From NCBI GenBank assembly GCA_000775715.1, contig JRWQ01000001.1, positions 510,225 to 542,224 of the forward strand: DNA of 32,000 nucleotides, written 5' to 3'. How positions within the stretch are numbered: the stretch's first letter is position 1; each line of letters begins with the position of its first letter. Below the pieces are notes generated by a model. That model ran no database searches, was not told where the DNA came from, and saw only the letters and a list, made by a program, of their open reading frames with translations. Shown one piece after another: positions 1-32,000 of the stretch. A program made the position numbers and the translations under genes. Origin of the DNA: Vibrio tubiashii. Lineage in GTDB: Bacteria; Pseudomonadota; Gammaproteobacteria; Enterobacterales; Vibrionaceae.

Positions 1-646
1 GATTAAAAGTCACTTGTTCAGCCTTACCTTGTCTTTCAAATGTGAAGGTACTTGTTCGTACATTGCGATGAGAAATGAACTGATGATTAGTCAACTCAGC
101 TGCCGTTTTGGGGTGCCCGTACTCAGCCAAATACTCCTGTGAGGCCATCAAGTGAATCCCCAAGTCACCGATTCGTTTATAGATGAGCGAAGAATCCGGA
201 AATTCTGCACTGGCCCGAACACAAATGTCATAGCCTTCTTCGACCATATCAACAAACCGATCTTCAACCGAAATATCGAGCTCAATCTCAGGGTACTGTT
301 TTAAAAAACCAGCACATAGATTAGCGCTATCATGATCGCCCAGAACACTCGGCATACTCACTCGCAGTAACCCTGAAGGTGTTCCTCTCAGCTCAGCGAT
401 TTCACTTTCCGCGATCGACAATTGAGTGATTATTTTTCGACAATGTTTTAGAAATGACCGACCTGACTCTGTCAATGTCAGCACACGCGTAGTTCTTTGC
501 AATAACCGAGTACCGAGTGATTTCTCCAAGGCCGAGATCTGCTTACTCACATAAGAAGGTGTGGTGTTTAACTCATCGGCTGTTTTTGAAAAGTTTCCCG
601 TTTCTGTCACCCGAATGAATATCCGCATTGCGTTGAGCTTATCCAT
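1..646 (-). CDS. LysR-family transcriptional regulator, N-terminal ~215 codons (3' end lies beyond the left window edge)
   Basis: Absent from the ORF track because it runs off the window. The reverse complement from ATG 646..644 reads MDKLNAMRIFIRVTETGNFSKTADELNTTPSYVSKQISALEKSLGTRLLQRTTRVLTLTESG..., a canonical LysR winged-HTH. The frame stays open to position 1. It is divergent from the oxidoreductase gene, as is typical for LysR regulators. Confidence 0.85.
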   Translation of the reverse strand, partial: MDKLNAMRIFIRVTETGNFSKTADELNTTPSYVSKQISALEKSLGTRLLQRTTRVLTLTESGRSFLKHCRKIITQLSIAESEIAELRGTPSGLLRVSMPSVLGDHDSANLCAGFLKQYPEIELDISVEDRFVDMVEEGYDICVRASAEFPDSSLIYKRIGDLGIHLMASQEYLAEYGHPKTAAELTNHQFISHRNVRTSTFTFERQGKAEQVTFN

Positions 647-666
647 GCTTACCATTCCTTGATTTA

Positions 667-679
667 TTCCAATATGGAA
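667..679. promoter_or_regulatory. Candidate LysR box (TTCCA-ATA-TGGAA, fits T-N11-A)
   Basis: Perfect 5-bp inverted repeat with a 3-nt spacer, in the 114-bp divergent intergenic region between the LysR gene and the oxidoreductase gene. Confidence 0.3.
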
Positions 680-760
680 AAACTGTTAACCATCAAGGTA
701 TATTTATCAATCAGATAGGAATAAATACTATAACTCTCGATTCGTAAATGGAGAGACATC

Positions 761-1681
761 ATGAAAGCTGTTCAACTTAATGAAACAGGACAAGTAGAAA
801 TTCGAGATATCGCCGTTCCAAAACCAGAGCACGATGAGATTCTGATTAAAGTCTTAGCGGTCGGTATCAACCCTGTCGATTGGAAGATTGCATCAGGGCA
901 ACTTGATCAGTTGATTAATCAACCTCTACCTCTCACCCTTGGCTGGGATGTAGCGGGTGAAGTGGTTCATTCAGGCAAAGGCTACCTTGCAGGAGATAAA
1001 GTCTACGGCATGAAAACCATCGGCCAAGAGGGTACACTCTCAGAATACTGCACCGTCAAACGTTCAGAAATTACCCTCGCGCCGAAGACCTTAGATATTT
1101 TAAAAGCAGCCTCTGTCCCCATGGTTAGCTTAACTAGCTGGCAAGCCTTGTTCACCGCAGGAAATATTCGTCGCCATCAGCGTGTTCTAATTCAAGCTGG
1201 TGCCGGTGGGGTAGGTTCAATCGCTATTCAATTGGCCAAAATTATGGGAGCTTATGTCATTGCCACCACCTCAGCGAAAAATAGAGAGTACGTGCTTAGC
1301 CTCGGTGCAGATGAAGTGATTGATTATCAGACAAGCAACATCATCGATGCCCTAAAAGACAACCCCGTTGATTTGGTTCTAGAGTCTCAAGCAGGTGAGT
1401 TTCAGCTCGAAGCGATTGAAGTGCTAAAACCGAAGGGAAAGCTGGTGAGTATTTCATGGATCCCTCCAGAAATAGTGAAAGCCGCAGAGCAAAAAGGCGT
1501 CGAAACGGAGTTTGTTTTCGTTCAATACAATGCAGAACATTTACGCCACATTACTGACCTAATCGATGACGATCAGCTTAAAGTGACCCTCAGCGGTCAA
1601 TATCATTTCGAGGACATTGCTGAGGCTTACGATGAGAGCAAACAAGGTCGAGTACGAGGTAAACTGGTCGCCACATTCTAA
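761..1681 (+). CDS. Zinc-type alcohol dehydrogenase-like / NADPH:quinone oxidoreductase (MDR superfamily)
   Basis: 306-aa ORF with a GroES-like N-terminal pattern (VLAVGINPVDWK) and the Rossmann motif AGAGGVGSIAIQLAK. SD-like GGAGAGA lies 4 nt upstream of the ATG. Confidence 0.85.
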   Translation: MKAVQLNETGQVEIRDIAVPKPEHDEILIKVLAVGINPVDWKIASGQLDQLINQPLPLTLGWDVAGEVVHSGKGYLAGDKVYGMKTIGQEGTLSEYCTVKRSEITLAPKTLDILKAASVPMVSLTSWQALFTAGNIRRHQRVLIQAGAGGVGSIAIQLAKIMGAYVIATTSAKNREYVLSLGADEVIDYQTSNIIDALKDNPVDLVLESQAGEFQLEAIEVLKPKGKLVSISWIPPEIVKAAEQKGVETEFVFVQYNAEHLRHITDLIDDDQLKVTLSGQYHFEDIAEAYDESKQGRVRGKLVATF

Positions 1682-1735
1682 CTCTTCTGTCACATAATCT
1701 GTAGATGATTGCCCTATTTCTCTGATGAATGGAAC

Positions 1736-1771
1736 CACAAAAGAAAAACGCAGTGATTGGCCATCACTGCG
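1736..1771 (-). terminator. Intrinsic terminator oriented for the minus strand, with no annotated minus-strand gene upstream of it
   Basis: Perfect 9-bp stem CGCAGTGAT/ATCACTGCG (1749-1757 / 1763-1771) with a 5-nt loop. On the minus strand it is followed by TTTTTCTTTTGTG. On the plus strand it is followed by CTCTGCCATC, which has no U-tract. Confidence 0.45.
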
Positions 1772-2009
1772 CTCTGCCATCAAAGATACGGTGCCGCCCG
1801 TAAAAGAAATGGACAGTTCCTATCACCTTCAATCTGTGGTTTCAGGTTTGCTTTATGCAGGTTTATTCATCACGTATGGAATACCTAGTTAATACCCGAA
1901 GAGAAAGAAAACGCTCTTAAAATAGTTACTTCTTGAGATTCGGAGACACTAATCTGGTAATGGTTTATCTAGGGTTGAGTTTAAAACTAATTATTGTTAG
2001 CTTGTCGGC

Positions 2010-2063
2010 ATGAAATGTATCACAACACCTTCATCATTTTTCTTTTGGTGGCGCTCTAACTAG
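2010..2063 (+). CDS. Candidate leader peptide MKCITTPSSFFFWWRSN (tandem Trp codons) upstream of trpS
   Basis: ATG 2010 to TAG 2061-2063, with TGG TGG at 2046-2051. The C-terminal tail WWRSN-stop resembles E. coli TrpL ...GWWRTS-stop. Overlapping alternative hairpins follow. Weakness: there is no clear SD. Confidence 0.45.
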   Translation: MKCITTPSSFFFWWRSN

Positions 2064-2161
2064 AGCGGCACGGGATTCTCACATTCTTAAGCTGCTGGAA
2101 GGTGGCTAGGACTGTGTTCTCATTATCTCCAGTAGCGATCTATTTACTAGGAGATTAAATC

Positions 2162-3184
2162 ATGAACACTAATCAACCCTCTAATAAATCAGAAATTATT
2201 TTAACAGGCGACAGAGCGACAGGTCCCTTGCATCTTGGCCACTATGTCGGCTCTCTGAAGCAGCGTGTCTCTTTGCAACATGCTCACGACCAGACTATTC
2301 TTGTCGCTGATATGCAAGGTCTAACAGATAACGCTCACAATCCCTCAAAAGTATCTTCTAATATACTTAATGTCGTCGCAGATTATCTTGCGGTAGGTAT
2401 CGACCCGAGTAAAACAACCATTTGTCTTCAGTCGCAATTACCCGCATTAGCTGAGCTAACGATGTATTACAGTAATCTTGTGACGATAGCGCGATTGGAG
2501 CGAAACCCTACCGTGAAAAGTGAGATTCAAAATAGAGGCTTTGAACGCTCTATCCCTGCTGGCTTTTTAACATACCCAATTTCTCAGGCCGCAGACATCA
2601 CAGCTTTCAACGCGACTCTCGTTCCTGTTGGGGATGACCAACTGCCTATGCTTGAACAAACAAATGAGATTGTAAGAAAAATAAATGCCCTCGCAGGAAA
2701 AACAGTTCTCAATGAATGCCGCCCACTACTAAGTAACGCACCGCGTCTACCTAGCACAGATGGAAAGAACAAGATGTCAAAATCAATGGGCAATGCAATC
2801 AACCTTGGTTTTTCTCAGAAGGAGATCAGTGCTGCTGTAAAATCAATGTATACCGACCCAAATCACTTGAAAATTGAAGATGCAGGTTGTGTTGAAGGAA
2901 ACGTTGTTTTTACCTATCTTGATGCATTTCACCCAGATTCAGACTACATCACCCAATTGAAGGAGCACTACCAACGAGGAGGTCTTGGTGATGGAACCAC
3001 AAAAAAAATCCTTGATGAATGTCTGCAAGAACTACTTCGACCTATTCGAGAGAAAAGAGCTGAACTATTAAATGATAAAGCTCAGTTAATCAACATTTTG
3101 GCTAAGGGAAGTCAGGTATCTAGAGAGAAAACTGAGAAAGTACTTTTTGATATCAAAGATATATTCGGGCTGAATATCCTCTGA
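2162..3184 (+). CDS. trpS: Tryptophan--tRNA ligase (divergent / auxiliary type)
   Basis: 340 aa. HIGH-type motif GPLHLGHYVG, KMSKS present verbatim (NKMSKSMGN), and VPVGDDQLP, all characteristic of class Ic TrpRS. SD AGGAG (2149-2153) lies 8 nt upstream. Confidence 0.9.
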   Translation: MNTNQPSNKSEIILTGDRATGPLHLGHYVGSLKQRVSLQHAHDQTILVADMQGLTDNAHNPSKVSSNILNVVADYLAVGIDPSKTTICLQSQLPALAELTMYYSNLVTIARLERNPTVKSEIQNRGFERSIPAGFLTYPISQAADITAFNATLVPVGDDQLPMLEQTNEIVRKINALAGKTVLNECRPLLSNAPRLPSTDGKNKMSKSMGNAINLGFSQKEISAAVKSMYTDPNHLKIEDAGCVEGNVVFTYLDAFHPDSDYITQLKEHYQRGGLGDGTTKKILDECLQELLRPIREKRAELLNDKAQLINILAKGSQVSREKTEKVLFDIKDIFGLNIL

Positions 3185-3474
3185 ACTGAACAGACTATGC
3201 TTCGGGAGCCTCAACTCAAACTAGTGAGTAATGCTCCCGACCTGATCCGAGTTGCATTGGCATGCAACAACCCACCACAAGCAGGCAACAAGTATGTTTA
3301 ACCGCTACAAACATCATTTCCAGTCTTTTTTGAACGTAACTTGCTGTCAATTGCAAGGTTAAGCAAAGATAACGCCATCAGGTTATCACTTAACTCAAGT
3401 AGAGTTCTGACTCACCAGATTTCCTCTAGTCTAAATGGCTTTTTGACACCTGTGTCTCTACCTTTTTTAGTCAT

Positions 3475-4278
3475 TTACTGAGGCTGACGTTTCATATCGT
3501 CATGAACCATGGCATTGTCCAGTTCGTGGATTGTACCGATACGCACACGTTTTTCCGGTGCCAGCTTTTCGTACTCAGTGAGATAGATATCGCTGTGAAT
3601 GTGCTCGGCAATCATTTTCACCAACAGGCGATTGTTGGTATATAAGCCTACCGTCTCTTCTCGATGTGAGAACATTAAGCCCTGCTTCATATCGGCAACA
3701 ATCATAAAGCGGTGGGAAGGATACTCAGTCTCTTCATTATCTGAGCGAGCGTAGAGCTCAATTTTTGGATGAGGTACCGCGATGCGATTAAATGAGAAGG
3801 CGATAATTCGCACTCCACGCTCAGCCGCCTCAATCAATTCTGCCGAGAATCTTGGGTCAAGTTGGAAGTCGGTGTTGAGGTAGATTTCGACTTGAGCTAA
3901 CTCGATCACCTCTTTGGCTTTCTGGACTAAGTTGTCGATACCAGTGACGTTGTACACAAACTCTTTTTCCTCAGTGAGCATCATTCGTGACAACTCTTTC
4001 TTAAGGATATGGATGTTTTCTACGGTACTCTTTTCGATCTGGTTAAAGATAAGCTCTGGAGATTTGGCTTCGTACTCTTTAGTGTCTCCATCGGACATAA
4101 AGATATAACCATTTTTGTATAGATTATCGATAGAAGAGTAGACAGAAGAACGCGACAGAGAGATATCTTTCGCGATTTTGTAGCCACTGGCACAACCGTT
4201 TTTGAGAAGGTTGATATAGACCAAGGAATCCGTTTTCGTAAAACCAAAATTCATCAACTTAGTAACCAAGTCTGACAC
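3475..4278 (-). CDS. TrmB-family sugar-responsive transcriptional regulator
   Basis: The N-terminus ...DLVTKLMNFGFTKTDSLVYINLLKNGCASGYKIAKDISLSRSSVYSSIDNLYKNGYI matches the TrmB winged-HTH pattern, followed by a ~180-aa C-terminal domain. The track ORF begins at a TTG (4302). I prefer GTG 4278, which has SD AGAGGA 6 nt upstream. Confidence 0.65.
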   Translation of the reverse strand: MSDLVTKLMNFGFTKTDSLVYINLLKNGCASGYKIAKDISLSRSSVYSSIDNLYKNGYIFMSDGDTKEYEAKSPELIFNQIEKSTVENIHILKKELSRMMLTEEKEFVYNVTGIDNLVQKAKEVIELAQVEIYLNTDFQLDPRFSAELIEAAERGVRIIAFSFNRIAVPHPKIELYARSDNEETEYPSHRFMIVADMKQGLMFSHREETVGLYTNNRLLVKMIAEHIHSDIYLTEYEKLAPEKRVRIGTIHELDNAMVHDDMKRQPQ

Positions 4279-4335
4279 GGTTTGTCCTCTAAAATTATTC
4301 AATATTGTGTTCCACTTTGGTTAGATTATCACTGG

Positions 4336-5235
4336 TTAAGCTCTAAGCCTAACTTGACGTGCAAGTAGTTGCGCTTTTGTTTGAGCTGCTCCGTGAGCAA
4401 TAGAAAAATCCTCGTAGGGCAGAGCCAGCATTGCTGGCCGCGGGGAGAGGTTGCAATAGCGACTAAGGGCAACTTTTAGGTCACTCGAGATCTGTGCATA
4501 GCGCGACGCGCTGCCAAGTATTAGCAAGCTTCTTGGCAAGCTATTTTCGATATGTGGCTTTAGCGCGCGAGCCAGTTGATCGATGTAGCGTCGATAGGTA
4601 CGTGCGGCAATAGGGTCTCCAGATTCTAATGCGCAAAATATCTCTTTTACATTGGCGCGTTTAAGCAGGATCTGCTCATACTGTCGCTCCAATCCTGAAA
4701 CCGAAACAAACTGTTCAGTACACGCTTCACTGGCACAACTGCAGCTAGTAACGAGGCCATCAAGGACGAAGTCATAGTCCGGAAGAGCGACATGCGCCCA
4801 GGGTATCGAGCGCATGGTGCGTTGAGAAATACCGCGACGAGTTCTACTGCAAGAGTAAAGCTCGCATTCGTTATCGAGTACAACGCACAGCACTTCTCCG
4901 AGTTTTATCTGCGATAAGACATCAGGTGAACTCTGTAAACCAGCTTCGACAAAGTTGCTCTTGCTGCAAGGGATTCGATAGTGCTGTTCAATCAGGGTGG
5001 GTAACGCCAATTGATGACGCTCAAGCCAGACTTGAACTTCCTCAGTCATCGCCAACCCAATCGAACAGAATGTACTGTATGCCCATTGGAAGTTGTCCAC
5101 CAACTGAAACACCTGCTGTTTAACTTCCAGCGCGGTCTGATTGAGGCTTTGCTGACTCGTATATACGGTATTGAGCTGCTCATCAAGCACCGTCGCCTTG
5201 AGTTGAACTTTGTCTATCGAGATCCCCAGATGCAT
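4336..5235 (-). CDS. ROK/ASKHA-like protein with degenerate kinase motifs
   Basis: Start moved to ATG 5235 (SD GAGGGGA upstream). The track start at 5289 would overlap the GH13 gene. CSCASEACTEQ aligns to the ROK zinc motif CxCGxxGCxE. The N-terminal MHLGISIDKVQLKATVLD aligns to the DIGGT phosphate loop, but the glycines are lost. Confidence 0.5.
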   Translation of the reverse strand: MHLGISIDKVQLKATVLDEQLNTVYTSQQSLNQTALEVKQQVFQLVDNFQWAYSTFCSIGLAMTEEVQVWLERHQLALPTLIEQHYRIPCSKSNFVEAGLQSSPDVLSQIKLGEVLCVVLDNECELYSCSRTRRGISQRTMRSIPWAHVALPDYDFVLDGLVTSCSCASEACTEQFVSVSGLERQYEQILLKRANVKEIFCALESGDPIAARTYRRYIDQLARALKPHIENSLPRSLLILGSASRYAQISSDLKVALSRYCNLSPRPAMLALPYEDFSIAHGAAQTKAQLLARQVRLRA

Positions 5236-5248
5236 GCTTTCCCCTCGC

Positions 5249-7018
5249 TTAGTCGTACCAGTAACCGTAAGCCGGTAAACTGATGTCACGATTATCTAGC
5301 GTTACGTTGGCCGGAGAGTCGCTGTTGTTGATCAGGAAGCGTCTTGAGCCGCGTTGATAGCCGACAACGGTAGGATGATGAGTCTCTATCCAGTCGATGT
5401 ATGGTTGATTAAAGCTGTCATCGCCTTTTCTTAGCTCGATCAGTTGTTCAATGAAGGCTTTGAAATCGAGTTCTGTCTGGTTTGGAGACCAGTTCATACA
5501 GCGGCGGTTATCTTCAAGTCCCATGCCTTTTCTCCCTTCCATCGCGACTTCGCCGCCATAGTAAATGCAGGGAGCACCAGCTTGAGTGAACATAAACAGA
5601 TAGGCGAGTTTCGCCCGACGAAGATCGTTACCGCAAAGACTAATTAAGCGAGTGGTATCGTGGCTTTCTAGCAAGTTAAACATCGCTTCGTTAACGTTGC
5701 GTGGATAGGCCAGATAAGCGCTTGTGACAGTCTCCATAAACTGCTGTTTGTTCTGGGCATCAAGGGCAAAGTAATCGGTAATGGCCTGAGTCATTGGGTA
5801 GTTCATTAACGAATCGTACTGATCACCACGCAACCATGGCATACCTTCGTGCCAAATCTCCCCCAAAATGTAGCAGTCTGGTTTTACCTGCTTAACTACG
5901 TTGCGAAACTCGCGCCAGAACTGGTGGTCAACTTCATTGGCGACATCCAGTCTCCAGCCGTCGATGTCGAACTCTTCTACCCAGTAGCGAGCGACATCTA
6001 ACAGGTATTCACGACATGGCTGATGTTCAGTGTTGAGCTTTGGCATCTCAAGCACGTTGCCAAACGTTTCGTAGTTGAAGTTCCAGCAGTCCCACTCCGA
6101 TTTATCAGTGTCGGGATAAACGGGGAACTGATTGATCCAAAACCAGTCTGCGTATTGAGATTTTTCGCCGTTCTTAACCACGTCTAACCAGAACGGATGT
6201 TGATCGCCGATGTGATTGAACACCGCGTCGAGCATCACTTTCATGCCTCGATCATGCGCCTCTTTAATCAGAGCTCTGAATGCTTCATTGCCGCCAAAGT
6301 GAGGATCGACATTGAAGTAATCAACTGTGTCGTACTTATGGCTGGTATTGGCAGTAAAGATTGGGCACAGATAGAGTCCGTTGACCCCCAAATTTTTAAG
6401 GTAATCGAGATGTTCAATTACGCCCCACAAATCACCGCCCATAAAGTTGCTTGAGGTAGGAACGCTTCCCCATGGCTCAGCATTTTTCGGGCTTATTTCT
6501 GGTCTTCCGTTGGCAAATCGTTCAGGAAAGATCTGATACCAAACGGTCGACTTGGTCCATTGTGGAGTGACCAGAACATCTTTTGGATTGATATAAGGGA
6601 AGCAGAAGAAATTGCTCAGATTGCTCAGCTCAGTTTCTTCCGCTGCCTTGCTGTGTAAATCAACGGTGCGTTTCTCGCCAAACAGTATTTTTTCACCATC
6701 TTTGCCGTAGAGAATAAAACCGTAACGACTGCGGCGTTTAGGCGGTGTAAACTCCGCAAACCAGTGGTCGTGATGTTCGGTGACACCTTCTCGTTCCATT
6801 GGAACTTCGTTGCCACCGACCCAGCCATGAGCATCGCTGCCGCCCAGGTTACCACCGTCCAAGCCTCCTTCCGCCCAGCGGTAAGGGTCACCTATCCATA
6901 AGCTAACGCGCTCAACTTCGTCTTTGGCACATTTAAGTCTCAGGTGCAGAGTCTGCTCATCGTAAGCGTAGCTGTCCGCACTTTTAACTGTGTGTGTTAG
7001 TGAGCTTCGGGTAATCAT
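5249..7018 (-). CDS. Cytoplasmic GH13 cyclomaltodextrinase / neopullulanase / maltogenic amylase-type enzyme
   Basis: 589 aa with no signal peptide. GH13 regions DAVFNHIG (I), GWRLDVANEV (II), LGEIWHE (III) and LLESHDT (IV). It has the extra N-terminal ~130-aa domain typical of this subgroup. Confidence 0.85.
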   Translation of the reverse strand: MITRSSLTHTVKSADSYAYDEQTLHLRLKCAKDEVERVSLWIGDPYRWAEGGLDGGNLGGSDAHGWVGGNEVPMEREGVTEHHDHWFAEFTPPKRRSRYGFILYGKDGEKILFGEKRTVDLHSKAAEETELSNLSNFFCFPYINPKDVLVTPQWTKSTVWYQIFPERFANGRPEISPKNAEPWGSVPTSSNFMGGDLWGVIEHLDYLKNLGVNGLYLCPIFTANTSHKYDTVDYFNVDPHFGGNEAFRALIKEAHDRGMKVMLDAVFNHIGDQHPFWLDVVKNGEKSQYADWFWINQFPVYPDTDKSEWDCWNFNYETFGNVLEMPKLNTEHQPCREYLLDVARYWVEEFDIDGWRLDVANEVDHQFWREFRNVVKQVKPDCYILGEIWHEGMPWLRGDQYDSLMNYPMTQAITDYFALDAQNKQQFMETVTSAYLAYPRNVNEAMFNLLESHDTTRLISLCGNDLRRAKLAYLFMFTQAGAPCIYYGGEVAMEGRKGMGLEDNRRCMNWSPNQTELDFKAFIEQLIELRKGDDSFNQPYIDWIETHHPTVVGYQRGSRRFLINNSDSPANVTLDNRDISLPAYGYWYD

Positions 7019-7034
7019 AAATTAGATCCTGTTA

Positions 7035-7868
7035 TTATTCTTTTACTGCACCACTCACTAAGCCTGTGGTGATGTGTTTTTGAGTCGCAACAAAAAGCAG
7101 AGTGATCGGTATTGCTACCAGCAGAGAGCCTGCGGCAAACAGAGTGAAGTTTTCTGCCGAGTTAGAGGTGATCCAACTGAAAATACCAATAGCCAGAGTC
7201 ATTTTCTCTTCACTGCGTAAGATCAGAGTTGGCAGAATGAAGTCCATCCACGGGCCAGTAAATGACACCAGAGCGACAAACACCAAGATAGGTCTCGCCA
7301 GAGGTAAGATGATCTCGATAAAAATAGTCATATGCCCTGCACCGTCGATTTTTGCTGCCTCATCGAGCGAAGTCGGAATCGCGTCAAAGTAACCCTTCAC
7401 TAGCCAAGTCATAAACGGTAGCGAGCCAGCGACGTAGACAAACAACAGACCGGCGTAGGTATCGATCATATTAAGTTTCGATAGCAGGATATAAATCGCT
7501 GTCATCGATAAGAACGCAGGGAACATCTGCAATACCAGCACACCCATCAAGACATTGCGTTTGCCTTTAAATCGATAGCGTGAGAACACGTAAGCGGTCA
7601 TGGTGACCACCACCAGAGAAATCAGCATATTCGCCGTTGCCAGAGCGAAGGTGTTGAGATACCACTGCAAATAAGGGGTATCCTGAAACAGCGCCACATA
7701 ATGCTCTAGTGAAAAGCTCCAACCGGAAAACGAGGAGCTGAACATATTGCTGCCCGGTTTGAAGGACGCCAATACTGTCCAGATAACCGGCCCTAAAACC
7801 AGTAATGCATTGGTTAACAGGAACAGATAGACCAAACCTGTGGCTAATTTTTGCAACAGAAACTTCAT
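7035..7868 (-). CDS. Maltodextrin ABC transporter permease, MalG-like
   Basis: 277 aa with about 6 TM segments and the EAA loop DEAAKIDGAGHMTIFIEIILP. Its start overlaps the stop of the upstream permease gene (TAATG). Confidence 0.85.
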   Translation of the reverse strand: MKFLLQKLATGLVYLFLLTNALLVLGPVIWTVLASFKPGSNMFSSSFSGWSFSLEHYVALFQDTPYLQWYLNTFALATANMLISLVVVTMTAYVFSRYRFKGKRNVLMGVLVLQMFPAFLSMTAIYILLSKLNMIDTYAGLLFVYVAGSLPFMTWLVKGYFDAIPTSLDEAAKIDGAGHMTIFIEIILPLARPILVFVALVSFTGPWMDFILPTLILRSEEKMTLAIGIFSWITSNSAENFTLFAAGSLLVAIPITLLFVATQKHITTGLVSGAVKE

Positions 7869-9154
7869 TACTTCATCCCCACATCATCGCTAAACGAAGA
7901 CATCCGTCGGAACTGCCAGATCGCAATCACTGACAAAAACAAGAAAATAATTATCGAAATCACAGAGGCGATTTGGTACTGCTGGAAGTCGAGTGTGAGT
8001 TTGTAAATCCAGGTAATTAAGATGTCGGTATGCCCTGCAAATCGGTACTCAGGGTTGATCGGTCCGCCTTCGGTTAACAGGAAGATTGCGCCAAAGTTAT
8101 TGAAGTTATGGGCAAACGTCATCACCAGAGAAGGAGCGACCTGATGCAACACCATCGGTAGGGTGATTTCCCTGAACTGCTGGAACTTGTTGGCGCCATC
8201 GACCTCACTAGCCTCATAAAGATCTTGAGGTATGTTGGTTAAGGCTCCTGAAATAAGCAGCATGAAGTAGGGAGCACCGACCCAGACGCTGACCGCTATC
8301 ACCGTGACTTTCGCCATCCATGGATCGGAGAGAAAAGCAACGGAATCAAAGCCCCAGCTATTCAGGGTTGCATTGACCGGACCGACACCATTTAATAGCA
8401 GTCGGAACATCAGCAGAGTAACGAAAGCAGGAATCGCATAAGGTAAAATAAAAACGAAACGCCACGCTTTTTTCGCTTTGATGTTCTTGTTGGACAACGC
8501 CAGTGCCAGCACAAAACCAAAACCACAGGTACATATAGTCGCCAGAATCGCCCACATCACTGTCCAGGTTGCTACGCCAACAAAGGTATTCGACCAAATT
8601 CGCAGTTCAAACAGGGCGATAAAGTTCTTAAACCCGACCCAGTCAACCAAGTTCCTTGGCGGAATATGATGAGGCGCTGAGTAGTTGGTAAATGAGACCA
8701 GTACGGTGATGACAATCGGCATAATGATAAAGGCGATACTGGTTAACATTGCTGGAGAAAGCACCAGAAAAGCAAACTGTCGGTCATATATCGCTTTGAT
8801 CTGCTCGGACGCTGACATCTGACACGGCTGGCAGGATTTGGCATCATTGATGTTAAGTGCATAAAGGCACAGAAAAACAAACACCGCGATCAGAGCAATC
8901 ACACCTTCAACCAACAGGAAGACAGAGTGATCGCCCTGAATGATGGTGAAGCCTTCGCGTGTCTGAGCCACATCGCCAAGAGTAATGAGCTGCTTTAACG
9001 CCAGGCTAAGCTCTGGAATGCTAAAGATAAAAAGTAGCTGAATGAGCAACCAGACCAAGCCTTTTACCCAATGGCCCTGACGCATTTGCGTCAGGCCCAT
9101 GATAAGAACTGAAGCGTTGATCATTGGTTGCATTCGAGTTTGAGACAACAACAT
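7868..9154 (-). CDS. Maltodextrin ABC transporter permease, MalF-like
   Basis: 428 aa, multi-TM, with the EAA loop YEASEVDGANKFQQFREITLP. SD AGGAG sits inside the 3' end of the SBP gene. Confidence 0.85.
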   Translation of the reverse strand: MLLSQTRMQPMINASVLIMGLTQMRQGHWVKGLVWLLIQLLFIFSIPELSLALKQLITLGDVAQTREGFTIIQGDHSVFLLVEGVIALIAVFVFLCLYALNINDAKSCQPCQMSASEQIKAIYDRQFAFLVLSPAMLTSIAFIIMPIVITVLVSFTNYSAPHHIPPRNLVDWVGFKNFIALFELRIWSNTFVGVATWTVMWAILATICTCGFGFVLALALSNKNIKAKKAWRFVFILPYAIPAFVTLLMFRLLLNGVGPVNATLNSWGFDSVAFLSDPWMAKVTVIAVSVWVGAPYFMLLISGALTNIPQDLYEASEVDGANKFQQFREITLPMVLHQVAPSLVMTFAHNFNNFGAIFLLTEGGPINPEYRFAGHTDILITWIYKLTLDFQQYQIASVISIIIFLFLSVIAIWQFRRMSSFSDDVGMK

Positions 9155-9157
9155 CTC

Positions 9158-10384
9158 TTACTCCTGTAAACTGATCTGTTCTTTGATCACTGACTCAGCA
9201 CGCTTTAACACCTTCTCTGGTGACTTGTCATTGACCCATAATGAAGTCATGGCACTTGCCATTGGTGACCACAAGTAACCCATTTCAGGAATTGACGGCA
9301 TAGCATCGGCGAAGTAACCCTGACCAATGATCGCATAAGTCGCTTCATCAGCATCGACGATTATCTCCTCCATAACAGCCTGAACTGGCGGAATCGATTT
9401 CGTCATCTCGTAGCGTTTTTTAAGCATCTTGTCGCTACTTAGGTAGCTGGCAAACAGTTGAGCGGCTTTAGGGTAGTTGGTGAAAGAAGAAACGACCGCC
9501 AGACGAACTGTTGAGAAAGTTCGCGGTTGCTTGCCATCCAGAGTGGGAATTGGAATGACGCCATAGTTCACTCCAGAAGCCTCGTAGCCCTGAATTGCCC
9601 ACGGGCCATCGATGATTGCTGCAACCTTACCTTCACTGAACAAACCTCGTCTTACCTGAGGGTTACGCATATCCATTGGGTTAGCACTGTTTGCAGCCTG
9701 TAGCTTTTTCATCGCTTGTAAGCCTTGCTGTGCTTGCTCCGAGGCGATGCCGATATCTTGGGCATTGGTGCCGTTATCGCCAAATTCGTAAGCTCCATAT
9801 AGGGTCAGGAACATGCGTGATTCATAGTAATTCTGCACGTCCCAAAGCAGAGCATATTTGTGTTCTTTGTTGTCATTAAATGACTTAGAGAACTCAATGA
9901 TCTGTTCAAAAGACTCGGGAGCCTGTGGAAGAAGATCCTTGTTGTAGAACAGAGCGGTTGTGGCAAAACTTACCGGGAAGCCGTAGCTTTTCCCCTCAGA
10001 ATTTGCTGCGTTGACAGCACTTTGTAAGAAGTGAGCGTTGATGTGATCAGCAGAGACCAGATTTTCCATCGCACCACCAGCTACGACTAAGCGACCAAGC
10101 AGGTCATGCTCAATTTCAGCCACATCAGCGACTCGAGCTGAGCCTCCATCCTGGATTAATCGTGAAGCGGCATCAATCGGTGCCAGTCCACGGAAAGTGA
10201 ACGCCACCTCATAACCCGAATCCTGATTGAACTGGTTGGCGGCGTACTTCATATAATCGACGGTTGTGTGATCGGTCCAGACTAACAGATTTGCACCTGG
10301 TTCCGGTTCAATCGGCTGTGCCATGGCAGTGGCGCTAACAAGAGTGGTGAGCAGTATTTGACTGGTCAATAACTTGGTTTTCAT
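9158..10384 (-). CDS. Periplasmic maltodextrin/cyclodextrin-binding protein (MalE family)
   Basis: The signal peptide MKTKLLTSQILLTTLVSATAMA|QP is followed by LLVWTDHTT..., a MalE-like start. I use ATG 10384 rather than the track TTG at 10396. It is the first gene of the minus-strand operon. Confidence 0.85.
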   Translation of the reverse strand: MKTKLLTSQILLTTLVSATAMAQPIEPEPGANLLVWTDHTTVDYMKYAANQFNQDSGYEVAFTFRGLAPIDAASRLIQDGGSARVADVAEIEHDLLGRLVVAGGAMENLVSADHINAHFLQSAVNAANSEGKSYGFPVSFATTALFYNKDLLPQAPESFEQIIEFSKSFNDNKEHKYALLWDVQNYYESRMFLTLYGAYEFGDNGTNAQDIGIASEQAQQGLQAMKKLQAANSANPMDMRNPQVRRGLFSEGKVAAIIDGPWAIQGYEASGVNYGVIPIPTLDGKQPRTFSTVRLAVVSSFTNYPKAAQLFASYLSSDKMLKKRYEMTKSIPPVQAVMEEIIVDADEATYAIIGQGYFADAMPSIPEMGYLWSPMASAMTSLWVNDKSPEKVLKRAESVIKEQISLQE

Positions 10385-10393
10385 TGCTGCATC

Positions 10394-10426
10394 CAATTTA
10401 GTAGTTCACGATATACTACTAAATTG
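10394..10426. promoter_or_regulatory. Perfect 12-bp inverted repeat CAATTTAGTAGT-N9-ACTACTAAATTG (candidate operator or 5'-UTR hairpin)
   Basis: Read directly from the sequence. Arms are 10394-10405 and 10415-10426. It ends 9 nt upstream of the SBP start codon. A related ACTACTACTTTTAAAT occurs at 10712-10727, near the porin gene. Confidence 0.5.
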
Positions 10427-10474
10427 AGGCGAATGGAGATTTTAGTCAATTGAAAACTGCTTAAAATAGCGTCT

Positions 10475-10496
10475 AAATGTGATCTAAATCGACTAA
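10475..10496. promoter_or_regulatory. Candidate CRP site AAATGTGATCTAAATCGACTAA
   Basis: The left 12 nt are identical to the CRP consensus AAATGTGATCTA. The right half is weak (TCGAC versus TCACA). It lies in the divergent promoter region of the two sugar operons. Confidence 0.35.
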
Positions 10497-10617
10497 ATTG
10501 CTTATCTCACAACGAATTAAAGCCGGTTTCGGCTTGCTTACATTCTTATTGTTAGTTTTATTTTTAATGGCTATTAACTCGAATCAATCGCTGTTTTTAG
10601 TGACGCTCTTCAAATTA

Positions 10618-10635
10618 TCACCCGAATTCGAGTGA
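10618..10635. promoter_or_regulatory. Near-perfect 18-bp palindrome TCACCCGAATTCGAGTGA
   Basis: 16 of 18 positions are symmetric. It is preceded by TA, giving TATCAC, and lies about 140 bp upstream of the porin start. Confidence 0.4.
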
Positions 10636-10774
10636 CCAAGATCTCATTTAAATCCCATTCAGCGAGCAAATAATATTCAGATACAGAACAATGACTAGGC
10701 GTTCAGGCTGAACTACTACTTTTAAATCCGATTAATATCAATAGAATCCACCTCTATGAGGTTAAGGAAACACT

Positions 10775-11812
10775 GTGAACAGGACTGTACTCTCGCTCAG
10801 TATTGCTTGCGCTCTGAGCTCTGCACCTGCTGCTTTTGCTGCGGAAAAAGGACCGGCTCCCCAACAAATGGGCGGTAATATTCTGACTCAAGCCTTAGAT
10901 TTTGGCGGCCACGTTGGAACGTCGATTGAAATTGAAGACAAAGATATTACCAACTACAAAACCTGGGGTGGGCAAACAGAAAATGAACGCACTACCACCC
11001 ATGAAGTGATTGGACTGTTTTATAAAAACGCCCACTGGAACTTCTCGTCTTTGTACGCTTTTAAGTTGACTGACCGTGTTAAACGCAGTCAGGATCGCTC
11101 GTACACGGAAACGGAAGATGGCTATAAGCACCTGATTTCAATTGATAAAAAGTTCTCATTACCGAACGGTTTTGAAACTGGCGTTATCTATGACCTTGAA
11201 TACTCACTAGGTACTATTGCTACCACTGCTGGCGTGAGCAACCTGCGTACTACCAATGCAGAACACAGCATTCGCCCTTATCTCAACTTTTACAGCAATG
11301 AGTACGATGCAGGCTTCCAATCCAACCTTGAATACCTCTACAACGACGAAGATAAATCGGCGTGGGGCACTCGAGTTGAAGAAGGTTACTCGGTGTTAGT
11401 TAAGCCCTATAAACGTTTTGGTAACTGGGAGCTGGGTGTAGAGTTCTACTACCAGATTAAAGACAACAAAGCGCATAACAGTGATGGCTCAATTAACGAA
11501 ATTAGTGACTTTACTGAAAAGTATGTTGAGCCAATCGTACAGTACAGCTTTGAAGATGCTGGTACCTTATACGTTCGTGCCCGTTACGGTGAAAACGAAA
11601 CCAAACATACACAAGGTTGGGCTGCAGGAGAGCAGTACTTCAAAGATATTCGTAAAGCCACTATGGGTTACGAACAGTCTGTCGGTGATAACTGGTTGCT
11701 GAAAGGTGAGTACGAGTGGGCCAAAGATACTGAAACCTTCACTCAGCTTGCTGGAGAGGAGAAGGTCGTTGAGCAGAACACCTTCTTGCTCCAGGCTATT
11801 TACCGTCTGTAA
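10775..11812 (+). CDS. Outer-membrane beta-barrel porin, CymA-like by size and context (cyclodextrin/maltooligosaccharide channel)
   Basis: GTG start with SD AAGGA. Signal peptide MNRTVLSLSIACALSSAPAAFA|AEK. The mature protein is ~323 aa, rich in alternating aromatic/polar beta-strand patterns (YEWAKD, FLLQAIYRL at the C-terminus). It is the first gene of the plus-strand sugar operon. Confidence 0.55.
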   Translation: MNRTVLSLSIACALSSAPAAFAAEKGPAPQQMGGNILTQALDFGGHVGTSIEIEDKDITNYKTWGGQTENERTTTHEVIGLFYKNAHWNFSSLYAFKLTDRVKRSQDRSYTETEDGYKHLISIDKKFSLPNGFETGVIYDLEYSLGTIATTAGVSNLRTTNAEHSIRPYLNFYSNEYDAGFQSNLEYLYNDEDKSAWGTRVEEGYSVLVKPYKRFGNWELGVEFYYQIKDNKAHNSDGSINEISDFTEKYVEPIVQYSFEDAGTLYVRARYGENETKHTQGWAAGEQYFKDIRKATMGYEQSVGDNWLLKGEYEWAKDTETFTQLAGEEKVVEQNTFLLQAIYRL

Positions 11813-11840
11813 AAATCGTTTATTTGCTTAAGGAAATCCT

Positions 11841-12866
11841 ATGATCACAGTTTCAGAAATTGCCCAGTTAGTTGGCGGCCAGATAGATGGTGACCCGAGT
11901 TTAACTGTGGATACGATTGTGCCGCTGTATAGCCCTGATGAAGGGGGATTAGCTATCGTATTTTCTAAATCTGATCTCAAAATGATCGAAAGTTCAAAAG
12001 CGGATGTGATCATAGGACCTGATAGCATTTTAACCAGCAACGCCAGATGTAAGATAGTGATTGAGTCGCTTAAAGCGCAAACACTGAATGCCCTACTACG
12101 TTATTACAAAGTACATAAGTATCAACTGTTTGAGCAGGGTAATACCTCAGACAATCCCGATGTCTATATCGGCAAGCACTGCACTATTGGCAACAACTGC
12201 CACTTTATGCCTGGCGTAAAAATCATGAATGGTGTGACCATTGGCGACAATGTTGCAATTCATGCCAATACGGTGATTAAAGAGGGCACGGTGATTGGCA
12301 ATAACGTTACTATCGACTCCAACAACGCCATCGGTAATTTCAGCTTCGAATATATGAATGGCCAACATGGCGAGTTCGAACGAGTGGAAAGTGTCGGACG
12401 AGTTATCATCGAGGACGATGTTGAGATCGGCTGTAACAACACTATAGACCGTGGCACTCTGGGAAATACCGTGATTGGCAAAGGGACTAAGATAGATAAC
12501 CTAGTCCAGATTGGTCATGACTGTAAAGTGGGCCAACATTGTCTGCTGGTTTCTCAGGTAGGCTTAGCCGGACACACCGTTCTTGGCCAACATGTCATTG
12601 TTCACGGACAGGCTGGCACCGCTGGCCATATCACTATCGGTGACCACTCAGTCATCAAAGCTAAATCAGGCGTCAGCCAGTCATTTCCTGCTCATAGCGA
12701 CCTATTTGGTTACCCAGCCAAAGATGCTCGTGCTTATTACAAAAACCTGGCGGTGCTTAACAAGCTTACCCGCCAGTTTGATAGCAAAAAACACTCTAAA
12801 ACTACGCAAAAATCTGACCAGCCTAGCCACTGGCTTAAACGCTTATTCACTGGCTGTAAGGCCTAA
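11841..12866 (+). CDS. LpxD-like hexapeptide-repeat (left-handed beta-helix) acyltransferase paralog
   Basis: The N-terminus [29 protein letters not shown]... resembles the LpxD uridine-binding domain. Long LbH repeats follow. [46 protein letters not shown] is colinear with the E. coli LpxD catalytic-His region, as I remember it. Confidence 0.7.
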
Positions 12867-12884
12867 TTCAATCGTTAAGGATTT

Positions 12885-13370
12885 ATGATGAAAAAAGTCA
12901 TTCTACCTCTATTACTCAGTGCTCTTGCTGCTGGCTGTTCCAGCACCAGTGAAAATACCAACCAAGTTATCCCGACCAATGCGGATAGTCTGCTGGCGAA
13001 ATGTGATTTGCCAACGGTTGAGGATCGCGGTCCGATTCGTCCGTCACTGTTTGTCGTCGGAACCTTTGATGAAGGTCAGTGGATTCACCTGGAAGACCGC
13101 GAAATGAGCCATAAGGGCGATGGCATCTATCAGGTTGTTCATCAAGAGAAAGCCGGTGTGGTTAATGTCCAGTTTGCAACTATGAACTGGAACCCGCAAT
13201 TCACAGTGTCGGGACGCAAAATGGGCGTCAATCAGGAAATCGCTCTGAAGCGCGGTGGTTTTGCTAAAAACACCCGAGTCGAAATCCCTGCTGATGGCGA
13301 GTATGTCTGGTCAATTCAGATTGGCGAAGATAAAAAGCCAATTCGCGCCATGATTGCCACTTGTCAGTAA
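12885..13370 (+). CDS. Small lipoprotein, possible carbohydrate-binding beta-sandwich
   Basis: Lipobox LSALAAG|C after MMKKVILPLL. The mature ~140 aa contain FVVGTFDEGQWIHLEDREMSHKGDGIYQVV...VQFATMNWNPQF, a CBM-like aromatic pattern (inference). Confidence 0.5.
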   Translation: MMKKVILPLLLSALAAGCSSTSENTNQVIPTNADSLLAKCDLPTVEDRGPIRPSLFVVGTFDEGQWIHLEDREMSHKGDGIYQVVHQEKAGVVNVQFATMNWNPQFTVSGRKMGVNQEIALKRGGFAKNTRVEIPADGEYVWSIQIGEDKKPIRAMIATCQ

Positions 13371-13376
13371 TACCGT

Positions 13377-13399
13377 GCCGCCAGAGTTATTCTGGCGGC
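13377..13399 (+). other. Intercistronic hairpin GCCGCCAG-N7-CTGGCGGC
   Basis: Perfect 8-bp GC-rich stem between the lipoprotein and ATPase genes, with no U-tract after it. Confidence 0.4.
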
Positions 13400-13472
13400 G
13401 TTAAGTTCATAGCTTAATGCACAAAGGTTGTGTCGTAAGTTATGAGTTTATAAAGCTTTATTTGGAGTACCC

Positions 13473-14612
13473 ATGGCAACAGTTAGCCTAAAACAAGTAG
13501 AAAAACAGTATGACAACGGCTTCAAGGCGGTACAAGGGATTGATCTCGAGATTAATGAAGGCGAATTCATGGTGTTTGTCGGCCCATCAGGCTGCGCTAA
13601 ATCGACCACACTAAGAATGATTGCTGGTCTTGAATCGATTTCATCTGGTGATGTTCATATTGGTGATCGCAGAGTCAACGATTTACCACCGAAAGATCGC
13701 GGAATCGCGATGGTGTTTCAAAACTACGCTCTTTACCCGCACAAGACAGTTTTCGACAACATGGCTTTCGGTCTAAAGATGGCGAAGAAACCCAAAGATG
13801 AAATTAAGAGAAGGGTTGAAGAAGCGGCAGAGAAATTAGAAATCACTGATCTCCTCTACCGTAAACCAAAAGAGATGTCTGGTGGTCAGCGTCAGCGTGT
13901 GGCGGTTGGTCGCGCTATTGTTCGTAAACCGGATGTATTTCTGTTCGATGAGCCACTATCGAATCTGGATGCCAAGCTGCGTGTCTCTATGCGGGTGAAA
14001 ATCGCCCAACTTCATCAGTCTCTTAAGGATGAAGGCAATCCGGCAACCATGATTTATGTTACCCACGATCAGACTGAAGCTTTGACGCTCGGTGACCGTA
14101 TCTGTGTTCTGAATCAGGGCAAGATCATGCAAGTTGATACGCCAGCGAACCTTTACAACTACCCAGCTAATCGTTTCGTTGCTAGCTTTATCGGCTCTCC
14201 GGCAATGAACCTAGTCGATACAGCGCTGCGTCGTGATGGTGAGAATCTTATCGTCGAAATTGCTCCGTCTGCCCGCATTCTGATCCCGAAAGCAATGCAA
14301 GCGGAGCTTGAGCAGTACGTCGACAACCCAGTCTGCTTTGGTATCCGTCCGGAGCATATCTCACTGGCACAAGAGGGTGAAACATTGAATACCTTCGAAG
14401 GCAAGCTGTCAGTCGTTGAAAATCTGGGGAACGAAAAATACCTCTATTTCACTGTTGGTGGCAAAGAGCTGATTGCCCGAGTGCAAGATCAGTCGATCAC
14501 GACAGCAGATATTGGTCGAACTTTCCGTTTCAACCTCAATACTGAATTCTGCCATATCTTCGATTTTTACAATGAAAACAACCTAATTCACAGTCGACCC
14601 TACTCGGCTTAG
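13473..14612 (+). CDS. Sugar ABC transporter ATPase, MalK/CymD/MsmX type
   Basis: Walker A GPSGCAKST, signature LSGGQRQRV and Walker B VFLFDEPLSNLD, plus a C-terminal MalK-type regulatory domain. Colinear with E. coli MalK as I remember it. Confidence 0.9.
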   Translation: MATVSLKQVEKQYDNGFKAVQGIDLEINEGEFMVFVGPSGCAKSTTLRMIAGLESISSGDVHIGDRRVNDLPPKDRGIAMVFQNYALYPHKTVFDNMAFGLKMAKKPKDEIKRRVEEAAEKLEITDLLYRKPKEMSGGQRQRVAVGRAIVRKPDVFLFDEPLSNLDAKLRVSMRVKIAQLHQSLKDEGNPATMIYVTHDQTEALTLGDRICVLNQGKIMQVDTPANLYNYPANRFVASFIGSPAMNLVDTALRRDGENLIVEIAPSARILIPKAMQAELEQYVDNPVCFGIRPEHISLAQEGETLNTFEGKLSVVENLGNEKYLYFTVGGKELIARVQDQSITTADIGRTFRFNLNTEFCHIFDFYNENNLIHSRPYSA

Positions 14613-14638
14613 TTAATGACAATAACGGGGAACCTCTA

Positions 14639-16603
14639 ATGATAAAACGGACACTGATTTGCAGCGCTCTGCTTGCGACAATGGCCATCGGAGGCGGATT
14701 TTCTGCACCAGCAATAAGTGCAGAAACCGCGGCTGACAGTAGCTACGATTTCAGGCAGGAGACTATCTATTTCGTCTTCTTAGATCGATTTAGTGATGGC
14801 GATGCGACAAACAACAGTGGCAATAACCCGTTGACGTACGACCCTAACAACCTCAAAAAGTATGTGGGTGGTGACATTAGAGGTTTGATCAACAAGCTGC
14901 CGTATCTCAAATCTCTCGGTATCACGGCGATATGGATTACTCCGCCGGTAGATAATGCCGACAACCTTGATGTTAATGGTGGGGCTGGTTACCACGGCTA
15001 CTGGGGTAAAGACTTCTTCCGCGTTGATGAGCACTTAGGCACCATGGACGACTTTAAAGAGTTGAGCCAGTTGATGCACAGCCCTGAATACAACATGAAG
15101 CTAGTACTGGATTATGCGCCAAACCACTCGAATGGTAACGATGAAAATGAGTACGGCGCCCTGTACCGTGACGGCCAGTACATTACTGATTACACCACTG
15201 ACGTTGCTGCTGGCACCAACTGGTATCACCACAATGGCGGTGTAACCGACTGGAATAACTGGTATCAGGTTCGTAACCACAATCTATTTAACCTTTCTGA
15301 CTTCAACCAGTCTAATGCTCAGGTTTACAACTACCTGTTGGATGGCGCTAAATTCTGGATTGATGCAGGTGTTGATGCCATTCGTATTGATGCGATTAAG
15401 CACATGGATAAAGCGTTTATCCAGCAATGGACAGGTGACATCTACAACTACGCATCGACTATTGGCCGCGATGGGTTTTACTTCTTCGGCGAGTGGTTTG
15501 GTGCCAGCGCAACGACAACCATAGGTATTGATGGTTATGCGATCGATTATGCCAATACTTCAGGTTCGGCACTGCTCGATTTTGGCTTCCGTGACACCTT
15601 AGAACGTGTGCTAGTTGGTCGCAGAGGCAACACCATGCAGACGTTAAACAGCTATCTGGAAACTCGCAGCAATGTGTTCACCAGCGATGACTGGCAGGTG
15701 GTATTTATGGACAACCATGATATGGCTCGTATCTCGACCGCGCTGCGTTCGACAGCCAGCACGTTCGGCCCAGGTAACAATGAAGAAGGGGGCGGCCTGT
15801 CAGAAGCGTTTGCCAAAAAACGCGTCGACCTGGGCTTGGTTGCGACTATGACGGTGCGTGGTATACCAGCCATCTACTACGGCACGGAACATTACAGCGC
15901 AAACTTCTCGACCAATGCGTTTGGTCAGGTTGGTAGCGATCCATACAACCGCGAAGTCATGCCAAGCTTCGCTCAGGACAGTGAAGCATTTAAGATCATT
16001 CAAGCTTTGACTGAGTTGAGAAAAACCAGTCCTGCGATTCAGCAAGGTAGCTACAGTCAGAAGTGGCTCAACGACGACATTCTGGTTTACGAACGTAAGT
16101 TTGAAGATGACGTTGTGCTAGTGGCTCTAAACCGAGGTGCTGCAACCTCAATTAATGTCTCTGCATTGTCTCTGGCGGACAACTACTACACCAGCCTGGT
16201 TGGTAGCGATGGTGTGACGGTATCTCAGTCTTCTGCGACGCTGAACCTTGACCAGAATGAAGCGATTGTCCTGCATGGCAAGACAACCAGTGGTGGCGGT
16301 AACACAGATCTTATCGACGTGACTTTCACTTGCAGTAACGGTTACACCCAGTGGGGACAAAACGTTTATGCAGTTGGCAGTGCTAGCCAGTTGGGTAGTT
16401 GGGCGCCAGCGCAAGCAGTGAAACTGGATCCAGCCGTTTACCCAACATGGCAAGCAACCATTCAGGTTCCAAGTGGCGAGTCCTTAGAATGGAAATGTCT
16501 GAAGCGTTCAGAAAGTGATAGCAGTGCGCTGATTGAGTGGCAATCGGGTGGCAACAATACGGTGAATACCAGCACACAAACTCAAACCAGCGGCGCATTT
16601 TAA
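14639..16603 (+). CDS. Secreted GH13 enzyme with C-terminal CBM20; best fit is cyclomaltodextrin glucanotransferase (CGTase, GH13_2-like)
   Basis: Has a signal peptide (...APAISA|ETAA). DRFSDGD, GYHGYWGKDFF, DYAPNH, AIRIDAIKHM, FFFGEWF and FMDNHDM are colinear with CGTase regions. NLFNLSDFN aligns to NLYDLADLN, with an aromatic residue at the central cyclisation position. The C-terminus WGQNVYAVGSASQLGSWAPAQAVKL...WQATIQVPSGESLEWKCLKR is a CBM20 starch-binding module. Confidence 0.7.
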   Translation: MIKRTLICSALLATMAIGGGFSAPAISAETAADSSYDFRQETIYFVFLDRFSDGDATNNSGNNPLTYDPNNLKKYVGGDIRGLINKLPYLKSLGITAIWITPPVDNADNLDVNGGAGYHGYWGKDFFRVDEHLGTMDDFKELSQLMHSPEYNMKLVLDYAPNHSNGNDENEYGALYRDGQYITDYTTDVAAGTNWYHHNGGVTDWNNWYQVRNHNLFNLSDFNQSNAQVYNYLLDGAKFWIDAGVDAIRIDAIKHMDKAFIQQWTGDIYNYASTIGRDGFYFFGEWFGASATTTIGIDGYAIDYANTSGSALLDFGFRDTLERVLVGRRGNTMQTLNSYLETRSNVFTSDDWQVVFMDNHDMARISTALRSTASTFGPGNNEEGGGLSEAFAKKRVDLGLVATMTVRGIPAIYYGTEHYSANFSTNAFGQVGSDPYNREVMPSFAQDSEAFKIIQALTELRKTSPAIQQGSYSQKWLNDDILVYERKFEDDVVLVALNRGAATSINVSALSLADNYYTSLVGSDGVTVSQSSATLNLDQNEAIVLHGKTTSGGGNTDLIDVTFTCSNGYTQWGQNVYAVGSASQLGSWAPAQAVKLDPAVYPTWQATIQVPSGESLEWKCLKRSESDSSALIEWQSGGNNTVNTSTQTQTSGAF

Positions 16604-16681
16604 TTCATTGTTAACCAGTCTCGCTTCTAGGGACTCTATACCCAGCTAGGGGTATTTCAGGTAGCGACACGCTGCCACTTT

Positions 16682-16714
16682 AAGGCCTTAGGTAACTATC
16701 TAAGGCCTTTTTTA
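16682..16714 (+). terminator. Rho-independent terminator of the plus-strand sugar operon
   Basis: Perfect 10-bp stem AAGGCCTTAG/CTAAGGCCTT with an 8-nt loop, followed by TTTTT. Confidence 0.85.
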
Positions 16715-16747
16715 TGAAGGCAGGAATGTTGCTCCTCCAATTCAAAG

Positions 16748-17830
16748 TTAAGCAACACAAATTCCGTACTTCGGCAGCACATCTCTGATAATCGTTAGCC
16801 TATAAGTTTTCAGTGCATCATGGAAAAGCTTCCAATCTGAATTTAAGAACGACTCTTTATATTTATACGTAACCAAATCCGCTGACTGAGGCGATGCCAT
16901 AGCTTTGCCTCTGGCTATTTCTTTCCAGCTATTTTTTCCGCTCACCTCAAAAGTCAGTTCTACAGCAGGAAAACCAAACTCGCCACGAGAAATGCGTTTC
17001 AGCCATTCCTTATGACGATCTTCACCATCTTCATGTTTAATATCTTGAAATGCTGCCTTCAAAATGAGCTGCTTGTCATTGGGTAAATCCGCTTGAGCGT
17101 CAATATCCATGTTTTGATCTTCCTTGATAAAGCACTTAATTGCCTTGTACATTTGATTCGCCGCACTCAAGAAATCCTCAGTATTGTTTCTTGTAACCTT
17201 ATCACCCCTCCCGTTAACATAACTCCACTCGGCATAAGGACGGTCAGGAAAAGAGAGTGCGGGACCATGACCCAGAGGAGAAATTGTAGAGATACTCCAG
17301 TTAACAATATTGTCTCTTACTCTAGCCAATAAGCTACTATCTGAATTTGATTCGATTTGTTCTACCTGGTTAATCTCATGACTTACGCCAGCAAACCCCT
17401 GATGAGCAAAGGTATCGGCGTAGACGTGCATTGCAATACCCATCATGTGCAGCCCAAAAGAAGAATTCCTATACGCTGCCACTGCTTTTAGCATATCTCG
17501 AGCTACTGGGCTGTCAGGTGTACAGACCAAACGCTGAATAAAACCACCCTCAGGAATAGTGTCAGAGGGTTTACCTTGATTACCTGGGAGGAAGTGAAAA
17601 GGAATCCATGCTAGGTGATTAGCAAGCTCATTGCCATTTCGATAATCGAGCATTTTATGAGCGGAAGAGATACGATTAAACATCGCCCCGTTATCAAACC
17701 GCACTGGATCTGAATTGGTTGCTTCGTCAACGTATTGAGCACAGTAAGCTAACTTTTCTGCATCGCTATGTGTCATTCCAGCGTATCTAGCAACAACATA
17801 AGTGAGTGAATGGTGTCCATCTATTTGCAT
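16748..17830 (-). CDS. Hypothetical protein with a His/Asp-rich pattern (possible metal-dependent hydrolase)
   Basis: Start set to ATG 17830, with SD GGGAGA 7 nt upstream; the track start at 17863 is a TTG. Motifs: DGHHSLTY, YVDEATN, SSAHK, MHVYADTFAHQGF and LGHGPALSFPD. No signal peptide. I recognise no family with confidence. Confidence 0.55.
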   Translation of the reverse strand: MQIDGHHSLTYVVARYAGMTHSDAEKLAYCAQYVDEATNSDPVRFDNGAMFNRISSAHKMLDYRNGNELANHLAWIPFHFLPGNQGKPSDTIPEGGFIQRLVCTPDSPVARDMLKAVAAYRNSSFGLHMMGIAMHVYADTFAHQGFAGVSHEINQVEQIESNSDSSLLARVRDNIVNWSISTISPLGHGPALSFPDRPYAEWSYVNGRGDKVTRNNTEDFLSAANQMYKAIKCFIKEDQNMDIDAQADLPNDKQLILKAAFQDIKHEDGEDRHKEWLKRISRGEFGFPAVELTFEVSGKNSWKEIARGKAMASPQSADLVTYKYKESFLNSDWKLFHDALKTYRLTIIRDVLPKYGICVA

Positions 17831-18037
17831 TTTAGCGTCTCCCATTGAGCAATATTTGTTCAATATAACCTTTTATAAAATGGCGTTATTTTATATAGGT
17901 TGGAGTTTGGTAAATTTAGTTATGACGCTCAGCGTTAAACCCTAATTAAGTGATTCCAATCAATACACCATGCGAATGTTGAGTGCACAATATGTTCACA
18001 CCAAGAATTTCTAATAAAACGAACGACAGGCCTGTTT

Positions 18038-18604
18038 ATGCATCACCTCCTCATTGTCTTGTTGTCTCTCTCAGCTCTATTCGCCGAATCCGCGATTGCG
18101 GCAAGATATTGCACAGAGAAAAACTGGCAAACTGCCACTGATTATTACAAGAAACAAGAAGCGAGGTTCAACAGAAACATCAATGAGCTAAATGAAGTTA
18201 CCGAGCTTTATAATGATTATGTGTTCCTTCAGGATCAATATCCTTCAGACGTGTTAGTTGGTATCTGGCGGAGCGATAACATTGAAGCTAAACGTGCTCT
18301 AGCTACACAGAAGGATTTATTCATCGAGGAAATATCAAAACTAGACCAGACAAAACAAACACTTCTCAAAACATTTTCAAAACTAAAAACAGCCAAAGAA
18401 CTATGGGAAAAACTCGCAGACTATTGCTATGACGAGGATAAATATCAGGATTACAAAACTGGTAGGGACAATATGCGCAAAGTCATTTCAGTCCAAAAGC
18501 GAAGCGATGAACTGTTATCAAAAATTGAGAGGATGAGGCTTAAATACGCTAGCGAGATTGAGCTCATCAATGACTCCAAGCGAAAGGCTAGTGCAGTGAA
18601 ATAG
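18038..18604 (+). CDS. Hypothetical secreted alpha-helical / coiled-coil protein
   Basis: Signal peptide MHHLLIVLLSLSALFAESAIA|A. The rest is charged, heptad-like K/E/L-rich sequence with two Cys. AT-rich gene with a weak RBS. Confidence 0.5.
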   Translation: MHHLLIVLLSLSALFAESAIAARYCTEKNWQTATDYYKKQEARFNRNINELNEVTELYNDYVFLQDQYPSDVLVGIWRSDNIEAKRALATQKDLFIEEISKLDQTKQTLLKTFSKLKTAKELWEKLADYCYDEDKYQDYKTGRDNMRKVISVQKRSDELLSKIERMRLKYASEIELINDSKRKASAVK

Positions 18605-18680
18605 CCACTTGTGTCTAAACGCCGCGATAGATATCAACTATGCAAGGATAACCAGCGTGAAGAAGAGCCGTGACTGGGCT

Positions 18681-19415
18681 TCAACCGTGCTGACGGCGTA
18701 AGTTATCCAAAATAATGCCCGTCGCCATCGCCACGTTTAACGATTCTGCGCCACCAAATGCAGGGATGGTTATTTTATCAGTTACGAACTTAGCAGCTTG
18801 CTCACGAATGCCATGAGATTCACTCCCCATCAGCAAAATGCCTTCAGGCGAAAACTGGGTGTTATGTACACTTTCACCGTCAAGGAATGCGCCATAAACT
18901 GGTAAGTTTGATTTCTCTAGGTAGCTTGGCAGATCAAGCTGAGTCACGGTGACACGACCAAAGCTGCCCATAGTGGCGCTAATGGTTTTTGGGTTGTAAG
19001 GATCGGCGCAGTCGCTGCTAGCGACAATGTGCTTAATACCATACCAATCAGCAACTCGGATGATGGTGCCAAGATTACCCGGATCAGAAACACCATCAAG
19101 CGCAATCATCAAACCTTGTGCTTTTGGCATCTCCGCACTTGGAATTTCAACCACCGCAATGGCAGCATTGTTGCTCACAAGCGTGCTTGCTTTGGTGAGA
19201 TCATCTAAAGACGCTTCAATGCACTCAAAGTTGCCCAGCTCAGAACAATACTGGGCAAGAAATTCAGCCGTGGCAAAGACTTGCTTTACCGTTAATGAGC
19301 TATTCGCCAACTCAAGCACGTTCTTCTCTCCTTGCACCAAAAATAGCCCCTGCGCTTTACGCTGCTTCTTTTGGCCAAGTGCTCGAAGTTGTTTAAGTTG
19401 GTTTTTTGAAATCAT
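18681..19415 (-). CDS. TrmH/SpoU-family RNA 2'-O-methyltransferase
   Basis: SpoU motifs LDGVSDPGNLGTIIRVADWYG, LLMGSESHGI and IPAFGGAESLNVAMATGIIL, plus an N-terminal substrate-binding domain. Confidence 0.85.
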   Translation of the reverse strand: MISKNQLKQLRALGQKKQRKAQGLFLVQGEKNVLELANSSLTVKQVFATAEFLAQYCSELGNFECIEASLDDLTKASTLVSNNAAIAVVEIPSAEMPKAQGLMIALDGVSDPGNLGTIIRVADWYGIKHIVASSDCADPYNPKTISATMGSFGRVTVTQLDLPSYLEKSNLPVYGAFLDGESVHNTQFSPEGILLMGSESHGIREQAAKFVTDKITIPAFGGAESLNVAMATGIILDNLRRQHG

Positions 19416-19608
19416 AATCTTTCCACGATAAAGGGATAACCCAGATAAAAGCGCGGCAATTATAGAGTAAAGCCCAGTTGAGCTAAAGAGGCGAGTAAAG
19501 AATAGTCGTGTCGTAGGTGAATTATCTCATTTTGATAGCATCTGATTTTTGACCTTACTACAGGCCCCTCGTGCTAGAATACCCAAGGCAAATATAGCGG
19601 ATAGAAAA

Positions 19609-20244
19609 ATGCAGATTTTTGAACAATTTGAAGCTCAATTTTTGGAATTTATCAACACAGAGATGACCCAAGATCCGGCCCATGATCTTAGCCACGTAAA
19701 ACGGGTGGTAAAAACAGCTAAAACGCTCTGCATACAAGAGAATGCCGAGTTGAACATCGTCGTGCCTGCTGCCTACCTTCACGACTGTTTTACTTTCGCC
19801 AAAGACCATCCTGAACGAGCCAAAAGCTCGGTTATAGCAGCAGATAAAGCGGTCAAACTTCTCGAATCAATAGGCTACCCAGAGAAATATTTCAGCGCCA
19901 TTCATCACGCCATTATGACTCACAGTTACAGTGCGAATATCACTCCAGAAACTCTAGAAGCTCAAATCGTTCAAGATGCAGATCGCCTCGATTCACTTGG
20001 TGCCATTGGCATAGCCCGCTGTATACAAGTAAGTACTAGCTTCGGTTCAAGCCTCTACAACACCGAAGACCCATTCTGTGACAGTCGAGTGTTGAATGAC
20101 AAGCGCTACACTATCGACCACTTCTACAACAAGCTATTCAAACTAGAAGCTTTAATGAACACTCAAGCCGCCAAAACAGAAGCGAACAAACGTACTCAAT
20201 ACATGCGAGCATTCTTAGCTCAACTAGAGTGTGAAATATACTAG
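19609..20244 (+). CDS. yedJ: HD-domain metal-dependent phosphohydrolase, YedJ-like
   Basis: From ATG 19609 (the track start at 19549 is a TTG): [15 protein letters not shown]...HDLSHVKRV...YLHDC...[17 protein letters not shown]...[16 protein letters not shown]. Colinear with E. coli YedJ as I remember it. Confidence 0.7.
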
Positions 20245-21191
20245 CTATATAGGTTTTTAATCGTCTCTCTTAACCACTGAATTCTTGGGTTGCGGTTATT
20301 GCGTTTGTGCCAAATCATGGTGAATGGAATGTTCAGTTTTTCTTGCTGAACGTCATCCAATGGAATGGGTAGAGCCACCAAGTCTGGATGCAGTTGCTGA
20401 CAATAGCGTTGGCAATATTTAGGAGCGGTTGTAATCATTTCATGGCCCGATTTTTCAGCAACAAACAGCGCCTGCTCGAACCCCGACATGGTCAAATTCA
20501 CATTACGACTTAACCCAAGCTCGATCAATATTTCATCGAGTGCCCAGCTCTCGCTTTTCTCCCACGTCACATTGATATGCGGATAACTAAGGAACGTCTC
20601 TAAGCTCCACTCTCGTTGTAATGCAGGATGGTCTTTACGCAGATAGACCATTGGTAAATCGGTAAACAACACTTCATAGTTGATATAATACGGCAGCAAG
20701 TCGAGCGACTCTCGTGAGCGCGGATGGCTCTCTCTGCCTGTGAAGCCAATATCCACATCACCTCGGGCTATCGCCTCAAGTGAGTCGTAATCCCAGTTAA
20801 TGAACTTAATCTTTGAATCTGGATAAGTTTGGTGGATTCGAGTAGTGAGTTCATCAACCATGATCAGTGACAATGGCGACTCTACTCCAAGGTTAAAATG
20901 CACACCCGATGGCGCTTCTCCGCCTCGCCTCGACACTATCTGACTACCGATTAGCAGCCAATCAGATAAGCTCTCTTCCATGCTGCTCGCAAGCGTCGTA
21001 GGCTGTAATCCTTGTGGCGTGTTAACAAACAAAGGATCATCAAACCAATCACGCAGTTTACTCAGTGATTTGCTAACTGTAGACGGCGTAACGTTAAGCT
21101 TTTTAGCCGCTTTGGTAACACTCTGTTCTTGCAGTAGCAATTGCAGAGTGAACAATAAATTCAGGTCAAGGCGTGCAAGAGACTTCTTCAT
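20241..21191 (-). CDS. yidZ: LysR-family regulator, YidZ-like
   Basis: [62 protein letters not shown] and the C-terminal [11 protein letters not shown] closely follow E. coli YidZ. The start could also be ATG 21200. It lies downstream of mdtL, as in E. coli. Confidence 0.8.
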
Positions 21192-22359
21192 TACTAACAT
21201 TACGTGATTGATTTGAAACTAATAGTATTAGAGTGATGCCGATTGCGCCACCAGCAACGAGTGCGAACAACAACATATTTACCGCAGAGACACCAAGCCA
21301 CGCCATAAACCAGATATACAAGGCTGAACCGCACACCTGTGAGATACCGAGTACCGAACTCGCCAAACCCGCTTTCTTCGAGAATGGGCTTAGTGCTTGG
21401 CTCATCGCAACACCAAACCCCATTGAAAAACCCATGCTAATCAAAGCAAAACCAAACATGTAAAGGGTCGAGCTATCGCCATGCAAGTGAGCCGCAAGGA
21501 TGACGATAGCCGACGTTAACGTAATAATTTGGGAGCCAAGTAATAAAGTGCCTTGTTTAAAATATGACAGTGCCAATGGAGCAGAAAACGATGTCGACAT
21601 CCCGACCATAGCCAAAAGAGCCATGGCCGTTGAATATTCGCCTCGGCTGAAGTTTAAAAGTTCCATCACTATCATAGGCGAGGTGTTTACATAGGTTAAA
21701 ATAGCTATTACCCCTAAAGACGTAAACGCAACGCGAGACAAGAAATAGCGATTAAATAGCGACTCGTGCGAGTCAGAAATGTGACTGCCTGAAAAATCGT
21801 GAGTCTGTTTTGATAATGACTCTTGCAACACAAATGTTGCGATAATTAAAACCACTACCCCCATAGCCGCCATTGCACTAAACAGCACTGGCCAAGGAAA
21901 CTTAAGCATAATCAGGTGACCAATCACAGGAGCTAGGACCGGAATCATACAAGTAATGCCGTTAAGCATAGACAGCACCTTAGCCCGCTTTTGGTCGTCT
22001 AACGTGTCACGTAAAATGGCAAACGCCACCACATAGCAACAGCCCGCGCCAACACCTTGGAAAAAGCGCATCAGTAAAAAGGCATTGCTGGTTTGCGCTT
22101 CACCACCAAGCCAAGAAGCAATGGCAAAAACAATAGCGCCTACTATCGCCACTGGTTTGCGGCCAAAGCGATCAGCAATCCGACCAACAAACAACATGGT
22201 CACAGCCATACCCGATAAGTAGATAGAAAACGCCATATGGAGCTGTGATTCTGTCGCTGCAAGGTCGGCCGCTATCTGAGGTAAACCGACTAAGTAAAGA
22301 TCGATGGCTGTTGGATAGAGCAGCACAAAAGAAAATGCACATAGAAGATATCGGGACAT
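21166..22359 (-). CDS. mdtL: MFS multidrug efflux transporter MdtL
   Basis: [33 protein letters not shown]...[34 protein letters not shown]...[17 protein letters not shown] is near-colinear with E. coli MdtL. ATG 22359 has SD GAGGTG; the track start at 22365 is a GTG. Confidence 0.85.
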
Positions 22360-22415
22360 AGCCACCTCACAAAAGAAATCGTTTGCGAAGATAGTATTCG
22401 AGAAGAGATCATTTA

Positions 22416-22440
22416 GCTTGTTGCCATTTTGACAACAAGC
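22416..22440. promoter_or_regulatory. Inverted repeat GCTTGTTG-N9-CAACAAGC (contains T-N11-A), candidate LysR/YidZ box upstream of mdtL
   Basis: Perfect 8-bp arms, 57-81 bp upstream of the mdtL ATG. Further GCAAC/GTTG repeats follow at about 22470-22495. Confidence 0.3.
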
Positions 22441-22533
22441 ATTTCCATTTACGACACACTAAAGCAACAGGTTGTTAGCAACCGTTCATTAACACTATCA
22501 GCATCACTGAAATTCTGAGTAAACACTCATAAT

Positions 22534-23352
22534 ATGAGTAGTCTGGCTCAACTACTATCGACAACCACAATGCAAAACTTACTTTCAAAGGAGTGGAAGT
22601 CTATCGAATGGGTCTTAACTGACGTCGATGACACTCTTACTTGGCAAGGAAAACTTCCAACAGAAACACTAGTCGCGCTCAGCCAACTACAGCAACATGG
22701 AATTAAAGTTGTTGCCGTTACTGGAGCGTGCGCGGGTTGGTGCGACCATATTGCTCAACTGTGGCCGGTTGATGCTGTTCTAGGAGAAAATGGCGCGTTT
22801 ACCATAGAAAACGGTTGCAAAGGAGTAACCCTCACGAGTTCAGTTCCAATTGATGAAATGCGGTCTCTACAAGCCAAACTCAAACATCAGGTGGAGGCGA
22901 TACTCACCGAGTACCCAGATGTGAACCTTACTCTCGATCAAGCTTATCGCCTATGTGAAGTCGCCATTGACATTGGTCAGAACCGCGAACCTTTAGCAAG
23001 TGATGTGGTCGATCAAATAGTAAGAGAAATACACGCTTTAGGCGCACACGCGACAGCAAGCTCAATCCATATTAATGCGTGGTATGGCGCTCACTCTAAA
23101 CGAGCTAGCACTTACTCGTTTCTCAAAAGTAAAGGGCTATTAGAGCAAGATATCTTGAATAAATGCTGTTATGTCGGTGATTCACTCAATGATCAGCAAA
23201 TGTTTGAAACACTGCCATTTACCGTTGGAGTCGACAATATACGTCAATACTGGGATAAACTGACCCACAAGCCATCGAAAGTCATGTCACTACCCGGAGG
23301 GTTTGGTTTTGCTGAGTTTACCCGACAGTTACTGATACAAAAGGCGACATAG
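22534..23352 (+). CDS. HAD-superfamily IIB (Cof-type) sugar-phosphate phosphatase
   Basis: Motif I LTDVDDTLT, then VTGA, and motif IV YVGDSLNDQQMF. 272 aa. Confidence 0.75.
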   Translation: MSSLAQLLSTTTMQNLLSKEWKSIEWVLTDVDDTLTWQGKLPTETLVALSQLQQHGIKVVAVTGACAGWCDHIAQLWPVDAVLGENGAFTIENGCKGVTLTSSVPIDEMRSLQAKLKHQVEAILTEYPDVNLTLDQAYRLCEVAIDIGQNREPLASDVVDQIVREIHALGAHATASSIHINAWYGAHSKRASTYSFLKSKGLLEQDILNKCCYVGDSLNDQQMFETLPFTVGVDNIRQYWDKLTHKPSKVMSLPGGFGFAEFTRQLLIQKAT

Positions 23353-23390
23353 CAAGTTGGTCAGCTATGTCTCTTTTGCTTGATACCCCT

Positions 23391-23585
23391 TCACCCTTCG
23401 TCATCAGATATCGCCAATCGCTTATCTTTTAGATGAGTGTAGAGATGGGCCTGATTACGCTCAATCAGAACCATAGCCATAAGAGGGTTGAGTGCCCGTA
23501 CTTCGCCTTTACGGTAGGGTACGGGAACATCCCACGAATTGTTCTGATACACACCCTCTTCATCAAACTGGACTAGAAACTCCAT
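23391..23585 (-). CDS. Small hypothetical protein (64 aa)
   Basis: Strong SD GGAGG 5 nt upstream of ATG 23585. It lies downstream of the phn terminator, so it has its own transcription unit. I recognise no family. Confidence 0.45.
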   Translation of the reverse strand: MEFLVQFDEEGVYQNNSWDVPVPYRKGEVRALNPLMAMVLIERNQAHLYTHLKDKRLAISDDEG

Positions 23586-23677
23586 GCATACCTCCAGAGC
23601 AACATCATGTACCTCTTAAGTTTAGCCTAATTGACAAACCCATTAATAAAAACACGCATGCTGAAATACGGCTTGAT

Positions 23678-23701
23678 CAAAAAAGGCAGATTTCTCTGCC
23701 T
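23678..23701 (-). terminator. Rho-independent terminator of the phn operon
   Basis: The minus-strand RNA reads AGGCAGA-GAAA-UCUGCCU followed by UUUUUGAU, 32 nt after the phnE stop. Confidence 0.8.
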
Positions 23702-23732
23702 TTGATATTGAACGCTTGGAACTTTTTGAACA

Positions 23733-24536
23733 TTAAATCAATTTCTTACGTACATGTACTACCAGCGCTTCGGCCAAAATAACGACCGCAAAAATGCTGA
23801 CTAGAACCATCGACACCTTTTGCCACTCGAATAGGTTTTGTGCGTCGTTAAGCACCACACCAATGCCGCCAGCGCCCACTAAACCAAGTACTGCTGACTC
23901 ACGTACATTAATGTCCCAACGGAACAACACAATCGAGAAAAAGGCTGGCATCACTTGCGGCCAGTACCCTTTGAACAAAATACTCATCCAAGGTGCGCCT
24001 GTTGCCTTTAGCGCTTCAATCGTTCCCATGTTCACTTCCGCAATCGCTTCTGCGAGTAGCTTGCCGACAAAGCCAACGCTTCGAACGGCAATCGCCATTA
24101 TCCCAGCTAGAACACCCGGACCAAACAGCGCAATGAACAACAACGCCCATACCAGCGAGTTAACGGAGCGCGACGACACTAAAAAAAACTGTGCAATCCA
24201 GTTCAACGTTTTGCTCGGGGTAATATTCGGCGCATTCAGTAATGCCAATGGAATAGCCAGTCCCAATGTGAACAAAGTACCCAAAGTGGCAATATGCAGG
24301 GTTTCAATCATTGCTGCGTGAATGGTTTGTGGGTAAAACGCGTAGTCTAGCGGTACCATTCGACCAAACATATCTGCAAACTGAGCAGGTGCGTCATAAA
24401 GAAACTCTGGAATGATCTCAACAGTCTGCCAAGACCAAACAATCGCCGAAACAAAACACAAATAAGCAGCGAACCTCGCGAGACGCTCGTTGAACGTAAA
24501 ACGTTGCCATTCTTTATCAATAGAAGCGGTTGTCAT
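23733..24536 (-). CDS. phnE: Phosphonate-type ABC transporter permease PhnE (second copy)
   Basis: 267 aa, multi-TM, with the PhnE-type EAA region IEALKATGAPWMSILFKGYWPQVMP. Start and stop overlap with the upstream phnE. Confidence 0.85.
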   Translation of the reverse strand: MTTASIDKEWQRFTFNERLARFAAYLCFVSAIVWSWQTVEIIPEFLYDAPAQFADMFGRMVPLDYAFYPQTIHAAMIETLHIATLGTLFTLGLAIPLALLNAPNITPSKTLNWIAQFFLVSSRSVNSLVWALLFIALFGPGVLAGIMAIAVRSVGFVGKLLAEAIAEVNMGTIEALKATGAPWMSILFKGYWPQVMPAFFSIVLFRWDINVRESAVLGLVGAGGIGVVLNDAQNLFEWQKVSMVLVSIFAVVILAEALVVHVRKKLI

Positions 24537-25336
24537 CAGAAGATTCTCCTTACTACATTAGACAAAAACTCACCGACAAGAATCAGCGCAATAATGGTGA
24601 TCAGAATAGCTGCAACAAAGTCGTAATCAAAACGCTGAAATGCTGAGAACAGTGTGCCGCCCAAGCCCCCCGCACCTACGATGCCGACCATAGTTGAATT
24701 ACGTAGATTCGAGTCTAACTGGTAGCTAGCAAAACCAATGAAGCGAGTGAAAACCTGCGGCATCACCGCAAACAAAATAACCCCAACAAAGCTTGCGCCA
24801 GTAGCTCTAATCGCTTCAACTTGCTTAAAAGAGATCTCTTCGATAGCTTCAGCAAACAGCTTGGCAATAAAGCCAATCGACGCAAACACTAAGGTCAAAA
24901 TCCCTGCTAACGCTCCAAATCCCACCGCTTTAACAAATAAAATGGCGATAATCACTGGGTGAAATGAACGACACAGAGCAATAAAGCCACGCACTGGGCT
25001 AGATACCATTGAGGGCATCATATTTCTTGCCGCCAACAGGCCTAAAAACAAGGAGATGACAATACCAAAAAAACTCGAGATGATGGCTATCTGCAAACTC
25101 TCAGCTAAGCCGCTAAGAAGTAGGTTAGAGCGAGAAAAGTCCGGCGGGAACATCCTAGAAAGCAAGCGCTCACTTTCACCAAAACCTATAATTAAACGGT
25201 CAAAACTAAGATTGAGTGTCGAGAAGCTGTAAAACAGATACGCAATAACAGCAACGACTCCCAGTCGGCTCGCCCAGGAAGCTTTAAATGGATTTTCTAC
25301 ACTTGTCGATGTCGGGGATGAACTTAATCCAGCCAT
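24536..25336 (-). CDS. phnE: Phosphonate-type ABC transporter permease PhnE (first copy)
   Basis: 266 aa with [23 protein letters not shown]. It overlaps the phnC 3' end by 13 nt. Confidence 0.85.
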
Positions 25337-26109
25337 GATTCACCCCCATAGATAATCTTAAGATCTTCCTCACTGATTCCCTCAGGGCTACCATCGTAGT
25401 GAACTTTGCCGTTACACATACCTATGATGCGATTGGCGAAACGTTTAGCTAAGTTCACGTCATGAATATTGACTAGTACAGGGATCTGTTTGTCTTTGGC
25501 AAATGTCTCCATCAACTCCATGATTTCTACTGCTGTCTTAGGGTCAAGAGAAGAGGTTGGCTCATCGGCCAGTAAGATATATGGGTCTTGCATGACTGCA
25601 CGCGCAATACCAACACGCTGACGCTGACCACCAGAAAGGCTATCTGCACGCTGATTAGCGAAATCCTGTAGCCCAACGAATTCCAGCAGTTCAAATGCTT
25701 TCTTTAGGTCTTCTGCCGAGTAATTACGTCGCCATGCGTTCCATGAAGACATGTAACCTAAACGCCCACTAAGTACGTTTTCAATCACCGTCAGCCTTTC
25801 GACCAAGTTGTACTCTTGGAAAACCATACCGATATGACGACGCTGTTTACGCAATGCTTGGCCTTGTAGCTTAGTTAGGTCTTCACCTTCAAATAAAATT
25901 TCCCCACTGGTTGGGTCATTCAAGCGGTTGATACAACGCAGTAAGGTACTTTTGCCTGTACCGGAAGGGCCAATGATGGCGATGATGCCCGGCTGATCGA
26001 TATCAATATCGATGCCTTTAAGGATTGGCTTGCCTGCTACATATTCATGAAACAGGTTATTGATCTTTATTCCGTCGTATTTTGTTTCGTTACAGCTTGC
26101 TACGGCCAT
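25324..26109 (-). CDS. phnC: Phosphonate-type ABC transporter ATPase PhnC
   Basis: Walker [10 protein letters not shown], signature LSGGQRQRV and Walker [13 protein letters not shown]. The ~260-aa single-domain ATPase is typical of PhnC. Confidence 0.9.
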
Positions 26110-26152
26110 ACTACTATTCCTTGTTTTCTTATATTGAGCCTGAATTTTGGGT

Positions 26153-26189
26153 GTACGGTGCCCTATGCCCTACACATAGGGCACCGTAC
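26153..26189 (-). other. Perfect 15-bp inverted repeat (intercistronic hairpin between phnD and phnC)
   Basis: GTACGGTGCCCTATG-CCCTACA-CATAGGGCACCGTAC, read directly from the sequence. There is no U-tract on either side. Confidence 0.6.
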
Positions 26190-26211
26190 TTCTGCCGTTG
26201 TTAGAGAGTTA

Positions 26212-32000: not shown

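What the first reader, a model, noticed from the sequence alone, without database searches (positions are those of the whole stretch)
2010..2161. 17-codon leader ORF ending FFFWWRSN-stop with mutually exclusive hairpins upstream of trpS: candidate ribosome-mediated Trp attenuator
Seen in sequence: ATG 2010 to TAG 2061-2063 encodes MKCITTPSSFFFWWRSN, with tandem TGG codons at 2046-2051. The tail nearly copies E. coli TrpL (...GWWRTS-stop, from memory). Reading by eye, I find four segments. Segment 1 (2048-2056, covering the second Trp, Arg and Ser codons) pairs with segment 2 (2063-2071). AGCGGC at 2064-2069 can instead pair with GCUGCU at 2091-2096. And 2091-2099 pairs with 2128-2136 (9 bp, one G-U), ending 12 nt before the trpS SD AGGAG (2149-2153). 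Established knowledge: leader-peptide attenuation controls trp operons and, for an aminoacyl-tRNA synthetase, E. coli pheST via the PheM leader. Caveats: the leader lacks a convincing SD, and the last stem is not followed by a U-tract. The output might therefore be Rho-dependent or translational rather than intrinsic termination.
Basis: partly seen in the sequence, partly recalled or inferred. Interest (0 to 1): 0.65.

Follow-up and report, generated by a model that had tools for sequence, protein, structure and literature searches.

The report
Trp-codon leader switch controlling spare trpS
A 17-codon mini-gene with two adjacent tryptophan codons, followed by RNA that can fold in two exclusive ways, most likely switches on translation of a second, horizontally spread tryptophanyl-tRNA synthetase when charged tRNA-Trp runs short; this is a new variant of a known kind of bacterial switch.

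Summary

The gene behind it is a second, type-II TrpRS. It is 27% identical to the genome's housekeeping TrpS, and its closest solved structure is Deinococcus TrpRS II.

The leader and the RNA are conserved in 99 of 101 related loci, in Vibrio, Photobacterium, Alteromonas, Shewanella, Pseudoalteromonas and others. All helices are supported by covariation.

- A conserved extended -10 promoter ends 6-7 nt before the leader ATG, so the leader mRNA is probably leaderless. This explains the missing SD.
- Positions 2125-2155 form a hairpin that buries the trpS SD.
- A hairpin at 2080-2116 competes for segment 3.

No hairpin here scores as a terminator, so the output is translational.

More distant type-II trpS genes, including one on an E. 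coli plasmid, keep the same leader but with a true terminator. By homology, stalling should mean ON.

The scan noted a similar element before on another genome (e1-2507524).

The parts
1975..1980 (+). -35 hexamer TTGAGT
   Evidence: TTGnnn lies 17 nt upstream of the -10 in 84 of 85 distinct promoter regions. Homology between genomes starts here.
1995..2003 (+). Extended -10, TGtTAGCTT. It ends 6 nt before the leader ATG, so the predicted transcription start is at or next to A2010 (leaderless leader mRNA).
   Evidence: TAnnnT is present in 85 of 86 regions, with the TG extension in 75. The distance to the ATG is 6 nt in 64 and 7 nt in 15. The start site is inferred, not measured.
2010..2063 (+). 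Leader ORF, 17 codons plus UAG: MKCITTPSSFFFWWRSN*
   Evidence: Present in frame in 99 of 101 related loci. It is 17 codons long in 60 of 88 sequences. The stop is 3 codons after WW in 83 of 88.
2046..2051 (+). Tandem Trp codons, the proposed stall site
   Evidence: TGGTGG is invariant in all 88 aligned sequences.
2048..2071 (+). Helix 1:2 (2048-2050/2069-2071 and 2052-2057/2062-2067). It overlaps the Trp, Arg and Ser codons, and the stop codon lies in its loop and 3' arm. It holds segment 2 when no ribosome is stalled.
   Evidence: -15.3 kcal/mol. 98.7% paired, with C-G changed to U-A in 15 sequences. RNAalifold also picks it.
2064..2069 (+). Segment 2 (AGCGGC), alternative partner of segment 3 (2091-2096). 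It is free only when a ribosome waits at the Trp codons.
   Evidence: 97.3% paired with segment 3. It starts 15 nt after the first base of the second Trp codon in 80 of 88 sequences. A terminating ribosome would cover it (inference from ribosome footprint size).
2072..2087 (+). Small hairpin A (2072-2076/2083-2087), possible only in the ON fold
   Evidence: 92-97% paired, with one covarying pair. It appears in all ON-state predictions.
2080..2116 (+). Hairpin B (OFF fold). Segment 3 (2091-2096) pairs with 2101-2106 on top of a lower stem, 2080-2089/2107-2116. It is homologous to the terminator hairpin of enterobacterial relatives but has no terminator features here.
   Evidence: -14.3 kcal/mol. 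85.6% paired, with 10 pairs showing double changes. The terminator d-score is below 0 in 88 of 88 sequences.
2091..2104 (+). Segment 3, the hub (GCUGCUGGAAGGUG). It can pair with segment 2, with 2101-2106, or with segment 4.
2124..2136 (+). Segment 4, which contains the anti-SD CUCC. It pairs either with segment 3 (13 bp: 2091-2099/2128-2136 plus 2101-2104/2124-2127; SD free) or with the SD region.
   Evidence: The 13-bp helix is 96.1% paired, with 6 covarying pairs (for example U-A changed to C-G in 14 sequences). It is the RNAalifold consensus.
2125..2155 (+). SD-sequestering hairpin 4:5 (2125-2130/2150-2155 and 2131-2135/2144-2148)
   Evidence: Present in the MFE and centroid folds. -9 to -10.5 kcal/mol. 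89.5% paired, with 4 covarying pairs. P(SD unpaired) has a median of about 0.001 at equilibrium.
2149..2153 (+). Shine-Dalgarno AGGAG of trpS
   Evidence: GGAG is nearly invariant.
2162..3184 (+). Auxiliary type-II tryptophanyl-tRNA synthetase (340 aa)
   Evidence: TIGR00233 scores 234 bits against a cut-off of 176.75. The best solved structures are D. radiodurans TrpRS II 1YI8/2A4M, E 1e-104. It is the second of two trpS genes in the genome and is 27% identical to the housekeeping copy.

Best explanation
This is a ribosome-mediated, tryptophan-codon leader switch. It controls translation initiation of an auxiliary type-II TrpRS.

Starting point. A sigma-70 promoter with an extended -10 probably starts the transcript at the A of the leader AUG. 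The 17-codon leader would then be read as a leaderless mRNA.

Charged tRNA-Trp plentiful (OFF). The ribosome runs to the UAG, which lies three codons past WW, and covers segment 2. After release, helix 1:2 locks segment 2 away. Segment 3 then folds locally into hairpin B, segment 4 is left to pair with the SD (hairpin 4:5), and trpS is not translated.

Charged tRNA-Trp scarce (ON). This could arise from Trp starvation or from inhibition of the housekeeping TrpRS. The ribosome waits at UGG UGG. Segment 1 sits inside the ribosome and segment 2 is free just beyond it, so segment 2 pairs with segment 3 as soon as segment 3 is made. That pairing prevents hairpin B and leaves GGAAGGUA single-stranded. 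When segment 4 emerges it nucleates there and displaces segment 2, forming the 13-bp helix 3:4. The anti-SD is then occupied, the SD stays open, and the choice is kinetically locked.

Shown here: the sequence elements, their conservation, the covariation of all helices, the absence of a terminator, and the homology to terminator-type relatives.

Inferred: the transcription start, translation of the leader, stalling, the direction of the response and the kinetic path.
For: 1. The leader ORF, the WW pair and the stop spacing are conserved in 99 of 101 loci across at least 10 genera.

2. The residue after WW varies (R, C or H) exactly as pairing in helix 1:2 requires: CGC, UGC or CAC, compensated in the 3' arm. 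The stop codon switches from UAG to UGA with a flipped pair. Selection therefore acts on the frame and the RNA, not on the peptide sequence.

3. All five helices are 86-99% paired, with compensatory changes well above the shuffled and slid controls.

4. The SD is buried in 4:5 in the MFE and centroid folds.

5. The promoter geometry is conserved: TTGnnn, 17 nt, TGnTAnnnT, then 6-7 nt to the ATG. The mobile conserved unit starts at this promoter.

6. Kinetics by findpath, as medians over 88 sequences:
- Before segment 5 exists, the 3:4 fold is 5.6 kcal/mol better than hairpin B, but the barrier from hairpin B is 17.5 kcal/mol.
- From the 2:3 state the barrier is only 5.3 kcal/mol.
- ON to OFF in the full RNA is 22.5 kcal/mol.

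7. The element is one-to-one with type-II trpS. There is 1 hit in the own genome, and 14 hits in 151 genomes of the order, each directly upstream of the gene.

8. More distant type-II trpS genes all keep WW leaders with helices 1:2, 2:3, 3:3', 3:4 and an SD-burying helix, built from different sequences. These are the E. coli plasmid pB379_2, Aeromonas, Salinivibrio, Proteus and Variovorax.

9. In E. coli and Aeromonas the 3:3' hairpin is a genuine intrinsic terminator, with d-scores of +14.7 and +6.3, compared with +10.7 for the genome's own trp attenuator. There, 2:3 can only be an antiterminator, and read-through transcripts can be translated only if 3:4 replaces 2:3. This fixes the sign as stall = ON.

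10. Precedents. A ribosome-mediated attenuator controls the auxiliary, antibiotic-resistant trpRS1 of Streptomyces (predicted in PMC1262725; the title of Vecchione and Sello 2010 is cited in PMC4787780). Leaderless poly-Cys short ORFs control RBS sequestration in mycobacteria (bioRxiv 10.1101/834739).
Against: - No experimental data of any kind.
- Equilibrium nested folding predicts the SD-sequestered fold in every ribosome state. With the leader masked to mimic a stalled or terminating ribosome, P(SD unpaired) stays near 0. The 3:4 fold is 2-4 kcal/mol worse than 4:5 regardless of the mask. The switch therefore works only if it is kinetic.
- The findpath barriers ignore pseudoknots. A pseudoknotted route (lower stem of hairpin B forming while 2:3 persists) could let hairpin B replace 2:3 before segment 4 is made.
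- Helix 2:3 has only one double compensatory change. Its conservation could partly reflect constraints from helices 1:2 and 3:4.
Confidence: 0.72

Rival explanations
1. Same parts, opposite sign. The default fold would be ON (3:4 forms co-transcriptionally). A ribosome stalled at WW frees segment 2, which captures segment 3, so that segment 4 buries the SD. The auxiliary TrpRS would then be shut off when charged tRNA-Trp is scarce.
For: By simple chain logic, 2:3 and 3:4 are mutually exclusive. [2:3 plus 4:5] is more stable than the 3:4 fold at equilibrium. Before segment 5 exists, the 3:4 fold is favoured over hairpin B.
Against: Hairpin B forms before segment 4 is transcribed, and the barrier from it to 3:4 is about 17.5 kcal/mol, so the default is OFF. 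In relatives with a true terminator at 3:3', 2:3 must be an antiterminator, and the gene could never be expressed if stalling also masked the SD. Shutting off a TrpRS when charging fails has no precedent. The Streptomyces paralog is induced (titles cited in PMC9437257 and PMC4787780).
Confidence: 0.1
2. The main output is premature transcription termination, either intrinsic at hairpin B or Rho-dependent in the untranslated leader or gene, as in classical attenuators. SD masking would be secondary.
For: Hairpin B is homologous to real terminators in E. coli-plasmid and Aeromonas relatives. Many Vibrio-type sequences have a U-rich stretch a few bases after hairpin B. An untranslated trpS mRNA would be open to Rho (general knowledge).
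Against: The d'Aubenton-Carafa d-score is negative in 88 of 88 sequences (mean -53), against +6 to +15 for the true terminators. The scan finds no terminator at this position in the window. One Vibrio subgroup has a 12-nt insertion between hairpin B and the U-rich stretch. The anti-SD/SD helix and its competitor covary, which termination alone does not require.
Confidence: 0.1
3. The leader is an arrest peptide of the TnaC type. It would sense free tryptophan or a drug inside the exit tunnel and stall at its stop codon.
For: It is a short peptide with conserved Trp residues close to the stop codon. FF precedes WW in 54 of 88 sequences.
Against: Residues other than WW and Ser vary freely. There are 19 different tails after WW and 19 different pairs before it. 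Where they vary, they follow RNA pairing. There is no terminal Pro or Asp spacing like TnaC (own knowledge of TnaC W12/D16/P24). A ribosome held at the stop codon would cover segment 2 and give the same RNA state as no stall.
Confidence: 0.03
4. The leader ORF is not translated. The conserved RNA would instead be a binding site for a protein (for example TrpRS autoregulation, as in thrS) or for tRNA.
For: Translation is unproven. The RNA is highly structured and conserved.
Against: The ORF stays in frame through indels that are multiples of three, and leader lengths range over 16-23 codons. The ATG sits at a fixed distance from the -10. The stop codon is kept even when its sequence changes. 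There is no T-box or other Rfam match.
Confidence: 0.05

Closest known systems
Streptomyces coelicolor trpRS1 / S. avermitilis trpS2 leader-peptide attenuator
   Same: A Trp-codon leader peptide in front of an auxiliary TrpRS paralog, in a genome that also has a housekeeping TrpRS. It is induced when tRNA-Trp charging fails (PMC1262725; Vecchione and Sello 2010 as cited in PMC4787780; PMC9437257).
   Different: The Streptomyces element is described as a classical transcriptional attenuator with a terminator. The Vibrio-type element has no terminator and acts on the SD through two extra segments. No sequence relationship was tested here.
E. coli-type trp operon leader (trpL, Rfam RF00513)
   Same: Tandem UGG UGG CGC, a stop codon three codons later lying between segments 1 and 2, and 1:2 / 2:3 alternative pairing. 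The genome's own trp operon carries a true member (73 bits; sequence).
   Different: The trpS leader does not match RF00513. It is 17 codons against 41 in this genome's trpL. It is probably leaderless, lacks a terminator, and has five segments plus an SD-masking hairpin.
Mycobacterial leaderless poly-Cys short ORFs ('Cys ribulon')
   Same: A leaderless short ORF whose stalled ribosome prevents an mRNA structure that otherwise sequesters the RBS of the downstream gene. This is attenuation of translation in response to an amino acid (bioRxiv 10.1101/834739).
   Different: Cys not Trp, Actinobacteria not Gammaproteobacteria (where leaderless mRNAs are rare), metabolic operons not a synthetase. 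In that system the stalled ribosome directly blocks the sequestering duplex, whereas here a relay of three alternative helices is needed.
ermC / cat-type translational attenuation
   Same: A leader peptide, a stalled ribosome, refolding of downstream hairpins, and release of a sequestered SD (own knowledge).
   Different: In those systems stalling is caused by a drug bound to the ribosome and depends on the nascent peptide. The freed segment 2 pairs directly with the anti-SD segment, giving an equilibrium switch with four segments.
E. coli pheST attenuator (PheM leader) and B. subtilis rtpLP (three Trp codons controlling anti-TRAP translation)
   Same: pheST is a synthetase operon under leader-peptide attenuation (PMC1262725 mentions pheST). 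rtpLP has Trp codons in a leader that control translation initiation of the next gene (Chen and Yanofsky 2003/2004, cited in PMC10327191).
   Different: pheST uses a terminator. rtpLP works by the terminating ribosome physically covering the next SD, not by RNA refolding.

Membership tests
Ribosome-mediated leader-peptide attenuators (general class) | A short upstream ORF carrying codons for the amino acid that is sensed | tested here: met
   17 codons with tandem UGG, invariant in 88 of 88 sequences.
Ribosome-mediated leader-peptide attenuators (general class) | Mutually exclusive RNA helices, the first of which overlaps the regulatory codons | tested here: met
   Helices 1:2, 2:3, hairpin B, 3:4 and 4:5 share segments and all show covariation.
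Ribosome-mediated leader-peptide attenuators (general class) | An intrinsic terminator as the regulated structure | tested here: not met
   d-score below 0 in 88 of 88 Vibrio-type leaders. It is met in the E. coli-plasmid and Aeromonas relatives. The regulated structure here is an SD-masking hairpin.
Ribosome-mediated leader-peptide attenuators (general class) | The leader is translated, and expression responds to charged tRNA | not testable with these tools
No experiments exist in the searchable literature.
Rfam Trp_leader RF00513 | A match to the covariance model at or above the gathering score of 41 bits | tested here: not met
   No hit in the window at the gathering threshold, nor at E up to 10 in 1600-2300. 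The own-genome search lists the trp operon leader (73 bits) but not this site.
Translational attenuation by SD sequestration | The SD of the regulated gene is paired in the ground-state fold | tested here: met
   CUCC 2127-2130 pairs with GGAG 2150-2153. The median P(SD unpaired) is 0.001. The pairing is conserved.
Translational attenuation by SD sequestration | A ribosome stalled on the leader shifts the fold so that the SD opens | tested here: inconclusive
   Not seen at equilibrium. Supported kinetically, with barriers of 5.3 against 17.5 kcal/mol, and by homology with terminator-type relatives.
Leaderless mRNA | The transcript starts at, or within a few bases of, the start codon | tested here: inconclusive
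   The -10 ends 6-7 nt before the ATG in 79 of 85 promoters. There is no 5'-end data.
Type-II (auxiliary) bacterial TrpRS | A class-I TrpRS fold with HIGH and KMSKS motifs, closest to D. radiodurans TrpRS II, co-existing with a housekeeping TrpRS | tested here: met
   HLGH and KMSKS are present. TIGR00233 scores 234 bits. 1YI8/2A4M match at E 1e-104, against 1e-34 or weaker for Bacillus/E. coli-type TrpRS. The genome has a second trpS on another contig.
T-box riboswitch | A match to the T-box model with specifier loop and T-box sequence | tested here: not met
   No Rfam hit.
TnaC-type arrest peptide | Conserved peptide residues besides Trp (Asp and a terminal Pro at fixed spacing) | tested here: not met
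   The tail after WW is R/C/H-S-x with 19 variants. There is no Pro or Asp.

The most novel reading that the evidence does not exclude
The 1.2-kb unit (promoter, leaderless WW leader, five-segment RNA and type-II trpS) would be a self-contained, horizontally mobile cassette. It would give inducible resistance to natural TrpRS inhibitors, such as indolmycin made by marine Pseudoalteromonas.

It would sense inhibition of the housekeeping enzyme through ribosome stalling. It would record that event in a one-shot, co-transcriptional RNA 'memory'. Segment 2 would act as a transient chaperone that keeps a toehold open and is then displaced by segment 4, after which the ON fold is locked for the life of the mRNA.

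Relatives of the cassette already sit on IS-flanked segments of enterobacterial plasmids.
Probability: 0.35. Interest if true: 0.75.

Novelty: new variant of a known kind. Interest (0 to 1): 0.55.

Why it matters
Several points would make this useful if confirmed.

- It would add a well-defined RNA family, not in Rfam, that accompanies type-II trpS genes across Proteobacteria.
- It shows one leader design with two expression platforms: terminator plus SD lock in enterobacterial plasmids and Aeromonas, and SD lock alone in Vibrio and Alteromonadales. That is a clear case for studying how attenuators change their output.
- It would be a rare leaderless regulatory ORF in Gammaproteobacteria.
- It offers a testable example of a kinetically locked switch based on strand displacement.
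- It predicts when the spare synthetase is made, namely on failure of tRNA-Trp charging. This bears on whether these paralogs protect marine bacteria, and plasmid-bearing enterobacteria, against natural TrpRS inhibitors. The paralog carries Gln at the position of Bacillus His43, whose H43N change gives indolmycin resistance (PMC4899734).

Tried and rejected
- Rfam. There was no family at the gathering threshold in the window. The only sub-threshold matches were spurious ones on the other strand at 1726-1866.
- Equilibrium folding with the leader masked as a stalled or terminating ribosome. This did not open the SD in most sequences.
- Forcing helix 2:3. This did not open the SD either (mean P 0.03), so the freed 3' half of hairpin B does not capture the anti-SD.
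- Free-energy difference between the 3:4 and 4:5 folds. It did not depend on ribosome position. I therefore dropped an ermC-like equilibrium model.
- A predicted pairing of the SD with the leader's UUCUUC (Phe) codons in the 3:4 fold. I did not take it up, because the two codons before WW vary widely.
- Hairpin B as an intrinsic terminator. Rejected for this clade by d-score.
- TrpR operator in the promoter. No CTAG-type box like the one before the genome's own trp leader is present.
- Class-wide protein search. It found type-II trpS in only 2 further genomes of 400, so it added nothing on the leader.
- Literature searches for a described Vibrio or gammaproteobacterial trpS leader. They found none.
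- Vecchione and Sello 2010 could not be read.
Full report
**The observation**

ATG 2010 opens a 17-codon frame, MKCITTPSSFFFWWRSN, with UGG UGG at 2046-2051 and UAG at 2061-2063. trpS starts at 2162 behind AGGAG 2149-2153.

- 2048-2057 with 2062-2071.
- 2064-2069 with 2091-2096.
- 2091-2099 with 2128-2136.

The minimum-energy fold of 2000-2165 has three hairpins and a z-score of -2.35 against shuffles. In it CUCC 2127-2130 pairs with GGAG 2150-2153, so it buries the Shine-Dalgarno sequence of trpS.

**The gene behind it**

The 340-aa product is a bona fide TrpRS (TIGR00233, 234 bits against a cut-off of 177). It is the second of two in this genome. A canonical copy scoring 357 bits lies on another contig, and the two proteins are only 27% identical.

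The closest solved structures are Deinococcus radiodurans TrpRS II (1YI8 and 2A4M, E 1e-104). Bacillus- and E. coli-type enzymes score E 1e-34 or weaker.

At the position of Bacillus His43 the housekeeping copy has His (VDLHAIT) and the paralog has Gln (ADMQGLT). The H43N change confers indolmycin resistance (PMC4899734). This is suggestive only; resistance was not tested.

**Distribution**

The paralog is patchy:
- 16 of 36 other genomes of the genus (Vibrio, by the titles) and 1 of 24 genomes from the other families sampled.
- Only 2 further genomes of 400 drawn across the class.

Yet it is 82-86% identical between Vibrio, Alteromonas, Paraglaciecola, Shewanella, Agarivorans and others. Some genomes carry two or three copies.

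Homology between genomes begins at window position 1955-1975 or later and ends at the trpS stop, 3184. Only the closest relatives extend further, to 1805-3292. The conserved unit is therefore promoter plus leader plus gene, set in varying surroundings. This pattern suggests horizontal transfer.

**Conservation of the leader**

The WW leader is present in:
- 20 of the 21 loci from the genus search. The exception is a 3' gene fragment.
- 79 of the 80 loci from the species-wide search. The exception has unrelated DNA upstream at a contig end.

There are 88 distinct sequences in all.

Features across those 88 sequences:
- TGGTGG is invariant.
- The leader is 16-23 codons long (17 in 60 of 88), and the indels are multiples of three.
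- The stop codon is three codons after WW in 83 of 88 and is UAG in 82.

The codon after WW is CGC, UGC or CAC, and its changes are matched in the 3' arm of helix 1:2 (C-G changed to U-A in 15 sequences). In the Paraglaciecola/Glaciecola/Colwellia group the stop becomes UGA while the neighbouring pair flips (CGCUCA...UGAGCG). The other residues vary freely: there are 19 different tails after WW. Selection thus keeps the frame, the two Trp codons, the stop position and the RNA pairing, not a peptide sequence.

**The missing SD**

Upstream of the ATG, 84 of 85 distinct sequences have TTGnnn, a 17-nt spacer and TAnnnT, and 75 have the TG of an extended -10. The -10 ends 6 nt (64 sequences) or 7 nt (15 sequences) before the ATG.

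In the window these elements are:
- -35 at 1975-1980.
- TG at 1995-1996.
- -10 at 1998-2003.

A start site 7 nt after the -10 is the A of the AUG. The leader mRNA is therefore predicted to be leaderless, which explains why there is no SD and no room for one. This is inference from promoter geometry.

**The RNA**

On the 88-sequence alignment the counts are as follows.

| Helix | Window positions | Cells paired | Covariation |
|---|---|---|---|
| 1:2 | 2048-2071 | 98.7% | one pair changed on both sides in 15 sequences |
| Hairpin B | 2080-2116 | 85.6% | 10 pairs with double changes |
| 4:5 | 2125-2155 | 89.5% | 4 such pairs |
| 2:3 | 2064-2069 / 2091-2096 | 97.3% | 1 double change, plus G-U to A-U or G-C in 25 sequences |
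| 3:4 | 2091-2099 / 2128-2136 | 96% | extends across a bulged A into 2101-2104/2124-2127, giving a 13-bp helix with 6 covarying pairs |

The 13-bp helix 3:4 covers the whole anti-SD. A small hairpin, 2072-2076/2083-2087, can form only together with 3:4. It is also conserved.

In every test no shuffle out of 500 reached the observed covariation score, and sliding the partners dropped pairing to 20-65%. RNAalifold, run independently, returns helix 1:2 and helix 3:4 as the consensus.

Segment 3 is thus a hub with three partners, and segment 4 has two.

**No terminator**

No hairpin is followed by a proper U-tract. On the d'Aubenton-Carafa score, hairpin B is negative in all 88 sequences (mean -53). 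The terminator of this genome's own trp attenuator scores +10.7. The pattern scan also finds none at this position. The output is therefore the SD, not termination. Rho acting secondarily on untranslated mRNA cannot be excluded.

**How it switches**

Equilibrium folding does not give a switch. With the leader masked as under a ribosome waiting at either Trp codon, or at the stop codon, the SD stays paired in most sequences. Forcing 2:3 does not free it. The 3:4 fold is 2-4 kcal/mol worse than the 4:5 fold whatever the mask.

The order of synthesis matters instead. Medians over 88 sequences:

| Comparison | Value (kcal/mol) |
|---|---|
| 3:4 fold, segment 5 not yet made | -21.4 |
| Hairpin B fold, segment 5 not yet made | -15.8 |
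| Direct-path barrier, hairpin B to 3:4 | 17.5 |
| Barrier, 2:3 state to 3:4 | 5.3 |
| Barrier, 3:4 fold to hairpin B plus 4:5, full RNA | 22.5 |

The low barrier from the 2:3 state arises because GGAAGGUA (2097-2104) stays single-stranded there, so segment 4 can nucleate on it and displace segment 2.

Geometry fits this. Segment 2 begins 15 nt after the first base of the second Trp codon in 80 of 88 sequences. That is just outside a ribosome waiting for Trp-tRNA and inside one sitting on the stop codon (inference from footprint size).

The proposed course follows from this:
- No stall: segment 2 is covered or locked in 1:2, hairpin B forms, then 4:5 forms, and the gene is OFF.
- Stall: 2:3 forms first and blocks hairpin B, then 3:4 forms, the SD is free, and the gene is ON and locked.

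The barriers come from nested-structure paths and are upper bounds. A pseudoknotted route from 2:3 to hairpin B was not evaluated and is the main weakness.

**Relatives that fix the sign**

Type-II trpS genes 61-64% identical to this one were checked in five records:
- E. coli IncFIB plasmid pB379_2, where the gene lies between IS26 and IS1 copies.
- Aeromonas caviae.
- Salinivibrio.
- Proteus mirabilis.
- Variovorax.

All five have a WW leader:
- MNRNVVISHLRRWWLPA
- MNMTSFNHNYWWCCF
- ...FRTQWWRAL
- ...IQNWWRFI
- ...AFSWWHG

All five also keep helix 1:2, a segment 2 complementary to segment 3 (GGCGGC/GCCGCC), a 3:3' hairpin, a downstream segment 4 complementary to segment 3 (-14.7 to -22 kcal/mol) and an SD-burying helix. 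These are built from different sequences.

In E. coli the 3:3' hairpin is CAAAGCCGCCGGAAGGCGGCUUUG followed by UUGUUUCU. This is a clear terminator (d +14.7), visibly homologous to the apex of hairpin B (GCUGCUGGAAGGUGGC). The Aeromonas hairpin also scores positive (+6.3).

In these relatives 2:3 can only be an antiterminator. Read-through transcripts can be translated only if segment 4 then takes segment 3 away from segment 2. The family therefore appears to have a two-lock design, a terminator plus an SD mask for leaky read-through. The Vibrio/Alteromonadales branch seems to have lost the terminator. This supports stall = ON for the window as well.

**Specificity**

A covariance model of the OFF fold finds one site in this genome (E 8e-34). 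It finds one site in each of 14 of 151 genomes of the order, every one directly upstream of a type-II trpS.

The genome's real trp operon leader is a different RNA. It is a 41-codon leader with WWRTW...WW and a strong terminator, and it matches RF00513 at 73 bits. The trpS leader does not match RF00513.

**What is known**

- Leader-peptide attenuation of an auxiliary TrpRS is predicted and reported for Streptomyces (PMC1262725; Vecchione and Sello 2010, seen only as a citation in PMC4787780; PMC9437257).
- Translation-level attenuation by leaderless short ORFs is shown for cysteine in mycobacteria (bioRxiv 10.1101/834739).
- The S. meliloti trp attenuator transcript is described as leaderless (PMC6614838).
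- I found no description of this element in Vibrio or other Gammaproteobacteria, and it is not in Rfam 15.

**Verdict**

This is a real, conserved regulatory element. Confidence is high that it is a ribosome-sensed Trp-codon switch acting on the trpS SD. Confidence is moderate to good that stalling turns the gene on. The leaderless start and the strand-displacement path are inferences that need experiments.

Noticed in passing
window 1745-1775 (minus strand): A strong intrinsic-terminator-like hairpin with a U-tract on the minus strand, with no credible gene feeding into it. A weak sub-threshold resemblance to Aar sRNA covers 1726-1866 (25.9 bits against a gathering score of 60). It lies outside the conserved trpS cassette, whose homology starts at 1955-1975 or later in most genomes (1805 in the closest).
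   Followed up: partly
window 2285-2308 (codons for ADMQGLT): The paralog has Gln where the housekeeping TrpS of the same genome has His (VDLHAIT). This is the position of Bacillus His43, whose H43N change gives indolmycin resistance (PMC4899734). D. radiodurans TrpRS II also has Gln there.
   Followed up: partly
loci L005, L022, L024 (one genome); L012, L023 (another); L025, L065: Some Vibrio genomes carry two full copies of the leader-plus-trpS cassette, sometimes on both chromosomes, plus truncated copies. One uncultured Vibrio contig (L031) has unrelated DNA in place of the leader.
   Followed up: no
L127 (E. coli plasmid pB379_2, NZ_CP090457.1 118674-119681): A type-II trpS with its own WW leader and true terminator sits between IS26 and IS1 copies on an IncFIB plasmid, next to a diguanylate cyclase gene. 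Similar genes are on Klebsiella and Shigella plasmids, and Staphylococcus records make up 23 of the 92 plasmid-collection matches (all below 60% identity).
   Followed up: partly
window 1981-1994 and the same place in orthologues: The 17-nt promoter spacer is itself conserved in many genera (TTTCAAAAnnATTnTTG in many sequences, TTTAAAACTAATTATTG here). This could be an operator for an unknown regulator. It has no CTAG core like a TrpR box.
   Followed up: no
L106 1520-1720 (minus strand; own genome, contig 3): The genome's own trp operon control region has a TrpR-box-like AGTTAACTAGTAC. It also has a 41-codon leader, MLQDIKQNHKVKVTADVMNNSSAELAWWRTWTSSWWANVYF, with five Trp codons, and a classical terminator.
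   Followed up: partly
window 3185-3475: No intrinsic terminator was found after trpS. There are only two hairpins without U-tracts (about 3203-3241 and 3251-3268) before the convergent TrmB-like regulator gene.
   Followed up: no

Follow-up and report, generated by a model that had tools for sequence, protein, structure and literature searches.

The closest described system is the cym/cgt cluster of Klebsiella oxytoca M5a1 (cymA-J plus cgt; Fiedler, Pajatsch and Bock 1996, cited in PMC8760340), which encodes a CymA channel, a CymEFGD importer, a CymH cyclodextrinase and the one characterised Gram-negative CGTase, an enzyme of four domains. Within Vibrio, a cyclo-maltodextrin operon is known from V. 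paracholerae, V. metoecus and a few V. cholerae (2021, PMC8357300); just 9% of V. cholerae genomes carry it, and growth on alpha-cyclodextrin was seen with all four cluster-bearing V. paracholerae tested and with none of four V. cholerae (PMC8357300). The Thermococcus cgt, B. subtilis cyc and Thermoanaerobacterales cld/thm/thb clusters share with the locus described here the logic of an extracellular CGTase, binding-protein-dependent ABC import and a cytoplasmic cyclodextrinase, although these archaeal and Gram-positive clusters are without an outer-membrane channel or a dedicated ATPase and have other gene orders (PMC8760340).

Eleven genes in two divergent operons

We analysed a 32,000-nucleotide stretch of DNA from the marine bacterium Vibrio tubiashii, referred to as the window, in which positions 3475-16715 contain eleven genes, all intact and arranged as two divergent operons. 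The features are as follows.

3475..4302, minus strand: cymJ, short TrmB-family regulator (Pfam TrmB, 52.8 bits, and Regulator_TrmB)
4336..5235, minus strand (ORF as listed 4336-5289): cymI, ROK-like protein (Pfam ROK match, C-terminal part only)
5249..7018, minus strand: cymH, cytoplasmic cyclodextrinase/neopullulanase-type GH13 (Pfam Alpha-amylase and Alpha-amylase_N)
7035..7868, minus strand: cymG, MalG-type ABC permease (BPD_transp_1; NCBIfam MalG model, 1.8e-47)
7868..9154, minus strand: cymF, MalF-type ABC permease (BPD_transp_1; NCBIfam MalF model, 1e-62)
9158..10396, minus strand: cymE, periplasmic cyclo/maltodextrin-binding protein (SBP_bac_8 and SBP_bac_1; MalE model, 3e-48)
10399..10421: operator 1, TAGTAGT-N9-ACTACTA, a perfect palindrome
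10478-10493, 10599-10614 and 10631-10646: three CRP-like sites between the divergent promoters
10696..10718: operator 2, TAGGCGT-N9-ACTACTA, 57-79 nt before the cymA start
10775..11812, plus strand: cymA, cyclodextrin-specific outer-membrane channel (Pfam CymA, 532 bits)
11841..12866, plus strand: cymB, a second and divergent LpxD-type acyltransferase (NCBIfam LpxD models)
12885..13370, plus strand: cymC, 161-aa lipoprotein with one predicted CBM69 module (lipobox LAAG-C; match to 5x5s)
13473..14612, plus strand: cymD, MalK-type ABC ATPase (ABC_tran, OB_MalK and TOBE_2; MalK model, 3e-129)
14639..16603, plus strand: cgt, secreted four-domain CGTase, A-B-C-CBM20 (signal peptide; Alpha-amylase and CBM_20)
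16682..16715, plus strand: intrinsic terminator of the plus operon (hairpin 16682-16709, stem of 12 pairs including five GC pairs, 4-nt loop, then a T-run to 16715)

Start codons were revised from orthologue alignments and ribosome-binding sites. That of cymI is placed at ATG 5235, giving 299 aa and removing any overlap with cymH; for cymJ the probable start is GTG 4278, which is preceded by an AGAGGA ribosome-binding site and would yield 267 aa, the length of the Klebsiella protein, and cymE probably starts at ATG 10384.

The K. pneumoniae and K. grimontii loci contain the eleven genes in identical order and orientation, and the divergent two-operon layout is likewise that of K. oxytoca M5a1. 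Ten of the eleven proteins are 50-76% identical to their Klebsiella counterparts, the exception being CymI (27%). The same order and orientation is found in eight other Vibrio and Photobacterium species, save that one is missing cymI and one is missing cgt, and the gene set also agrees with that of the operon in PMC8357300 (including a 'glucosamine N-acetyltransferase', cyclodextrin porin, binding protein, permeases, MalK, neopullulanase and CGTase), although the window belongs to another Vibrio lineage, near V. brasiliensis (96% protein identity). The Vibrio cluster is near-native in base composition (GC 0.468, versus 0.443 elsewhere in the window), whereas the Klebsiella copies are low-GC islands adjoining transposase genes, with values of 0.36-0.39 compared with 0.49-0.53 in the flanks of two loci (L001 and L015) and 0.42 in the short flank of a third (L004).

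An earlier note on this DNA had described a complete route of CGTase, porin, ABC importer and cyclodextrinase in two divergent operons, following the logic of the K. oxytoca cluster. The gene content holds, and the reading as such a route is well supported: the places, strands and families of all eleven open reading frames are confirmed, as is the terminator, and the cluster is an orthologue with an equal gene set, order and orientation. The same note took the regulator set (TrmB plus a degenerate ROK protein), two accessory genes and the lack of a visible MalT as departures from the enterobacterial system, and here it was mistaken. Orthologues occupy equal positions in the Klebsiella loci (72% identity for the 267-aa TrmB protein, 27% for the ROK-like protein, 63% for the hexapeptide/LpxD-like protein and 53% for the small protein), and we therefore designate these genes cymJ, cymI, cymB and cymC respectively. 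The Klebsiella cluster is also without malT, and the genome of the window has malT, malP and malQ together at a separate malT-malPQ locus. We thus consider it very probable that this Vibrio cluster is orthologous to the cym/cgt system of K. oxytoca and serves carbohydrate metabolism by way of cyclodextrins, the enzymatic and transport activities being those that orthology predicts.

The secreted CGTase

Cgt has a signal peptide with a cleavage end of ISA-E, followed by Alpha-amylase and CBM_20 domains; no TIG/D domain was found in the domain search. Its best solved relatives are all CGTases (1e-101 to 1e-88), and these outscore amylases by about 50 orders of magnitude. Residues D251, E285 and D361 align with the catalytic triad D229, E257 and D328 of 1cgt, F217 aligns with the central Tyr195, and W205 and F287 align with the Phe183/Phe259 pair; the triad, the central aromatic residue and the +2 hydrophobic pair are the marks dividing CGTases from amylases (PMC8760340). 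These features, together with the A, B and C domains and a C-terminal CBM20, are held in common with the Bacillus-type five-domain CGTases (GH13_2, e.g. 1cgt and 1cdg), although overall similarity to these is moderate and Cgt is without the D domain of ~100 residues, such that the alignment skips Bacillus residues about 470 to 577. Product specificity is not readable from sequence, and Cgt is a predicted cyclodextrin former. The protein is 75-76% identical to V. cholerae-group proteins. NCBI already labels these Vibrio enzymes as CGTases.

Were Cgt instead a hydrolytic, maltooligosaccharide-forming amylase, the cluster would be a second uptake system for linear maltodextrins that merely resembles a cyclodextrin route. 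Such an enzyme would fit the missing D domain and a CBM20 that resembles its counterparts in maltotetraose-forming amylases (7czj, 5e-30) more closely in sequence than it does CGTase E domains, but the four-domain layout is a known Gram-negative CGTase architecture, shared by the K. oxytoca M5a1 enzyme (PMC8760340), and full-length identity between Cgt and the 655-aa Klebsiella enzyme in the matching position is 68%. LamB porins and malT-malPQ are also encoded in the genome, so that maltodextrin systems coexist with the cym cluster, and the title of the paper on Klebsiella CymE names a role in linear maltodextrin as well as cyclodextrin transport, suggesting that the importer is not confined to cyclodextrins. 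However, a dedicated CymA channel is encoded despite the existing LamB porins, and alpha-cyclodextrin supports growth of cluster-bearing Vibrio strains (PMC8357300). With the aromatic residues and the rank of CGTases among solved relatives added to these, we regard the amylase as improbable.

It is more improbable still that the cluster mainly scavenges cyclodextrins made by other microbes, its own CGTase being minor or dispensable, as cgt is intact, co-oriented, located 27 nt after cymD, served by the operon's terminator and conserved at 89-99% in close relatives, even though a related Vibrio locus (L014) retains cymA-D and cymE-J with no cgt homologue downstream of cymD and CymA occurs in 33 of 172 sampled species of the genus, a patchy distribution such as an accessory niche trait should show. 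Some related clusters have an enzyme without CBM20, or no cgt shown beside cymD, and cyclisation may therefore not be essential to every version of the system.

Porin, importer and cyclodextrinase

A relationship of the porin to CymA had been set beforehand as a check on the cyclodextrin route, and it is clear: the Pfam CymA match is full length (6.9e-160), the K. oxytoca CymA structures 4d5b and 4d51 are matched at 1.6e-100, and identity to Klebsiella CymA is 50-54%. CymE has a visible signal peptide and is 64% identical to the 409-aa Klebsiella binding protein, and identities for the other importer components are 75% (CymG), 66% (CymF) and 71% (CymD). CymH has an Alpha-amylase domain (288 bits) preceded by the N-terminal dimerisation domain Alpha-amylase_N (91 bits), and a signal peptide was looked for in it and not found; its solved relatives are neopullulanase 1j0h (2.5e-173), maltogenic amylase 1sma and cyclomaltodextrinase 1ea9 (1.5e-146), and it is 65% identical to the product of the 600-aa Klebsiella gene in the matching position.

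In the cym/cgt-type route that we favour, the secreted CGTase would bind starch through its CBM20 and convert it to cyclodextrins outside the cell, presumably with alpha-cyclodextrin as the main product, as with the Klebsiella enzyme. The cyclodextrins would diffuse through the CymA channel, be captured in the periplasm by CymE and be pumped into the cytoplasm by CymF and CymG with the CymD ATPase, where CymH would open the rings and the linear products would pass to MalQ and MalP.

Accessory genes and regulation

CymB scores 260 and 259 bits against two NCBIfam LpxD models whose cut-offs are 207 and 242.5, respectively. Among solved structures it matches Chlamydia LpxD best (2iu8, 1.1e-47), and it retains the catalytic His block. 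A housekeeping lpxD is located elsewhere in the genome (385 bits), adjoining an lpxA-like gene. For CymC, a profile of 18 homologues aligns with the starch-binding domain of AmyP (5x5s, 1.7e-42) along the entire mature protein, both flanking cysteines included, and this structure is also matched by the fold predicted for CymC (mean pLDDT 66.5), at 1.1e-9 with 34% identity. The CBM69 family was founded on this AmyP domain, which binds raw starch and folds upon beta-cyclodextrin binding (PMC5355875, PMC10223318). We infer that CymC is an envelope lipoprotein consisting of a free-standing CBM69 glucan/cyclodextrin-binding module, whereas in the marine amylase AmyP, a GH13_37 enzyme, CBM69 forms the C-terminal domain. 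The lipobox cysteine is present in Vibrio, in contrast to the Klebsiella sequences, which have a plain signal peptide without it.

A profile of nine CymI orthologues matches the NagK structures 7p7i and 2ap1 (1e-15 to 1e-14). In the alignments with NagK, DxGGT has become GISID, the catalytic Asp of NDAN is replaced and GTGxG is lost, while the zinc motif WAH...CxCGxxxCxEQ is kept. CymI is only 27-31% identical between lineages and is absent from the Photobacterium locus. It thus appears to be a ROK-fold pseudokinase derived from NagK-type sugar kinases, and is predicted to be catalytically dead.

The TrmB family is best known from Thermococcales sugar regulators. CymJ is a short member, in that its Regulator_TrmB match spans only profile positions 2-116 of 233, and residues 15-168 match P. 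furiosus TrmB (3qph) and TrmBL2; it is probably a local repressor. Its putative operators conform to the pattern TAGKMGT-N9-ACTACTA, which has two matches in the window against 0.09 expected by chance and no further site in the 4.14-Mb genome. Operator 1 is preceded by a conserved TTGACT -35 box (minus strand, 10444-10449), lies 15-37 nt before the cymE ATG and is perfect in all nine Vibrionaceae loci, with one or two mismatches in Klebsiella; the arms and spacing of operator 2 are kept in all 11 loci compared, both Klebsiella loci included. Sites resembling TGTGA-N6-TCACA are also present at corresponding positions in the Vibrio, Photobacterium and Klebsiella control regions, the first of those in the window having three mismatches, and it is this positional conservation that marks them as putative CRP sites. 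A plausible model is that CymJ represses both promoters through the two operators, with CRP probably adding catabolite control, the proposed parts of CymJ, CRP and CymI all being predictions from sequence conservation.

The cluster is real but ordinary, because other Vibrio species are already known to carry it, and the system is long known from Klebsiella. The present analysis makes small additions to it, in the apparent pseudokinase CymI, the short TrmB protein CymJ, the likely CBM69 module CymC, the two genome-unique candidate operators and the low-GC island in which the Klebsiella genes reside.

Layout and conservation of the cluster

ORF listing and family scans recover every gene that the earlier note named in the cym/cgt cluster, each on the strand it gave, in two divergent operons of which the plus operon ends in a terminator:

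10396 down to 3475, minus strand: operon encoding a MalE-like binding protein (SBP), MalF-like and MalG-like proteins, a 589-aa GH13 with Alpha-amylase_N, a ROK-like protein and a TrmB-family regulator (cymE-F-G-H-I-J)
10775-16603, plus strand: operon encoding a CymA porin, a hexapeptide-repeat/LpxD-like protein, a 161-aa lipoprotein, a MalK-type ATPase and a secreted GH13 of 654 aa that carries a C-terminal CBM20 (cymA-B-C-D-cgt)
16682-16715, plus strand: strong hairpin with a T-run, which ends the plus operon

On the basis of orthologue alignments and ribosome-binding sites, the start of cymI was moved to ATG 5235, and the starts of cymJ and cymE are probably GTG 4278 and ATG 10384, respectively. 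The neighbours to the left (LysR, zinc dehydrogenase, trpS) and to the right (DUF6765, SpoU methylase) are unrelated housekeeping or orphan genes according to the family scans. The DUF6765 gene (16748-17863, minus strand) lies just past the terminator with a full-length match of 335 bits, and is 99% conserved at the same position in Vibrio sp. M260118 (locus L006).

A BLAST and synteny comparison with Klebsiella had been proposed, and we ran pairwise BLASTP of the window proteins against a Klebsiella cluster fetched around its CGTase and neighbouring GH13. The Klebsiella clusters show the same gene order, with identities of 27-75%.

Table. Identity of the window proteins to the Klebsiella cluster, with the Klebsiella gene products in order
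CymA: 50%; CymA, 350 aa
CymB: 63%; hexapeptide protein, 317 aa
CymC: 53%; small protein, 156 aa
CymD: 71%; MalK, 375 aa
CGT: 68%; CGTase, 655 aa
CymE: 64%; binding protein, 409 aa (divergent, as are those below)
CymF: 66%; MalF, 427 aa
CymG: 75%; MalG, 277 aa
CymH: 65%; GH13, 600 aa
CymI: 27% (E 6e-18); 300-aa protein without a Pfam match
CymJ: 72%; 267-aa TrmB-family protein

The order J-I-H-G-F-E <> A-B-C-D-cgt is identical in six fetched Klebsiella loci (L001-L005, L015) and six Vibrio loci (L007, L008, L010-L013); a Photobacterium locus (L009) has the same gene order without cymI between cymH and cymJ, and a further locus (L014) is without cgt. The earlier note had held that its regulators and two accessory genes set this cluster apart from the enterobacterial system. 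That claim is refuted, as the genes in question are cymB, cymC, cymI and cymJ, all of which are conserved in Klebsiella.

The Klebsiella clusters have a GC content of 36-39% (L001 1-11968, L004 1-11547, L015 2604-15948), against 49-53% in the flanks of L001 and L015 and 42% in that of L004, which is short, and genes for a DDE transposase or an rve integrase lie next to them. The low GC together with the adjoining transposase or integrase genes suggests that the reference Klebsiella cym system was imported, and from its sequence it looks like a horizontally acquired low-GC island. In Vibrionaceae, by contrast, the cluster looks at home; in the window its GC content is 46.8%, compared with 44.3% for the remainder.

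The CGTase, the channel and the import route

Among solved structures, the secreted GH13 has only genuine CGTases as its best relatives (1e-101 to 1e-88), and ordinary amylases follow about 50 orders of magnitude behind. When aligned with 1cgt, a Bacillus-type CGTase structure, the catalytic triad D251/E285/D361 corresponds to D229/E257/D328, F217 is aligned with the central aromatic Tyr195, and W205/F287 are aligned with Phe183/Phe259, the hydrophobic pair of subsite +2. The central aromatic at 195 and the +2 hydrophobic pair, listed together with the triad, are the marks that separate CGTases from amylases (PMC8760340). Of the five-domain A-B-C-D-E layout the window enzyme lacks the D domain, the alignment breaking off near residue 470 of the Bacillus enzyme and resuming at about 577; a degenerate D domain was rejected, as the linker from the C domain to the CBM20 is only about 13 residues long. 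However, the missing D domain does not exclude CGTase membership, because the four-domain A-B-C-CBM20 form is the recognised Gram-negative CGTase type, of which the K. oxytoca M5a1 enzyme is the sole characterised member (PMC8760340). A homologue search with the CGTase returned a V. brasiliensis protein with 96% identity and the 655-aa Klebsiella protein with 67-68%, and we infer from the 68% identity to the Klebsiella enzyme that the window CGTase would be capable of cyclisation.

There is some variation in cgt among the related loci. The CGTases of Photobacterium nomapromontoriensis (L009), V. sinaloensis (L010) and Vibrio sp. 99-70-13A1 (L011) match over only about 515-528 residues with 61-63% identity, corresponding to the 615-623-aa homologues without CBM20 found in the homologue search. 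In Vibrio sp. 99-8-1 (L014), cymA-D and cymE-J are present, with cymD at 13709, and in the 7 kb that follow cymD tblastn detected no homologue of cgt; this locus may represent a cyclodextrin 'scavenger' form of the cluster, dependent on the CGTases of other cells.

That the porin is related to CymA is borne out by a full-length match to Pfam CymA (532 bits) and by a match to the K. oxytoca CymA structure 4d5b at 1.6e-100. CymE, CymF and CymG, along with CymD, the cluster's own MalK-type ATPase, have family matches and 64-76% identity to the same-position Klebsiella genes. CymH consists of Alpha-amylase_N and a catalytic domain, with 1j0h, 1sma and 1ea9 as its top solved matches; it is closest to neopullulanase, maltogenic amylase and cyclomaltodextrinase, and is 65% identical to the Klebsiella protein. 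A signal peptide was looked for in CymH and none was found, indicating a cytoplasmic GH13.

We also compared the cluster at the DNA level with that of V. brasiliensis LMG 20546 (L008). Within window positions 10369-11568, identity is 87% in the control region and 83-86% in mid-cymA, against 91-100% across the rest of the cluster, and the CymA protein is 88% identical versus 96-100% for the neighbouring proteins. This pattern is compatible with a surface-exposed channel that is under diversifying selection or subject to recombination.

A search of the window's own genome located malT, malP and malQ together at C44:73453-81022, with malT and malP-malQ divergent, as well as LamB porins at C44:156146-157432 and C3:74546-75634 and a weaker third match on contig C1. 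With malT-malPQ and LamB elsewhere in the genome, the organism has both maltodextrin and cyclodextrin systems. The route is complete once the rest of the genome is counted, and the cym cluster provides alpha-glucans with a second, parallel way in and supplies the classical maltodextrin enzymes.

CymB, CymC and a model of local control

CymB (11841-12866) scores above both NCBIfam LpxD cut-offs (260 bits versus 207, and 259 versus 242.5). Its closest solved relative is the Chlamydia trachomatis LpxD 2iu8 (1.1e-47), with the Pseudomonas, Acinetobacter and E. coli LpxD proteins at 1e-28 to 1e-21, and its catalytic His block VQIGH is aligned with VQIAH of 2iu8. The Pfam model for the LpxD N-terminal domain gave no match in CymB, and this, together with the proximity to the Chlamydia protein, places it in an unusual lineage of the LpxD family. 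With its conserved catalytic His block, CymB is a genuine LpxD-type enzyme. It is not the cell's lipid A LpxD, as a better-scoring lpxD (385 bits) is located on contig C42 beside an lpxA-like gene; rather, CymB is a second LpxD copy, and in all loci examined it accompanies the rest of the cym cluster. Other sugar operons, too, encode acyltransferases whose use is unclear, lacA and maa being precedents.

Family scans gave no match for the 161-aa CymC lipoprotein, but a profile built from 18 CymC homologues matches 5x5s at 1.7e-42, the starch-binding domain found at the C terminus of AmyP, a marine amylase. Residues 23-159 of CymC are aligned to residues 12-148 of 5x5s, constituting the whole mature protein with two flanking cysteines, and C40 and C160 are invariant among the CymC homologues. 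The best fold match of the CymC AlphaFold model (mean pLDDT 66.5) is also 5x5s (1.1e-9, 34% identity), with weaker matches to SusE in complex with alpha-cyclodextrin and to the N domain of a maltohexaose-forming amylase from Klebsiella. The AmyP domain founded family CBM69 and is partly unfolded alone, folding on beta-cyclodextrin binding (PMC5355875, PMC10223318), which fits the moderate confidence of the CymC model. The profile and fold matches argue that CymC is a free-standing CBM69 and a putative starch/cyclodextrin binder, binding of starch and cyclodextrin being known only for the AmyP module. The Vibrio CymC has a lipobox, whereas the Klebsiella CymC sequences have a plain signal peptide.

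To define the control region, we aligned eleven orthologous intergenic regions by eye before scanning them. Next to cymE, downstream of the conserved -35 box TTGACT, there is an operator that is a perfect palindrome, TAGTAGT-N9-ACTACTA, in all nine Vibrionaceae regions, with one to two mismatches in Klebsiella (window 10399-10421). A second site, TAGGCGT-N9-ACTACTA, is positioned before cymA in 11 of 11 regions (window 10696-10718). Shuffles predict 0.09 matches to the operator in the window, where two are found, and the motif is present nowhere else in the 4.14-Mb genome. Three CRP-like sites are at conserved positions between the promoters. MalT was dropped as a direct local regulator, since its core box GGAKGA is absent on either strand from the window control region and from both Klebsiella regions (it is present in only two of the eleven control regions), and the malT gene lies elsewhere in the genome. 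The simplest model, drawn from these sites, would combine local repression by CymJ through the two operators with catabolite control by CRP.

CymJ matches Pfam TrmB over positions 1-68 of 68, and the P. furiosus TrmB structure 3qph is aligned over residues 15-168, such that the N-terminal winged-helix DNA-binding domain is present. Within the effector domain the match is limited to profile positions 2-116 of 233, with about 48 residues left after it, and the similarity to TrmB and TrmBL2 is confined to the DNA-binding half and the beginning of the effector domain. At 267-275 aa CymJ resembles TrmBL2 (262-264 aa), unlike the 342-aa TrmB chain of 3qph. TrmBL2 is sugar-insensitive.

A profile of CymI orthologues matches NagK-type ROK kinases at 1e-15 to 1e-14. 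However, CymI departs from the kinase motifs: GISID is in place of DxGGT, the Asp of NDAN gives way to F, H or P, and the glycine loops (GTGxG) are absent. The zinc motif, WAH...C-x-C-G-x-E-x-C-x-EQ, is kept in eight of nine orthologues. CymI evolves fast, is absent from the Photobacterium locus, and is predicted to be a ROK pseudokinase. A quite improbable elaboration is that sensing is split, with CymJ, a short TrmB seemingly without the sugar-binding subdomain, acting at the operators, and the adjacent CymI, with its retained zinc and sugar-site motif, sensing cyclo-/maltodextrin and relieving repression via CymJ; if true, a regulatory pair of a bacterial TrmB and a pseudokinase would be one not described before. 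A milder companion reading has the CBM69 protein CymC as an envelope-tethered cyclodextrin trap that would pull substrate through the passive CymA channel.

Distribution in Vibrio and meaning for the organism

The same layout was found again in V. aestuarianus, V. brasiliensis, V. sinaloensis, V. plantisponsor, several Vibrio sp., a Photobacterium and K. grimontii. As these related loci were collected with two narrow peptide patterns (n=10), distribution was measured instead with the Pfam CymA model, which matches in 33 of the 172 sampled species of the genus and 40/300 of the family, indicating that the cluster is a patchy accessory trait.

The pathway is already known, Vibrio included. The same set of genes, among them a 'glucosamine N-acetyltransferase' and a cyclodextrin porin, has been described as a 'cyclo-maltodextrin operon'; of the genomes examined, 100% carry it in V. 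paracholerae, 68% in V. metoecus and 9% in V. cholerae, and growth on alpha-cyclodextrin was observed for four of four V. paracholerae strains tested and for none of four V. cholerae strains (PMC8357300). NCBI names the homologues in V. brasiliensis, V. vulnificus and V. cholerae 'cyclomaltodextrin glucanotransferase'. The earlier note's reading of the cluster as a cyclodextrin route for starch thus gains support from its orthology to a characterised system and from phenotypes published for related Vibrio. By analogy with cluster-bearing Vibrio that grow on alpha-cyclodextrin, the window strain would be expected to produce cyclodextrins and to grow on them.

Within the library covered, a literature search on cymB, cymC, cymI and cymJ returned no paper on the cyclodextrin system, the hits being p-cymene genes or unrelated acronyms. 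The new points are modest, namely the assignment of CymC to CBM69, the putative CymI pseudokinase, the short TrmB and its pair of operators, and the apparent low-GC island in Klebsiella. The outcome is in part corrective, in that what had seemed unusual belongs to the conserved make-up of the classical Klebsiella system, and the comparison gives the genes concerned testable roles, with CymC as a candidate CBM69 binder, CymJ acting with two operators, and CymI as a probable pseudokinase. For the organism, it means that a further marine Vibrio, one close to V. brasiliensis, is probably able to privatise starch as cyclodextrins.
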